Positions 1-64,000 of a stretch of DNA of 64,000 bases are shown here, in pieces; positions within the stretch are counted from its first letter, which is position 1; each line of letters opens with the position of its first letter. Position numbers and translations under genes: made by a program. Location: NCBI GenBank assembly GCA_025594325.1, contig JANHCV010000002.1, positions 1,550,001 through 1,614,000 on the forward strand. Reading direction: 5' to 3'. Below the pieces are notes generated by a model that searched no databases, was not told where the DNA came from, and saw only the letters and a list, made by a program, of their open reading frames with translations. The stretch comes from Blastocladiella emersonii ATCC 22665. Its lineage: Eukaryota; Fungi; Blastocladiomycota.

Positions 1-1292
1 GCGCAGGGTGACGATGCGCTTGCGGGTGCCGACGCAGCAGCCCTTGATCATGAGGAAGTCCTCGTTGACCATACCGTAGTGCGGGAAGCCGCCCATGGGG
101 TTGATGGTCTTCTCGGTGATGTCGAACTCGGTCGAGCCCGAGGCCGAGGCCTGGCCGTTCGAGACGCGGTAGATCTTCTTGTTGATCTCGGTACGGTGGT
201 GGTAGCCGTTCTGACCAGCGCGCGGCACCGAGTACATGACGCGCGACGGGTGCCAGGCACCGACACAGGCAATCTTGCGGAGACCACGGTGCGTCTTGCG
301 GGGGAGCTTCTTGGTGCCCCAACGGTGGGTGACACCCTCGTAACCGTGACCCTTGGTCACACCGATGATGTCGATGTTCTCGTCCTGCTCGAAGACCGAC
401 TTGATGTCGACCTCCTTCTCGAAGTGCTCCTTGGCCCAGTCGACCTTCTGCGCAATCGAGCCGCCGTTGAGCTGGATCTCCATGAGGTGCGCCTTCTTCT
501 GGCCGATCTTGACCTTGCGGATCTGCGTGTGCGCGAGGACGCGGACAACCTGGCAGTACTTCTTGATGCGCTCGAGCTCGCGGGTGATGTCCTTGGCGCC
601 CTCGGCGTACTTGCCGGCGTACTTGGTGAAGGCCTTCTTCTTGGACTTGTACCAGTTCTTGTAGAAGCGGCGCTTGACCTCCTCCGAGAGGTGCTCGGCC
701 CACACCGTGGTGAGGGTGCGCAGGCCGCGGGGGGTCTCGACGTAGCCGACAACACCGACGACGACCATAGGGGGCGTCTCGATGATGGTCACGGCCTCGA
801 CGATCTCCTTCTTGTGCATCTCTGAGCGCGCGCGAGCGGGTTTCCACGGTTAGCGCACGTTCCAAACACACGCATTCCACCACAACGAGAAAATTCAACG
901 TACTCGACGCGGGGCGGTCGAGGTCGCGCACAATGTGGGTCATGCCGGCCTTGTAGCCGATGAAGGCCGTGAGGTGCACGGGCTTCTTGGCATCGTCGCG
1001 GGGGAACGACTTGACCTTACCGCGGTGATGGCGGCAGCGCTTGCGGGGCAGGAAACCCAGCGAACCGTGACGGGGGTGCTCGAACTTGCGGTGGGACTAA
1101 CGAAATGGGGGGGGGAAAATGCGGATGGTTGCGGGTGGCCACCACGGCACAGCAGGTCGTTTTCGTCAGTCATCCGTCGGTTTCATTGGTCCCCGCCGCG
1201 GTCGTCGCGGCCGAAGCCAGCAAAACGCCGAGCGGGGATTGAATACCGCCGTCCGACAGAGCGGCACGACTGCATGCGATTCATCTCACCAT
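1..1292 (-). CDS. RPL3: 60S ribosomal protein L3, 3' end outside the window
   Basis: ATG at 1292 is followed directly by a GTGAG intron (1289-1097). Then [20 protein letters not shown]...[12 protein letters not shown], a second intron (about 902-823), [14 protein letters not shown]...[31 protein letters not shown]. Not in the ORF track because it is spliced and truncated. Confidence 0.98.
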
Positions 1293-1471
1293 TGTAAATA
1301 TCCGTGCTCCAGGAGGGAAGAACAGGCAAGGCGGTCGTCGCGGAGCTTTAAGCTGGCGGACTCCCAGTTCAGCCACATCACCTGACGTTCAATTTCGCTT
1401 TCTCTCCACCGCCAAGTCACTGCCGCGTCCTTCCGCGACCTCGATCCGTGCACGCCACATATGAGAAACCA

Positions 1472-3190
1472 ATGGAGAACGCCAAACTCGACTTGCTGCC
1501 CTCTGTCGTGATCGCGAACCTCGCCGCGTTCCTCGAAGGGCGCCAGCTCTCGCGGCTGCGGCAGACCTGCACTGCCATGAGCCGCGTGCCAGCCAACGTA
1601 ACGGCCAGCCGTGAGCACCTCGACTGGGCCCTTCGCCGCGGGTCATACACGCCGATACATCGGATTTATTTCGACCGTGCGATACGCCTTGATCAAAGTT
1701 CTGCTTACCGAGCAAGGCAGGTTCTGATCCGCGATGCAGTCGACTTGCTCGACGCTGACACGATTCGCGCCCTGCTTGACCCTCGCTCTCCGCGCGTGCA
1801 CGGCAAAGCGCTCGACGTGGAAGTGGCCTTCTTTCGCGCTCTACAACAGGTTGACCGAGGACGACCCGGTGCGGCTGAAATCGCGCGGATGTTGCTCGTC
1901 GACTCGCACATTTTTCCCTTCACGTTCGAGTTTCGCTACATGAGCGACCACGAATTCCTCGCACTGTGCACTACTGCTGCAGCTGTCGACATCGGCTCGC
2001 TTGTTGATGCGAATCTCCATCCGCTACACGTCTTGGTCGTCGCTGCCTTGGCCAGCGATTCGCGGACCGAGCGACTCCTTGACGCGTCATGGCCGACCGT
2101 CGTGTACAAGGCGTCTCCCAACTTGCCTGGACTGGTGGATGTGCTGCTCATCGCACTCCTGACAAACAATGAAGCGCCGACAATCAGCATTCTCGCTCGT
2201 CTGGTCACGGACCCGGCTATTCCGGTAGAGTATCCTGCTCACTGTTGGGAGTCTACCATGGATCTGGTTTTTCGCCAAGGCACGCCTGCGCTCCTTCGCC
2301 GTGTGTTATCGCACCCGGCCGCTCGTCTCGTGCTTCTTCGCCCCACCCATGCCCAGCTGTGTCGTGATATCGCGCAAGGAGATCCTACTGCGCTTAGCTT
2401 ACACCTCGAAAGCGGCGGTTTCCTCGAATCCAATTACGACGACGACGACGAGTACCACTTTCGCGACGCGGAAACATTCAAGGCATCAACGATCATTTGC
2501 CTCTCCTGGCGCCTTGGCGAGCTTGCGTGCTTTGATCGCTTGCTGACCATCGCTGCGAAGACCTGGTACAAAGGTCCCTCTTTCGTCATCGATCTCTTCC
2601 GAGAATTATGTATAAACTTGGACTTGGACTTGGACTTGGACTTGGACTTGGACTTGGACTTGGCTTGCGCAAGGCATGTCTTCACGCGACTTCTCGGCAT
2701 GGGTCCAACGGTTCACAAGATGATGGCTTCCGACTTCTTGTTGCTCGTTCGGCTCGGAGTCGGGGAAGCACGCGTGGACATGCTTGCCTGGTTGCTCATG
2801 GAAGCTGGTCCAGCGCTTGTTGAGGCTTCTGACGGAGCACTTGGTGTCGCAGAGACTTTGGCCACCATCACCGCGGCCATCTTGTTGCCCACCCCCATCG
2901 GTTCATTTGGTCAATCGGCTCAACGCCACCTCGATACGCTCACCTGGATCCTCAGCAACTGCGGTCCTGTTTCCACGCAGGACAAGCAGACCGCACTTGC
3001 TGCCGCGGATCCCCGCTGGAATCAGGCGATCATCGAGTACCTGCTGCGTGATCCAAGAGTTGATCCGTCGTTCGAAAACAACAAGCTGCTGGTTCGTGTT
3101 CAGCAAGCGGGTTTCCATTCGACTGCTGCACTTCTTTTGCGCGATCCGCGCGTTGTGGCCATCGAGCGTGCACGGTATGTGCAGCGCTGA
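1472..3190 (+). CDS. F-box-like / ankyrin-like repeat protein, paralog 1
   Basis: Intronless. ATG at 1472 is preferred over GTG 1448 because paralog 2 also starts MEN. N-terminal LDLLPSVVIANLAAFLEGRQLSRLRQTC fits the F-box pattern; C-terminal LLRDPRVDPSFENNKLL..VQQAGFHSTAALLLRDPRV is ankyrin-like. Confidence 0.75.
   Translation: MENAKLDLLPSVVIANLAAFLEGRQLSRLRQTCTAMSRVPANVTASREHLDWALRRGSYTPIHRIYFDRAIRLDQSSAYRARQVLIRDAVDLLDADTIRALLDPRSPRVHGKALDVEVAFFRALQQVDRGRPGAAEIARMLLVDSHIFPFTFEFRYMSDHEFLALCTTAAAVDIGSLVDANLHPLHVLVVAALASDSRTERLLDASWPTVVYKASPNLPGLVDVLLIALLTNNEAPTISILARLVTDPAIPVEYPAHCWESTMDLVFRQGTPALLRRVLSHPAARLVLLRPTHAQLCRDIAQGDPTALSLHLESGGFLESNYDDDDEYHFRDAETFKASTIICLSWRLGELACFDRLLTIAAKTWYKGPSFVIDLFRELCINLDLDLDLDLDLDLDLACARHVFTRLLGMGPTVHKMMASDFLLLVRLGVGEARVDMLAWLLMEAGPALVEASDGALGVAETLATITAAILLPTPIGSFGQSAQRHLDTLTWILSNCGPVSTQDKQTALAAADPRWNQAIIEYLLRDPRVDPSFENNKLLVRVQQAGFHSTAALLLRDPRVVAIERARYVQR
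2617..2663 (+). repeat. (CTTGGA)x7.8 coding microsatellite encoding a Leu-Asp run
   Basis: Seven perfect hexamers plus CTTGG, read directly from the sequence. Confidence 0.97.
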
Positions 3191-3499
3191 CTTGCAGATC
3201 GCTCAAGTTTGGGGGCATCCGGAACGGTTTCGCGTTGAAGAGGGGCATGAAAATAAACGGATTTAATGGCTTGGTGCCTTTTCAAACGAGCGTCAACGCG
3301 TCCCTGATTGATTCACGCGATGGTGGTCCCCTTGCCGAGTCGCGGCGGCGGAAGGACTGGCCGCGACGTTGAGAACGCGTCGCATGTTCAGCCACATCAC
3401 CTGATGCTCGGTGCGCCCTCGCTCTCACGCGCCCCGAAAGTCGCCGCAGCGCTCCTCGGCGAACCTTCCCTCGAGTACATGCAATCTAATGTGTAACTA

Positions 3500-5152
3500 A
3501 TGGAGAACGCCATGATTGACTTGCTGCCCTGGGATGTGGTTGCGCACCTCGCTGAGTATCTCGACGCGCGCCAGCTCTCGCGGCTGCGGTAAACCTGCAC
3601 CGCCCTGAGCCACACGCCCGCCAACCTGACCGTTGTCAATGATCACTTCCACTGGGCGATCCTCAAGGGATCGTACTTTGATCTACGCCCGCTGTTCCTC
3701 GAACACGGCCGCCTCTTCAAGCCACAAGCCGCGCAAGAAGCACTGCGGACCCTTCTTCACGGTGCCGTTGACGTGCAAGACGCACACCTGCTTCACATCC
3801 TCCTCAACCCACAATCCCCGTTTGCGCTTGGAGCAAAACGGTACCTTGGGCAGGCTTTTTTCCACGCGCTCGTGCAGGTGGACCGTGTTCGACCCCGCGC
3901 CATGGAGATGGCGCGCATGCTGCTCGTCAGTCCGCTAATCTTTCCATTCTCGCTTTGGTTCGCTGGAATGTCCGACAGCCTTGTCGATGCCTTGTGCGGT
4001 ACCGCAGCAACCGTCGATTTGGACACGCTCAGCCTCAGCGGCGCGGATCCGCTTCACGTCTTGGTCCTCGCCCTGCTCGCTGCTGACGCGCGGACTACGG
4101 CATTCATTGACGCGTCATGGACGACCATCACAGAAGGCGGAGCCGACCTTTGGCCCAAACTCACGGATCTGCTTCTCATCGCGCTCGTGACCAACAACGA
4201 GGTTGTCACTATGTACCTTCTCAATCGTATCGCTGCAGCAACACCTTTGCCCGCTGGGTACACGGCTTCTTCTTGGGAATCGACAGTGGACCACGCCTGC
4301 CGCAGGGCTCCACCTGCTCTACTTCGTCGGCTCATGACCCACCCGACCGCGAACATCATTCTCGAGCCGAACGCAGCCAAGGTTTGTCGCCTTATTGCAC
4401 TCGGCAATGCGACGGCTCTTCACGGACGGCATGGAAAACTCACACGCGCCTTTTTCATCCGCAACAGTGGCAGGATCGATGCCTTCACGTTCATCGCCCT
4501 GGCTTGGCGACTTGGCGAGCGAACTTATTTTGAACGCCTGGTCGATGCTGCGCTAAATTTCAGGCGTCACCGTCCCGAACTCGCCGCGACCTACTTCAGA
4601 GCTACTTGCGTTGACCTGGACCCCGACGCCGCTCAATGCTTTCTCGCACGCACGCTCGAGATGGGCCCTGATGTCTTCTATATGATCGTTTGGGATTTCC
4701 GGCGCATCGCCCGTGAGGCGGTCAGCAAGGCTCGCCTCGACATGCTTTCCTGGCTAATGACCACGGCGCGCCCGATCCTCCTCGGAGCGGTTGAGCCACT
4801 TCATCAAAATGTCGCGAAGTCACTCGGCATCGATACCGCCTATCTTGTGTTTACCATGGTCATCCGCGTGAATGATAGCTCGGCGCGGCAGCAGTTAGAC
4901 ATGGTCGCCTGGCTTTTGGACAACTTCGATGGGGGCACCGCAGCCAGAAAGCAGACCGCTTTGGAGCACGCTGGAAACTGCGGAAACCAAGTTATCGAGC
5001 TCTTGCTTCGTGACCCGGGCGTGGATCCGTCCTGCAATGGGAACCAACTGCTCAGGTCTGTTCAAGCGCGCGGTCTTCCGTCAACCGAAGCGCTTCTCCT
5101 TCGCGACCCGCGCGTTGCAGCCCTCGAACGCGAGCGGTACGCGCAGCTCTGA
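3500..5152 (+). pseudogene. F-box-like / ankyrin-like paralog 2 with an in-frame TAA
   Basis: ATG 3500 MENAMIDLLPWDVVAHLAEYLDARQLSRLR*TCTAL. The TAA at 3590-3592 aligns with CAG (Q) in paralog 1. The same frame continues into the 3773..5152 ORF, which ends LLRDPGVDPSCNGNQLL...LLLRDPRVAALERERYAQL. Confidence 0.8.
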
Positions 5153-5224
5153 ATCGTTCGATTTCGGCACCAGTAGCAAGGAATACGTGTTGTATGAGCG
5201 ATTGGTATGTACATGCAATGAATT

Positions 5225-7340
5225 TCAGTCGTCGAGCGCGTCGAAGCGGAGGCCGTCCAGGGCATCACGCGAATTGAGATCAAACGGCTTCGGCCCGCCG
5301 GCGGGCATGATACCCCGCGCAACGGCCTCGTCGTCGGACATGTCCTCGTCCGTCAGCCCGAACCGGAGCTCGTAGGGCGTGCTCATGGCGACGAGGAACT
5401 GGTCCTTGCGCGACCCGTCGTAGTGCTCGGGCACGCGGTGCTTCTTGGCCGCGTCGCGCAGCAGCGCCGCGTTGAACGCGTGCGCCTTGACGGCCACGGC
5501 CTGGATGTGCTTGATCTGCACGTACGGCCCGTCGACGGTCGCGGCCGCCGCGGCGGCGCGCGGCTTGGGCTTGGGGAAATACGCGTGGTACGAGTTGGCG
5601 GGCGGGGCCGGGTCGGCCTCGGCCTGCGCCTGCGCCTGCGCCTGCACCTGCTGCGCCTTGGCCGCGATGCGCACGTCGGCGCGGAAATCGTTGATGAACG
5701 TGTTCCCGAACACGACCGGGACCACGGGCGAGATGCCGGCCTGCAGGAGCCGGCGCGCCGCGGCCTTGAACGCGGCAATCGACTCGATCAGGGCCGTGTG
5801 CGTGGCCATGGGGATGTATGTCTTGGCCTTGAAGGCAGCGCGCGCGGCCTTGGAGCCTTTGGTGTGTGCGACGCGGTCGTTGACGGCCTCCTCCCACTCG
5901 ATGAAGAAGTCGGCGATCTCGTCAAGTTCCCCGATCGCCGTGTGGTTGAGGTTGGCGATCCGCTCGCGGCGGCCGACGAACCCCTCCCAGTACTTGCGCA
6001 TGGACACAACATAGAAGTGGGTCGCCTGGACCGTGTGCGCCGCGTGCAGCAGCCGCCCGCGCGTGCGCTCCGTGAGCGAGGGGTCGGTCCGCACCGCAAT
6101 GATGGGCTCGAGGAGCACCGCGCGCATCATGAAAGGAACGTGAGCTCCGATACCCGACATGGCCTTGTCGAGACCCAGGGACGGGTTGGCCTTGGGCTGG
6201 ATGTGGCCGTGGGCGGAACACCCGGTGATGTTGTAGAGCTTGGCGAGGCGCGGCTCGTCCTTGATGTACTAGGCCATGTTGCGCATGCAGTCGGCGCTGG
6301 CGACGCCGCCCGCGTGGTGCTCGAGCGTAAGCCGAGGGTCGGCGAACGCGTCGCGCAGGCGCATCACGACGGACAGCGGGTCGGGGAGCCAGATGACGGT
6401 CGGGTTGGCCGCGGACACGAGCTCGGCGGCCTCAGTGTACGTCTAGTTGCTACATGGCGAGCATGTACGTGATTAGCAGCCCGCTCCGGCGGTACGGCCA
6501 CAGAGAAGAGCATACCAGTCCGAAGACCACGAGAGCACCTCGAAACCCTTGTCCTCGAGCTGACCGACGATCTTGTTGATGCGGCCCGCCACGATCGTCG
6601 ACTTGAGCTCGCCGTACGTGAAAAAGCACAGCGGGTGCGCGATTCGAGTCGCGTGGCACCACATCATGAAGATGACCGCGCGGCGCCCGGTGCCCGGCGG
6701 CTCGTCATCGTCCGAGTCGCCGCCCTCGCACTCGGCGGTGGTCTGCGCGAGCTTGATCTCGGTGATCGAGAGGCTGACCATGGCCCTCGGCGTGTTGAGG
6801 CTGCCCGCGCCGCCGATAGCCGCGACGGCGAGATCGAGATGGACCGCGGAAAAGCCGGGCGGGAAGTCGGACAGGGACGCCGTCGGCGAGCAGCTCGAGT
6901 CAATGTCAGGTGCTCCCGCCGCAGTCGCCGACTTCTTGAGGTTCTTCTGGTGGATCCGCTTGATGCGCTCGACCTCGCGCATCCGCTTGGGATCGAGCGG
7001 AAAGTAGAAGGGCGTCTCGTGGGTACGCTCCTGCGGCGACGAGGCGTCATTGGTCGCGCCGCACTCGGCAGCGTACGCGCCGAACAAGCTAAACGGAAAG
7101 GCGTCAGGCGTCAGTCATCACTCTCGTCTTACACTGGCGCAACTTCCCGCACCTGCTAGTTGACGCGGGCCCATTCTTCATGGCCGCAGCGGGAGGTGCT
7201 GTCGTGCTGGTGCTCGAGCTCGATGCCGAACTCGCCTTGGCGCGCGGCTTCTTCTGCGGAGCGCGGCGGCCGCGGGGTCCGCGCGTAGTCGGGGCAGCGC
7301 CGCGAGGGCCGCTCGTGCTAGTGCTATCACTGACCATCAT
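5225..7340 (-). pseudogene. P-element/THAP9 transposase-derived gene, copy A, two in-frame TAG stops
   Basis: Exons about 7340-7153, 7088-6516, 6449-5225. Collinear with copies B and C (RAVIFMMWCHATRIAHPLCFF, GFEVLSWSSD, WLPDPLSV, IANLNH). TAG at 6445-6443 and 6271-6269, frame otherwise intact. Confidence 0.8.
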
Positions 7341-7562
7341 GTTGAGGGCTTCGTCGAGTCAAGAGTCTTGTTGCGTTCGTTGAACGAGAGAGAGGAAGAG
7401 CGTGGGAAGAGGTTCGACGCGTTTGGCGCGTTCCGCCACACGCTCGACTTGAAACAAGTCGCGTTGCGCCACTCATTCGGCCCAACTCTAAACAGAGGGA
7501 TACGCCCGAGTCTGATTAGCAATGATACCGTGTAATTAGCAATATGGATACAGAATGAACAA

Positions 7563-9674
7563 TCAACACGTGAAGCCGCCGCCATAGCTGCAGAACGGGT
7601 TCACGCCGCGCCACTCGGGCTTCTGCTCGACCTCCTCGTCACTCGACTCGTCGTCGTCCTTGGCGCCGATCTTGAGCTCGGTGCAGGCGAACATGTTCAA
7701 AATGGACTGGTGGGCGTCGGTTCCGTCGTAGTGGGTGACGGCGCGGCGCTTCTTGGCCGCGGCGCGGAGCAGCTTGGCGTTGTGCTGGTGCGCCTTGATG
7801 GCCGTGTCCTGGAGGTGCTTGACGTGGACGCGCGGGCGGTCGGCGGCGCTCTGGGCGGCGCACAGGTTCGGGCGGAACTGCTTCATGGCCTGTTTCTCGG
7901 CAATGACGCCCGGGTCGTTTCGGTCTGGCACGCCGGCCGCGGCGCGCACGTCCTTGAGGAACTTCTTGAGGAACGAGTTGCCGAACGCGACGGGCGCCAC
8001 GGGCGTGATGCCGACGTGCAGCAGGCGGCGCGCCACGGACTTGAACGCGGCAATCGACTCGATCAGCGCCGTGTACGTGTGGATCGGGACGAACGAGTAC
8101 GCGAGGCTGGCCGTGCCCTGGGCCGCGCGCTGGTCGGCAAACTCCTTCCACGCCATGAAGTACTCGGCGACCTCGTCGAGGTCCGCGATCAGCGAGTGGT
8201 TGAGGTTCGCAATCTTGGCACGGCTCATGAACGAGTCGCGGTACTTGATGACGTCCGACATGAAGCAGCCGGTCGCCTCGACGGGGAGGAGCGAGTCGAG
8301 CAGCCGGTTGCGTGTCGCCTTGTCGAGCTTCGGATTGTTCTTGACGGCGTGGATGGGCTCGAAGAACATCAGGAGTAGCCGGTTGGCGATGGAGGTCTTG
8401 ATCGCGTCGATCTTGAAGAACATGCCGAGATCGCGGTCGCCCTTGACATCGATGTGGTTGCCCGTAATGTTGTACAGCGGCGCGAGGCACGGCTCGCGCG
8501 AGATGAAGTGGGCCATGTCAGCGACGCAGCCGGGGCCCGCGATGCCGCCCGACGGCAGCTCGAGCGCGATGCACGGGTCGGCGAAGGCGTCGCGCAGGCC
8601 CTTCATGACGGAAAGCGGGTCGGGCAGCCAGGTCAGCGACGGGTTGGCCGCGGACACGAGGTCGGCGATCTTGTGGTATACCGGAGTGCTACACGGTGCG
8701 ACTCCGATGTCAGCAGTGGCCGAAGCTCCTTGCCGCGATCCCGCACGTACCAGTCCGAGAACCACGAAACCACGCTGAAACCCTTGGCCTCGAGCTCGCC
8801 GACCACCTTGCTGATGCGGCCGGCCACAAGCGCCGGCTTGACCTCGTTGTAGACGAAGAAGCACAGCGGATGCGCGAGCCGCGTCGCGTGGCACCACATC
8901 ATGAACACGACGGCGCGGCACTTGAGGCCGAGCGGCTCGTCGTCGTCCGGGTCGCCGCCGTCGGTCTCGGCCGTAGCCGCCGTGTCGCTGCTGGACGCGG
9001 CGTCGGCCAAAGCACTGCCGGGCGCGACCTTGATCTCGCTGATGGCGATACTGACCGAGGCTTGGGGCGTGTTGAGGTTGCACGCCCCGCCGATGACCTC
9101 GACGGCGAGGTCGAGGTGGATGTCAGAGAAGCCGGCAGAGAAGTCGTACACGGGCGCTGGCGCGTCCGAGTCGTCGACGGGCTTGGCCGCCGCCGCTCTC
9201 AAAGAAGCCGCCTTGGACCCGACGGACAAGAGCATGCGCTCGAGGCGGCGCAGCTGCTTGGAGGTGTCGGGGTCGGGCTCGCGGTAGAAGGGCGTCTCGT
9301 GCGTGCGCTGCTGCGGCGACAGCGAGACGTCGTCATCGTCGTCCTTATCGTCACTCTCGCTCTCGGTCTTATCCGGTTCACCTTCGATATTGAACCCGGC
9401 CATGAGCGACTCGAGCATCCGCTTCGCCTCATCGTCAGAAGCTTCATGCGAGCTAGACAGTCGCGTGCGCACGTCAGCTTTGTGAGCTCGCACATCGGCG
9501 CGCCAGCACGTACAAGCGCGAAACGGGTTGCATTTGCGGTGTGGTCGCCGCCGTAGTCTCCGTCTTGGGGCGCTGCTCCTGCTTCTTGGGGCCGGCGCGC
9601 CGCCCGCGGGGTCCACGCGTGGCCGGGGCGGAGCCGCGCGGGCCGCGAGTGCCGGGAGTGCCGGTGGTCATCAT
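7563..9674 (-). CDS. P-element/THAP9 transposase-derived protein, copy B, intact ORF, catalytically degenerate
   Basis: Exons 9674-9514, 9452-8751, 8688-7563 with GTACGT donors and TAG acceptors. Motifs AGFSDIHLD, VSIAISEIKV, RAVVFMMWCHATRLAHPLCFF, GFSVVSWFSD, WLPDPLSVMKGLRDAF, FGNSFLKKFLKDVR. Confidence 0.8.
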
Positions 9675-9900
9675 GGTCACGATGCGTTGAGTGGTTACGT
9701 TTTCATGCAATCGTTGAGCAATTGCAAGAGGGAGAGGGCGCGAGAGCGCGCGCAGAAAGACAGGCGATCAGCGACTGCCTTCGCGTCCCTCACGTGCGGA
9801 TGAGCGAGTCGTGTCGCGTCGCGCTCTGCCGATCTACGGCTCGCGGCCAATGCGCGATGATGATGGTATATTTGCAATGAGGGTGGGTGTGGAACGCTCG

Positions 9901-10180
9901 TCAGCTCTCTTCAAACGAGTCGCTGCCCAGCGTGAGCGATTCAAGAAGCTCGCTTGCGCTCGAACAGCCACGTCGGGCGAACTCCACGGCCATCTCATCG
10001 AAGAGCTCACCGTCCGAGTTGTAGTCGTCCCAGGACCCGAACTTGAGCTCTTTCGGCGTGCCCATGGCCATGAACGACTGGAGCGGGTGCGGTCCGTCGT
10101 AGTGGTCGGGCAGGCGGTTCAGCTTGGTCGCGTCGCGCAGCAGCGCCGCGTTGAACGCGTGCACCTTCCGTGGTCATCAT
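9901..10180 (-). pseudogene. Internally deleted derivative (copy D) of the same family
   Basis: ATGATGACCACGG at 10180 matches the copy B start. After 16 nt it joins, out of frame, HAFNAALLRDATKLNRLPDHYDG...MAMGTPKELKFG, which matches the C-terminus of copy A. Confidence 0.8.
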
Positions 10181-10519
10181 TGCGACTGCGTCTCACGTAA
10201 GCTCATCCGTTTCCGCCGATATAGAGTGAGTGCGCGAAGGCCGACGCGCGTGTGAAGCACGGCTGCGCCAGTCACGTTGAGGTGAAACACGTCGCGTCGC
10301 TCCACCAGTCGTGATTCCGGCCATCATCGGTCCAGGGAACCCTTGCTCAGCCCAGGCTCGTCGTCCTTGGGGTTCGGCGGTCGACAGAGATTTAACAAAA
10401 TTGCTATGTAGTGATGACAAAAACCCAGCCAGTCGTTTCGCTAATCAGTGCCCGCGCTCGCCCGCGTGAACGAGAGGGTCGTGGTGGACGGCCGAGTCCC
10501 ACACGATTTCCCCGTCATT

Positions 10520-12483
10520 CTAGTCGAGATCAAAGTCGAGGTCGTCGATGAGCGCGTCGACGTCCTCGTGCCCGTCCTCGGTGCCGACCATGAGCTCGTC
10601 GGACGACTTCCACACGCCCGCGTCGTTGTGCGGCCCGTCGTAGTAGTCGATGGTGCGGTCCATGTTGATCGACTCGCGCAGGAGCATCGCGTTCTGCTGC
10701 TGGATCTTGAGGGCCTCGTCGCTGATATGCTTATCCTCGACGCGCTGGCCGCGCGCGGTGCGGCGCACCAGGGCGAGGAAACCGTTGAGCAGCGAGTTGC
10801 CGAGCACGACGGGGACCACGGGCTTGACGTCCGTCTGGACGAGCCGGCGGGCCGCGGCCTTGAACCCGTCGACCGACTCGAGGAGCGCCGTGTACGTGTT
10901 GGGTGGGATGAACGACTTGGCCTTGAACTCGGCGCGCGCGGCGGCCGCCCCCCTGGCGTGCGCGGCGGGCGAGTCGACGGTGCGGTCGGCGCACGCGTCG
11001 TTGAGCCGGTTCCACACGACGGCGTACTTGACCACGTCCTCGAGCTCGTCGAGCACCGTGTGGTTGAGGTTGGCGATGCGCGCGCGGCTGCGGAACGCCT
11101 CGCGGTACTTGTACACGAGCCCGATGTAGAGCATGGTCGCGTGGATGCCCTTCATGGACGCCTGGTGCATGCGCGTGGACGCGCTGAGCGAGCCGTAGCC
11201 GATGAGCTCCTCGATGGGCTCGGCGAACATGAGGCGGAGCTTTTCGCCCGTCTCGACCGTGATGTCGGTGAGCGTCAGAGGCAGCGACACGCGCGGGTCC
11301 GACCTGAGCTGGATGGACTCGCGGGTGATGGTGTAGAGCTTGGCGAGGCGCGGGTCGCGCTGGATGACGGGGAGGAGCTCGGTGATGCAGAGGGTGCTCG
11401 CGATGCCGCCGCTGGGCGTGACGAGCATGAGCTCTTCGTTGGCCAGCGCGTCGCGCAGGCCCTTGATGACGCATGCAGGGTCCGGGATCCAGGCAATGGG
11501 CGGGTTCGTGGACACGAGCTCGTTGACCTTGTGGTACGTCGAGGTGCTACACACACCGAGGTCAGTCAGCAGCGAGTTGACGACGCAGCCGCCGCACAAA
11601 ACGTACCAGTCTGACGACCATGAAATGACTGTGAAGCCCTTGCTCTGAAGCTTGCCGACGACCTTGTTGATGTGGCCGGCGACGAGGCGCGGGCGGACCG
11701 AGTGGTACGTGTAGAAGCACAGCGGGTGCGCGAGACGGGTGCCATGGCACCACATGGAGAAGACGACGGCGCGAGTCGCGAGGCCCGACGCCTCCTCGTC
11801 GTCGCTCGAAGCGCCCTCCTCGCTCAACGCCGAGATCTCGGAGCTGGGCGACACCTCGATCTCGCTGATGGCGATGCTGACCGAGGCCTTGAGCGTGTGG
11901 AGGTACTGCTCGCCGCCGATGGCCGCGACGGCCTTCTCGAGGTGCAGGTCCGAGAAACCAGCGGGGAAGCCGCACGGTGCGCCGGGCGCGCGGTGCTGGG
12001 CGGGTGTCGCCCAGTCGGGCAGCGAGTCGGGGAGCGGGAGCCCCATATCGCGCATCACGTCGTAGATTTCGGGATGGGCGGAAACGAGCAGCGAAGCCAT
12101 GTCCCTGAACTCCTGCGACGGCTCGATGACGGTATCACCGTCCACGTCCGAGTCGGCGCACGCTTCCCTCACCTTTCGAGCCTGCTCGGCGAACAGGTTG
12201 AGGGCGTATTGGGCCCCGCGCGCCTCGATGCTCGCTTCGGAGACGGCGCCCTTACTATACACACTCGCGCAGGTTAGTCAGGTCGATGTTTCGACTCGCG
12301 CACCGTCGCACTCACATACCCGCGCGACAGGAGTCGTGAATCGGCAGCCGAGGTCTCACTGCTGGAGCTCGACGGAGCGGGCTTCTTGGTGCGCGGCTTC
12401 TTGGCCGTACTGCGGCGACCGCGAGGCCCGCGAGTAGCTGGCGCGGCGCTGCCAGTTCCGTTACTGCTGGGGTTAGGCGTCAT
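10520..12483 (-). CDS. P-element/THAP9 transposase-derived protein, copy C, intact ORF, catalytically degenerate
   Basis: Exons 12483-12320, 12254-11607, 11546-10520. PSQEFRDMASLLVSAHPEIYDVMRDMGLPLPDSLPDW, GFSDLHL, LATRAVVFSMW..HPLCFY, VGKLQSKGFTVISWSSD, IAWIPDPACVIKGLRDAL, GGIAS, LGNSLLNGFLALVRR follow the order and spacing of P-element/THAP9 blocks as I recall them. Confidence 0.82.
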
Positions 12484-12757
12484 GATTCTGCTGCGTCAAG
12501 TGGCGTTCTCGTTTACATCAAGCAAGGGTGAGAAAGGTAGCGATGGTTGGAGCAAAGCGGTCGCTCGTCGATCAGCTGCGGTGGGACGGAGACTGCCGAC
12601 TGCGCCACTCACGTTGACATGAAACGCCTCCCGACTGGCGCAGCGCGTTGCCTTACATGCATGCGCGAACTGTTGCTCGCAAAGGATCAATCTATACAGG
12701 GACATGGCGAGTGGAGGTTGGGCTATACAATGGCGGCCGGGGCCCGGCGGTCCGCTC

Positions 12758-14199
12758 TCACCGGCTCGTCGTGTTGAACTGGCCAAAGTAGGCCTCGGTG
12801 GGCGGGTTCGTGTAGACGATCGTGTCAATGAACTTCTTGCTACAAGTTCCAGAAGAGTTAGCGACCACCCTCAACGGAAGATCAACAGTAACGAGCGCCG
12901 TACCGGTCCTTGAAGTCGCTGGCCATGGCCTGGTTCTGGGCGAGCATCTGGCGCTCCTTGTCGCGCTCCTGGCGGTTCTTCTCGCGCTCCATGAGGACGG
13001 TGGCGCGCGAGACCCAGAACTGGTGCTTGTCCCAGGCCTTGTTGTCGCGGCGCTGCTGCTCCTGGCGCTCGTGCGCTTCCTTGATCTGGCGCTCGCGCGT
13101 GTCGCGGATCTCCTGGATCTGCTCGGGCGACATGCCCTTGAACGCGTCGATGCGGATCCTGCGAGTGAGGCAGATGGTTAGTGGAGTGGCGGAGCGGTAG
13201 GATCAGCGATGAGCGTACTTGTGCGGGCCGGGCTGCGGCGGCGCGGGACGCTCGGTCAAAAAGTCGCCCGTGACGTGCATCTGGATCTCCTCGAGGTTCT
13301 TGGCCGTCTCCATGCGCGCGTGCTCGCTGTCGCGGAGCTTCTTCTCCTTGGCCTGTTCGCGGACGTCGGTCAGCGCGTGATCCAGCCACCGCACGAGTGC
13401 CCGAACGTACCAGCTTGCGGTTGAACTCGGCGTCGTCCATGGCGATCTGTCGGCGATGGCGGCGGTCCATTTCGGCGAGGTACTGGATGCGGCGGTTGTT
13501 GGCCATGGTCTCCTGCTCGCGGCGCTCGTCTTCTTCCTCTTTGCGCTTGCGCTCGGCCTCGTTCTCGCACATCTTCTGCCACGACCACACCTGCATCTGA
13601 TCCTTCTGGGAGAGGATACGGCGGTCCTGCTCGAGGTCCTCGCCCTCGAACCGCTGCATGCCGCTGACCGTGTTGCGCGGGTCGACGTCGCCGATGCGGG
13701 CCGGGTGGTCGTTCTTGAGCAGGGCCGGGTCGTACAGGTCAAAGTCGCGGCGCATGCACGGCTGCTGGTGGTCGCGGCGGAACGCGTCCATGTCGCGGTG
13801 CAGCGCGCGGCGCGACGCGCATACCTTGGCATCGAGCATCTGCAGCAGGTCGTTGGTCTCGGTCGCGACGCGGTCTACGTGCGGGAGGCGAGAGTGGTGA
13901 GTGGGCGACGGCTTGCACGAGAGAGGGAGGTAAGGCGTACCCGAGACATCGTTGCGCTCCTGCTCGATGCTCTTCAGTTCGTTCTTGACGCGGATCTGCT
14001 CCTCGAGCCCTTGGACGTCGATCTAGCGAGCCACGCTGGTCAGCCCATGCGCCGACGAGTGCACGAACCCGCAAAGCCGTACCCCCATGACGCGGACTTT
14101 GGGGTCAAAGATGCGCTTCATGCGCTCCTCGTCGAGGCGGCGGCGGCGCTGCACCGCCTGGTACTCCGTGAGGTCGAGCGGATGGTCGAGTTTGTACAT
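12758..14199 (-). CDS. RIB43A: RIB43A-like coiled-coil axonemal protofilament ribbon protein, multi-exon
   Basis: MYKLDHPLDLTEYQAVQRRRRLDEERMKRIFDPKVRVMG, DFDLYDPALLK, SGMQRFEGEDL, RIRIDAFKGMSPEQ, final exon YTNPPTEAYFGQFNTTSR* (TGA 12760-12758). Confidence 0.92.
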
Positions 14200-14606
14200 G
14201 GTTGTTGTTGGTGTTGCTGCTAGTCAAGCAGGCGAGCGTTGCTTCATTCACGCGAGGGAGAGCGAGCGAGCGGGCGCCAGCGCCAGCGCCAGCGTCATAA
14301 TCAGCGAGCGTGGCGGTGGAGAAAAAGTCTCCCCGACTGCGACGCGTCCCGGGTCGCGTCGCGCCGCCCACGTGCGAGCGTGTCTCGCACTGCTTCTCTT
14401 CGCTGCTCGCGACTCGCGCTTCTCAACGTGTGCCGATCGTGCTTGCGGGGGAGAAGGGGACGGCCAGCACGAGAGTGCGGTGCTGAAGCGCGCCACAGTT
14501 CGTCGGAGTTTCTCGCGTTGCCCTCACGTCGCTCGCGCGCTCTCTCGCTCGCAGCAACAACGATACCCACGAAGCACACGCACCAACCACCACGACTACC
14601 CGCAAC

Positions 14607-17600
14607 ATGTCCGCCTGGCTCTCGATGCTGGTCGGCAGCGCGGCGGGCCCGTCGCCGTCGCCGAGCAGCCCAACGTCCGCGACGCGGTCGGGGTCCGCGA
14701 CCGCGCTGATCCCGGACGGCCAGTCGCCGCGCGAGCTGATCCTGCGGTTCAGCGACCGGCTCAAGCACGCCATGATGGCCGACGACCGGCGCGCCGCGCT
14801 CATGTCGCTCAAGGGGCTAGCGCGCGAGTACAAGCGCGACGTGGGCGAGTGTTCCCTGCACGCGCTGGCGTCGGTGCTGGTGCGCGACGCCGAGGACCCG
14901 GAGATGCTGGGGGCCGCGCTCGACACGCTCGCGGTGCTGTTTGCCGTGCACCCGAACCGGGCCGGTGAGGCCGAGTTCGTGCCGACGTTTGTCGCCGAGT
15001 TCGCCGACGACGCACAGCACGTCACGTCCCTGCTCGACGTGCTCGACTCGCTCGACTACCACCTGCGGTTCGATGCGCTGCAGCTGCTGTCGACGCTCGT
15101 CAAGCACCACCCGACCGAGGTGATCGCGGGCCTGCTCGCCAACCCGGCGGGGGTCAACCGCCTGATTGACCAGCTGTCGGAGCCGCGCGAGGCCGTGCGC
15201 ACCGAGGCCATCCTGCTGCTGATTGCCCTGACCGCGTCGAATGCCGAGGTCCAGAAGATCGTCGCGTTCCAGAACGCCTTCGACACGCTGTTCGACCTGC
15301 TGCAGTCGGTCGACCCCTTCACCGCCGAGGACGTGCTCAAGCTGGTCCTCAACCTCGTCTGCCTCAACCCGTCCAACCAGACCCTGTTCCGCGAGACGGG
15401 CGGCCTGCGCCGCCTCGCCGCCGTCCTCGACACGTTCCTCCCGCCCGACACGGACGCCGTCGCTCCGCTGCCACCCTCCTCGCCGACCGGCGGGCTGACG
15501 GCGCCCGTGCCCTTCGAGTGGACGCGCCCGCAGATCGCCGTGTGCACGCGCGTGATCGACGTGCTGCGCGCCTTCATCACGCCGTCGAGCGCGGGCGCGC
15601 GCGCCGCGCAGGACGCGCTCGTCGCGGTCCAGGTCCTCGGCCTGCTCCTCGAGCTGTCGCTCGCAGCAGGCGTGCCCGTTGTCGTGAAAGCCGCGGCCCT
15701 GCGCGCGCTCGGCGAAACGGTCCGCGGACACCCGGCCCACCAGGCCGCGCTCGCCGAGAGCGTCGTGTACGTCCCCCAAGACGACGGCGACCATGCGACC
15801 AAGAGTGCGCTGCTCCTGCTCGTCAATATCGCCGTGCTCGGCGTCGACGAGGAGTTTGAGAGCGCAGGGAGCGGGGTCGCCGCGGACGCGCTCGCGGACT
15901 CGGTGTTTGAGATGCGCCGCGCGGCGCTGTACGCGTTGCAGGTACGGCTCGGCTGTCACGACTCCTCGGTTCCGCTCACCTACTGACCAACTTCGTGCGC
16001 CGTTAGTGCTTCCTGTACGACCACCCGGACGGCAAACTGACGCTGGCCATGACGGCCGTGAACCCGCCGCCCGACGAGCTCCCCGCGCCGACCACGTCGC
16101 TCGCCGAGGACCACCCGCTCGGCGCGTCGGCCGTGCTGCGCCCGCTCATCGACTGGCAGCAGCGCGACGACGTGCGCACGTGGTTCGCCGCCATGGTCGC
16201 GTGCAGCATCGTGCACGGCAACGCGCGCGCCAAGGAGGTCATGGCCGGCATGTACCAGCAGCTCATGAACCGGCACGCGGCGGCGAATGCAGCGCGGAGC
16301 CGGGATGATGACGATGACGATGATGACGAGGACGACCAGGTCACGCTCGTCCAGTCGATTGGCCACACGCTCGTCTTCTCGTCGCGCGGCAACGCCGTGG
16401 TGCGCACGCAGACGGCGCTGCTCGCGGTGCTCGTGTGCTGGACATGGGGGTGCCCCGAGGCCGTTGGCGAGATTGTGGCCGACGGGACCATCATGCAGTT
16501 TGTACGTTTCTGCGCATGTCTGCTGCTTGCGACACGTTGTCTGACCGGTGCATCGCGTGTAGTTGATCGAGCAGGTCAGCTCGGCGTCGGGCCACGCCGT
16601 CGTGCAGGGCCTCGCGGCGTTCCTGCTCGGGACGTGCTACGAGTTCCACCCGGGCGTCGAGGCCGCCTCAGCGTCCCCGACCCCCGTGGGCAGCCCCGCC
16701 GTCGCCGTCACCACCAACCCGAACGCCATGACGCCCGACCAGCTGTACCAGGCGATCGCGATGCGCATCGGGGTGGACCAGGTCCAGGCGCGGATCGCGC
16801 GTCTGCGCGAGGACCGGCAATTCGCCGAGTGGACGAGCTTCACGGCACAGTCCTCGACCGCTCTCCTCGACGACGTGGTGGTCGCACACATCAGCGACCG
16901 CGTGGCGGACCTGCTCCGCGGCCTGCGCATGTCGCCCGAGGCGCGGTCGCGGTCGGTGCAGGATCTCGAGGAGCGCACGACGCGGGTCGCGGCGCTCGAG
17001 GCGCGCGTCCGCGAGCTCGAGGCCGTGGTGCAGCAGCAGGCCGCCGAGCACGCGGCGCAGATGGCTGCCGCGCACGCCGAGACGGCCCGCGTCACGCATG
17101 CGCTTGACGCGGCCCGCGCATCGCTCGCCGGGCTCGAACGCGAGCAGGAGGAGCTCCTCGTGTGCCTCGCGGAACAGGATACCGATATGAAGCGCCTGCG
17201 CGACCGGCTCCGCGCGCTCGGCGATACGTCGCCGGACGTGATCGCGGCGGGCGACGCGGAGTCCCCGCCCGGCGCACCGCCGCGCATTGTACCGCTTACT
17301 TCGCAGCAGCAGCATGCGGTCGAGGTGCCGCCACCTGCAGCGTCGCCGGCGGCAGCAGCGGCGTACCCGCCACCGGGCGCGCAGTACGGATACCCGGCCT
17401 CGCAGTACCACCAGCAGCAGCAGCAAGCTCCCGTCCGCGTCGCCGCCGCCGCGAGTCCGTCGGTCGCACCATCGGCGGTCCCCACGCGCTCGCCGTACCC
17501 GGTCGCGACCCCGCCGCTACCATCTGCGCCCAAGCCCGCGACCGCGTACACTGGTCCGGCCATGCACCCGCTCAACGCGCCCGTCCCCGAGACAGCGGCC

Positions 17601-17837
17601 CGTCTGGGACCATCGCCGTCCATCTCGGCCGCCGCGCCGGGGATCCAGCCGTCGCTGTCGACGCTCGCGCTGATGCAGTCGACGTCATCGTCCAAGACGT
17701 CCTCGACGGCGTCGCTCCCGCCGGTCCCCGTCATGGCGGCGGCGACCGAGGTCGCGCGGCCGTCGGCGAGGGTCACGGCACCAGTGCCTGCGCTCGTGCC
17801 GTATGGCGCGGATGACGGTGGGATGATGGATATCTGA
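14607..17837 (+). CDS. USO1: Uso1/p115 vesicle tethering protein
   Basis: Exons about 14607-15941, 16007-16501, 16563-17837. Armadillo head motifs DDRRAALMSLKGL, EAVRTEAILLLIALT, VQKIVAFQNAFDTLF, QGLAAFLLGTCYEF, then a coiled coil. Confidence 0.92.
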
Positions 17838-18340
17838 GAGGAGTGAACGGAATGCGACTCGTTTTGGGTGTTTGGGGCGAGGGTTCGAGAAGACGTCGAG
17901 AGCGACCCACGCCATGACGCTCCAAGGGAGGGTGATCGACGCGTCGCGTTTCGTTCAACGCTCGCCTCTGTCTCGCGCCTCACACGCCGCGCCACCACTC
18001 GGGTAACACCGCGGGCTTGGCAACAAACGCGAGGTTGCCTGGCGGGGCAACCCGACGAACAACAACGTGAGAGCGCGCGCTCGCAAACCTTGCGTTGACG
18101 AGCGTGAGGGCGATAAATAGGGAGGGCGCCCCCCCCCCCACCGCGCCGATCCCCGCTCTCCCTTGACGCAGTTTCACCGCACATCTGCAACGTATCAACA
18201 ACCACTATCAAGTTCGTGTCGATGCATCCATGAAATGGCCCGCTTGTGGTGTCGGGACCGCGTCCCGCAGTGCGCATCGGGCCCGTCCCGTCGACGCCGA
18301 TCTGACGACGTAGCCCGCCGCCCGCCTGCCGTGTAGCACC

Positions 18341-19017
18341 ATGATGTCGCACGACGAGGCCATGCGAAAGCACCAGGAGGAGATCAACGCGGTGCTCAAG
18401 GCCGAGCAGGACCTGATCGAGGTGCAGAAGCAGCAGGCCACCATGAACGCTGGCTACGCGTACCAAGCGCCCCAGCAGCAGCAGCAGTGGCAGCAGCCTC
18501 CGCCGCAGCAGCAGTACGCACCCGAGCCCGTCTACCAGCAGCCCCCGCAGCAGCAGCCGCAGCGCCCGTTCAACCTGCGCCGCGTGCGTATCACGCTCGG
18601 TACGCGTCGATTGCGCTGCACGACGACCCCGACCTGCTGCTGACGCGCGTCAATGTAGTCGAGGCGCGCAACCTGCGCGACGTCCGCATCAACCAGATCT
18701 GGGCCGAGGTGGACCCGTACGTCAAGGTGTGGACGTCGGACGGCCAGAAGCACAAGTCGCCCGTGTTCGAGGCGGCGGGGCTCAACCCGCAGTTTGGCAA
18801 CGCGCAGATGGAGGTGGCCGTCGACGGCGCCAACGGCGAGCTGACCGTGGCCGTGTGGGAGTACGACAACATCCTGCCCAGCCTCGAGATGGGCCGCGCC
18901 ACCTACGCGCTCAACGCCCTGCGCGAGGGCCGCACCGACGATACCTGGCTCCAGCTCCGCGCCCTCGACGGCGGGTTCGGCGGCGAGATCCACATCGTGT
19001 TCACGCCGCTCGAGTAG
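18341..19017 (+). CDS. Small single-C2-domain protein 1, Gln/Pro-rich N-terminus
   Basis: Intron 18600-18658 joins RVRITL to VEARNLRD..VDPYVKV..KSPVFEAAGLNPQF..LTVAVWEYDNI..MGRATYAL..GEIHIVFTPLE. Confidence 0.85.
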
Positions 19018-19216
19018 GAGGGGGAGGGTGCCGGCCTGTTTTGATGTGCAAAATGTATATTCTATCACCTTTCTACGCGTATCTGATCCCGATTCACTTG
19101 ATGTGCGTCACCTGAACCTTGTGGTTGAACCACTCGACGAGTTGGTTGGCCTTGTTCGGCCTTGGCGTGCAGAGGCATGCCGAGGTTGAAGCCGAACACG
19201 TTGCCCGGACTGGGGT

Positions 19217-19299
19217 CGCGTCGCTCACCTCGAAACCGCGACGCGTCGCTCACCTCGAAACCGCGACGCGTCGCTCACCTCGAAACCGCGACGCGTCGC
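19217..19299. repeat. 25-bp tandem repeat x3.3 (CGCGTCGCTCACCTCGAAACCGCGA)
   Basis: Exact units start at 19217, 19242 and 19267, then a partial unit; ends about 40 bp before the ATG at 19341. Confidence 0.97.
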
Positions 19300-19340
19300 C
19301 GATCTCCCCTCCCTCTCCTCGACCCACCACGAAACTTGCC

Positions 19341-19939
19341 ATGAATGCACTCACGCGTAAACTGTCCAAGCGGCTCGGCAGCAAGCACGACTCGGCCCTG
19401 TCGCTGACCCCGAGCGCGTGCGACGTTGACGCGTCTCTCGCCGAATCCGAAGCGGTCGCCGATTCGCCGGACGCGACCAACTTCCGCCTGCGATTCGTGC
19501 GCATCATCTTCGGTACGCTTCGAACATTGCTTGATCGACACCGACGCGTGCTCACCCCCGATCCCTGCGCGCAGTCGAGGCGCGCAACCTCAAGGACGTG
19601 CGCGTGAACAAGCTGTGGGCCGACTTTGACCTGTACGCGGCGGTGTACCTGGGCCCGGCCAAGGTCGGCAAGTCGCGCGTCTTCGAGAAGTGCGGCCTGA
19701 ACCCGTACCTCGGCGCGCAGAACGTGATTGCCGAGGCGCCCGTGCGCGCCGAGGACGAGAGCATCACGATCGTGCTGTACGAGTACGACAACGTGTTGCC
19801 CGACCAGGAGATTGGGCGGTTCGTGTACTCGCTCGCGGGGCTGCGCAGGGGGAAGTCCGAGGAGCGGTGGATCGAGCTGCGCGCGACGGATGGCGGGGTT
19901 GGCGGGAGGGTGAATATGGTGTTTACGCCGTTCGAGTGA
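19341..19939 (+). CDS. Small single-C2-domain protein 2
   Basis: MNALTRKLSKRLGSK...NFRLRFVRIIF, a GTACGC..CAG intron at the same position as in paralog 1, then VEARNLKD..NPYL..ITIVLYEYDNVLPDQEIGRF..VNMVFTPFE*. Confidence 0.85.
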
Positions 19940-20253
19940 CTTCGTGATTCTGTGCGGGATAGATGACTTGACTTGTCGCAAACCGTTGCTCTTGCGTTGA
20001 TCGTGGTTGAGCAGTGTTGTTGGTGGCAGGCGGACGCGTCCATGGCCATGGCCCTCGCTCTCCCACGGCGCGCCGCGTCGTACCCGCCGTCATCCCGCGC
20101 GTCCACGCGTTCCTCTCGCGCTGGACAATATTGATCTCGATCACCTTGCTTTCGATCCCATCCATTGAATTGAGCAACGGCACACGATGGCCGCACTGGC
20201 ACGACGGCGATCTGCTCGCCTTCGTTCACCGCAGAAGTTCTCCCCACTCCGCT

Positions 20254-21075
20254 ATGCACGTCCTGACTCGCAAACTACCCAATTGGTTGCTCGGAAGCAA
20301 GCGCAACTCGACCACCTCGCTGTTCTCGAGCACCGGCTCAGGCGGGCGGCAGCAGCGTAGAACGGCGGGCCGAGCACGTCCATGAGGACTCGGGGACCGG
20401 GAAAGGCCTCAACAACTTTCAGCTGCGGTTCGTGCGCATCACACCCGGCACGGGCTCTCGAGAGCGCGATTTTCGATGGACGGCAGCTCACCGAGAGCTG
20501 CAGCGTGGTAAGTCAAAGCGCACAACCTCAAGTACCTGCGCGTGAACAAGCTGTGGGCGGCGATCGACGTGGACATCGCGTCGTGCGTCGGCGAGGCGCT
20601 GGCGGGCACGTCGCGCGTGTTCGAAAAGTGCGGCAAGGAGCCGTACTATGACGACAAGAACGAGTGGATGGAGGCGGTGCGGCCGACCGACGAGTTCGCG
20701 ACGATGAGGTTTCGGGAGCACGACGTGTTGGCCGACCAGAAGGCCGTGCGGCTCGTGTACCCGCTGGGCGGGCTGCACGCGGGCGAGACCGAGGACCGGT
20801 GGATCGACCTGCAGGCGAGCGCCGGCGGGTTCGGCGGCGAGGTCACCATGAGCTTCACGCCGTACATGCGTGAGAGGAAGAAGGTTGAATGCGCGTGCGA
20901 CGCGAAGGGACAGGAGCCGGTGAGTTTCGTTCACCGAGGCGTATCGATGCGTGCGGCAACGACACGCTTCGCCCCCAACGTGACGAGAAACCACAGCTTT
21001 CCCACGGAGGGACCGCAGGAGTCCTTCCCGGTCGGCGTCGAAGAGAGCAGCGCAGCGAGTGTGATCCTCGTGTGA
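20254..21075 (+). pseudogene. C2-domain paralog 3, probably decaying
   Basis: MHVLTRKLPNWLLGSK matches paralog 2. Frameshift near 20340 before NNFQLRFVRIT, donor is GC instead of GT, and there is no stop after SFTPY so it runs on to 21075. Confidence 0.65.
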
Positions 21076-22535
21076 GCCGGCCGCGGTGAGCAGGCGGCCC
21101 CACCATCCCAACGAGCGAGGAGACGACGGCAAACCCGTCGGCCCACTCGACACGTTTTCGTGCTGGAGCGATAAATATAAGCGCGTTGCGACAAGTTACA
21201 TGGATTAGCGGGAGCGGTGGATGACTCTGTGACCCGGGCAGGGGCGGGCGCATGACGGATCGCGCGACGCGTCTCGCAGCGGGCACGTGGGTGCTGCGGT
21301 TCCGCGTGGCTTGCCCGTCAAGCCCCTCGCGCGCGCGGGCCGCGTGTTCCGGGTGCTCGGGTCAAACGGGACGCGTGCGGCCATGAGACGCGGCCAACAG
21401 ACCGAATTATATTATCGGCGCGTCATTTCGCGCACATTACAGGGTTTGATTGTCCCCCACCTGACTCGATGATGGGCCCGTCTCGCTCAGCAGCACCGCC
21501 GGCCGCGGTGGGGTGCATTCGCGGCCACCGGCCACGGTCAAGGCCGGCCATGGCCGCCTGCCCCACCTCCGCTGCCGTCGAAGATCACTCCCTTCTATTC
21601 TCAGTTCCTGAGACTCGCATCCAGCGCTCGCTCGGCCCGCCCGCCTGACCGACCTCGAGCACGTATCCAATCCGGCCCCGGTGCTCCCGATCCGAGTGTG
21701 CAGCGTGGGTCGCCCGTCTGCCTTGCTCGGAGGATTTCTGCCTGCCCGCCGGCCGACCGACCGACTGCCGACCGTCCCGGCCCATCCGACACGCACATCA
21801 CCGCCGGCCGCCCGCTGCCCGCTGCTCTCTCTCCCCGCACTCGACCTGCACCTGCCCGCCCTCCGTCGCGACGCTCATCTGCACGCACCGGCCGTGATTT
21901 CATTTCCCGGCAAGCCATCCACCTGCAGGGACCGACGGCGCAAGCCTCGCCGACTTCATCTCCTGCCCCCCGCTGCTCGACTGCCGCTGCGCCCCTGCTG
22001 TCCGCGGCCACGGCCCAGAGTCCTCGGTACGCTTCGCTGCCCGCTGCATGCACCGCCGTCGCCGGCCCGTCGGCGCCTCGCCTCGTCTCGCCTGCCCGCC
22101 CCGCTGCAAGCCCTCTCTCCCTCCCATCCACCCGCCGCCGCCGCCCGCCTCGTACGACCTTCTCGACTCGCTCGCCCACGCAGGTGTGGCTCGATAAACC
22201 CGCCCTCGCCTCGCCACCAGCCTGCTCCGCTGCATCTCTCGCGTCGAGCACTCGCCCTCAGCCGCTACGCTCTCTCCTCCCTTCCATACCTTGTACAGCC
22301 TGTACAGTCCCCGACATCGATACCGAACAAGCGAGCGAGCGAGCGCGCGTGCAAGTGCTGGCCACCTGCCCCGTCCGCTCCGCCCCTCCCGACCAACCCG
22401 ACCCCCATCATCATCATCACCCGCTTCGCTTGCCCCAGCTTGCTGACTGACGTGCTGCTGCGTGGACCTGCAGCTCTCTCCCCCACCCACCAACGCACCG
22501 ACCTCGCACCAACCAACCCCCTGCAACCGCACGCC

Positions 22536-25121
22536 ATGGACGAGCTCGGCCTCATCTCGTCGCAGATTCCGCTGCGGCGACCGTCCGTCATCTCGCTCGT
22601 GTCGGACCCGCCCACGCCCAACATGTCGTCCGTGACCCCCAAGCCCGGCTCGGCCGGCTCCAACGCGACGGCGGCCAACCCGGCCGACCTCGCCGCGCCT
22701 GTGCACGCGGCGGCCTCGTCGCCGCTCCCGCCGCCGCCGCAGCTGCCGCTCGACGCGCCCACCGTCGCCAGCACCTTCACCTTCCCGCCGCCGCCCGCCA
22801 ACAACACGCTGTCGCTCCTCGACGGGGACAGCGGCAGCGACCCGCTCAACATGGCCGGTAACGGGAACAACGGCAGCGGGTCCAACGACGCCCTCGGTCT
22901 CGCTGGCGAGACCCTCTCGGGCGCCTCGTCGGCGTCCAACTCGGACGCAGCCTCGCAGCAGCAGCAGTACCAGCAGCAGCGCGCCCAGCTCCCGCTCGCG
23001 CAGCCGTACTCGGCGCACTACGCGTCGCCGTCGCCCGCCATGGCCACCGTGTCGCCGTACCGCCGCTCCTCGCTCGCCACCCTCCTCCCGCAGCACTCGC
23101 AGTCGCAGCTCGGCGGCATGCCCACCTCGGGGCTCGCCGGCCAGCCGCTCACGGCCATCCACGACGAGCACGCTCCCACTACGTCGGCGCTCGGGTTCGT
23201 GACCACCGACGGCACGGGCGGCAGCAACTCGGGTGATGCGACGGGCCACCTCAACACGCCCGCGGCGTCGCCCGCGATGCTCGTCGGCAGCGCGGCCGTG
23301 AACGGCACCTACGGCGGCGCGCAGGGCCAGAACGGGCAGTACTTTGGCACGTCCGTCCCCTCGAACGCGAGCCCGCTCGCCGTGGCCGCGAGCCGGCGCC
23401 GCGCGTCGCTCCCCGCGACCATGTTCTCGCACTCGGCGACGGGCGGGCACCCGCCACCACTCCCCGCGCACGCGCAGCAGCCCGGGTTCCACCCGCTGCA
23501 CCCGCAGTTTGCCGCCTTCCGCAGCCACCCGGCCGGCACCTCGCACCACGGCGCCCACCGCCACCACCCGTACGCGCCCTCGGTCACCACCGACGGCGGC
23601 ATGTCCGACTCGTCGTCCGTGTTCTCGGTCAGCCTCTACGACCAGAACGGCCGCCAGCAGCAGCAACAGGTGATGCAGCAGCAGCAGCAGCAGTCGCCGC
23701 AGGTTCGCCAAGATGCGAATGCGGTCCCGACGCTCAACGCCGCCGAGCCGTACCACCAGCACGGTATCCCGCCCGCGCCCATGTCCAACCGGTCCCAGGG
23801 CAGCGACGACGGCATGTCGCACCTCTTTGGCCAGGCGTCGCTCGGCGAGCTCGGTCCGTTCGGCACGAGCCAGCCCAGTACGTTTTCTCCTCATGGTGCC
23901 CCGGTCGCCGTGAACAGGCTCTAACACCCGCACCCGTTAGACGAAATGTACCCCTCCCCCGCCGTGTCGTACACGCCGCGCCTGCCCTTCGAGTCGATGC
24001 TCGCGCCCGGCAGCTCGCCCGCCGCCACCGCGAACGGCGGCGGCGCCCAGACCACCACGGGCGTCATGCCCAACGGCGACACGGTCGACTTTGTCACCAT
24101 GGGCCTCATGCCGCAGCTCCAGCAGCCGCACCAGCTCCAGCACCCGATGCAGCAGCAGCAGCAGCAGATGTACCAGCTGCCGCACCCGCACCAGCAGCAG
24201 CAGCAGATGGGCCTCCAGCACCCGAACGCGCACTACCACCACCACCAGCACCACCAGGCGGCGCCCGGGTCCTCGTCGTCGTCCGACGAGGCGGGCGCGG
24301 GCGACTCGGGCAACGAGGGCGGTCTGGGTGACAGCCCGCAGGCCAAGCGCAAGGAGGGCGGCGGCGTTTCGGGCGCCGGTGGCGCGTCGGGCGACTTCCC
24401 GTGCCCGCACCCCGGGTGCGGTAAGGTGTTCCAGCGCAACCACAACCTCAAGTCGCACATGCTGACGCACTCCGAGGACAAGCCGTACCTGTGCACCAAG
24501 TGCGACATGGCGTTCCGCCGCAACCACGACCTGCGCCGCCACTACCGGCTGCACTCGGGCGTCAAGCCGTACGTGTGCCCGCGCTGCGACAAGAGATTCT
24601 CGCGGTCCGACGCGCTCCGCCGCCACGTCAAGGTCGAGGCGTGCGTCAGCGGCGTCGTCCTCCCGCTCGCGTCGCCTTCGGCCCAGATGCAGGCCAACAT
24701 GTCGTCGGTCGCTGCCGCTGCTGCGGCTTCGGCTGCCGCCCATATCCAGCAGCAGCAGCAGCAGCAGCAAGGTGCCGCCGCGTCGCCCGCGTACGCGGCG
24801 CTCCAGCACCCCGCCGCCCAGTCCCAGCAGGCGCAGCAGGCGCAGCAGGCGCGCGCCCAGCGCGAGCAGCAGCAGCAGCAGCAGATGTACGCGGCGCAGC
24901 TCGCCCAGCAACAGCAACAGCAGCAGGCGTACAACAACCAGCAGTACGCGCAGCAGCAGCAGCAGTACACGCAGCTCCAGCACCCGGGCGCCCAGCAGCA
25001 GCAGCAGCAGTTCCAGTCGATCCAGCCGCACCCCGACGGCGGCATGCACCAGTTCATGACGACGACCGGGTCGGCGAGTGGTACCCCGTCCATGATCTCG
25101 CTCACGGGCGTGCCCATGTAA
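22536..25121 (+). CDS. Three-finger C2H2 transcription factor, Crz1-like
   Basis: Likely ATG 22536, intron 23878-23940. [23 protein letters not shown] / [21 protein letters not shown] / [17 protein letters not shown] resemble Crz1/CrzA recognition helices. Poly-Gln flanks. Confidence 0.85.
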
Positions 25122-28100
25122 GGCGGCGGCGGCCGCCGTTGTCGAGGTTCGAGGAGGGGTACCGCTGCTGGTCCGGCGTGCCCCCCTCTCGAACCGCGCA
25201 GTGCTTGGTGTGTGTGTCCCCGCTGGACCGTTGTAAATAATGCTGTACCTCCCTCCCTCCTCTCATCTGTCTCCCCTCCCTCCCTCTCCCCTACCTTATT
25301 TCGATTGACATGCCAGTCTGGCGTAGCGTATCCTTCCCTGTCGGTTCAGTTCTAATGTATGCTGGTGTGTTCCATCCACGTCGGGCGCGAGCCAAGGAGC
25401 GGGCGAGGCGGAGTGGTCGCTGCTGAGATGGTCGCCGCGACGCGATGCGCCACGCACAACGCCGCCGGGGCCTCGAACCGGCTTCCACGACGGCCGCCGA
25501 GCCCGTCCATGAAGCAACCCGTCGCCATAATGCAACCCACCACATGCAACAACTAGTCTGGCTGGCGTCCGTCACCGTGCCGGTCCCCACTCGCCGTCTC
25601 GCCGCCCGTCCCCGACGCCCACAGCACGGGCCGTCAACAGCACGCAATGACGAGGCGCAGGGGATGCCGCAGTGGGCTGTCCCGCCGCCGCGCTGCTGTC
25701 GATGTGCAGCGAGGACCTGCTGCGCCACCGTCCATGCCGCGGACGTGCAGACCAAGGCACCGCGGCGCCCTCGAGCCCACCGTGTGTGCGCGTACCCTGC
25801 AGCCCACCTGGCGGGCGACGTGGCGGCCGCGGTCGCGATCCTCGACGCGCTGCCCGACGCCAACCGGTGCGTCGCGCGGTACCTGCTCGCCAAGGAGGAC
25901 GCGGACGGGATCGACGGGCGCGAGGTGTCGCGGATCTGAGCGAGATGGATGTGAGAGGGGGCCTTAGTTCAGTGTCGTGATCCAGTAGTAATAGAAGCCT
26001 ATACAGGGGATACAGGGGAAAATCAACGAAGGTCCCTTGGTCGCGGCGTTGAAGCGGAAGCCGGTGAAGTCGGTCGTGGCGACGCGAGCAATGCGTGTGA
26101 CATGGCCGAGGTCACCCAGCGTCGGTTCTCGCTCTCCATCCACACCAACGCAACTCCACCACTCCCATGAATCACACCCGTAGCTTCATGCAATCCACTG
26201 CCCGCGACCCCGCCGAGGCCCTGACGCCCGGGGCACGGTGCGTCGTCGTGCGGCCCGACGTGATCAGTTTCGCGATCACACCTCTTCCCACGCCAGCTGT
26301 ATCGCCGGGACGGTCATGATACTCGCGCGCGGCATTTTCGAGGTGCGACAACGCCCTGCGCAAGCGCGGCCGATGTGTAACTCGGCGCAGGAGGGCGGGC
26401 TCTGCAGCGAGGTCGACGATGGGCGTGAGCCGAGCGACCACGCATCCCGCGCTCGTCCCCGGCCTCACTGCTACCTGCGCTCGTCGCTCTGGCCGTCTTG
26501 ACTGAGCCGCAGAGGAGTCCGACGTGAAGCGCGGCGAAAAAGGGTGGTCTGTGCAGCGAGGTCGGCCACCTCGCGCCCTGGCCACGCAGCCCGCGCGTCA
26601 CTCTGCTCTCACAGGTGCTACCGCTCACCGCGTCGCCCGCCTCGACTGACTTGAGCCCTCGAAACCCGTCACCCTCGAGTGTAGTGCCGGATGCGACAAG
26701 TCGGACAGCGCGCCGGCTCGCGCTCAAGGCCGTGGGGGTGCGTCGCGCGACCCGCCTGCTCCTGCGGGAGACCGCGCTCACTGGTAGTGCTCGGTGTAGC
26801 GTAACTCGTTGCTGGTGGTGGGGGCGGCAGTCAAGAGCGGCTGCGCCACGGGGGCGGTCGGTACTCCTGACGTCGGCTCCCACGCGGCGGCGCGCGCACG
26901 CGTTGCTCGGGCAGCGTGGGGTCGGTGGCGGCGCCACATCACGCGGTATGACCGACGTGCTCTTCCGGTTCCTTCGTCCGTACGAACTGACCCGATCCGC
27001 CCGCTCACATGTATCTTCCTCGTCGAGACTTGCTGAAACTATGCTGGGTCGGCGTTGCTGAGGGCCTCGTCGCGCACTTTCCTCGCATCACCGCCTCATT
27101 CGTAACTCGTGCCGGATTCGTCCCCCTCCCACTTACCTCATACCTCGTACCGCATCGCCACTACCGCTACACACGGCCGCTCCTGATCCTTACTCTTGCC
27201 AAGACTATCCTCTCGATCGCCGCACGGTGGTTCTCGGACCCTCCCCCCCCCCCCCCGCTCGCTCCCCCGCTCATACACTCGCGCTCGTGCACGCTTCCCC
27301 GCCACCAGCCTGCCGCTCGACGAGGAAGCTTTGGAGGCGGTCTCTGACCGGAATCGTTGTGAGAGAGCGACTTGTTCGCCGGACCACGCTTTTGCGCTCA
27401 GCTCGAACGGTGGCCGTGCAATCGACTACTTGCGCGAGCCTGCCGTTCGGGCCTCTTGCTCGCTCGTCGAAGTCGTCGGAACTGCGCATGAAGCGCCTCT
27501 GGGATGAAGATTAACCCGCTGGAGGAAGCTCTATCGTGACGGTGCGCAGGCACCAGCGATCTCAGCTCGCTGATCCCGCGGCGTGGCCGATCACCGCGCT
27601 CCGCTGCAACAGCTACGCGTCGCGTGACGGTGCCAAGGTGCGAGACATCACGCTTTCGGCTCAGCCTCCTGCATCACCCGCTTTCGCTTCGGCCGAGCCG
27701 TGAAAGCGAGGGTCAGTCCAGGTCAGGTGCGCGGCGCTCGACTGACCATCGCGCTCGTTCGCCCGTCAGTCAGTCGTCGTGACCGACCGCGAATCCTCGA
27801 CTTCACCCTCGCTCACTAGCCCCCTACACACTGGCCGCAGTACAAGATGACTGCCCGCAACCCCGCCCACCCCTCTCTCTCCTGCTCCTCATCCGCCAGC
27901 CATTTGCACCCTCGTTAACACGACCCGCATCGACTCGACGGATTTCCAGGCGCAACGCTTCAAGTGTTGTTCCACCCCAACGCGCCTGCACCAAGCGCAC
28001 CCGGCTCTGCCCACCTGCTCCCGTTCAAGCTCGCCTTCGCCGTCGACGAACCACCTCGTCGTCATCGTTTTGACGCTCGTCCACGGCTCGACTTCTACGG

Positions 28101-28208
28101 CCCAGCACCCTCGGCATTGCCTCCTCCGCGCTCCCTGCACGCACACCCGACCGACCGACCAGCCTCGTTCCAGGCCAGTCCGTCGTCCTCGCTCCTGCCT
28201 CCCTCTCG

Positions 28209-28434
28209 CACGGTTACGGTACGCGCTGCGCGCTCGAATTGGCAACGGGCGGCGACCACTCACAGCGACCGACCCTCGACCTCCCCGTGTAGTCGTCGTT
28301 TCGACCAACCGCGCGTCCTCGTCACGGTTACGGTACGCGTTTTGCGCTTGATTAGTCGAGCGGCAACCACTCATGATGTCCATCTCTCGGCCTCCTTGTG
28401 TAGTCGTCGTTCGACAAACCGCGCAACGTCTTCA
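28209..28434 (+). repeat. Tandem duplication (about 113 bp x2) of a 5'-UTR intron plus exon
   Basis: Both units start CACGGTTACG|GTACGCG and contain CCACTCA and GTGTAG|TCGTCGTT. Predicted introns 28219-28292 and 28333-28403. Confidence 0.8.
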
Positions 28435-28436
28435 CC

Positions 28437-30143
28437 ATGGCCGCTCAAGGTCAAGACCCCGTCCCGGCCTGGCTCACCCGCGACGCTCACCTCTTCTCCA
28501 TCGGGCATGTCCTCGAGATGCGCGACTGGTTCGAGATGAACCGCGTCATGGGCATGCCCGGGATCCAGGACGCCCCCGTCAGCCAGCCGGCCACGGGCAT
28601 CATTGCCTTCGAGACGCCCGAGCTGGAGGCCACACCGCTCGTGGCCGCTCCCGAGGCCACGTCGCTCGTGTCGGCAATCGAACCCGCGCCGCTCGTGCCC
28701 GCGCTCGATGCCGCGCCGCTCGTGTCGGCAATCGAGGCCGCGGCGCCCGTTTCGACGCCCGAGACCGCGTCGCTCATTTCGGTGTCCTCGATCGACTCGG
28801 TGTCGGCCCTCGCCGCGATCGAGACCACCCCCACCACCCCCGCCGCCGCCGACCCTGCTCCCGCTGACTCTCACGAGGATGCGGTCGAGCACCCGGCGGC
28901 CGGCCTCGCCGTCGCCGACTCGGGCTCGCAGGAGCACCTCGTGCCCGCGCCCTCGGCGGCCGCCACCTCGACGACCAAGCCGCTGTCGCTCTTCAACAAC
29001 TTTGCCGGCAAGGTCGTCGACGCGCTCGTGGCACCCTTCAAGTGCCTCCGCGCCTCGGCGTCGCAGTTCAGCCTCGCTGGGGTACGGTTTCTAGATTACG
29101 TTACTCGCTCGACCGCCTTGCTCACTCACCATCACGCGCCGCATATCGCCCAGACCCCCGTCGCTCCGCTCACGGTCCCCAAGCAGCAGCTGCACCTCGA
29201 GACCGACTCCGTCGCTGTCAAGGTCTCGACTCCCATCACCTCGCCCTCGGCCGTCAAGGCGACCAAGGCGCTCAAGACGCCCAAGGACTCCAAGCTGCGC
29301 CGCGTCGCACGCTTCGCCTTCAACAAGGTGGCGGGCATCGCCACGCGCGCCGACGGCCTCGACAAGGGCGACGCGTCTACGGGCGCCCAGGCCGCCCGCA
29401 TCGTGCTCGAGGTCCCGTCGCGCGACCTCGCCAAGGCGCTGACAGCGCTCGCCGTGCCCGAGCTCGGCAAAACTGTCGACAACGTCCGCGCGGCCGCTCG
29501 CGGCGTCGGGTCGGCTGACCCCAAGTTGCTCGGGTCCGCGGTGGCCAAGGCGCTTGGGGAAAACAACAAGACGACGGTACACACCGGGGTCTACAACCTG
29601 GTCAAGCTGTCGGTCAAGGGCGCCGCGTCGCTGGACGATGCGGTGGTCCAGAAGTGGATCCGTGTCGCCGAGGTACGTTGCTCTCGCCTCACGTCGCCCG
29701 CATCGAGAGCCCGCCCACTCACACACTCAACACGCGCGCGTCAATAGCACTGCCTCCGCTCCAACTCGGACTTTTCGACGCTCAACGCGACCAGCCTCGC
29801 GCTCGAGTTCATCGACGCCGACAAGGCGTTCACGATGGCGCCGCACGAGCGCCGCGCGCTGAAGCGCATCCTCGCGCTCAACAACGTGTGCGACAAGACC
29901 AAGGGCATCAAGATGCTCATGGAGAACAAGATGGTGGCCGCGGCGTCGGCCCAGTGCACGCCCCGCATGGTGCCACTCGTCGCGCCCGTGCTGGCGACGC
30001 TGTGCACAGCCGAGGTGTCGACCGTCGACGGGTCGTACGCCAAGAGCGTGGCCAAGGCGGTCGAGTTCTTTGGCCGCATCGAGTTGCCTCTGATCGCGCC
30101 CGCCCCCGAAGCCGTGTTCGTGGCCGTGGCGGCGCTGATCTGA
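28437..30143 (+). CDS. Hypothetical protein: acidic Ala/Pro-rich N-terminus, helical C-terminus
   Basis: Strong GC3 codon bias. Probable introns after about 29081 (GTACGG..CAG) and about 29672 (GTACGT..TAG). No family recognised. Confidence 0.7.
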
Positions 30144-31081
30144 GGGAGGGAGGGAGGAATGGAGGGAGCGCGTGTACGCGCTCCGAGTCGAGTGGGTGTC
30201 GGTTGTGTAAGTATTTGTATCGTTCGAACCTAGTGTACTTTAAACTTGAATCTCTTGGCCGCTCTCCGCGATTGGGAAGTCGCTCATGTCTCTCGGCTCC
30301 CCCTCGCGCGTGCGAGGACGCGACGCGAAAAGGCGTGACCTCGCTCGCAGCTGAAACGCGAGCCGCGAGACACTTTCCATCCCTCCCGCTTCGCTCACGC
30401 TCCCGCATCCCACGCGTCCCTGCCGACGCGGATGCAAGCAAATGGAAACCAACTGGATGCAATGCGCAGCGCGCCGCAGCGGCCACGCGAAGCTCCGCGA
30501 AAATGGACCCTGCCTTGGCGTCGGCACCCCGATGGCGCGCCGCGAGCGCGACTGGATCTAGCGCAACGGCTCGAGCGGGCCTCGAGATTGCGCCGCGCGT
30601 CCCTGCCGGCTCTTCGGGAAGGTGGCGTCTAGCTTTATGTGCCCGCTGGCGCACGGAGCTAGGCGCCAGCTGGCGAGGGAGCCAAGCTGCGCGCGTGCCC
30701 GCGATCGGGATCGCTCCGCTGCCGCACCGAAACTGGAGCTGCCCGCTAGATCCCTCGGCGGCGCGTCCCTTCCATTGACGTGACGCCGGCGGGATCCACT
30801 CTCGATCAGCAACGGAGCCAGGCTGCGCCCCGCGTCCTTCTCGCCGCCTTCCTCGCTGGATCTCGAGCTGCACGACCACCGCTGCTCGCTGCTCGCCCTC
30901 TCCGCCCTCACCGTCCCCGGCCCGCCCATAAATACCGGCCGCCGCCCCGCATCCCTCCCTCTCGATTCGACAGCGAGCATCTCCCAGTCCGCTCTCCCCT
31001 TGCACCCTTGCACACCTCCGCCTGCGCCCTCGGTCGCACAGCCTCCCCTCCCCTCCTCACCACCCAACCCCCTTCTTCACC

Positions 31082-31387
31082 ATGACCGGCTACGGCTACG
31101 GCGGCGACTCGTTCGGCTCCTACGACTCTGGGTACTACGGTGACGACTCGTACGGCGGCTACGACTCTGGGTACTACGGCGATGACTCGTACGGCGGCGG
31201 CTACGACTCCGGGTACTACGGCGACGATTCGTACGGCTCGTACGACTCCGGGTACTACGGTGACGACTCGTACGGCGGCTACGACTCCGGGTACTACGGC
31301 GACGACTCCAAGGGCTACGACTCCGGGTACTACGGCGACGACTCCAAGGGCTACGACTCGGGCTACTACGGCGACGGCTGCTGCTAA
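31082..31387 (+). CDS. 101-aa Tyr/Gly/Asp/Ser tandem-repeat protein ending in Cys-Cys
   Basis: Good start context (CACCATG). Seven YDSGYYGD cores whose DNA differs mainly at synonymous positions; CATAAATA and a pyrimidine tract lie upstream. Confidence 0.8.
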   Translation: MTGYGYGGDSFGSYDSGYYGDDSYGGYDSGYYGDDSYGGGYDSGYYGDDSYGSYDSGYYGDDSYGGYDSGYYGDDSKGYDSGYYGDDSKGYDSGYYGDGCC

Positions 31388-32323
31388 GCCGCTCGCGACC
31401 GTCCGGCCGCTCCCTCTGCTCTTCCTCCCGTCGTTCCTTTGTCAATTCTCCCTCCCCTCTCGTTGTTCTCTCGCCCTCTCCTCTCGCCCTCGCTCCTGTC
31501 GCCTATCGCCGCCTGTCGGTAATATAGCTGCGGTTGAGTCTTCTTCATCTCGTTTCTCTCGCGTTTGTGCTAGAGTTAGTTGGTTGATGGGCGTTGTTGA
31601 GTCGCTTGATCTTGTCCAGAATCGCGATTGCAGCCCTTGTCTCGGCCACGGTCATGCTTGTTTCCGACTTTGCGTCCCGGTCGTTTTTTTTTAAAGCGAG
31701 TTTGGTTTGAGAGCCTCGAAGCTCGACGTTCGCGGCCTCATCTCGTTGACGCGAGTCGAGCATCTGCTCTCTCAGCCCGGTCTTGACCATCCTGAGGAGC
31801 CCTAGGCGCTCCATATTTCGATGAACGACCGTTACCACTTTCCGACTGGACGTCGGCGTTGGCCACCGACCTCGTGCCTTAAGGACGCGTTGAACGCGTT
31901 GATCACATCACGTGCGCATGACCCACGCGTGGCTGCCCCGCATCGCTGCACGCAACGCGAGGTGCCTCGAGTGAAGCGGCGCTTTTTGCAAGCAATCCCG
32001 CCTAGATCGAGTGGCGAGAACACCCTGGCCCGCGAACCCGTCCATCTTTCTGTAACTGGGCCAGCCATTCAGCGTGCTCGCTTTGCTTCGGCTTGCTGCA
32101 CTCGAGGTTGAGCACCTGTGACCCGTGAAGGCGGAGTCAGTTGTCGAGACGGTCAGCGTATCATGGCTATGGCGTCGATTGCGAGCGACCGCTGTGTGCG
32201 ACTGGACAAGCATCAATCCGGCGCTCAAGAGCTCATCCCGAGCTAGGTCGACGACAATTTCCTGCTGGCTGTCAGGTCGTCAAGTGCTTGCTCCGAGTGT
32301 GCATTCCATCTATTTCAATTGAT

Positions 32324-34114
32324 CTAGGCAGTTCTACTCTCCGCAGCTCCCATCTTCCCTCGCCGCCTCGCCGTCGCCTTCTTGACGATCCCCGCGGCCC
32401 GCGCGCGGACCCACCCGACTGCGCGCGCGATCCACGCGCGCTTCTTGTTCAGCACCGGCTTCTGGACCTCGCCCGCACCGAGCTCGATGGCGCTGTCCGC
32501 ACGCGACGGCGCCGCGAGCGAAGCCAATGAAGTCGACGAGGCCGAAGTGAGCGACCGCGTTCGCGCCCGCCTGCGCGTCGCCGTCGACCGCCGGTGCAGC
32601 CACGCGGTCCACCCGCGGCGCTCGGCGGCGGGCGTGCGCCACCACGCGCGGAGCCACGGCCGCGGCTTCTGCGCGGTCCCGCCCGTCGGCGTCGCGCGGT
32701 GGATGTCGGGCGCCGACTTGGACGTCGTCGGCGGGTGTCGCGGGACGCGCGGCGGGGATGGCGGGGTGCGCGTGCCGGCCGCGGTCGTGGTCTCGGACGG
32801 GAGCGGGATCTCGAGCTCGGGCGACGACAGGTACCGCGCGAGCGCCTGTGGCGGAGGAGGGGGTGGCAGCGCGTGGGCGCCGTCGCCATCGCCGAGGTGC
32901 GCGATCGACGACCGCTCAATGTCGCGGAACAGGAGCGACGCGGGCGAAATGGGTTCCGAGGCCGCCGAGGTGTGCGAGCGGGTCCGCGTGAGCGCGGGTT
33001 GTGGTGGTGGTGGGGAGAGGAGCGACGGGGACAGCGGGCGCACCACGTCGTCGAGCGTCAGCGGCTCGATCCCGGCGAGCTGCAGGCTGCGCGGGCCCGA
33101 CGCGGGGCCGTTGAGCATGCGCTTGAGCTTGGCGGCCGCGGCCGCGGGGACATCGAGAGCAGGCGGTGCCGCAGCAGCGTGCGCAGGGGCGGGCTTGCCG
33201 CTCGCGGTGCCGGGCGCCGGCGAGTTACCGCCCGAGTGCGACGGCGACGCGCCCGCGGACATGGTGGCGCGCCGGAGGCGGGCGATGAACTTGGCGACCT
33301 GCCACGCCGGGTTGACGCGGGCAATAGCCGTCGACACGTCCTCGGGCGTAACCTCGTCCGGGTGCACCGTGACCTGCACGTTCTCGTCCTTGGACGGCAG
33401 CACCTCGGTCCCGCCGCAGGTGACCCATGGGTGGTCGCGGATCTCGTCGAGCGTCGCGCGCGTCGACGGGTGCTTGTCGAGCATGCGCGCGAGCAGGTGC
33501 AGGAGCTCAGGCGACAGCGGCGGCGTGCCAGCTGGTGCGAGTGGCGACGGCGTCCAGTCCGGGTCATCGTGGCTGATGGCGCGGTATAGCCCGACGATGC
33601 TGGTGCTGAGGAACGGCAGACGCCCGAACACCATGCAGTACAGCGTCACGCCCATGGCCCAGATGTCGATGGCGCGCGCAGCGCGGCTCCGTGCCGCGGG
33701 CTCGGTGGCGGTGGTCGACAAAGGCGGGAGGCGCGGAGAGAGCGACGCGAACGGCAGCCGCGGCGAGAGCGCAGGCGTGCCCGGCGCGCTGCGGACCGCA
33801 GTTGGCGTCGTCGCGCCACTCGTCGGCGCCGTCGGGACGTAGACGGACATATGGCACAGCTCGGGCGCGACGAACGCGGGCGACCCCGAGGGCCCGCTCG
33901 TGTGGTGGTCGGCCGAGAACATTTCGGAGATGCCAAAGTCGACGAGCTTGACGCGGTCGTCGGCCGTCAGCAGCAGGTTCTCGGGCTTGATGTCGCGGTG
34001 GAAGATGTCGTGCTCGTGCAAGTACTCGACGCCGAGGACCATGTCCTGGAAGTAGCGGCGTGCGCGGTCCTCGGAGTAGGGCTCGACGCACCGCGCGGTC
34101 GGGTCGGACACATC

Positions 34115-34151
<37 letters not shown>

Positions 34152-35014
34152 GACGTGGAGATGCGCCGGCCGCCGCCGCCGCCGCTGCTCGAGTCGCTGA
34201 GCCAGCTGCTGCGGCGTGGGCTGATGGCGCGCGATCCCGACGACGAGGAGGACGACGACGAGGATGAGGAAGCGCGGCGGCCCAGCAGGTTGAGGGCGTC
34301 CCACGGGCTGTCGCCGTGCGGCAGGCGAATGACGGGCCCGCCGGGGCACAGGTCAAAGACCATGTAGATCTCGTCGCCGCCGGCCGTGTCCATGACCTCG
34401 TGCAGCTTGACGCAGTTCGGGTGGTGCAGCTTCTTGAGCACGGCAATCTCGTGCGCGATGGCGTCGCTCGTCTCCGGCGGCGTGTCGGCGCCGCCGGTCG
34501 TGGACGGGAACATGGCCGAGTGGACGCGCGGCGAGCCAACGCCGATGCCCATGCCACGCCCGCGCCCGCCGCGATGGGCGCCGCGCATGGCGGCGACGCG
34601 CTGGCGCGACTGGACGGCCCACTCGGCGCGGCGCATGTGGGCCTTGGACAGCTCCTTGATGGCGAAGACGGCACCCGTATCGAGGTTGGTGGCGTGGAAG
34701 ACGGTGCCGTACGCGCCGCGGCCGAGAACCCGGTCGATTCGGTACTGGTTGATGCGGACGTGGCCATCCAGGCGGTCGACGCGGTCCACGGTCGACTCGC
34801 GGACCGGGTCGAACAGGTCGTCCGTGACCGAGAGAGAGCGGACGTGGCGCGGGTTGGTCTTGCTCCCGCGGCGGCTCGGGGTGGCGGCGGCGGCGAGCGA
34901 TGGGGACATGGGCGGCAGCGGGACCACCACCGACGAAGTGGGGATCGGCGAGCCCACGGGCGACATGGCGCGCGACGCCGGGAGGGATCGCGGCAGCGGC
35001 GGCAGTGTGTCCAT
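32324..35014 (-). CDS. CaMKK-family Ser/Thr kinase (Ssp1/Sak1-like)
   Basis: INQYRI..LGRGAYGTV, AIKELSK, an Arg/Gly/Pro-rich insert before HEIAVLKKLHHPNCVKLHEVMD, HRDIKPENLLL, DFGISE, GSPAFVAPEL, DIWAMGVTLYCMVFGRLPF. Confidence 0.92.
34118..34150. repeat. (GCT)11 microsatellite encoding poly-Ser inside the kinase domain
   Basis: Perfect trinucleotide run, read directly. Confidence 0.95.
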
Positions 35015-35963
35015 GTGTTATTGCATGCGGTGGCGGGCGCCAGGTGATAATCGCTGAAATCTGTGGGGACAAGGGAGGGAGGGGAGAGGGGAGGAGAGGC
35101 CGGGTCGCGGCGACCACGCCGAGCCGCCCCCGCACCGGAAGAACTCGACCCGGCCCCAGAATACTGCCGGATAACCATCACCGGCCCCGGGGTTAGTGCC
35201 GCGATTAATACAGGCTGTTCCATCCGTCAACAGGTCGGCACGCGGCGATATCGGCGTGCTGCAAGGCCGGCGTGGGCCAGCTGCCAGGCCCATCGCAGTG
35301 ATCCGCATGCGCTTCCAGATTGGTCGATTGGGTGCGTGTGACCCTGAAATTAGCATCTCGGCCGCTGCTGCCGCGCGCGCGCCGTCACTTAGCCCCCCTG
35401 GCGCCGTGGTGTCCGCGCCGCCCTCGACGCCGACGCGCACTCATCGAGACGACGGCGCACACCACGACTGCCTGCAACGCACGCCGCGCATCCTGCTCCA
35501 CGTCCACGCCCGAGCGGTGAGGCATCCTGCGCGGTTCGACCCCGGCACAGCAGCATCGTGCCAGCGACCTGGTCGGCTCCGACTCGCAGCGACCCCGAGC
35601 GCGCGGCGACCTCGACTCGCCCCCCATCCATCCATTGTTCGGGAACGGCTGCGCACCTGCCGACTGCTCGCAACAAGGGATCCCCCTGCTGCAGCAGTCC
35701 CTGCGCCACGGTCCGCCGAATCCCGGAAGGCGGCCGGCTTTCCCCGCAACCGTCCGCGCTCATCTCGCCTCGCACCCCTACTGCGCGCGCCCGTTTGCAT
35801 CGCAACCGCCTCGCTCTCGCTCCTCCCGCTCTCCCGCATTGCCCTGGGCGCCGCGCTACATCCTCGAAGCGACACCTTGTACGTGTCTCGCAGCGATGTC
35901 GTAGCCGTGTCGGTCTCGCTCACTTCGTGTTCACCGTGTCGTCTAGCTTTGCCCGTCGTGACC

Positions 35964-38900
35964 ATGCATCCGGGATCGCCTGGCTCACTTGCGTCGCCGT
36001 CCGAGCGCAGCCGGATCAGCAGCCTGCTCGGCGATGATGACGGCGCGACTACGACCTCGCCCGCGACCGCGACCGCGACCATGGCGCTGGCCGTGCCGAC
36101 CGTGGCCGTGACCGTGTCGTCGCCGCGCGGGACCACCGTGACGGCGACGGGCGACGACCTCGCGCGCGACTTTGGCGGCCTGCACCTCGCGCCCGTCGCC
36201 GACGCGGCGCAGTCGTCGCGCGTCCACCCGGGCCTCTACTACGACCACCACTCGCACCACCACGACCACGACGACGACGACTGCGCCAGCCGGCCCTCGG
36301 CCGTCACCGACGACACGGTCTCGTCCTCGGTCCACCCGGACCTCGACGCCGCTGCCGACGACGACCTGCCCGAGTTCCTCGTCATCCTGCGCATTGAGAC
36401 CACCCACGACGCGCGCCACCCGGGCGACCCCGACGACGGGATCGTTGACGACATTGTCGTGGCGATGCCGAGCACCTTCTCGTCGACGGTCTCATCCTCG
36501 GCGGCATCCAGCGCCAAGCTGGTCGCGGATCAGAACGCGTCCGCGTCGAGCACCACCTCGGCCGGCTCGCTCGCATCCTCGGCCAGTGGCAGCCCGACGC
36601 TCGCCACGCCCGCTGCCTCGAATGGGACCGACCTGGCCGACTCGTCGCTCGGCCACAGCCTCGCCGCGTCCTCGGACGCCGCGGCCGCCGTCTCGACCGT
36701 CATTGTGCCGTGCGGCCCGCCCCCGCGCACCCCGACCGTCCCTGCCGACCAGGCCGAGGTGCTCGCCCTCGCCTGGTGCATCTACCATACCCCGACCGCC
36801 GCCGTGGTCGCGCGCCACCTCTTTGTCACGTCGCCGCAGGCCACCCCCGTCACCGTCTACACCGAGGCCCGGTCCGGTATCGCCGCCAAGGACGTGCTCG
36901 ACCTGCCCGGGCTCGACGCCGCCCTCGTCGCGCTCGACCAGTCGCTCGCCGCGCACGGGCTGCGTCTCAACGGCAGCGCCGAGTCGCAGGACCAGCAGTC
37001 GCAGCAGCCGCAGTCGCCGCGGTTCGCCTTCCTCACGTACGACGCCTTCGACCTACGCCTGCAGCTCCCGACCGAGTGCCGCCGCAAGCGCGTCGACCTG
37101 CCGCCCGCGCTCGCGCAGCCCGTCTACTTCAGCCTGGTCAAGGAGGTGTCCAAGTGGATGCGCCACCACCCCGAGTCCGCGCACCAGCTGCCCTCGCTCG
37201 CCCTGCGCGACCTGTGCTACTACTTCTCGGCCGACGCCGTCCAGGGCGTCCCCGTCGGCTCGCTCTCGTCGACCATCACCGCCGAGTTCGCCACCAACCT
37301 GCCCGCGCGCCCCGAGAACGCGGTCGCGCGTGGCGGCGACGCGATCCTCGCCGCCGGTCTCCTCCCCTCGCCGCTGCACCGGTGCGAGGCCATGGCCAAC
37401 CTCGTCACGGCGCTCCGCGCGTACCGGTACCCGGACGTGCTCGCGGCGGCCATCGACTGCGCCGCCGGGTTCCGCCAGTTCGCCGACGAGCGCAGCTGTG
37501 TCCTGCACCTGTCCGAGCTCCCGTTCGCCACCTCGGCCGCGCTCCTCGCCACCGCCGCGTCCGGGACCGCGTCCCCGCCGGCCACGGCTGCGACCAGCCC
37601 GACCGAGGCCGACGTGCTTGCGTGGTTCCGCGGGTACGGCCTCGAGCCCGTGGCGCTGCAGATGCTCGTCAACCGGCAGCGCGTGCCGACGGGCGACGCG
37701 TTCGCGACGTTTGCGACGCACGACGAGGCGCACGCCGCGCTCGCCATGAACGGCCGCATGCTGCGCGTCTCGGGCGCCGCCGCGGCTGCGGGTGGACTCG
37801 CGCCCTTCGGCGGGACCCATGCCGCAACGCCGCTCGACGCGGCCATGATCGCCGTCGACGCCAGCTCCCCCGTCGTGCTCGTCCACGCGCACGCCAACCT
37901 CGTCCCGTTCCCGAACGCCGCGGCCAACCCCGCGGCCGCGACCAGCGTGTCCTCGCTCGTCCCGCACTCACAGCAGCAGCAGCACGGTGGCAACGGCGGC
38001 GGGACCCCGATGCGCGTCGGCGACTGGCTGTGCCCCGCGTGCCGGTACCACAACTTCGCGTCGCGCCAGTCATGCCACCGGTGCACCACGCCGAACCCCG
38101 CCAACGCGGTGTCGTCGCTCGGCGTGCCCGACTACGGCGGCGCGCTCGGCACCTCGCCTGGTAACGGCAACGGGAACGGCGGGTTCATGCTCTCGTCGTC
38201 GCCCGCGGCGCAGCGCGGGAACGGGTTCGGCGGGCCCGCGTCGCTACTCCGCGGCAACAGCGGCGGCGGTGCCATGGCGCGCTCGTACGAGCCCCAGCAG
38301 CCGCAGCAGCAGACCCAGCCGCAGCAGCAGCCGACCGAGTGGTACTGCGGCAACCCTATCTGCGGCGCGCGCAACGCCGCGACCCAACGCATGCGGTGCT
38401 TCCACTGCGGCGTCCCGCGCCACGCGCCCGGGCTCGCGGCGCTCGATGCCGCGGCGGCCGCCGCCGGGTTCCAGCAGCACCACCACCAGCAACAGCAGAG
38501 CGCGCGGTTCCCGCCCGCTGGCGCAAGTGCGGGTAAGCCGCTCGCGCAGGGCGAGCCCGACTCGTGGAACTACGGCGCCGGCGGGGATGCCGGGTCGTAC
38601 GGGTCCGCGTCGGGCGGCGCGATGATGCGCGGCGTGCAGATGCAGCAGCAGGCACAGCAGCGGTGGATCGCGCGCCACGGGTCGTCGACGGACGTGCACG
38701 CCGGCGGTATCCCGACCGAGATGGCGGGCTCGCCGTACGGTCCCGGGTCGTACGGCGCCAACAACCTCAAGGGCGGGTACGCCGGCAGCTACGGCGCCCA
38801 GCAGCAGCAGCAGCCGACGGGCCGCCCCGGCCGGTCGCATTCGCACTCGTCGGGCTCCACGCCGCACCACCACCACCATCACCAGCACCATCCCAACGGC

Positions 38901-39449
38901 GGCGGTGGTCCGTCCAACATGCGTCCGGGCGACTGGATCTGCCCGAACGCAGACTGCCGGTTCCAGAACTTTGCGTCGCGCGCCATGTGCCTGCGGTGCG
39001 GCAACCCGTCGCCGACGCCGCCCACCGCCATGTGCCCCGTCCCGTTCCGCGCCGGCGACTGGCTGTGCGTCGCGTGCCACGCGCACAATTTCGCGAGCCG
39101 CATCAACTGCGTCCGGTGCGGGTGCACCAAGGCCCTCTCGCTCGCCGCCGCCCAGGGGCAGCCGTCGGCGATCGCGGGCCGGCCACCGCAACCGCAGCAA
39201 CCGCAACAGCGGCGCCCGCAGCAGCAGCAGCAGTACGCGTCGTCGCCGTCGGGTGCTGGTGCCGCGCAGTTTGGCGGCGGGTACCACGGCGGCGGCGGGC
39301 TCGGGTCGAGCCCCGGCGCGATGGGCTTCGGCATGGGCGGCATGGGCGGCATGGGCATGGGCGGCGCGCCGGCGCCCGCGCCGCAGGCGCACTTTTACCC
39401 GCCGTCGATGCTCCCGCCGCCGGCCGCGTCGCACGGCGGCCCGATGTGA
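35964..39449 (+). CDS. Nrp1-like RNA-binding protein: degenerate exonuclease-like domain, RRM, four RanBP2-type zinc fingers
   Basis: Likely ATG 35964 inside the 35196 ORF. FLTYDAFDLRLQLPTEC..YFSLVKEV; RRM CVLHLSELPF..GDAFATFATHDEAHAAL; GDWLCPAC..NFASRQSCHRC, EWYCGNPIC..CFHC, GDWICPNADC..NFASRAMCLRC, GDWLCVAC..NFASRINCVRC. Confidence 0.85.
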   Translation: MHPGSPGSLASPSERSRISSLLGDDDGATTTSPATATATMALAVPTVAVTVSSPRGTTVTATGDDLARDFGGLHLAPVADAAQSSRVHPGLYYDHHSHHHDHDDDDCASRPSAVTDDTVSSSVHPDLDAAADDDLPEFLVILRIETTHDARHPGDPDDGIVDDIVVAMPSTFSSTVSSSAASSAKLVADQNASASSTTSAGSLASSASGSPTLATPAASNGTDLADSSLGHSLAASSDAAAAVSTVIVPCGPPPRTPTVPADQAEVLALAWCIYHTPTAAVVARHLFVTSPQATPVTVYTEARSGIAAKDVLDLPGLDAALVALDQSLAAHGLRLNGSAESQDQQSQQPQSPRFAFLTYDAFDLRLQLPTECRRKRVDLPPALAQPVYFSLVKEVSKWMRHHPESAHQLPSLALRDLCYYFSADAVQGVPVGSLSSTITAEFATNLPARPENAVARGGDAILAAGLLPSPLHRCEAMANLVTALRAYRYPDVLAAAIDCAAGFRQFADERSCVLHLSELPFATSAALLATAASGTASPPATAATSPTEADVLAWFRGYGLEPVALQMLVNRQRVPTGDAFATFATHDEAHAALAMNGRMLRVSGAAAAAGGLAPFGGTHAATPLDAAMIAVDASSPVVLVHAHANLVPFPNAAANPAAATSVSSLVPHSQQQQHGGNGGGTPMRVGDWLCPACRYHNFASRQSCHRCTTPNPANAVSSLGVPDYGGALGTSPGNGNGNGGFMLSSSPAAQRGNGFGGPASLLRGNSGGGAMARSYEPQQPQQQTQPQQQPTEWYCGNPICGARNAATQRMRCFHCGVPRHAPGLAALDAAAAAAGFQQHHHQQQQSARFPPAGASAGKPLAQGEPDSWNYGAGGDAGSYGSASGGAMMRGVQMQQQAQQRWIARHGSSTDVHAGGIPTEMAGSPYGPGSYGANNLKGGYAGSYGAQQQQQPTGRPGRSHSHSSGSTPHHHHHHQHHPNGGGGPSNMRPGDWICPNADCRFQNFASRAMCLRCGNPSPTPPTAMCPVPFRAGDWLCVACHAHNFASRINCVRCGCTKALSLAAAQGQPSAIAGRPPQPQQPQQRRPQQQQQYASSPSGAGAAQFGGGYHGGGGLGSSPGAMGFGMGGMGGMGMGGAPAPAPQAHFYPPSMLPPPAASHGGPM

Positions 39450-39744
39450 GGACGGTGGCCGAGTTCGCGCGGCGCGCGGCTGGCAGCAGCGGGTCTGCTC
39501 ACCCTCTTCTTCTTCCTACCTTACCTGATCTCTCCCCCTCTCTTACCCGTGTGTGTCGTGTGCGTGTGTGTGTTTCCTGGCGTGTGAAACCCTTCCTTCC
39601 CTCGTCTTCTCGTTCTCTTTTCTCTCTTTTGTTCTGTGTGATGCGTGCGTTCTCTGGCGATATCTGCTCTCTCTCTCTCCGTTCGAATACGATGATCCAC
39701 TTCTCTTCAAGCAAGTACGATGCGCGTGTATCCCCTTCTCTACC

Positions 39745-40518
39745 TCAAACATTGTGGTCGCCCGCAGCTGCGGCCGGCGGAGCCGACGGCTCTGGGTGGG
39801 TCTGCGGCTGCTGCCCTGCATGCGCCGGCGCCGCGTCGTTCTTGGCGGGCGGGGCAGGCGGCGCGCTGCGCGAGGTGACGGGCACGCGCACCGTGTCGGC
39901 GCCCGCGCCCTTGAGCGCTGGCGTGAAGGAGGCGGCGATCAGGCCGATGGCGCCCAGGATGAGCAGGATGCCGATGATGACTAGACGGCGGGACGGGGTG
40001 AGTGGGCGGATGAGCGTGGAGGGCGAGCGTGGAGGGAGGGAGGAGGGGGGAAGACGTACGGTTGCCGCCGATCGAGAGGATGCCCCAGAACAGGTAGACT
40101 GCGAGGTGCAGCGAGCGGCAGTGTGAGTGCGTGTTCGCGGGACCACGGGGCGGGCGGCGAAAGCGTACAAATGCCCTGGCCGCGCAGGTCGCGCAGGAAA
40201 CTGACGGCCGGGTGCGTGGTCATGCTGGTGGCAAAGTTGAAGGTGACGCCGAGCGCGAGGACGGCGAACGTGCTACACCGGAGGCGGCGTCAGTCGATGG
40301 TTGTACGCAAGCGCGGCCACGACGCGCACATCTCGTAGATGCCGACAACGAGGATGGTAAAGTAGATGCCGCCGAAGATGAGCGTCAGGATGCCGACAAT
40401 CTACAGCTTCCCGCTGTCAGCGAGTGCGTGACGCGTCGTTGACACGGCGACGGACCAGCAGCAGCAGCGCGCAGACGACGTTGACCCACGGCAGGGCGGC
40501 GCGGATGGAGAATGCCAT
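39745..40518 (-). CDS. COPI-associated / Tvp15-like Golgi membrane protein, about five exons
   Basis: Manual splicing gives MAFSIRAALPWVNVVCALLLL-IVGILTLIFGG..-FLRDLRGQGIFYLFWGILSIGGN-LIIGILLILGAIGL. FL...GxGxFYLFxG is the family motif as I recall it. Confidence 0.7.
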
Positions 40519-41031
40519 GGTTGTGGTTGTAGTTGCAATTAGACGTGGACTCGATGCATGGATGAATGGGTTGGTTGGGGGGAGCGCAAGTCGCGCGCGA
40601 GACGGTGGCCGGGAATTTATGGGTGGCGCGGGCTTCGATGAGCGACGCGCGATCGGCCCTCACCTTCCACGTTTCCTGACACACGGGATGCTTTCCCGCG
40701 GAAAAACGCCGGCAAGCACACCTCGTCCTTCTTGCCACACACGCGTGAGGCTGACGCGACGCGTCGTCCAACTCCGAGGCAGGGCGGGCGGGAGACGCGT
40801 CGCGCCGCCCTTGGTGCGAGACACGCGGGTTCGGAGCGTCAGGTGATGCGGGCTGACCGGGTTTCCGGGGCGGCCGATCTCGTTTCGCCTCGCGCGCGCG
40901 GCGCGTCTCCGCTGCTTCGCGGACGCAACGTATCAGGCACCCCCCATTGCAACGTAATCGACACTCTGTGCAACGCCATCCCGGCGACCCGCGCACCCAG
41001 CTATACCAGTCCGTCCGAGGCAGCCGTCACG

Positions 41032-41924
41032 ATGCCGAAATACTACTGTGGTGAGTTGCTGCCGCGGTCCTCGCGCATCGGCTCGACACCGCTCACACTC
41101 TCCAACAAACTGTAGACTACTGCGACATCTACCTGACGCACGACTCGCCGTCGGTGCGGCGCGCGCACAACATGGGGTGGAAGCACCTGATGCACGTCAA
41201 GGACTACTACTCGGAGCTCGGCCACGGCCAGGCCCAGGAGATCATCGACAAGATTACCAACGCCCACGCCGTCCGCGGTCTCGCCATGCCCGCGGTTCCG
41301 ACCCCTGCGCCCATGCCCATGCCGCCGCACGGCCACGGAGGTTTTGGGGGTGATCGCCGCGGGGGACCGCCCGGCGGCGGCGGGTTCCGCGGCGGGTTCG
41401 GCGGCGATCGTCGAGGCGGTGGGGGCGATTTCCGCGGTGGCGACCGGGACTTCCGCGGGGGAGACCGGGGTGGCGATTTCCGCGGCGGGGACCGCGACTT
41501 CCGCGGCGGGGATCGTGATTTCCGTGGCGGCGACCGCGATCGCAGGGACGATTTCCGCGGCGGCAACAACGACCGTCGAGACGACTTTCGCGGCGGCAAC
41601 AACGACCGCGACCGCGACCGCGACTTCCACCACCGCGGCGGCTTTAGCGGCGACCGCGATCGGGACCGCGACTTCGGCGGGCCACCGCGCGGCGGCGACT
41701 TTCACCGGGGCGGCGGCCCGCCGCCGCCGCATCACCACCACCATGGTCATCACCATGGACACGGGCACGGGTCGCAGCTGCCGCTTAGCGGGCTGCCGCC
41801 ACGGCCGCCCATGGGCGGGAGCGGCGGGCCACCACCACCGCAGCACCAGTCGTCCGGGTACGGGCACAAGCGGTCCGCGGGCGACGATTTCGGCGGGTCG
41901 CCCGATAAGCGCGGGCGGTACTGA
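41032..41924 (+). CDS. SNRPC: U1 snRNP protein C with a long RGG/RD tail
   Basis: MPKYYC-intron (about 41051-41114)[24 protein letters not shown], the U1-C zinc finger. Confidence 0.95.
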
Positions 41925-42002
41925 GGCGTGGGCGGGGTCTTGCAATGCGATAATACAGTTCCAGCTGATCCAAAAACTACTACTATTGCATGGAATAACC
42001 AA

Positions 42003-42714
42003 CTACTTGTCGTCGGCAGTCGCGGCCGTGGCGAGCTCGGCCGAGTCGGACTCGGGCACGGCGTCGAGCTTGTCGCCGAGGACGAGCTCCATGGCGTTGC
42101 GCGTGACACGGCGGCACGCGAGCATCCAGAACAGCACGTTCAGGGTGCCCGCGGGCGCGAACGGCAGGGCGAGCACGGCGCCGACCAGGCCGCCGAACCA
42201 GTCGTCGGGCACGTAGAACATGGGCGTGGTGCGGTACACGACCGAAAGCCCGACGTACAGCAGGTAGAAGACGGCACGCGTCGCGACCTGCGCCTTGAGC
42301 AGGAACATGGACCGCGCCGAGCGGAGCGTCGAGGCTGTGAGGGGTGCGCGGGGTCAGTGACGGGTGTCGCCCGGTCTACGAGGGCGTGAACGGACCCAGC
42401 TCGTCGTGCGTCGCCACGGCCTTGTCGAGGGTGCGGCGCACGCGCGCCCACTTGGCAAACTCGTCCATGGCGCTGAGCGTCTTGAGCTCGGCGCGCAGCG
42501 TCACGATCTCGCCGCGCAGCTGCGCGTGCTTGGCGGTTGCGGCGCGGTACGCGAGCCAGCGGTACACGGCAAACAGCTGCTCGCAGATGAGCGTGAAGCC
42601 GAGCCACGAGATGACCTCGATGAACACGGAGCCCGCCAGCACCACGAGCGCGGGCGGCGCCGACGCCAGCCACGCGGGCACGAGCAGGTGCGGCAGCCAC
42701 AGGGACTCGAGCAT
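42003..42714 (-). CDS. GET1: GET1/WRB tail-anchored protein insertase
   Basis: N-terminal TM, coiled coil LRAELKTLSAMDEFAKWARVRRTLDK, one intron, then PMFYVPDDWF and LPFAPAG..FW. Confidence 0.92.
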
Positions 42715-43038
42715 GGTTGATGCGTTGCGTAGGGTGTTGATGCGTTGATACGTTGCAGAGCGGGGGGAGGGGGAGCGAGAGGCAGAGGACTCTGATCGAC
42801 GCGTGGCGAAGGCGCGGAGACACGGCCACGGCGCCATGCGGGCCACCGCGATGCCCATCCGCGAGTGTCACGCGATGCGCGAATACCCCGAATAGCGTGT
42901 TCCGGCGTCGGCCGATTCCCAGCGGGACGCCCCGGCGCCGCCCGCGTCGCTCGATTCCTCTCCTCTCCCCTCCCCGCCCTCCCTGCCAACCATCCGACTC
43001 CTCGCAACGTATCCATCACCGCGCGCCCGGTCCGGCCC

Positions 43039-46000
43039 ATGACGACGACGCCCGGATCGCCCGTGCCCGCCCCGCCACCGCGCGGAGGCGCGCCCGCCGG
43101 CCTGACGTCGCCCGCGCCCGCGCTGGCGCCGCCGCCGCCCTTGATGTCTGCCGCCAGTGTGAGCGCGCCCAACGCCGGCCCGATGCAGCCCGCCGGCATG
43201 ACGCTCGGCATGCCGCCTGGAATCGTGCCATCGTCCGCGGGCCCGTCCCCGTTCGCGCTCCTCGCGAGCGCCGCCGCTGCCGCCAACGCGGCCGCGCTGC
43301 ACCCGGCCGGCGCCTCGCCCGGCCCGCCGCAGCCTGCGGTCTCGGCCGCCGCGCCCGAGGGCACCCCGCCGCTGCAGCCGTCGTCGCCCTCGGCGTACTC
43401 GACGCAGTTCATGGCCGCTGCGGCTGCTGCTGCGGCGGCCGGTGGATCGCCGTACGGCGCGTCGCCCATTCTCGGCCCGACGCCCGTCATGCACGCCGCC
43501 GCGAGCCCGCACCACGTCCACCACCACCCGCACCATCCGCACGCCCACCACCACCACATGCAGCCGCACCACGTCGTCGCCGCGTACCCGCAGCTGCACC
43601 ATGTGCCCGGGGCAAGTGGCGGCGCGGTGGCCGGACCGATGCGTATGTCCATGCACCCCGTCTACCTGCAGCCGCCGCCCGGCGCGTCGGTCATGGCGAG
43701 CGGCCCGCCGCGCCCCGCACCCGTGCTCGCTACCATCGCGTCGCCGACGCCCGAGGCCGAGCCCGCACCCATGCCCAACGCCGCGGGCAAGGGCCCCGCG
43801 AAACCGCGTAAGCGCCGTGGTGCTGCAGCCGCCGAGAAGGAGAAGGCGGCGGCGTCGTCCGCGCTAACGAGCCCCGAGCCCGGCGCGGCCAGCGAGCACG
43901 ACCACCACCACCACCACTCGGCCGCCGCCGAGTCGCACGACGACCACGACGATCACGCCGACAGCGGGAACCGCGGCACCGGCAAGCGGCGCGCCGGGAA
44001 CAAGCGCAAGAAGGTCAACACGGCGTGCGTCTACTGCCGCCGGTCACACATGACGTGCGACGACGGTACCTTCGCTTTGGCTCGATCTCTGTTGCCGTCA
44101 CCGCGCTGACCCTCGCCCCCACCAGGCCGCCCGTGCCAGCGCTGCATCCGGCGCCACATCGGCCACCTGTGCCACGACGAGCCCAAGACCCCGACCACCA
44201 CCACCCCGCCCGGCGGCAGCGGCCTGCCCTCCATGGCTTCCGCCCTGCCCGACGCCGCCGCCACCGCCATGGCCGCCGGCATGCTGCAGATCAACCCGCT
44301 CACGGGCCCCCCGCTCTCCTACATGCAGCAGAACGTCTTCTCGTCGTCCGCCGGCGACGACGCCAGCGGCACCGTCACTCCGACCCTCGGGTCTCCCGCA
44401 CTCAACCCGACGCTCACCCCGCAGCAGCACCAGCACGTCGCTGCGGCAGCAGCGGCGGCGGCAGCGCTCGCGGGGTCGACGGATCCGCTCGGGGTCGCTG
44501 CTGCTGCGGCGGCGATGGTCGCCAACGCGAATGCGGCAGCCGCTGCCGCGTCGCTCGCCGGGTCGCCGCTGCTCATGGCCCACCGCTCCGAATCGGAGCT
44601 CCAGGGTACGCTACTGTTGTTTCGCGCTTCGCGGGCTGGGTGCAGTGGCTGACCTCGATGTCCAGGCACGCCGAACGGGCACCACGGCTCGCTCCTCGAC
44701 CTGCCCGCCGCCACCATGACCACGGCGCCCACCACGCAGCAGCAGCAGCAACAGGCGACGGACCAGTCCCAGTCGCAGTCCCAGCCGCAGCAGCAACAAC
44801 CGCTCGGCACCCCCGTCGAGGGCACCCCGCCGCCGCCGTCGCACGGCATCTCCACCACGGCCTCGACGCCCGTCGGCGGAACTGCGGCCTCCTCGACCGC
44901 CGCCGTGACCTCCTCGACGCCCTTCGCCCCGCCGCCGCCCACCACCACCTCCTCGGCCTCGGCCCCCGCCGACCTCGCGCCCTTCTTCTGGGGCGGGTCC
45001 AACCTCACTGGCCTCCCCATGGGCGGCCTCACGCACCTCCCCTTCGCGTCCGAGCTCGCTATCAACGAGTTCAGCGTCATTTCCGATTTCGTCGAGCACT
45101 TTGACCCGATGCGCGGCGTTCACGCGAATGGCGGCCACGGGTTCGGCGGCGGCGCCGCCGCGTTCGCGCACCAGCACCAGCACCAGCAGCACGACGCGTA
45201 CGGGCAGCCGGGTGTTTTGCAGCCGCACCAGGATGGGAACGGTGGGCCCATGTCGCCGTTCGCGGGACCCGTGCCGCCCGGATCCGGCCAGCTCGCGCCC
45301 GTCATGCACCACCACCCGCAGCAGCACGCGCAGCAGGCGATGCAGCAGCAGCCGCTCCTGCATGACGACAACCCGCAGGCCCAGCAGCAGCAGCAGCAGC
45401 AGCCGTCGTCCTCGGGTGACGCGGGCGACAGGACCGCGCCGGCGGGCGACGAGAGCTACCTGCTGCGCATGGCGGACCCGGTGGCGACGACCATCGAGGA
45501 CCGGCTCAAGGCGGTGATCAACGCCAAGTACGAGGCGGGGTACCTTCGCCCGTTCAACTACGTCAACGGGTACGCGCGCCTGCAGCGGTACATGGAGCAG
45601 CACATGTCCCCGGGGTCGCGGCACCGCGTGCTCGCTGCCATGGCGCGGTTCCGCCCCTCGTTCCGGTCCGTCGCCGCGTCGTTGACGGACGTCGACCTGG
45701 TGCTCGTCGAGGAGACGTTCGAGCGGCTGCTGCTCGACTACGACCACCTGTTCTCGGCCATGGGCGTCCCCGCGTGCCTGTGGCGGCGCACGGGCGAAAT
45801 CTACAAGGCCAACCACCAGTTCGCCGACCTCGTCGGCGTGCCCCTCGCCAAGCTCAAGGACGGCGTCACCACCCTGTACGAGCTCATGGCCGAGGACTCG
45901 GCCGTCAACTACTGGGAAAAGTACGGCGGGATCGCCTTCGATCCGGGGCAAAAGGCCGTCCTCACCTCGTGCCTCCTCGAGTACCAGGGCAGCGGCGGCG

Positions 46001-46272
46001 GCGAGGACGGCGGCGAGGGTAGCGGCAAGAAGACGCCGATCCCGTGCTGCTTCTCCTTCACGATCCGGCGCGACAAGTACAATATCCCCATCATGGTCGT
46101 CGGCAACTTTCTCCCGATCCAGCCCCCGCCGCCGCCCACCGTCATCGGCGCGATCCCGACCGGCCGCGGCGGCGGCAACGGCGGCAGCCAGCAGCCCAGC
46201 GCGGGCAACACGCCGCCGCCACCAGCACCAGCAGTTTCCGCGCCTGCGCCACCAGGAGGAGGAGCGCGGTGA
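43039..46272 (+). CDS. Zn2Cys6 transcription factor with C-terminal PAS-like domain, AcuM/Rds2 family
   Basis: KRKKVNTACVYCRRSHMTCDD-intron-GRPCQRCIRRHIGHLCHDEP; YLRPFNYVNGYARLQ..PACLWRRTGEIYKAN..NYWEKYGGIAFD..KAVLTSC. Second intron about 44606-44665. Confidence 0.92.
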
Positions 46273-46338
46273 CCCCGCGCCTGCGACGCGCGCGAGGAGA
46301 AGAGGAGAGAATACACCAGTCAACTTATATCACCACCA

Positions 46339-48387
46339 TCACGGCCCGCCCGCCCACCGCCGCACCATGCGGATGATATACTCGACCTGCGGGTTATGCG
46401 AGTTGCGGAGCAGGGCGACGACGTCGCGCAGGATCTCGCGCGGCTCGAGCCCCTGGTACACCTGCTGGAACGCGCCGATGCACGCGCCGCGCTTGCCCTC
46501 CCAGTGCTCGGGCGCGCCCGGGTCGAGCCGTTCGAGGACATCGAAGGCCTTTGCCGCGTACAGGTACTGCTGCGTCCGGTAGCAGTCGTGGCCGATGAGT
46601 TGGAGGAGCGTGAAGGATTCCGATGACGTGTCCATCTTCAGGTACAGCTCCCACGCCAGGCGCGCTTTTTTGTTCATGATGTCTACGCGATGGCGAGGTG
46701 TGAGGGCGAGGGCGGGCACAGCGTGAGCGCGACGTACAGCACTTGGCGAGATGGCTGATGTACGTGAAATCGGCGCGCATCTTGTCGTCCTGGACCGCGA
46801 GCAGGGCGTCCTGGGCCTCGGCCCACGCGCCGAGGGCGACCTTGGTCTGGGCGTAGTTGAAGTTGAACGTGTCGTCGTTGAAGAAGTAGGCCTTGATCGA
46901 GTTGAGGTAGATGAGCACGTCGTCAAAGTGGCGGAGCAGGAAGAAGCAGCTGGCCATGCACTGTCGCCCCGCAATCGTGTCGCACTCGGACGCGCTGCTG
47001 CCCACCAGCTGGAAGTGCTGCTGCGCCTGCTTGAGGTGCTCGCGCGAGTCCTGTGCCTGGCCCAGCACCGCGTTCACGATCGCCTTGAGGATGTACTCGG
47101 CGGGCGACGCCGGGTCCACGTCCTTCATCAGCTCGTACGCCGCCACCATGTCGTCGTGCCGCAGGTGCCACAGCGCGAGGTTCAGTCGCGCTTCGGGCAC
47201 CACGTCGACCAGCGGCTCCAGCACGCCCAGCGCGCCCTCGCCGTTGCGGAACACCACCAGGTTGTGCCGCAGGATGTCCTGCGCGAACATCTGCCCCGTC
47301 GACCCCGCGCCCGACCCGCTCCCGCCGCCGCCGCCGGTCCCCGCGGCCCCGCTCCCGGCGCCGCCCGTGCCGCGTCCCGCGCCGAGCCCGACGGTCGGCG
47401 ACGACGAGGTCGTGACGCCCGTAGCGGCCGTGGCCGCGGCGACGCCGCCGGCGGACATGCGGTCGAGGAGCGACTTGAGCTCGAGCTCGGCGGCCTTGCC
47501 ATTGTAGAGGCGGAAGTGGTTGCACGCCTTGAGGTTGCCCGCCGTGACGCTGTCGGGGACGCGGGCGAGGTACAGGCCGAGCACCTCCTGGGCCACGTCG
47601 TAGTAGTCGAGCTTGTAGTAGCACAGGGCGAGGTACACGTTCAGGGCGAGGTACTCGGGGTGCTCGCCCAGCAGGCGCTTGTAGATGTCGATCGCCTCCT
47701 GGTAGTGGCCGCGCAGGTAGTGGATCGAGGCGAGCGTCAGCTGGTCCTCGACCACGTCCTGCAGGTGCTGGTGGTGGAACATGAGCCGTTTCTCGTCGCT
47801 CAGCTTGTGCGAGACGTGGAACTGCAGGCGGTTCTGCAGCTTACACGTCGGCCCTACGTCGCGCAGCGGGTGAGTGATGGCGGGTGTCTCGAATGCGATG
47901 GGATAACGTACCCTTCTTGGCATTCTCGTCGGCCTCAGCGTACATTCCCAGGTAGAACTCGCACACGCCGAGGTACAGGTGGTACAGCGGGTCCGGGTTG
48001 CCCTGCTCGATGAGCGTCTTGTACACGGTCATGGCCTTGATGTAGTCGCCCATGTGGAACGCCGCGTAGCCCGTCCACAGCCAGTTGTACGGCTGCAGCG
48101 CCGTGCCCGAGGCGCGCTCGAACTGAAGGAAGAGGGCGTTAGTTTCGTCGCCTCGCGGGCCATGGATGCAGCGTACCTCGAGCAGCGTCATGGCGCCCTG
48201 GTAGTCGCGCTCGACGAGAAACGAGTCGAGCGTCGGGAGCGACCGGCCCGCGCCCTTCTCGGGCGCCGCGTTCGCGGGCGCCGCGGTGCTCGAGGCGGCC
48301 TTGACGCGCGAGATGAGCTACACGCCGCGGCGGCCGGGGTCAGAGGGTGGCGCTAGTGTAGGTCGGCGGAATGCATGTGGCTACCAT
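46339..48387 (-). CDS. TTC26: Intraflagellar transport TPR protein TTC26/IFT56, multi-exon
   Basis: ATG at 48387 followed by an intron; [96 protein letters not shown]. Confidence 0.95.
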
Positions 48388-48665
48388 CTTTTTAGCTGAA
48401 TTACTTTGCGTGCAAGGGCTCTCAGCGAGCGCAAAGTCGGCGACGACGATCGACCGACGCGACGCGCGACGCGTGGGTGCGAGACACTCTGGCGCACGTC
48501 ACGTGGCGTCACCGAGGGCTCGGCGCTCGCTCTCAGCTTTCTCCGCGCCCAGCTGCTCGCAAACAGCTTCCCATCAACCACCACAGACCTGCTACGGATC
48601 AACGCCGCCTCGCGCGACCTGCTGCAACGTTTTATCCCGGTGGAGACCGTCACGCCACGCCAGCC

Positions 48666-49178
48666 ATGTTCGCCCGCCTGTCCCACCGCCTCTACTCGAC
48701 GGCCGCCGCCGCGCCGCAGGCTGCCGCCAAGACCGCGGAGCAGATCGGTAAGCTTGCGTTATGCTTCACATGATGAGAGAGGGAGGGAGGGTGTGGTGAT
48801 GCGGGATGTCCGCCCGCCAACCTCGTTCGCGAGCGAGCGAGCGACCTGCCTCGAACCGCCGCCGCCATCACCCGCCACACGAAAACGAGTCTAACACCTC
48901 GACCCAAACCCTCCGTAGTCGAGGTCCGCGTACCGTACTACGTGCACCGGACAAAGCTCGCGCAGCAGCTGCCCGTGTACCCCAAGTACCGTTACAAGGG
49001 GACGCAGGTGTCGACGGTGGTGCGGCGCATCGAGGGCAACGGCAAGGCCCTGGCCCTCGAGATCCAGCAGATCCACCCCAAGTGGACCATCTCCTACAAC
49101 CGCGTCAGCAACCACATCGAGGTCAAGGGCAACGTCGTCGACCCGCTGCGCCACCTGCTGACCGTCAAGGGCTTCTGA
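48666..49178 (+). CDS. IMG2: Mitochondrial ribosomal protein L49/Img2
   Basis: Presequence MFARLSHRLYST, one intron, then PYYVHRT..QLPVY..TVVRRIEGN..IEVKGN..LTVKGF. Confidence 0.85.
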
Positions 49179-49284
49179 GTTTTGCTCCCCATCACCGTAT
49201 ATACATGTCCTCTCTTCTAGTGATCACCCGCAACGACCCGTGAGAAAAGACAAGACTCGAGTGTGTGTATACGCCACCAACCCC

Positions 49285-51750
49285 CTAAAACTCCCAGTCG
49301 GCATCGACATCCATGGCCCACTTGAACTTGTCGCGCAGCGTCTTGGGGAACATCTTGTCGATGGGCACCTCGTACTTTTTGCACCACGCGGCCGTGATGC
49401 GCGGGTCAATGTAGTTGATCTTGGACGTGCCGAGCGCCGTGGCCTTGTTCTCGTCGCGGTCGACCATGTCGACCTTGGTCGCCTCAATCTTGGCCGACAG
49501 CTGCGCGTACTTTTTCTCGAGCTGCTCGAGCGACTGCTCGCGCTTCGAGGCCGCGGCCGCCGCCGGGTCGCGCTTGTTGGGCAGCTCGGCGAGCGGCGAC
49601 TCGCCGTCGGCCTCGCGCTGCTCGTTGAGCTTGGCGAGCTTCTTGGCGTCGCGCTCGGCCTCGCGCAGCGCCTCGGCCTCGAGGTGCGACTCGATCCAGT
49701 CCTCGTCGAGGTCCGACTCGGGCTCGGCGAGCTCCTTGCGCGTGCGCTTGAGCTTCGGGTCGAGCTTGAGCATGGCGGCCTTGACCTCGCGCCGCTGGTA
49801 CTTGAAGGCGCGCAGCTTGTTGCGGATGCGCTCCATCTGCTGGCCGAACCCCTTGGAGACCGTGCGCTGGTGGTTGCACAGCACGGCCACCTCGCGGTTG
49901 GCGCGGTTGTAGGCGAGGACCATCTCGGACACGGACCCGTCGGCGGGCGTCTTCTCGAGCTGCTCCTGGAACGTGTGCGACGCGTTGTAGGTGCGGAACA
50001 CCTTGGCCGTGAGCCCGGGCATGATCGAGTGCAGGTGCTTGTTGAGCGAGGTGGTGTCGATGCGGTCGAACAGGTCGTCGCCGTCCGTGTGGCCCTTCTT
50101 GAACAGCTTGAGGTTCTTGTGCACCTGCGCGTCGACCGTCACCTCGTTGTAGTACCGGATGCTGTCCTTTCCCAAAAAGTCGAACACCACCTTGTTGTCC
50201 TCGTGCAGCGTGACGTGCTCGAACCGCAGCGAGCAGCACCCGACCGTGTCGGCCTCGTCCTCGCCCTTCTCGTTGCCCGCACGCAGCGCGAACCGGTCGA
50301 TGAAGTAGAGCGCCGTGGCGAGCTGGCGCTTCTCCATCTCGCGGTCCTTGAGCATGGCCGTGTAGTCGGCGCGGATCTGGCCCACCACCTTCTTGAGCTC
50401 GCGCGCCTTCTCGAACTTCTTGAAGTCGGACATGCCCTTCCACGACGACGTCGCCGACAGGAACACGTACTTGGGCTGCCCGTTGACGTTCTCGGTCCAC
50501 GTCGCGAGCCACGTCACCGTGTTCTCGTGCACAACCTTCTTCCACTGGTGGCCCTCGGGCGGCGGCGGGACCGGGTCGTTGGGCCCGATGTTGATGGTGA
50601 TGTCCTCGGGCACCACGCGCTTCTTGAGCTTGCCCGCCTTGGGGTGGGCGCCGCGGCCGCGGAACAGCGAGGGCGGCTCGACGCGGTAGTTGCCGATCTT
50701 CTCGCGGCGGCCGTCGATGGTGGCCCACCCGTACTTTTCGTCGAGGTCGGCCTTCTCCTTCTTGGCCGCCTCCTTGTCGGCCTTGGTCGCGGCCTTCTTG
50801 CGCTCGCGCTCGGCGGCGAGGTGGTCGACGATGCGCGAGAAGTCGCACAGGTCGAGCTGCTTGATCGGGCACGACGCGGGCTCGGACCGCTCGAGCACCT
50901 CGGTGAAGTCGTCGAAGAAGTTTTTGCGGAAGATCTCGTTCTCCTCGTGCTGGGTGCCGACGACGGCCGCGTAGAAGGTGGCCACCTCCTCGGCCTCGGC
51001 GCCGAGCTGGACCGGGTTGCCGTCGTACAGCAGCGGCACGCCGTGCGGCACGTACTCGGGCGCGAAGTACACGCCGTTGTGGCTCAGCGACGTCCACTTG
51101 ACGCCGTCGTTATCGAGCGGGTTCTCCTGCAGCCACCACTTGTACTCGTCGGCGCCGCCGTCGGCCTCATCGCCGCTGCCCGCGGCGGCCTCCTCCTTCT
51201 TGACCTTGCCGGCGGCCTTGCCCTTGGCCTCCTTCTTGACGGGCGCGCGCTTCTTGGCAGCGGCAGGCGCGGCCGAGGAAGACGACGAGGACGACGCGGG
51301 CGACGACGATGGTGGCTCGGCCTTGACCTTCTTGGCGGCGGCCGTCTTCTTAGCAGCGGTGGGCTCGGCCTTGACGGCGGCCGTCCGCGCGCGCTTCGGC
51401 TTGGCGGCGATAGGCTCGTCCTCGCTGTCGCTGGACGACGACGCGGGCGCGGCGCGCTTGGCCGGCTTAGCCTTGGCGGGCTTCGCAGCCGCAGCGGCCG
51501 CCGGCGGTGGGCGGGACGGCGCGGCAATGGCGGTGCCCTTGGCCTTGCCCTTGGCGGGCTTGGTGGCGATCGGCTCGTCCTCGCTGTCGCCGGCCGACTC
51601 CTCGGAGGTGGCGGCGACGGCGGCGCGGCGGCGCTTGGCGGGCGCTGGGCGGGCGACCGGCTCGTCCTCCGAGTCCGAGTCGCTCACGATGCGGCGGTGC
51701 GTGCGCTTGGCCGCCGTCTTCTTGGACGGCTCGGTCGGGGAGGGGGGCAT
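49285..51750 (-). CDS. TOP1: DNA topoisomerase I (type IB)
   Basis: KWTSLSHNGVYF, RVEPPSLFRGRGAHPK, LRAGNEK, DTVGCCSLR, FDFLGKDSIRY, GLTAKVFRTYNAS, LCNHQR, catalytic GTSKINYIDPR. Likely ATG 51750, no intron. Confidence 0.98.
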   Translation of the reverse strand: MPPSPTEPSKKTAAKRTHRRIVSDSDSEDEPVARPAPAKRRRAAVAATSEESAGDSEDEPIATKPAKGKAKGTAIAAPSRPPPAAAAAAKPAKAKPAKRAAPASSSSDSEDEPIAAKPKRARTAAVKAEPTAAKKTAAAKKVKAEPPSSSPASSSSSSSAAPAAAKKRAPVKKEAKGKAAGKVKKEEAAAGSGDEADGGADEYKWWLQENPLDNDGVKWTSLSHNGVYFAPEYVPHGVPLLYDGNPVQLGAEAEEVATFYAAVVGTQHEENEIFRKNFFDDFTEVLERSEPASCPIKQLDLCDFSRIVDHLAAERERKKAATKADKEAAKKEKADLDEKYGWATIDGRREKIGNYRVEPPSLFRGRGAHPKAGKLKKRVVPEDITINIGPNDPVPPPPEGHQWKKVVHENTVTWLATWTENVNGQPKYVFLSATSSWKGMSDFKKFEKARELKKVVGQIRADYTAMLKDREMEKRQLATALYFIDRFALRAGNEKGEDEADTVGCCSLRFEHVTLHEDNKVVFDFLGKDSIRYYNEVTVDAQVHKNLKLFKKGHTDGDDLFDRIDTTSLNKHLHSIMPGLTAKVFRTYNASHTFQEQLEKTPADGSVSEMVLAYNRANREVAVLCNHQRTVSKGFGQQMERIRNKLRAFKYQRREVKAAMLKLDPKLKRTRKELAEPESDLDEDWIESHLEAEALREAERDAKKLAKLNEQREADGESPLAELPNKRDPAAAAASKREQSLEQLEKKYAQLSAKIEATKVDMVDRDENKATALGTSKINYIDPRITAAWCKKYEVPIDKMFPKTLRDKFKWAMDVDADWEF

Positions 51751-53077
51751 GGTTGTGGTCGTGGTTGCAGGGTCTGGAGAGAGGGAAGAGAGCGGACGAG
51801 GGGGGAAGGTCAGCAAGGGGAGTGACGCAGAAGCAGGCAGGCAGGGACGGCCGAGCTGACTCCACTCCGACAACAGGCAGCGGCTGCGCGACGTTCACGC
51901 TCGACGCGGCCTTGGCACTGCAACAGCAACACTAGCCGAGTCCAAGGCCACAGTGGAGGGAGCTCACTGCTGTTCAGGGACGAAGGGCACGATGGGTCGC
52001 AGCGGCAGCAGCAGAGGCGCCCGGAGAGGGACGGGCCGCGCGTCGACGCCAGCACGAGAGAGACGACGCGTACGTGGTAGGGTACGGATCGAGACCGTCG
52101 TAGCCGACGTGGGTGTGCGCGATCGCGAGTGAGGAGGGGCCGCCAAGGGCCAAGATGCATGCAGCGAGCTCGGGACTCTGCGAAAATTCGGGTGCGCGGG
52201 GGGCCGCCTGCTTTTGAGGGACTCTGCGAAATTTCGTCCACCCGCCCGCCGCTCGTGGGAAGCCGCTGAGCGTGCTCCAGCCCATCACGCGGGCCGGCTG
52301 CCATCCCTACCAGTGTGGCTGCGCCTAGCCCGCGCTGGCCGGCCACCCCTGCAGTCTTGACCTACCAGCATCGCTGCGCCTTGATCCTCCCCGGCCAATA
52401 TCCAAAGGTGCGTCGCTACGCCAGTAGTGACCGACCTGCCGACCACGCACACTCGCACACGCTACGCAGCACCATGTAACTCAATCGATTCGACGCGGAC
52501 GACGCCGTGACGCCGCTGCTGCGGTGGCGCTGACGGCGCGGGTGGATGGACGGGCGTGCCCACCGACGCCAACGCCGCCGTCACCTCCGCACGCACGCAC
52601 GCCGAACGCCGCGTCCTCGTGAAACTTTGATCGCGCGCAGCGTAAACCTCGTTGTTTTCGTTCTTCGCCGTTGAGCCGGTTCTCGCGTGCCCCGGGCTCG
52701 CACGCACACACTGGAGTGTCCCTGCTGCGGTTGCCGCTGTGTTGGCGCGCTCCCGTCTCGGTCCTCGCCGTGGCGCCGTTCGCCTAGCGTAGGCGGCGCC
52801 ATGCTGACGAGATTGACCACCGCTCCCTGGTTCCTCGGTTTGGCGGGGGATCCGCCGCCCTGTGCGTGCGCGATCGCCCCGCCCCGAGTTGATTCCACTG
52901 TCCGTGTGCGCGCGCCTCGCGTGTGCGTACGGGCAGCTCTGGAGCGGCATGCTGCTATCGTTGCGGGTTCCCTGGTCGGTTGGGTCGGCCTCTCATAGCC
53001 TATAGGATGCAGCATGCTCACTAATCCGCCCACTCGCCCTCCCCTTCCCTCCCCCCGTCGGCAGCCAGTAAATCAAC

Positions 53078-53692
53078 ATGGGTGCCTACAAGTACATCGA
53101 GGAGCTCCAGAAGAAGAAGCAGTCGGACGTGCTCCGCTTCCTCGCCCGCGTCCGCGTCTGGGAGTACCGCCACCTCTCGGCCGTGCACCGCGCCTCGCGC
53201 CCGTCGCGCCCCGACAAGGCCCGCCGCCTCGGCTACAAGGCCAAGCAGGGCTACGTCGTGTACCGCGTCCGCGTCCGCCGCGGCTCGCGCAAGCGCCCCG
53301 TCCCCAAGGGCCAGACCTACGGCAAGCCCAAGACTCACGGTGTCAACCAGCTCAAGTTCCAGCGCTCGGCTCGCTCGGTCGCCGAGGAGCGCGTTGGCCG
53401 CCGCTGCGGTAACCTGCGCGTCCTCAACTCGTACTGGATCAACCAGGACGCCGTCTACAAGTACTTCGAGGTCATCCTCGTCGACCCGCAGCACAAGGCT
53501 ATCCGCCGCGACGCCCGCATCAACTGGATCGTCAACGCCACCCACAAGCACCGCGAGCTCCGCGGCCTCACGTCGACCGGCAAGAAGTCGCGCGGCATCG
53601 GCAAGGGCCACAAGTACAACAAGACCATTGGTGGCTCCCGCCGCGCCTCGTGGAAGCGCCGCAACACCCTGTCGCTCCGCCGCTACCGCTAA
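53078..53692 (+). CDS. RPL15: 60S ribosomal protein L15
   Basis: [64 protein letters not shown]. Confidence 0.99.
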
Positions 53693-54641
53693 GCGCTTCA
53701 CCGCGCTGGCGGCGGCCGGTCGTGACGGCTCGGGCGTTGGTGTCCTCGCTGTTCTCGCTGCTGCACCCGCTGCATAGCCGCGTTTGTTCGTCCTCGAATA
53801 CATGCGTCTATGTGCACTCTAATCTTTCACGTTTTCTTCCTTGCCGTGTCTCTGTTGTTTTTGTTGCTGCCTGACTTGCTCTTTGCGCTGAGAAGCTGCG
53901 CCCTCTGAGATGGCGTTGGAGCCTTCTCCACGATGAGGATAATCCTCGAGGATGTGCGGGTCCATCGCGCGGGCGCGACTCGACCTGTTGGGATCGCTCG
54001 TGCCAAGGACGAAACCAAGTTGTGTGAAGCGAGCGCGGCCGCCGCATCCGTCTCCGCGTAAGAGCGAAGCTATCGCCGCGGCCGCGGCCATGGCCATGCC
54101 CTTGACCAGGAACGGTCGCTCGAGACACGCACCTGCTCCGAGATGGCCCTCTACCGACGCGCGAGAACTCGAACATGAGTGAGCCTCAGTACAGCTGCGG
54201 CCGGCACGCAACGGTCGTGGATCAAGCGGTTGATTGTGAGATGCGTCAAGGCGCAGCAGCGGCCGTCGCTGCCTGAGGCCCGCATCATCGTCGTGGCCAT
54301 GGCCACGATCACACGGTGAGTTAGAGGACAGACCCGACCAACGAAGCTCACGAGGAGACGTGAACACTGAGTCGTCGCGAGGCGGTCGCGAGGCGGTCGA
54401 CGCGCAGCAAGAGGAGGAACGCGATCATGGCCACGGTTGCTCACAACACGGCCATCCCCATCCTCCATTGAGCGGGACTCGCTCTGAGCGGAGAGGAGAC
54501 ATCAGGATGAGTACACGCAAGTCTAGTCACAGAAATCACAAAGGTATAACAAGAGGACAGCGATGGCGCGGCCGCGACCCACCTCGCTACACAATCACGT
54601 CCGTCCGCCGCGCCATCTCGGGCCGTCGCCGAGCCGAAGAC

Positions 54642-56833
54642 CTAGGTGTTGGTCGGTGGCGCGGCGCCTGCGCCCGTCGCCGACTGCTGCTGCTGGTCGG
54701 CCGCGGCTGTTGGCGCGCCGCCGTTAGCCGCGGCCGCGTTGGCGGCAGCGGCGACCGCGGCCACGGCGCCGGCGGCGAACGATGCGGGGGTGACGAGCTT
54801 GCCCGCGGTGAGTGCCTCGCGCTTGAGGCGGCGCTTCATGTGGCGGACGCGGCGCGCGTCGCCGGCGACGGTCCAGCGGAGGAGCACCTCCTTGAGGGTG
54901 TCGAGGTAAAGCGGCTTAGTGACGGCCTCGTCGTAGCCGAGGGCGCGGCACAGCTCCTGGTCCGTGGTGAGCTGGGTGTTGGCCGAGCACGAGATGATGA
55001 CCTGGGTGCGGTCCTGCTTGCGGATGCGCATGCACATGTCGTCGCCCGACAGCGTCGGCAGCGTCTGGTCGAGCAGGATCGCGTCAAAGTACCGGCCCTC
55101 GCGCCGCAGGTCGTTGTAGTGGAACAGCGCGTCAGCCCCGTCGCTCGCAAACGTGATCTGCGTGTACCCGAGCTTCTTGAGCAGCGCGCGGATGATCCGC
55201 TGGTTGATCGTGTCGTCCTCGACCACGAGGATCAGGCGCTCCGCCGGCGCGCGCGGCGGCACCAGCACCTCGTCGGGCGGGCAGATCCACAGCTCGCCCT
55301 GCGCGCCCGCCGACTCGTCCGTCGTCGACGCCGTCGTCGGGAGCGGAGCCGGGTCCGCCGCAACCTGCTGCAGCGACTGCACGGCTGCTGCCGAGTGGGG
55401 AAGACCGCCCGACGGCTGCTGCGCCTGCTGCTGCTGCGGCTGGACCGGGGCCTGCGCCTGGTCGAGGACGGGCGCCGCCATGGCTGCGGTGGTCGCGCCC
55501 GTGACGCTCTGGTACGCGTTGGCGCCGCCGCCGGGGGTCGTGGGCGAGGTGAGGAGCGGTGACTGCGGGGTAGGCGGAGCCTGCGAGTACGCGCCCGACG
55601 GCGGGTTGGCGACGGCGGCCGTGTAGGCCGAGTAGGCGGCGACCTCGCCCTCGACGATGGTCGCGACGCGGGCCGCGTCGATGCGCTGGCCGGGCGGCGA
55701 CCGGTTGGCGAGCGCGGGCTTGGGCGACTGGGTGAGGTTGTGGCTCGAGGTCTGGAGGGACCCACCGTCGGCGCCGCCGTCCGAGGGCGGGGTCACGGGC
55801 TGGACGAGGAGCTCGAGGACCAGGCCCGTCGCGGAGGAGCCCGCGGTCGCGGGACACGCGCGGATCGTGCCGGAGACGAGGGCGGCGATCTTCTTGGCGA
55901 CGCCCATCATGATCTGGTCCGTGCTCAGCTGCGTGTTGTGGGCGGCGCCCGTAAGCGTGTGCGGCGAGGCCTGGCCGAACGACAGCAGCTGCTCGAGGCT
56001 CGCTGTCAGGCCGTCGCCGTGGGCGCGGCTCATGGCGTGCGCGTTGGCGGGGGTCGCGGGCACGTGTATCGGGTTGGACGTCTGCAGCACGCGGATCTGG
56101 AGACACGTCTTGCCCGCGTCGGCGGCCGACGTGATCGAGGACGCCGGGACCGACGCCGTGGTCACGTCGACCAGGATGCTGCCGCCGTTCTCCGTGTGGC
56201 GCGCCATGATCTCGGTCAGGTTGTCGATGATGTGGCCCACGCCGCGCGCGTCCGTCATGTACCACTGGTGCGACATGGTGTTCTCGAGCCGGATCGTGAG
56301 GTTGCGCTCGCTACACGGGTATGCGATGTGAGTCTTCTTGTTGCTGGAGCGGAGCAGAACGATGAGAAGAAGACGTACAGAGCGATGCGCGCGAGACGCG
56401 TCGAAGCGCGCGTGAACAGGTCCGACATGTTGACGGGGACGAGGACGACCTCGACGTTGGACTCGTCGAGGTTGCCGAGGAGGCGGATCGAGTCCACCAT
56501 GCGGATCAGGTGCTGCGACGACTGGACAATGGTCAAGGCCGCGTCGCGCAGCTCGGGCGGTAGCTGCGCCGACGACGCGGCCACGATGTCGGCGTACCCG
56601 ACAATGTTGGTGAGGGCAATGCGGACCTCGAACGACAGTGTGGCGAGGAGCATCTCCTGGATGGGCGGCGACGGCGTCGGGCCCGACGTAGTCACGGCCG
56701 ACGAGCCAGCGGGCACCACGTCGGTCGTGGACTCGAGCCCGGTGCGCTCGCCCGCGGGACGGTCGGTCTTGGCGGCCGCGGCCGCGGCGTCCGTGGCCGA
56801 GATGCCGCGCGTTAGCAGGGCCTTGAGCTTCAT
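54642..56833 (-). CDS. Hybrid histidine-kinase-like protein: degenerate HisKA/HATPase, intact receiver
   Basis: ATG 56833, intron 56378-56311. H-box LATLSFEVRIALTNIVG; receiver LILVVEDDTINQRII..FDAILLDQTLPTLSG..ISCSAN..VTKP. Confidence 0.85.
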
Positions 56834-57476
56834 GGCGATAGCGGTGGCGGGGAGCGGCGGCGACGCGTGGGCGGCAGGTGTGGGTCGAGGGCGATGAGGA
56901 GCGGAGCGAGTCGGTGGTGGTGGTGGTGGTGGTGGATCGGGCGATGTAGAACGCGGTCGAGTAGTGCGAGCGAGTGCTTGGGCTTGTGCGAGTCGGATCC
57001 GAGTCGGGGATGCAGAGTCGAGGCAGAGCGCCGAGAGGTCAGGCCTAGTCGCAGTCGTCGATGGGGGGAGGAGACATGATGGATCGGTCAGTCCATGCGC
57101 GATACATGGGCGCGCGGACGGCGCGTACTGTAGTGTTCGGCGAAAGCCGGCCAAGGCGCAGGAGCAGTGCAAGTGCAGTCGGCGGGCGGACGGACGAGTG
57201 TTGCGATGCGATAAGCGGGTTGGATCGCGGTGAGCTGGGAAGCAAAGGAGTCTGGCTTGCGATGAATGAACGCGTGCTCGGCGCGCAGTGGGAGGGTCGG
57301 GGCAGACTCGCCAGCGCGCCGCTCCGTCGCGCCCGATGCGAGACAATTTCTTGCTCCGTGCAAGAGGAAGGCTGGGCCGAGACAAACACAACGTGAGCGA
57401 GCCGCAGCCGGGAGCCAAAGGACAGGCTGGCGGTGCGCGCGCGACCCCGTCTTTTGAGTTTTTGTCTCGCACGGTG

Positions 57477-57572
57477 CGCCGCGACCTGCGCCGCGACCTG
57501 CGCCGCGACCTGCGCCGCGACCTGCGCCGCGACCTGCGCCGCGACCTGCACCGCGACCTGCGCCGCGACCCG
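57477..57572. repeat. 12-bp tandem repeat (CGCCGCGACCTG) x8 in a divergent promoter
   Basis: Six perfect units, one CACCGCGACCTG, and one ending ACCCG. Confidence 0.97.
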
Positions 57573-57895
57573 ACGCGTCTCGCACCGTTGCGACGTGATT
57601 TCTAGGCCAGCGCACGTGCGGGCAGGGGGAAGCCGACGGGAAGCGGGCTGGGCGAGGCAGGTGCGAGACGCGTCGCGCCGCTCACGTTTGGGCGGGTGGC
57701 TCAGCGTGACGAAATGGGCGATCCGGCGGCGCGCCGGTGGCACCTGACCGGCGGAAGAGTGGCCGCCGCCCGCCGCCTTGGACCGTGGCGTCGCCCTCCC
57801 CTCAACAGCGAGCGGGACCCCGGCCCCCGCCCTCGCTCTCCCAACCGTCGCTGCTGACCTTGCAGAGCTTATCCACTACACTTGTACTTCCCGCC

Positions 57896-59023
57896 ATGCT
57901 CGCCCAAGGTCAGTCCACTCACCCCCTGCCATGCATCTCCGACGAGCGAACCAACGAGCGCTAACGCTTGCCCGCACCCAAATGCACAGGCACCTGCGTC
58001 AAGTCCCCCGCGCCCGTCGTGTCCAACACGGACCTGGCGTGGCTCAAGCAGGGGTCGGGCTACTCGGAGGCGCAGACCTTCTACATCACGCCGGCGAGCG
58101 GCGGGCTCGTGTACGTGCAGGTGGCGTACTCGGAGGTGTCCGTGTCGCCGCTGGCCCAGGTCACGGTGCGCGTCGCCACCCCGGCCGTGTCCTTCTTCAA
58201 GTCGTTCAACAACAGCGGGTCCGCCCTCAAGGTGGCCGCCGACGGCGTCTCGGCGACGTGCAACGACTACTCGGTCACCAAGCAGGGCGACAACCTGCTC
58301 GTCGCCCTGCGCGACAAGGAGGTGGTCGCCAACCTCACGGTCGCCCTGACCCGCGACAACACGCTGCAGGTCGGCGACGGCAAGATCCACTTTGCCGCGC
58401 CGGGCGCCGGCAAGCCCGACGGCTTCCTGCTGCAGACGTTTGGCGTGCGCGGCGTCGCCTCGGGCGTGCTCATGGCCAACGGCACCACGCTCGACCTCGC
58501 GGGCGCCGCCACCGTCGTGCAGCAGCACCAGGGCATCTCGCCCCACAAGATTGCCACGCAGTGGAACTTCTTCACCTTCTCGTCGGCCAACCTGTCGCTG
58601 TCGACCATCTCGGGCACCACGCCCTCGACGTACCAGGCCGAGAAGTTCGGCACCGTCGCCGCCAACGTGCGCGGCGAGTCGGCCGTGGCCGCTGCCGTCG
58701 AGCTCGAGTTCCCGTCGTCGGCCGTCGACCCGTCCAACAGCTACGCCGTGCCCAAGGAGTTCATGCTGACCACCACTCTCAGCAATGGCCACACGGTCGA
58801 GGCGTCGGCCCCGCTCGACTTCGCGCGCGTCAACCGCATCGACGTGCTCGGCCAGCTGCCGTGGCTCGTGCGCAAGGCCGTCCAGTACTTTGTCTCCAAG
58901 CCCTTTGTCTACCAGTTTGTCGAGACGGCGCACGTCGTGGTCCGCGACGCGGCCGGCAACGTGGTCGTCGACGAGTCGGCCTCGGCCATGTTCGAGGTGT
59001 CGTTCACCAACCCGCCCAACTAA
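57896..59023 (+). CDS. SVF1: Survival factor 1 (Svf1) family protein
   Basis: ATG 57896, intron 57909-57989; EAQTFYI....GGLVYVQVAYS and RIDVLGQLPWLVRKAV..SKPFVYQF. Confidence 0.8.
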
Positions 59024-59225
59024 GCTCGATACTGCTCAGCAGCGATGATGAAGAAAGACTAGTTTGCTACGAAGCCATTAATATATACTGTTGCACACTC
59101 TATTTTCGCCTCGCGCCTGACGTGAGTGACGCGTGCGTGAGACACGATTGTCTCCCACGGCGTCGACGCGTCGCAAACTCCGCTTCGGACGCGACTCTCG
59201 CTCCGCTTCCCGAAAACACACAGCC

Positions 59226-61869
59226 ATGGATAACAGCAATGGATCCGACACCAACGGCAGCAGCAACGGGTCGACCGGGTTCCGCGTCCCGAGCGCGCTG
59301 CTGCGCTCGTCGCAGGCCCGCCTGAGCAAGGTGCGCGCGCTCAAGGACGAGCGCGCCGAGCAGGCGCCCGCCGCCGTCGCCGCTGCGCCGGACCCCGCAC
59401 CCGTCGCCAAGCAGGCCGCGGCTGCTCAACGGTCGATGTTGCCGAAACGCGCGCCCGCGGCGGCGACCAAACCCGCTCCTTCGCCGAAACCCGCCGAGGC
59501 GACTACCGCCTCGGCCCCTACCGCGACATCCTCGTCTACCGTGTCCGAGATCGAGCGGATCCGCGAGGCGCGCGAGCGGCGGCGGCAGCACATGGAGCGG
59601 GTGCGCGAGTCGCGCGCGGGCAAGGACGCCGTGGACCTGGCCAACGAGGCGTACGCGGCGCAGATGGCCAAGTTCCGCGGCGTGTGGATGCAGTGGGTCG
59701 AGAAGTGGAAAGGCAAGGCCGCGGCCGACCTCGCCTCGTGGGACGTGCCGATCCAGGTGTGTGTGCGCAAGCGGCCCGTGAGCAAGAAGGGTACGGCGGC
59801 GGACGCGGGTTCGCGTGGAAGGATGGCGAGTACTGACTGAGCGCGGGTGTAGAGATGGAGAAGCGCGCGCTCGACATCGTGACCATGACCACGGCGTGCT
59901 ACCCGAACGCGTCCGTGTTCGTGCACGAGCCGAAAGTCGGGCTCGACAGCTCGCGCACCGTGGCCACACAGGCCTTCCATGTGGACAAGGTGTACGACGA
60001 GCACGCCGGCAACGACTTCATCTACCAGAGCACGCTCGCCACGGCCATCCCCAAGCTCATGGCCGGCGAGAACGTGTCGCTGTTCGCGTACGGCGCCACG
60101 GGGAGCGGCAAGACGCGTACGCACTTCGTAGCCGTGGCCGAGAGGTGGACGGAGCGACTGACACGAGGAGGTGTGGTAGACACGGTGTTCGGGCCCAACG
60201 GCGGCAAGACGGCGGCCAAGTCGGCGGCGCACGTCGGCCTGTACGAGTACGCGTGCGGCCACGTCTTTGACATGATCCGCGACCAGCCTGTCGACGCGTA
60301 CGTCAGCTTTCTCGAGATCTACAGCGGCCGCGGTACGGATTCCTCCCTCGCTGACCTCGGCGAGGCCGATCAACTCACCTTGCGCCGCCAACAGTATTCG
60401 ACCTGCTCAACGGGCGGCAGCCCGTCAAACTGCTGGAGCAGAACGGCAACTTCTACTTCCAGGGCCTGCGCGAGTACCCGGTCCCGACTTTGGCGGCGTG
60501 CGCGGGCGTGATGCGGCAGGGCATGGCGACGCGGACGACGGGGTCGACCGAGTCCAACAACACGTCGAGCCGGTCGCACGCCATCTTCCGCCTCGAGCTG
60601 CGTCCGCGCGGCGCGCCCGCGCCCTCGTCCACGGCCATGGGCAACACGAGCAGCGATAACTACCCGGTCCTCTCGCTCATCGACCTGGCAGGCAGCGAGC
60701 GCGGCGTCGACAACCCGAACGCGTCGAGCGAGCGGCGCCGCGAGGGCGCCGCCATCAACCAGTCGCTCCTCGCCCTCAAGGAGTGCATCCGGTCCCTGCA
60801 CGTGCAGTCCGCCTACGTGCCGTACCGGTCCAGCAAGCTGACGTGCGTCCTGCGCGACTGCTTCCGCGGGAACGGCGGGACGTGTATCATGATCCTCAAC
60901 ATCGCGCCGACCTCGGCCACCGTCGAGCAGACGCTCTCGTGCCTCCACTACGCTAACCGCGTCAAGGAGTACTCGCACGGGACGGGCGCCGGCGCGCCGG
61001 GAAGCGCCGACGAGCTCATCGCGCAGCTCGCGGCCGCCGCGCCGTCGCCCGTCGAGGAATCGGCGGCGGCGGCGGTGGGCGGCGAGCCCGTGTGGACCGA
61101 GTCGGCGGGCGAAAGCTCGGTCGAAGAGGACGACGATCTGCCCGCCGCATCCGATGGCGAGGAGGCCGACGGCGGCGAGTACGCGGACGACATGGACCCG
61201 GACTCGTCGGCCATGAGCCACCCGCAGACCGAGGGCGACGAGCTCGGGTACGAGTCCGAGGCGTCGATCCTCGACACGTACGGCGACGGTGACGCTGCCG
61301 ACGAGTCGGTCATGCAGCAGCCACAGCAGCCACAAGAAGACGAGGGCGAGTCGACGCCGCTCCCGCTCCGGTCACAGCGTTACGCGTCGGCGGCGTCGAG
61401 CGAGTCGATGGTGATCAGCACGGCGGGCTCGGCCGAGACCGTGACGCCGCAGTCGTCGACGGGCACGCTGCGCCGCCTCGCCACGTCCGTGACCGCCGCT
61501 GCCGTCAAGTCGCTCCTCCCGCAGCCCATGGCACCAGCGGCGCCGCCAGCCAAGACCGCCGCGAGCTTCACGGACCAGGACCTCATGGAGCTGCACGTGC
61601 GCACGCTGCACGCGGTCCTCGACCTGTCGAAAGAGGAGGAGGCGCTGGTCGACGACGCGGCGCGCGGCAAGCTGGCGGGCCCCGTGTACGCCGAGGCGCT
61701 CGAGGTACTCGTCGACGACAAGCTGCGGCGACTGCTCAAGCTCAAGGCCATGGTCCAGGTCGTCCGCCAGCACCACGCGCACGGCGACGTGCTCGACAGC
61801 CCGCCCCCGCCTGGCGGGACCGCGCGCGACCGGGTCCGCGCGATGCGCCGGGGGGCGGCGCCGTCATGA
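59226..61869 (+). CDS. Kinesin-13 family internal-motor kinesin, multi-exon
   Basis: IQVCVRKRP, FAYGATGSGKTHT (split by an intron), SFLEIY, SSRSHA, IDLAGSERG, EGAAINQSLLALKECIR, VPYRSSKLT.VLRD. Confidence 0.9.
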
Positions 61870-62123
61870 GATTGGCGAGGATATAGACTGAGCGTTCATT
61901 CGATCCATGATGTGTTTGATCTATGATGTGTGAGCGTGATGGTGGGAGAGAGAGCGCGAGCGCGAGCACGAGCGCGGCGTGGCCCTAGTCGGCGGCGGTA
62001 AGGGAACTTGCGGTGGTTTTGACCAGCACGCCAGCCAGCACGCGCTTCCCAACTCAGCTTCCGACTTGCTCGCCAGTCACTTCGCCCCTCCCAACTCACA
62101 CTCGCTGATGCAACGAATGAATC

Positions 62124-63965
62124 ATGGACTTTCTGCAACACAAGCTTGATGTTGATGCCATTGTCGAGGCGATCCTCGTCCGCGCCGTCCTGCTACACGG
62201 CAACCGCGACGAGGACGTCGCCGGCGTGCTCCCGTACTTGCGCGTTCTGCCGCGGTCCCGCGCTCCAAAGGTTACCAAGGCCGTCCTATACCACATTCCG
62301 AGTCTCTCAATCAACGCTGCTACACGGAGTGGAAACGCCAAGCTTCTCCAGCTCTGGCGCAGCATCATCAAGGGGCGCCTCTACATCGAGCGAGGAGACG
62401 TCGAACAGGCCATGGACGCTAGCTTCGAGGATGTCCTCGAGTTTTGGCGCAATGAAGACACCTCTGTCAACTATTTGCCTCACGCGATCCCCAAGCTTCG
62501 TGTCGCATTCGACCTGTTCGCGCCTTCGCCTGTGCCCGGGGTCGGACCTGGTGACATGGCATTGGTTCGCATTGCCCATGCCGTTTCCGCGGGTACCTTG
62601 ACCGAAATCAACCTCAAGGGCCAGCGAGTCACCGCCGCTGGCACCAAGGTGCTTACGCACGCGATGTCTTCACCGTCGCAACGCATCCAGTCCATTCGTC
62701 TCGTTCTTTGCGACCTTACTGCTGAAAATTTGCTTCATCTGCGCTTGCCTATGTCGGTCACGACGCTCGTTCTGAGCGAAAATCGGCTCCGTGGATTGGG
62801 ACAGTTTATGCCGTACCTGCCCAGCTCCCTGACCAAGCTGACGCTCGACCACTGCGACTTGGACTCGACTACGCTCACTCGTTTGGCGCCGCTGCTACCT
62901 CCCGCCCTCCTTCATCTCGATCTGACCTATTGCAGGGCGGACGTCGCGGCGCTCACCGCACTTGGACTTCATCTCCCGCCCAACCTACAAAGCCTTGCAC
63001 TCACCGGCTGTATCGGGATCAACAGGGTCGTGGACGATACTCTTCGACCCATCATCGACCACCTTCCCGCTTCGCTCGTTTCGCTCGATGTCTCGCGCAA
63101 CCGATTCGACGAAACCGACGTACGTATGCTCGTGGATCGCCTCCCCTCGCTCAAACGCCTCGCTCTGCTCGACATCAACACATGCTGTCTTATGGGAATC
63201 TGGCTGGTGGATATCGTTGCGGCACTTCCTGACACGGTCGAGTATCTCAACCTGAGCTTCAACGAGATGCCGGCTTCGGCTATTGACGGGCTAGCCGCCC
63301 GTAATCTGCCGCGGCTTCGCGAGCTCCGCACCACCAACGTTCCGGCTCAGGCGGCGTCAAATTTCCTATCGTCGCTCCCTGCCTCTCTCACCGAACTTTC
63401 GCTTGCGGTGGAGAATGGTGACGTACACGAGCTTCCAGTTGCCCTGCGCGGATTTTTCGCGCGCGCGGCTGGCCTCCAAACATTCAAGTTTGACTACTTC
63501 GATGCTCTAGGGGCCCCCGACCTCCGACAGTTTGTCGACTCACTTCCTCTCACCATCACGTCCTTTTCGGTTAAGTACTGCCAGCCCGGGCTAGATGTGA
63601 TCCCGCGGCTCCTTGCACGTCTGTCTGCGCCGACCGTGACGCACCTCGCGCTCCCGCGTATTCCATTGACTGGTCTTGCGCTCGAGGCTCTTGTCGAGTG
63701 GCTGGCTGACGCGTCGTCCCTGGTTGAGCTCGATATGGAAGGTACTGGGCTCAACAATGCTGGGTTTGCCCAGCTCGTCGTTGCGCTGCCTGTCACGCTC
63801 GAGTCCCTCCATTTCTGCGACAACTTTGTGGACGACGCGATCATTGGCATGCTCGAGGCTCGCGCGTTGCCTCGGCTGACGTATTTGGGGTATTTTGACA
63901 CGCACATGTCTCCAGCAGGGGAGAACTGGATGTATATGTGGAATTTGCAGCGCGGAGGTGATTGA
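62124..63965 (+). CDS. Intronless RNI-like leucine-rich-repeat protein
   Basis: Repeated LPxSLxxLxLxxNxL-type units (LPSSLTKLTLDHCDL, LPASLVSLDVSRNRF, LPDTVEYLNLSFNEM, LPVTLESLHFCDNFV); weaker GC3 bias than the core genes. Confidence 0.85.
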   Translation: MDFLQHKLDVDAIVEAILVRAVLLHGNRDEDVAGVLPYLRVLPRSRAPKVTKAVLYHIPSLSINAATRSGNAKLLQLWRSIIKGRLYIERGDVEQAMDASFEDVLEFWRNEDTSVNYLPHAIPKLRVAFDLFAPSPVPGVGPGDMALVRIAHAVSAGTLTEINLKGQRVTAAGTKVLTHAMSSPSQRIQSIRLVLCDLTAENLLHLRLPMSVTTLVLSENRLRGLGQFMPYLPSSLTKLTLDHCDLDSTTLTRLAPLLPPALLHLDLTYCRADVAALTALGLHLPPNLQSLALTGCIGINRVVDDTLRPIIDHLPASLVSLDVSRNRFDETDVRMLVDRLPSLKRLALLDINTCCLMGIWLVDIVAALPDTVEYLNLSFNEMPASAIDGLAARNLPRLRELRTTNVPAQAASNFLSSLPASLTELSLAVENGDVHELPVALRGFFARAAGLQTFKFDYFDALGAPDLRQFVDSLPLTITSFSVKYCQPGLDVIPRLLARLSAPTVTHLALPRIPLTGLALEALVEWLADASSLVELDMEGTGLNNAGFAQLVVALPVTLESLHFCDNFVDDAIIGMLEARALPRLTYLGYFDTHMSPAGENWMYMWNLQRGGD

Positions 63966-64000
63966 TCGGACCTTGAAAGAAATACGTTGTACGAGTTGTT

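Follow-up and report, generated by a model that had tools for sequence, protein, structure and literature searches.

A probable domesticated family of catalytically dead P-element/THAP9-type transposase genes in the fungus Blastocladiella emersonii

A tandem array of diverged genes in Blastocladiella emersonii ATCC 22665 belongs, in the reading that we consider probable, to a domesticated P/THAP9-type transposase family that is immobilised, catalytically dead, specific to B. emersonii and evolving by birth and death. The array lies at positions 5225-12483, on the minus strand, of the 64-kb stretch of DNA that was analysed, which is referred to as the window. It had been described from the sequence, in what is here called the original prediction, as three head-to-tail paralogs plus a remnant that share two phase-2 introns, with the second directly after 'GAC TG', and that are clearly diverged while B and C keep open frames. 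The reference genome annotation is ab initio, and the gene models were rebuilt using splice-aware mapping of the deposited proteins together with homology. The rebuilt features are as follows.

Gene A (H9P43_002454), 5225..7340, minus strand: exons 7340-7153, 7088-6516 and 6449-5228; stop codon 5227-5225
Gene B (H9P43_002455), 7563..9671, minus strand: intact, 661 aa; exons 9671-9514, 9452-8751 and 8688-7566; stop codon 7565-7563
Remnant, 9901..10180, minus strand: internally deleted A/E-type copy, start codon and last ~58 codons fused in different frames
Gene C (H9P43_002456), 10520..12483, minus strand: intact, 612 aa; exons 12483-12320, 12254-11607 and 11546-10523; stop codon 10522-10520
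RIB43A last exon, 12760..12842, minus strand: neighbouring gene, outside the family

These models agree with the original prediction on each of those points. A tblastn search of the 64-kb window recovered no family members beyond A, B, C and the remnant. All six introns of the three genes are GT..AG introns of 60-66 nt in phase 2 with a CTRAY branch-like motif, and both are common to A, B and C, the second following 'GAC TG' directly. Pairwise identity of the copies is 59-64% for nucleotides and 40-48% for amino acids, which is far above chance, and B and C have zero stops in frame. Gene A is interrupted in frame by exactly two TAG codons (codon 256 at 6445-6443 and codon 314 at 6271-6269) and has no frameshift, and in independent short-read contigs of the same sample no letter differs at either site. 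As these are the two interruptions of an otherwise full-length three-exon structure, gene A is a recent pseudogene. The deposited model H9P43_002454 bypasses both stops by means of invented introns, and the deposited model H9P43_002456 is a wrong fusion of C with RIB43A; altogether, four mis-annotated gene models of the reference genome are corrected by the family analysis. The remnant retains the upstream element described below, the ATGATGACC start and ~58 C-terminal codons, with start and tail in different frames.

In the B. emersonii genome this small and fast-evolving family occupies at least four loci, and the paralogs outside the window are termed D, E, F, G and H. Copy D, the sister of C, lies with E at a second locus, where the last exon of RIB43A recurs in degenerate form upstream of, and adjoining, D. 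Because of this exon, the locus of D and E is identified as a segmental duplicate of the window locus; the alternative of a transposition of D and E into a WD40 gene was dropped once the RIB43A pseudo-exon had been found. Around half of the family members are damaged, as F has a frameshift, G has a TGA codon, H is internally deleted and E has been separated from its promoter by insertion of a Harbinger element. With several copies decaying, the family evolves by birth and death.

Each copy is preceded by a 26-nt upstream element, present on the same strand only, for which 0 matches are expected by chance. Two of its occurrences in the window are given here.

Upstream element of C, 12600..12625, minus strand: GTTTCAnnTCAACGTGAnTGGCGCAG, ~120 nt before the ATG
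Upstream element of the remnant, 10263..10288, minus strand: conserved

The element was not found in inverted orientation, even when up to 3 mismatches were allowed, and no inverted repeats or target duplications were found flanking the units in a search that very degenerate repeats could escape. The hallmarks of mobility (terminal inverted repeats, TIRs) are absent, and the family was propagated as ordinary chromosomal DNA, as can be seen from the degenerate RIB43A exon carried at the second locus. Of the suggestion that an old transposase was captured and then amplified, the amplification is supported, as a multiplication of resident DNA and not of a TIR-bounded unit.

Homology of A to E and their relatives to the P-element/THAP9 transposases is supported by the predicted fold. 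Structural searches used an AlphaFold (AF2) model of B with a core pLDDT of 75-94, in which a large insertion domain of alpha helices interrupts the RNase H-like core between strand 5 and helix 4, with a helical region ahead of the core and an acidic tail behind it. Foldseek against the PDB placed 6p5a_A and 6pe2_A, both the Drosophila P element transposase, at the top with E values of 7e-8 and 2e-7, and the next match was at 1e-3. VIA-align gave Z scores of 20.7 for 6pe2_A and 20.6 for 6p5a_A against 11.3 for the next match, with 314-318 residues aligned (157-596 of the B model on 201-569 of the chain). The top matches of the B model among Swiss-Prot folds were P transposase and human THAP9, P-transposase-like proteins led the AFDB clusters, and the nearest ESM Atlas clusters were P/THAP9 (0.92 for B and 0.96 for F). 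The Pfam profile PF21787 (TNP-like_RNaseH_N), which has a gathering cut-off of 24.6 bits, is passed by F (35.2) and D (31.5); A, B, C and E score 20-24 bits, with the window copies at 20.0-21.8 bits (C at 20.2) and E values of 2.5e-4 to 9e-4. The order of the conserved blocks is also that of P transposase/THAP9, and the original assignment to this superfamily is supported. No member matches PF21788 (TNP-like_GBD) or PF21789 (TNP-like_RNaseH_C) at E values up to 1-5; the corresponding region of the B model is nonetheless fold-aligned to the P transposase by VIA-align. Searches of solved structures by sequence, using a single protein, the family profile, F alone or an RNase H-only profile, did not return the P transposase. 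A TAL-effector repeat match of the RNase H-only profile was rejected as a repeat artefact in which weak per-repeat hits were summed (best single i-E 6.2).

The catalytic triad of the Drosophila P transposase is formed by D230, D303 and E531 and follows a topology rule, and P-type transposases carry a [C/D](2)H signature directly after strand 5 (PMC8230255). Equivalent positions were mapped from the family alignment, the coordinates of the Pfam profile, the topology of strands and helices and the order of the motifs, and not by residue-level superposition. At the first Asp, on strand 1, the residue is S in B and C, T in A and E, G in D, and D in F and G. All copies that are complete in that stretch keep the Asp that follows strand 4 (the annotated model of A and the deleted H lack it). 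At the position of the helix-4 Glu, in the motif ..D..(E/D)xFF..IR, K is found in B, N in A, C, D and E, and D in F. For gene B, the putative equivalents are thus S191, D286 and K528. The signature after strand 5 reads D-P-x-S or D-P-x-C in A to E (D310..S313 in B), D-P-R-H in F and D-P-V-H in G. This mapping supports the reading that A to E have in common the loss of two catalytic carboxylates out of three, and it is in this form that the predicted catalytic death stands. F and G, which keep the canonical residues, each have one disabling lesion, and the copies that have been kept open are those that lost them.

The proteins could still be nucleases or recombinases with a non-canonical active site, built for example from the retained Asp286 and other residues, as the intact copies still have the Asp that follows strand 4 and constraint is strongest in the RNase H part. 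We regard this as highly improbable. In place of the lost carboxylates, the first position has S, T or G and the third has N or K, depending on the copy, which argues against a conserved alternative ligand, and there is no conserved acidic residue in the helix-4 equivalent. Moreover, in the Drosophila enzyme, replacing any one of D230, D303 and E531 lowers excision to ~10% (PMC8230255). In the insertion domain, the GTP ligands of the P transposase are K385, K400, V401, S409, F443, D444, N447 and D528 (PMC7776569). Judged by motif order alone, the equivalents of two of these appear to be replaced in the family, with RIANLNH standing at the place of FDxFNS (which would turn D444 into A) and D528 giving way to S, T or K.

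The N-terminal region also differs from that of the P transposases, which have a THAP zinc finger where the first exon of the family has a short basic motif.

Basic motif in exon 1 of B, 9588..9620, minus strand: APATRGPRGRR..KK, with equivalents in exon 1 of A and C

This motif is conserved, and the remaining N-terminus is just 24-37% identical. No Pfam THAP match was obtained, and exon 1 is without cysteine. An AT-hook reading of the exon was rejected, as there was no Pfam AT_hook match (E up to 1) and the motif is PRGRR and not RGRP.

The KP and 66-kDa repressors are non-catalytic transposase variants of the Drosophila P element; internal deletion derivatives are typical of P elements, and P repressors recognise element ends through the THAP domain. 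It is quite unlikely, in our view, that the copies described here are comparable selfish or regulatory variants of a living P-type system that have been kept for modulating an autonomous P-like element at another genomic locus. The genome does hold F and G, which keep the D, D, D(2)H and third acidic positions, and the remnant and H have the form of internal deletion derivatives. F and G are themselves damaged, however, and the family is without the THAP domain by which such repressors find their targets; no terminal repeats were found around the units, and the copies were spread by segmental duplication along with host sequence.

Purifying selection on the open frames after the catalytic loss is supported by comparisons among the copies. 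The frames stayed open through 25-41% nucleotide divergence, at which a neutral simulation gives an expectation of 4-6 stops per lineage and a probability of 3e-4 to 4e-6 that both lineages of a pair are stop-free. Each pair differs by 10-17 indels, all of which are in frame. Likelihood estimates of dN/dS are 0.02-0.25 for the whole gene, and these values are rough, as dS is saturated (~1 to >3). Under the same saturation, estimates for the RNase H N-terminal part are 0.005-0.13 (about 0.1 in the core) and those for the disordered N-terminus are ~0.5-1, and the constraint is therefore uneven along the protein. The Nei-Gojobori method gives a dN/dS of 0.8-1.05. It was set aside as a measure after simulation with the family codon frequencies showed a 2.3-3-fold inflation; with GC3 close to 0.91, the method would return ~2.35 where dN/dS is truly 1, and the Nei-Gojobori values are an artefact of this codon bias. 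The dN/dS comparison among paralogs that the original prediction had proposed thus comes out on the side of selection.

These data also bear on the explanation that the copies are what is left of a P-like transposon family that has died out, that they serve no function in the host and decay neutrally, and that B, C and D have simply not been hit yet. The two stops in A, the deletions in the remnant and H, the frameshift in F, the stop in G and the promoter of E cut by Harbinger are all in accordance with decay, as would be the Nei-Gojobori values if taken at face value. In the youngest pair, C and D, the coding sequence is 75% identical, near the identity of the alignable upstream flank (~78%) and the introns (68-70%). 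Neither a full HMM scan of 1.8 billion representatives nor searches of a 5.8-billion word index yielded homologs outside B. emersonii, and no orthologs or synteny in other species came to light; as few blastoclad genomes exist, this is weak evidence. No RNA run was among those listed for a 5.4-kb segment that covers B, the remnant and C, and a search with a B exon for runs of any kind listed only DNA runs of the source sample; 23,370 ESTs are mentioned in the literature (PMC9730499). Against neutral decay stand the stop-free pairs, the in-frame indels, the likelihood estimates and the uneven constraint. Furthermore, positions and splice signals are kept in 10/10 introns of A to E even though the intron sequences of the pairs A-E and B-E align like shuffled ones (those of C-D, and one of B-C, still align). 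The GC3 of the family is 0.90-0.92, compared with 0.85-0.97 in host genes of the window and 0.76 in a Harbinger transposon of this genome, and has not relaxed toward the noncoding level. Neutral relics are therefore considered an unlikely explanation.

In the domestication model that we prefer, the window would be the founding locus of a Blastocladiella-specific set of immobilised genes derived from a P-element/THAP9-type transposase. The body of the enzyme would have been retained, from the helical region before the core through the split RNase H-like core to the acidic tail. Before A to E diverged, the first catalytic Asp would have been lost to Ser, Thr or Gly, the catalytic Glu to Asn or Lys, and the D(2)H His and the terminal inverted repeats would have gone as well, with the THAP zinc finger replaced by the short conserved basic exon (..RGPRGRR..KKPR..). 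The later spread of the family would have occurred by tandem and segmental duplication, with B, C and D held open by purifying selection while A, the remnant and H decay. Since the cutting residues and the transposon ends are lost and copies are kept readable by selection, the protein probably has a job other than cutting. It would no longer cut or join DNA, and would probably serve as a nuclear factor that binds DNA or chromatin by means of its basic N-terminal motif and of the DNA-contacting scaffold that it has kept. Each copy would carry along its own promoter element, from which it would be transcribed. Restraint of related transposons is a candidate process. That the family as a whole is lineage-specific, preserved by selection and made up of DNA- or chromatin-binding factors, dead in catalysis and with a basic motif in the place of the THAP finger, is put forward tentatively; such factors could be, for example, sequence-directed transposon repressors or regulators of stage-specific genes. 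In view of the decay that the family also shows, the predicted capture as a host gene can be called no more than the best reading.

Transposase domestication is a recurrent source of new regulators, and to our knowledge all known domestications from the P superfamily, namely THAP9 and the Drosophila P-neogenes, are in animals. If the tentative reading above is correct, the family would be the first in Fungi to be domesticated from the P superfamily, and an independent parallel to those of flies and vertebrates that has been caught during birth-and-death turnover. One genome shows all stages, from near-canonical broken copies and open copies with a dead site to fresh pseudogenes and deletion derivatives, and offers a natural series for asking what selection keeps in a transposase body after transposition ends.

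The family resembles the Drosophila P transposase (6P5A/6PE2) and THAP9 in the split RNase H-like core with its flanking helical region and acidic tail and in block order, and F and D share with them a PF21787 match above the cut-off. It differs in sequence, with 11-14% identity, in the substitutions in A to E at two DDE-triad positions (first Asp and Glu) and at the D(2)H His, in the basic RGPRGRR..KKPR exon found instead of the THAP finger, in leaving PF21788 and PF21789 unmatched and, relative to the Drosophila P element, in lacking 31-bp-type terminal repeats and target duplications. The P neogenes of the Drosophila obscura group, in the 1992 PNAS work of Miller and colleagues, are a textbook example of transposase exaptation and are reportedly stationary, tandem and diverged units without terminal repeats and with their own promoters, and the fungal family is like them a stationary tandem cluster of diverged P-superfamily derivatives that have lost their terminal repeats. 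The fly neogenes are said to keep the THAP N-terminus, to be repressor-like and to have lost the C-terminal catalytic part; the fungal family is the opposite, as the whole catalytic scaffold is kept with dead residues and THAP is absent, and it also differs in its fungal host, its spread over at least four loci and its birth and death. The original prediction knew of no such cluster in fungi, and the fungal host and the architecture do appear new; the kind is not, as it was with the tandem domesticated P-derived clusters of Drosophila guanche that exapted transposase genes were first described (Miller et al. 1992, cited in PMC8616336). Fungal P elements are very rare, 'single occurrences', and are reported in Allomyces and Pucciniales (PMC5751038). 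These belong to the same superfamily, and Allomyces is likewise a blastocladiomycete, but they are counted as transposon copies, whereas the B. emersonii units are without ends, inactivated at the catalytic site and apparently selected for their frames. Genes of the hAT-derived ZBED/GTF2IRD2 type and PIF-derived genes likewise keep a transposase body as a DNA- or chromatin-binding scaffold after immobilisation, and several catalytically altered domesticated transposases are among the weaker Swiss-Prot fold matches of the B model; the hAT- and PIF-derived genes belong to other superfamilies and have orthologs in many species, in contrast to the B. emersonii family, which is known from one genome. 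The family is therefore probably new for fungi, and of a kind already known from THAP9 and the tandem P-neogenes of Drosophila.

Gene models rebuilt by splice-aware mapping of the deposited proteins, with the first exons placed by homology, give three paralogous transposase-like genes and one fragment on the minus strand, all in head-to-tail order (window 5225-12483). The array is flanked by an ankyrin-like ORF on the plus strand, ending at 5152, and by the host gene RIB43A on the minus strand, ending near 12760. The rebuilt models bear out the layout of the original prediction, including the two phase-2 introns common to all three copies, the second after GAC TG, and the stop-free frames of B and C.

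Transposase-derived units in the window
12483-12320, 12254-11607, 11546-10523, minus strand: exons of C, open, 612 codons
9901-10180, minus strand: remnant, keeping the upstream element, the ATGATGACC start and the last ~58 codons
9671-9514, 9452-8751, 8688-7566, minus strand: exons of B, open, 661 codons
7340-7153, 7088-6516, 6449-5228, minus strand: exons of A, with two TAG codons and no frameshift

All six introns of A, B and C are GT..AG, 60-66 nt long and in phase 2, with a CTRAY branch-like motif, and intron 2 directly follows '..TCG GAC TG'. The start of the remnant is out of frame with its C-terminal tail. The TAG codons of A lie at 6445-6443 and 6271-6269, and they are not assembly errors, as short-read contigs from the same sample have no differing letter at either site. 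To the left of the array, two long plus-strand ORFs (1352-3187 and 3593-5149) have a GC3 of only 0.64-0.66 and are atypical in codon usage, since the other coding frames of the window lie at 0.85-0.97.

Homologs were sought by word-index searches and by scanning all 1.84 billion representatives with an HMM profile of A-E; these returned B. emersonii proteins only, with none from any other organism. Five further copies were placed on other contigs of the same genome.

Paralogs outside the window
Contig JANHCV010000010, locus L001: D and E, a tandem pair
Contig 9, locus L003: H, a rearranged, deleted copy
Contig 1, locus L002: F and G, a tandem pair, much more diverged

D and E have open frames and, as in the window copies, three exons and two phase-2 introns; intron 2 of F and G shares its position and phase with that of A-E. 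The maximum-likelihood tree separates (F,G) from ((A,E),(B,H),(C,D)), with full support for the group A-E and the pair C+D, 94/97 for A+E and 85/92 for B+H, and this topology indicates that the array already held three types before copies moved elsewhere. A C-terminal block, KHIQ..A.K.H..NA.LLR.AAKK.R.P.HYDGP (window 7700-7840, 5400-5530, 10000-10167 and 10620-10750), is among the best conserved parts of the family. It is also the part that survives in the remnant and in H, the two deletion derivatives; no counterpart of it was identified in P transposase.

The genome annotation is ab initio, and four deposited models are wrong (window 5225-13839; L001 3764-7101; L002 10001-11405). Two are fusions: H9P43_002456 joins RIB43A to C, and the 'rRNA-processing protein' joins a WD40 gene to D. 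H9P43_002454 (A) skips both stops by invented introns, and in H9P43_000371 (F) a 29-nt 'intron' conceals a frameshift.

The proposed relationship to P-element and THAP9 transposases was examined by profile and by fold. The sole Pfam match is PF21787 (TNP-like RNase H N-terminal domain), which scores 20.0-21.8 bits in the window copies, under the 24.6 cut-off, and exceeds it in D (31.5 bits) and F (35.2 bits). No relevant match came from searching solved structures by sequence. An AlphaFold2 model of B, built from the eight-member family alignment, has a pLDDT of 75-94 over about residues 230-520 and disordered termini. In a Foldseek search of the PDB with this model, two Drosophila P element transposase entries came top (E 7e-8 and 2e-7; next 1e-3), and VIA-align gave Z scores of 20.7 and 20.6 over 314-318 residues (next best 11.3), placing model residues 157-596 on chain residues 201-569, a range that covers both RNase H halves and the insertion domain. 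P transposase and human THAP9 are the two best fold matches to B among Swiss-Prot models, P-transposase-like proteins head the matching AFDB fold clusters, and the ESM Atlas neighbours of B (0.92) and F (0.96) are P/THAP9 clusters. Despite a sequence identity of only 11-14%, these matches make homology to the P/THAP9 superfamily well supported. The best structural match in the AFDB clusters, at E 2e-13 ahead of the Drosophila protein, is A0A1Y2HQ86, annotated as a 'P transposase-like RNase H domain-containing protein' of 717 aa, which may be the nearest outgroup.

One other resemblance was set aside. The profile GFSD.HLD.AV.AIGG...L.TPKASVSIA (window 9090-9200, B residues ~157-195, and equivalents) gives many weak matches to TAL-effector repeats, with a whole-sequence E of 2.8e-7; the best single repeat has an i-E of 6.2, and the resemblance is probably an artefact that arises from summing over repeats. 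This stretch forms one helix and strand 1 in the model of B.

The triad of DDE transposases consists of a first Asp on strand 1, a second Asp on strand 4 or directly behind it, and a Glu on helix 4, and in Drosophila P transposase these residues are D230, D303 and E531; the P superfamily also has a [C/D](2)H motif just past strand 5 (PMC8230255). These positions were mapped by family alignment, Pfam profile coordinates and model topology.

Catalytic positions in the family
First Asp, strand 1 (B model 185-194, ..SIAIS191-E-IKV): S, T or G in A-E; D in F and G
Second Asp, after strand 4 (B model 279-285, then D286): D in A-E, F and G
D(2)H signature, past strand 5 (B model 306-309, then D310-P-L-S313): D-x-x-S or D-x-x-C in A-E; D-x-x-H in F and G
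Glu, helix 4 (B model helix past the insertion domain, 524-537, N-S-F-L-K528-K-F-L-K-D-V-R): N or K in A-E; D in F; N in G

G177 of D and D37 of F occupy the same Pfam profile position, and no conserved acidic residue occurs in the helix-4 equivalent among A-E. The VIA-align range is consistent with the mapping (chain 201 = model 157; chain 569 = model 596) when a 32-residue disordered loop and a B-specific insert are allowed for. With the first Asp, the helix-4 Glu and the His of D(2)H all replaced, the A-E proteins are, in line with the original prediction, very probably dead as enzymes, as judged from sequence and model. Since the substitutions are common to all of A-E, the loss of the active site predates the divergence of these copies. 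Both paralogs with canonical residues are themselves damaged: F has a frameshift, and G has a TGA where the F sequence is coding. No THAP domain was found in the family, and exon 1 is without cysteine. It does have a conserved basic motif, AP.(T/A)RGPRGRR..KKPR, in an N-terminus otherwise only 24-37% identical; the motif resembles an AT-hook or nuclear-localisation signal and has no Pfam profile match.

No inverted repeats were found flanking any unit. Every copy, including the deleted ones, has an upstream element, GACGCG..TTTCAnnTCAACGTGAnTGGCGCAG, of 26-35 nt with an E-box-like core, ~100-130 nt before the ATG and degenerate in A and B. It is always on the strand of the gene and never inverted, and therefore behaves like a putative promoter element moving along with each unit. 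Window 10564-12839 aligns with L001 7015-4709 at 71% of nucleotides, and the 3' flank of C with the upstream element of the remnant is collinear with the 3' flank of D and the upstream element of E.

Features of locus L001 (JANHCV010000010.1)
3764-4450: WD40 fragment
4709-4800: degenerate last RIB43A exon with an 11-nt deletion, upstream of D
7294-9758: PIF/Harbinger element, 2.46 kb, between the E upstream element and the E ATG
7437-7901: second ORF of the PIF/Harbinger element
8651-9652, minus strand: DDE_Tnp_4/HTH_Tnp_4 ORF of the PIF/Harbinger element
11865-13586, minus strand: LRR ORF within the D-E block
13860-14258: WD40 fragment

The last RIB43A exon beside C in the window is intact and in use. 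The shared exon and collinear flanks identify L001 as a segmental duplicate of the window arrangement [RIB43A-3' exon]-[C-type]-[E-type]. On this comparison, the L001 pair arose by duplication of chromosomal DNA and not by excision and integration, and the remnant is the residue of the window's own E-type partner. Of the original proposal that a transposase was captured as a host gene and then amplified, amplification stands, by tandem and segmental duplication, and capture is the best reading only.

Two further features were noted at L001. The PIF/Harbinger element has TIRs beginning GGGCCCGTTTGGTTC and a TTA target duplication, and it looks recent. Its insertion point, 3-6 nt ahead of the E start codon, puts it between E and the conserved upstream element of that copy. 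The WD40 fragments flanking the D-E block match two parts of one beta-propeller profile, the N-terminal positions 5-69 and the later positions 155-213, and may be pieces of a single gene that an insertion of about 9 kb has broken up.

The main rival is that the array is a neutral relic, which we regard as unlikely. C and D differ at 25% of nucleotides, and all other pairs at 32-41%. A neutral simulation with the observed substitution spectrum, and half the pairwise distance per lineage, gave 4-6 expected premature stops per lineage, and a chance of both members of a pair being stop-free of 2.6e-4 for C-D, down to 4e-6 for B-C. About 4.8 stops would be expected on the branch of A, which has two, and this fits a recent loss. 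The 10-17 indel events per pair are all in frame. Likelihood dN/dS (GY94, F3x4), with dS saturated, was 0.02-0.25 for whole genes, 0.005-0.13 for the RNase H N-terminal part, 0.17-0.32 for the insertion domain, 0.06-0.24 for the C-terminal part and 0.5-1.1 for the disordered N-terminus. Nei-Gojobori dN/dS was 0.8-1.05; when codon evolution was simulated with the family codon frequencies (GC3 0.91), this method returned 0.28-0.40 at a true value of 0.1, 0.5-0.7 at 0.2 and about 2.35 at 1.0, and given this inflation the observed values imply roughly 0.3-0.4 at most. Introns of A+E and B+E are no more alike than shuffled sequence and the exons are 64-68% identical; in C+D, the youngest pair, introns are still 68-70% alike, and alignable flanks are conserved almost as well as the coding sequence. 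In GC3 the family (0.90-0.92) is level with the host genes of the window (0.85-0.97), and the Harbinger ORFs are at 0.76-0.77. Taken together, the stop, indel, dN/dS, intron and GC3 results show that selection went on protecting the frames of B, C, D and E once the catalytic residues had gone, with constraint on the proteins that is moderate and strongest on the dead RNase H core.

Overall, we consider it fairly probable that this is an immobilised, catalytically inactive gene family derived from P/THAP9, maintained by selection and evolving by birth and death. Its proteins would most likely act by non-catalytic binding of nucleic acid or chromatin. A search of sequencing runs listed no RNA run for B, the remnant and C, and a search with a B exon for runs of any kind returned DNA runs only. 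No paper linking B. emersonii with transposases was found in the library searched, and the genome paper is without transposon analysis.

The P-neogenes of the Drosophila guanche/obscura group are said to have kept THAP and dropped the catalytic part; the B. emersonii family, in contrast, keeps the scaffold without the catalytic residues and has THAP replaced. The fly genes are the nearest precedent for a stationary tandem P-derived cluster, going by the citation of Miller et al. 1992 in PMC8616336. The claim that no domesticated P-family cluster is known from fungi accords with the fungal record of P-superfamily elements, which is limited to Allomyces and Pucciniales and to rare copies there (PMC5751038), and is tempered by the tandem precedent in Drosophila. 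Vertebrate THAP9 has kept both THAP and the catalytic part and is still active (PMC8230255).

Follow-up and report, generated by a model that had tools for sequence, protein, structure and literature searches.

The window analysed here is a stretch of 64,000 nt from Blastocladiella emersonii ATCC 22665 (assembly GCA_025594325.1, contig JANHCV010000002.1, positions 1,550,001-1,614,000, forward strand); the species is an early-diverging, water mould-like fungus. Three neighbouring tandem paralogues, here called A, B and C, lie head-to-tail on its minus strand, each with three exons and two short introns of 60-66 nt (Table 1); the introns of C carry the signals GTATGT/GTACGT...CTGAC...YAG. The apparent frameshift in B is its second intron, and because every gene has two introns, the continuous open reading frames of an earlier, sequence-only reading of this DNA are not the proteins. 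That reading gave the range as 7563-12483, which holds the intact genes B and C but not A, a recent pseudogene with two in-frame TAG codons, the first in a column that reads CCG in B and TCG in C. The protein of B is the database protein P0002 (H9P43_002455) except for the first Met, and its residue numbers exceed those of P0002 and its model by one (Ser192 = S191, Asp287 = D286). Between B and C lies a fourth, internally deleted mini-copy that retains the MMTT-type start and the C-terminal module (...LLRDA...HYDG...), and is supported by a tblastn match at 9991-10167, by repeat families D4 and D6 and by its translation. The first exon of the family encodes a basic RGPRGRR/KKPR stretch. Elsewhere in the genome, contig 2 carries two further copies (C2a, C2b) and contig 21 a truncated one (C21); together with A, B and C these make up a clade of six members. 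A divergent sister pair lies on contig 1 (C1a, C1b).

Table 1. Positions in the window of the three paralogues, the mini-copy and the active-site columns
Feature	Position	Strand	Remarks
Copy A, recent pseudogene	5225-7340	-	B/C-like three-exon layout; two in-frame TAG codons
Copy A exons	7153-7340, 6516-7088, 5225-6449	-	
Copy A first TAG	6443-6445	-	codon 256, three codons into exon 3
Copy A second TAG	6269-6271	-	codon 314
Copy B, intact gene	7563-9674	-	no internal stop or frameshift; 662 aa
Copy B exons	9514-9674, 8751-9452, 7563-8688	-	introns read directly
Copy B introns	9453-9513, 8689-8750	-	second 62 nt
Mini-copy, internally deleted	9901-10304	-	between B and C; tblastn, repeats, translation
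Copy C, intact gene	10520-12483	-	joined CDS in frame, single terminal stop; 612 aa
Copy C exons	12320-12483, 11607-12254, 10520-11546	-	introns read directly
Copy C introns	12255-12319, 11547-11606	-	second 60 nt, in frame
First-Asp column	A 6761-6763; B 9038-9040; C 11864-11866	-	A ITEI, T172 (ACC); B ISEI, S192 (AGC); C ISEI, S185 (AGC)
Second Asp, kept	A 6518-6520; B 8753-8755; C 11609-11611	-	A WSSD; B WFSD, Asp287 (GAC); C WSSD
[C/D](2)H motif	A 6371-6382; B 8610-8621; C 11471-11482	-	A DPLS; B DPLS, D311-S314; C DPAC
His column of the motif	A 6371-6373; B 8610-8612; C 11471-11473	-	A Ser; B Ser; C Cys
Alpha4 start, N...N/K span	A 5690-5704; B 7965-7979; C 10784-10798	-	A N...N; B N525...K529; C N...N
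Glu column	A 5690-5692; B 7965-7967; C 10784-10786	-	A INDF; B LKKF; C LNGF

The predicted structure of B indicates that the family descends from a DDE transposase of the P superfamily (P element/THAP9-type) and has retained its fold, as the sequence-only reading had proposed. In the AlphaFold model of B (mean pLDDT 61.8, above 80 in the core), the best Foldseek matches are 6pe2_A/6p5a_A at E 9e-9, and the next fold follows at E 2e-3. VIA-align superposes model residues 156-589 on residues 200-566 of the Drosophila P transposase chain (Z 19.8, 321 residues, rmsd 4.0), including the insertion domain that occupies approximately residues 324-521 of B, between beta5 and alpha4. A low-confidence model of the paralogue P0006 again ranked 6p5a first (Z 12.2), and all named protein-language-model neighbours of B and P0006 are TNP-like clusters, with scores of 0.94-0.96.

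It could be argued that this likeness is a generic RNase H-like match, and that the parent belonged to another transposase or integrase superfamily, or to none. The sequence profiles leave some space for such a view: the Pfam model of the N-terminal RNase H part (PF21787, cut-off 24.6 bits) scores 20.2 for C and 21.3-21.8 for B, with no match for the annotated model of A, and sequence and profile searches of the PDB with the family found nothing. Moreover, few eukaryotic transposase structures have been solved, and the nearest solved fold may not be the true parent. We nevertheless consider a generic match highly improbable, in that bare RNase H cores, as in integrases, reach only Z 11.8, while RAG1, Transib, Tn5, Mos1 and ISCth4 score far lower against the B model than P transposase does. 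Two paralogues exceed the PF21787 cut-off (P0006, 35.2 bits; P0001, 30.9), as does C2b in the genome scan (27.2), and a D-P-x-[H] K-x-L-R stretch follows beta5, as in the P signature. The GTP-binding insertion domain (PF21788) gave no match at E up to 1 in the paralogues, nor in the genome, and yet its fold was aligned by VIA-align. The C-terminal RNase H profile (PF21789) likewise gave none at E up to 1 in the paralogues, and in the genome a single unrelated, sub-threshold match. The THAP domain (PF05485) has no match in the family proteins or in the rest of the genome, as expected for a fungus, since such domains occur only in animals (PMC7776569).

The catalytic residues can be placed on this fold using the published definition of the [C/D](2)H motif and its position after beta5 (PMC8230255), and those of the other motifs (PMC8230255, PMC7776569). 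In the B model beta1 spans residues 185-194, beta4 279-285 followed by D286, and beta5 306-309 followed by D310-P-L-S313, with alpha4 starting at 522. Ser192 thus sits in the middle of beta1, and Asp287 directly after beta4, one codon ahead of intron 2. Because all of the HIV-1 integrase cores aligned by VIA-align begin at model residue 184, equivalent to IN 57 (an offset of 127), IN D64 falls on S191 in the P0002 numbering. A separate anchor places IN D64 on D37 of P0006, which shares a column with S191 of B in the family alignment. The residue strings cited in the sequence-only reading (ITEI/ISEI/ISEI, INDF/LKKF/LNGF and DPLS/DPLS/DPAC) are all present after splicing, and the model and the integrase anchors bear out their assignment to catalytic positions, with the reservation that the position of the Glu column carries an uncertainty of about 2-3 residues. 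For B and C this imprecision is immaterial, since neither has an acid within that distance.

Measured against the DDE triad (D on beta1, D after beta4, E on alpha4), A, B and C hold the second Asp only, which the same reading had correctly described as retained; its codons were located, and it is invariant in all copies with sequence at this site (7/7). All three have kept the Asp of the [C/D](2)H motif and lost its His. At the start of alpha4, where the catalytic Glu and, three residues ahead of it, an Asp would be expected, A and C have N...N and B has N525...K529. The proteins of A, B and C are therefore predicted, from their residues, to be catalytically dead, because DNA cutting and joining depend on two metal ions, which one Asp by itself cannot hold.

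Alternatively, the proteins might still be active nucleases or transposases that use other acids, either the Glu beside the lost Asp or an Asp or Glu further along alpha4. A Glu does stand right after the lost Asp in all copies of the A/B/C clade (ISEI, ITEI, VGEI); A and C2a have an Asp one residue past the alpha4 Asn, B has one five residues on, and the 2-3-residue tolerance of the Glu column gives such acids some latitude. However, an adjacent acid is also found in the contig 1 copies, which keep the catalytic Asp (VDDL, VDDR), and so is not a replacement; a neighbouring beta-strand residue, moreover, points to the opposite side. In alpha4 there is no acidic position common to the copies, C having neither Asp nor Glu over about 20 residues from the start of the helix, and the His of the signature motif is gone as well. 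Substitute catalysis is thus very unlikely.

The distribution of these residues dates their loss. The first Asp is missing in 6/6 members of the A/B/C clade, and the His and Glu in 5/5 full-length members, whereas the contig 1 pair keeps the first Asp (GAC/GAT), the second Asp and the His (DPRH, DPVH in an intact [C/D](2)H motif). Hence the first Asp and the His were lost once, on the branch that leads to the A/B/C clade and before its duplications, in agreement with the order of events suggested by the sequence-only reading. The tree is ((C,C2a),(B,(A,C2b))) against (C1a,C1b), with supports of 95/76/98/100, and one-step changes connect the codons of the first-Asp column (GAC-GGC-AGC-ACC). The contig 1 copies have Asp and Asn at the catalytic Glu position, so that loss of the Glu may go back further, to the common ancestor of all family members. 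Both intron positions are common to the 5/5 full-length copies of the A/B/C clade, and of the two, the phase-2 intron that follows the second Asp recurs in the contig 1 copies, to which the clade is approximately 27% identical. The description of the losses as "non-random" was, on the other hand, too strong: the shared states are simply inherited, no statistical demonstration is possible, and between clades of such low identity it is not unusual, by count, for three given columns to differ. A phmmer search with copy C against 1.84 billion representatives returned seven proteins, all from this assembly, and no orthologues in other species; word-indexed searches with P0006 recovered only P0006 itself. 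The family is known from B. emersonii only.

The fold is maintained under moderate purifying selection. With F3X4 codon frequencies, omega for all sites, the core and the rest is 0.23, 0.19 and 0.31 under the GY model, and 0.44, 0.40 and 0.52 under the MG model. The Nei-Gojobori (NG86) ratio dN/dS is 0.8-1.0, and divergence between copies is spread about equally over the three codon positions, at 26-46% of sites in each. We attribute both features to saturation of GC3, and near-neutral evolution keeps some room. No terminal inverted repeats or 8-bp target duplications were found for A, B, C or the contig 1 pair, where repeats are limited to imperfect ones at chance level (70-93%, 14-34 nt).

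A different account of these data is that the copies serve no purpose for the host and are the decaying remnants of a P-like transposon that has died out; B and C would then still be open through youth or luck. Several observations are of the kind that decay would leave: the two stops of A, a frameshift in C1a that lies behind an annotated 29-nt intron, internal deletions in C21 and the mini-copy, the NG86 ratios, and an MG omega of up to 0.44. The restriction of the family to one genome also belongs here, in that orthologues across species are the usual proof of domestication. Against this, four of the five full-length copies in the A/B/C clade (B, C, C2a, C2b) have neither stop nor frameshift despite their divergence, although neutral simulation predicts 3.4 stops per copy at d=0.1 (probability of none 0.02) and more than six at d=0.2. 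Furthermore, both codon models put omega below 1, with smaller values for the structured core than for the linkers; GC3 is held at 0.90-0.92 in the copies, as compared with 0.51-0.65 in introns, spacers and other adjacent non-coding DNA; and the introns have diverged past alignability, yet their splice and branch signals and their positions are conserved. Pure decay is accordingly unlikely in our view. The pseudoenzyme status put forward in the sequence-only reading is upheld by the codon-model omegas of 0.23-0.44, the stop-free copies, GC3 and the conserved introns, with the qualification that selection is moderate and that A is disabled.

Taken together, A, B and C are probably P-type paralogues that kept the fold, lost the active site before they were duplicated, and have since been maintained as presumed non-catalytic proteins. 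Still present are the split RNase H-like fold, the acidic C-terminal tail and, between beta5 and alpha4, a mostly helical insertion domain, while Ser/Thr has replaced the beta1 carboxylate, Asn/Lys that of alpha4, and Ser/Cys the His of [C/D](2)H. All three substitutions stem from one ancestor that is older than both the tandem duplications and the spread of the array to contig 2, and the genes, which have no transposon ends, were afterwards held open by moderate purifying selection. At present they most likely bind DNA or protein partners in the nucleus without any catalysis, and binding would make use of the old DNA-cradling scaffold and the basic first exon. Turnover of the family is by birth and death, with A just disabled by its TAG codons and two other copies internally deleted. 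More tentatively, the array may be a lineage-specific, tandemly expanding family of dead DNA-binding proteins, tamed from a THAP-less P-type core. Such proteins could serve as regulators, or could guard in a dominant-negative manner against a P-like element whose last trace would be the contig 1 pair.

Such an outcome is a familiar kind of transposase taming, in a new lineage. The P neogenes of the Drosophila obscura and montium groups are immobile, P-derived and without transposon ends, and those of the obscura group form tandem repeats and are thought to work without catalysis. They retain the DNA-binding head and drop the catalytic body; in A, B and C, which have no THAP domain, the arrangement is reversed, and the catalytic fold persists around a dead active site. 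In SETMAR (mariner), FHY3/FAR1 (Mutator) and CENP-B (pogo), the DDE fold was kept after changes to the triad and reused in DNA-binding or regulatory factors. These proteins, however, belong to other superfamilies and have documented functions and conservation across species, whereas the Blastocladiella family is known from one species and its role is a predicted one. SETMAR is a transposase-derived host protein with DDN in place of the triad (PMC8230255).

The closest structural relative, the Drosophila P transposase (6P5A/6PE2), likewise has an RNase H-like domain that is split between beta5 and alpha4 by a mostly helical insertion (PMC7776569). The segment before beta1 also aligns, from enzyme residue 200, the C-terminal tail is acidic in both, and two Asp residues are common to them, the second of the triad and the one in the D(2)H motif. 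Unlike the enzyme, A, B and C have lost the equivalents of its D230, E531 and D(2)H His, lack the THAP domain, PF21788 signal, 31-bp inverted repeats and target duplications, have short fungal-type introns that are located elsewhere, and are only 11-14% identical to it. Human THAP9, a single-locus, domesticated P-type transposase, is similarly a P-derived host gene without inverted repeats that has the RNase H fold and insertion domain (PMC7776569, PMC8230255). In contrast to A, B and C, which are without two of the triad residues, THAP9 retains D304/D374/E613 and cuts and pastes DNA; it also has a THAP domain and vertebrate-wide orthologues, whereas the Blastocladiella genes are THAP-less, multi-copy and confined to one species.

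To our knowledge, the documented tamed P descendants (THAP9 and the Drosophila neogenes) all retain the THAP head. P-type transposases are known mainly from animals. In Blastocladiella, the active site of a THAP-less P-type core was lost once, ahead of the duplications, and the copies were then retained. If the genes are indeed domesticated, they would be the first case of a tamed P-superfamily transposase reported from a fungus, and a mirror image of the Drosophila P neogenes. The A/B/C clade and its contig 1 relatives form a natural series in which to follow the role of the scaffold without catalysis, and the origin of pseudoenzymes from mobile elements.

Finally, the family holds a caution for genome scanning: at GC3 near 0.9, simple dN/dS is meaningless. 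The results also correct the public annotation, in which KAI9168557 is a fused gene, both stops of copy A are bypassed by invented extra introns (P0004, H9P43_002454), and the frameshift of H9P43_000371 is hidden by an invented intron.

Searched against the window by tblastn, the long minus-strand ORFs resolve into three head-to-tail paralogues (A, B and C) and one short fragment. Read directly from the DNA, canonical introns of 60-66 nt (GTAYGT, a CTGAC branch site and YAG) lie at the apparent frame breaks. An apparent frameshift in B was not borne out: it is intron 2, a GT-AG intron of 62 nt at a family-wide position. A third stop in A was likewise set aside, being located in intron 2, and only two exonic TAG codons are left. 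The interval 7563-12483, assigned in the sequence-only reading to all three copies, holds for B and C; A lies at 5225-7340. In the searches, C was represented by its read-through ORF, which includes the in-frame intron 2 and so is 20 residues longer next to the second Asp, and B by its database protein, P0002; the joined exon models of A and C served the codon analysis, not searches or folding.

Coordinates of the array, its neighbours and related loci (window positions, the window being G000 contig 11, 1550001-1614000, unless an excerpt, L021-L023, of another contig of assembly G000 is named)
Feature	Position	Strand	Basis or remark
Copy C, exons	12483-12320, 12254-11607, 11546-10520	-	Splice signals and joined frame
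Copy B, exons	9674-9514, 9452-8751, 8688-7563	-	Splice signals and joined frame; P0002 (H9P43_002455)
Copy A, exons	7340-7153, 7088-6516, 6449-5225	-	Splice signals; two exonic TAG codons
Copy A, exonic TAG codons	6443-6445 and 6269-6271	-	Spliced reading
Mini-copy between B and C	~9901-10304	-	MMTT-type start fused to C-terminal module (…LLRDA…HYDG…)
A-rich motif regions	7341-7420, 9675-9760, 12484-12560
Two paralogous long ORFs	1448-3190 and 3773-5152	+	Just downstream of array; shared LLRDPRV-type C-terminal ending
RIB43A flagellar protofilament-ribbon gene	12871-13839	-	Directly upstream of C; Pfam E 2e-35, first 146 residues
993-aa open frame, contig 4	L021:3513-6494 (G000:C4:493513-496494)	-	Weak PF21787, 22.6-26 bits
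P0006 locus, contig 1	L022 (G000:C1:1068001-1078000), about 6640-8042 (+ coordinates)	-	Frameshift on plain reading
KAI9168557 (P0001, 812 aa), contig 2	L023 2704-6041 (G000:C2:1416001-1426000)		Named 'rRNA-processing protein'
C2a, ATG and basic first exon	L023:3985-4175

Further members of the family came from a six-frame search of the GC-rich assembly (32.65 Mb, 21 contigs): C2a and C2b on contig 2, the truncated C21 (P0005) on contig 21 and, on contig 1, a tandem pair (C1a, P0006; C1b, P0007). We refer to A, B, C, C2a, C2b and C21 as the dead clade, and to the contig 1 pair as its divergent sister. Both intron positions are common to the five full-length dead-clade copies; even the contig 1 pair still has the phase-2 intron that follows the second Asp. 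When copy C was compared by phmmer with 1.84 billion representative proteins, only seven were found, each of them a singleton encoded by this assembly, and most carry the annotation 'hypothetical'. P0006, searched whole and as residues 9-180 against a 5.8-billion protein set, returned only itself. The 993-aa contig 4 frame, whose FDET and TFDG strings look like DDE motifs, was weighed as a possible intact relative by which changes could be polarised, and rejected, because hhalign found no relation to the family (probability 0.1). In KAI9168557, annotation appears to have joined a WD40 gene to C2a, which has its own ATG.

Four lines of evidence agree in pointing to a predicted P-type transposase fold for the family. 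B and C match the TNP-like RNase H N-terminal domain (PF21787) at 20-22 bits, slightly under the 24.6 cut-off, which two paralogues exceed at 35.2 and 30.9 bits. An AlphaFold2 model of B, built from the eight-sequence family alignment (mean pLDDT 61.8, above 80 at residues 230-450), has as its best Foldseek matches 6pe2_A and 6p5a_A, complexes of the Drosophila P element transposase (E 9e-9), followed by RAG1 and Transib (E 2e-3). The fly enzyme is the closest solved relative: VIA-align superimposes residues 156-589 of the model on its residues 200-566 with a Z of 19.8 and an rmsd of 4.0 over 321 residues, in keeping with the earlier claim that the fold was kept. Bare integrase cores reach a Z of at most 11.8, which indicates that the match takes in the insertion domain and not the RNase H core alone; an origin of the family outside the P type is highly improbable. 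No transposase came up when the PDB was queried by sequence with copy C, the family profile and P0006. The model of the divergent P0006 is poor (pLDDT 47.6), so that only its top match, again 6p5a (Z 12.2), and its beta1 anchor were used. For both P0006 and residues 150-610 of B, all language-model neighbours belong to TNP-like/THAP9 clusters (0.94-0.96).

In the fly enzyme, the P signature comprises D230 on beta1, D303 at beta4, a [C/D](2)H motif (D339) immediately after beta5 and E531 on alpha4, with the GTP-binding insertion domain at residues 339-528 (PMC8230255; PMC7776569). The B model has beta1 at 185-194, beta4 at 279-285 followed by D286, beta5 at 306-309 followed by D310-P-L-S313, and alpha4 starting at 522. 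Alignments of HIV-1 integrase cores with B all begin at model residue 184 (IN 57) and place IN D64 on S191; with the P0006 model they begin at 30 (IN 57) and place D64 on D37. S191 and D37 occupy one column of the family alignment independently of these structural anchors. The Glu column is less exact, since the alignment of P0006 with 6p5a ends at 393 = 532, two residues off the motif pairing D394/E531. For the window, the conclusion is the same either way: alpha4 carries N525 and K529 (our numbering) in B and two Asn in C, and no acidic residue occurs anywhere in the helix of C in the spliced reading. All of the motif strings that the sequence-only reading gave for the three copies recur after splicing, and its retained second Asp and lost DxxH histidine stand, as does the missing first Asp, which the integrase anchors place on S191 of B.

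Residues at the P signature columns (four-residue strings of A, B and C from the spliced reading)
Copy	First Asp	Second Asp	D(2)H	Glu column
C	S (ISEI)	D (WSSD)	C (DPAC)	N (LNGF)
B	S (ISEI)	D (WFSD)	S (DPLS)	K (LKKF)
A	T (ITEI)	D (WSSD)	S (DPLS)	N (INDF)
C2a	G	D	S	N
C2b	T	D	S	N
C21	S	deleted	deleted	deleted
C1a	D	D	H	D
C1b	D	D	H	N

The chemistry of cleavage and joining at a two-metal DDE site needs more than one carboxylate; with one left, no DNA cleavage or joining would be expected. We infer catalytic loss from this established chemistry and from mutagenesis of the three acidic residues. The residues examined in this way in P transposase are D230, D303 and E531 (PMC8230255). Residual activity through other acids is very unlikely: the Glu directly after the lost Asp does not replace it, because the equivalent Asp is also present in copies that keep the catalytic Asp, and alpha4 of C offers no acid. 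P0006 was considered as a possibly active DDD enzyme and rejected, as its gene is frameshifted and without inverted repeats, and its sister copy has Asn at the Glu column. The frameshift (H9P43_000371) is hidden by an annotated 29-nt intron that cuts a conserved A-[IV]-G-G motif. The sister, P0007 (H9P43_000370), is annotated at 291 aa; its homologous reading runs to ~440 aa, alpha4 region included.

The protein tree, ((C,C2a),(B,(A,C2b))) with a long stem of 1.42 to (C1a,C1b), pairs C with C2a and A with C2b, in line with a copying of the array to contig 2. This tree, and the residue columns of the dead clade against those of the contig 1 pair, show that the first Asp and the His were lost once, before both the tandem duplications and that copying. 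The claim that catalysis was lost before duplication is thereby upheld, both residues being gone on the dead-clade stem and kept in the contig 1 pair; the Glu may have been lost even earlier. The loss had also been called shared and non-random. It is shared, by descent; three changed columns are not statistically remarkable between two clades that are only ~27% identical. Codons in the first-Asp column can be ordered so that each differs from the next by a single step (GAC, GGC, AGC, ACC), and those in the His column are TCC, TGC or AGC, a variety that indicates ongoing drift at the lost sites while their neighbours are unchanged.

Nei-Gojobori dN/dS of the copies (0.8-1.0) was rejected as a measure of selection in favour of codon models, because GC3 is 0.90-0.92 (5225-12483) and third positions are near saturation; introns and spacers have a GC content of 0.51-0.65. 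With codon frequencies included in both models, omega is 0.23 (core 0.19, linkers 0.31) under GY+F3X4 and 0.44 (core 0.40, linkers 0.52) under MG+F3X4. High GC3 is a general trap in this genome, giving Nei-Gojobori values of 0.8-1.0 where codon models give 0.2-0.45. At 0.1 substitutions per site, neutral simulation predicts 3.4 stops in each copy (probability of none, 0.02); at 0.2 it predicts more than 6. The copies differ at 26-46% of sites; B, C, C2a and C2b contain no stops, and the five full-length dead-clade copies no frameshifts. Copy A has its two TAG codons, yet its branch is no longer than the others, so that its inactivation is recent. Pure decay of the copies is an unlikely account. 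We read these patterns as moderate purifying selection on a protein that no longer depends on its active site.

No copy, nor the contig 1 pair, is flanked by terminal inverted repeats, and the family is not a mobile element. Neither THAP (PF05485) nor the P GTP-binding domain (PF21788) has a match anywhere in the genome. THAP domains are reported to be restricted to animals (PMC7776569), and the basic RGPRGRR/KKPR first exon therefore need not be a THAP 'replacement'. On the best reading, probable as a whole, the family encodes non-catalytic nuclear proteins in which the DNA-cradling scaffold is put to new use; of this, a retained function is less certain than the P origin and the dead site.

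Transposase-derived pseudoenzymes are a well-known kind. The closest concepts are the Drosophila P neogenes, which are tamed and sometimes tandem, keep the head and lose the catalytic body, and THAP9, which is tamed yet active, whereas A, B and C would be dead. The Blastocladiella family adds a new, lineage-restricted case in a fungus.

Finally, we note some features of the array and its surroundings. C21 and the mini-copy have internal deletions and retain the start and the C-terminal module; the deletions are independent and have different breakpoints, and the mini-copy most resembles the A/C2b type. A short A-rich motif of the TGTAAAC/GAAAACG type lies within ~60 nt of the ATG upstream of A, B, C and C2a and is a possible common promoter element. 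The first of the two downstream ORFs has only a faint F-box match (E 0.03). The remainder of the RIB43A ORF is apparently out of frame, which makes an intron likely, and a flagellar neighbour fits a zoosporic fungus.
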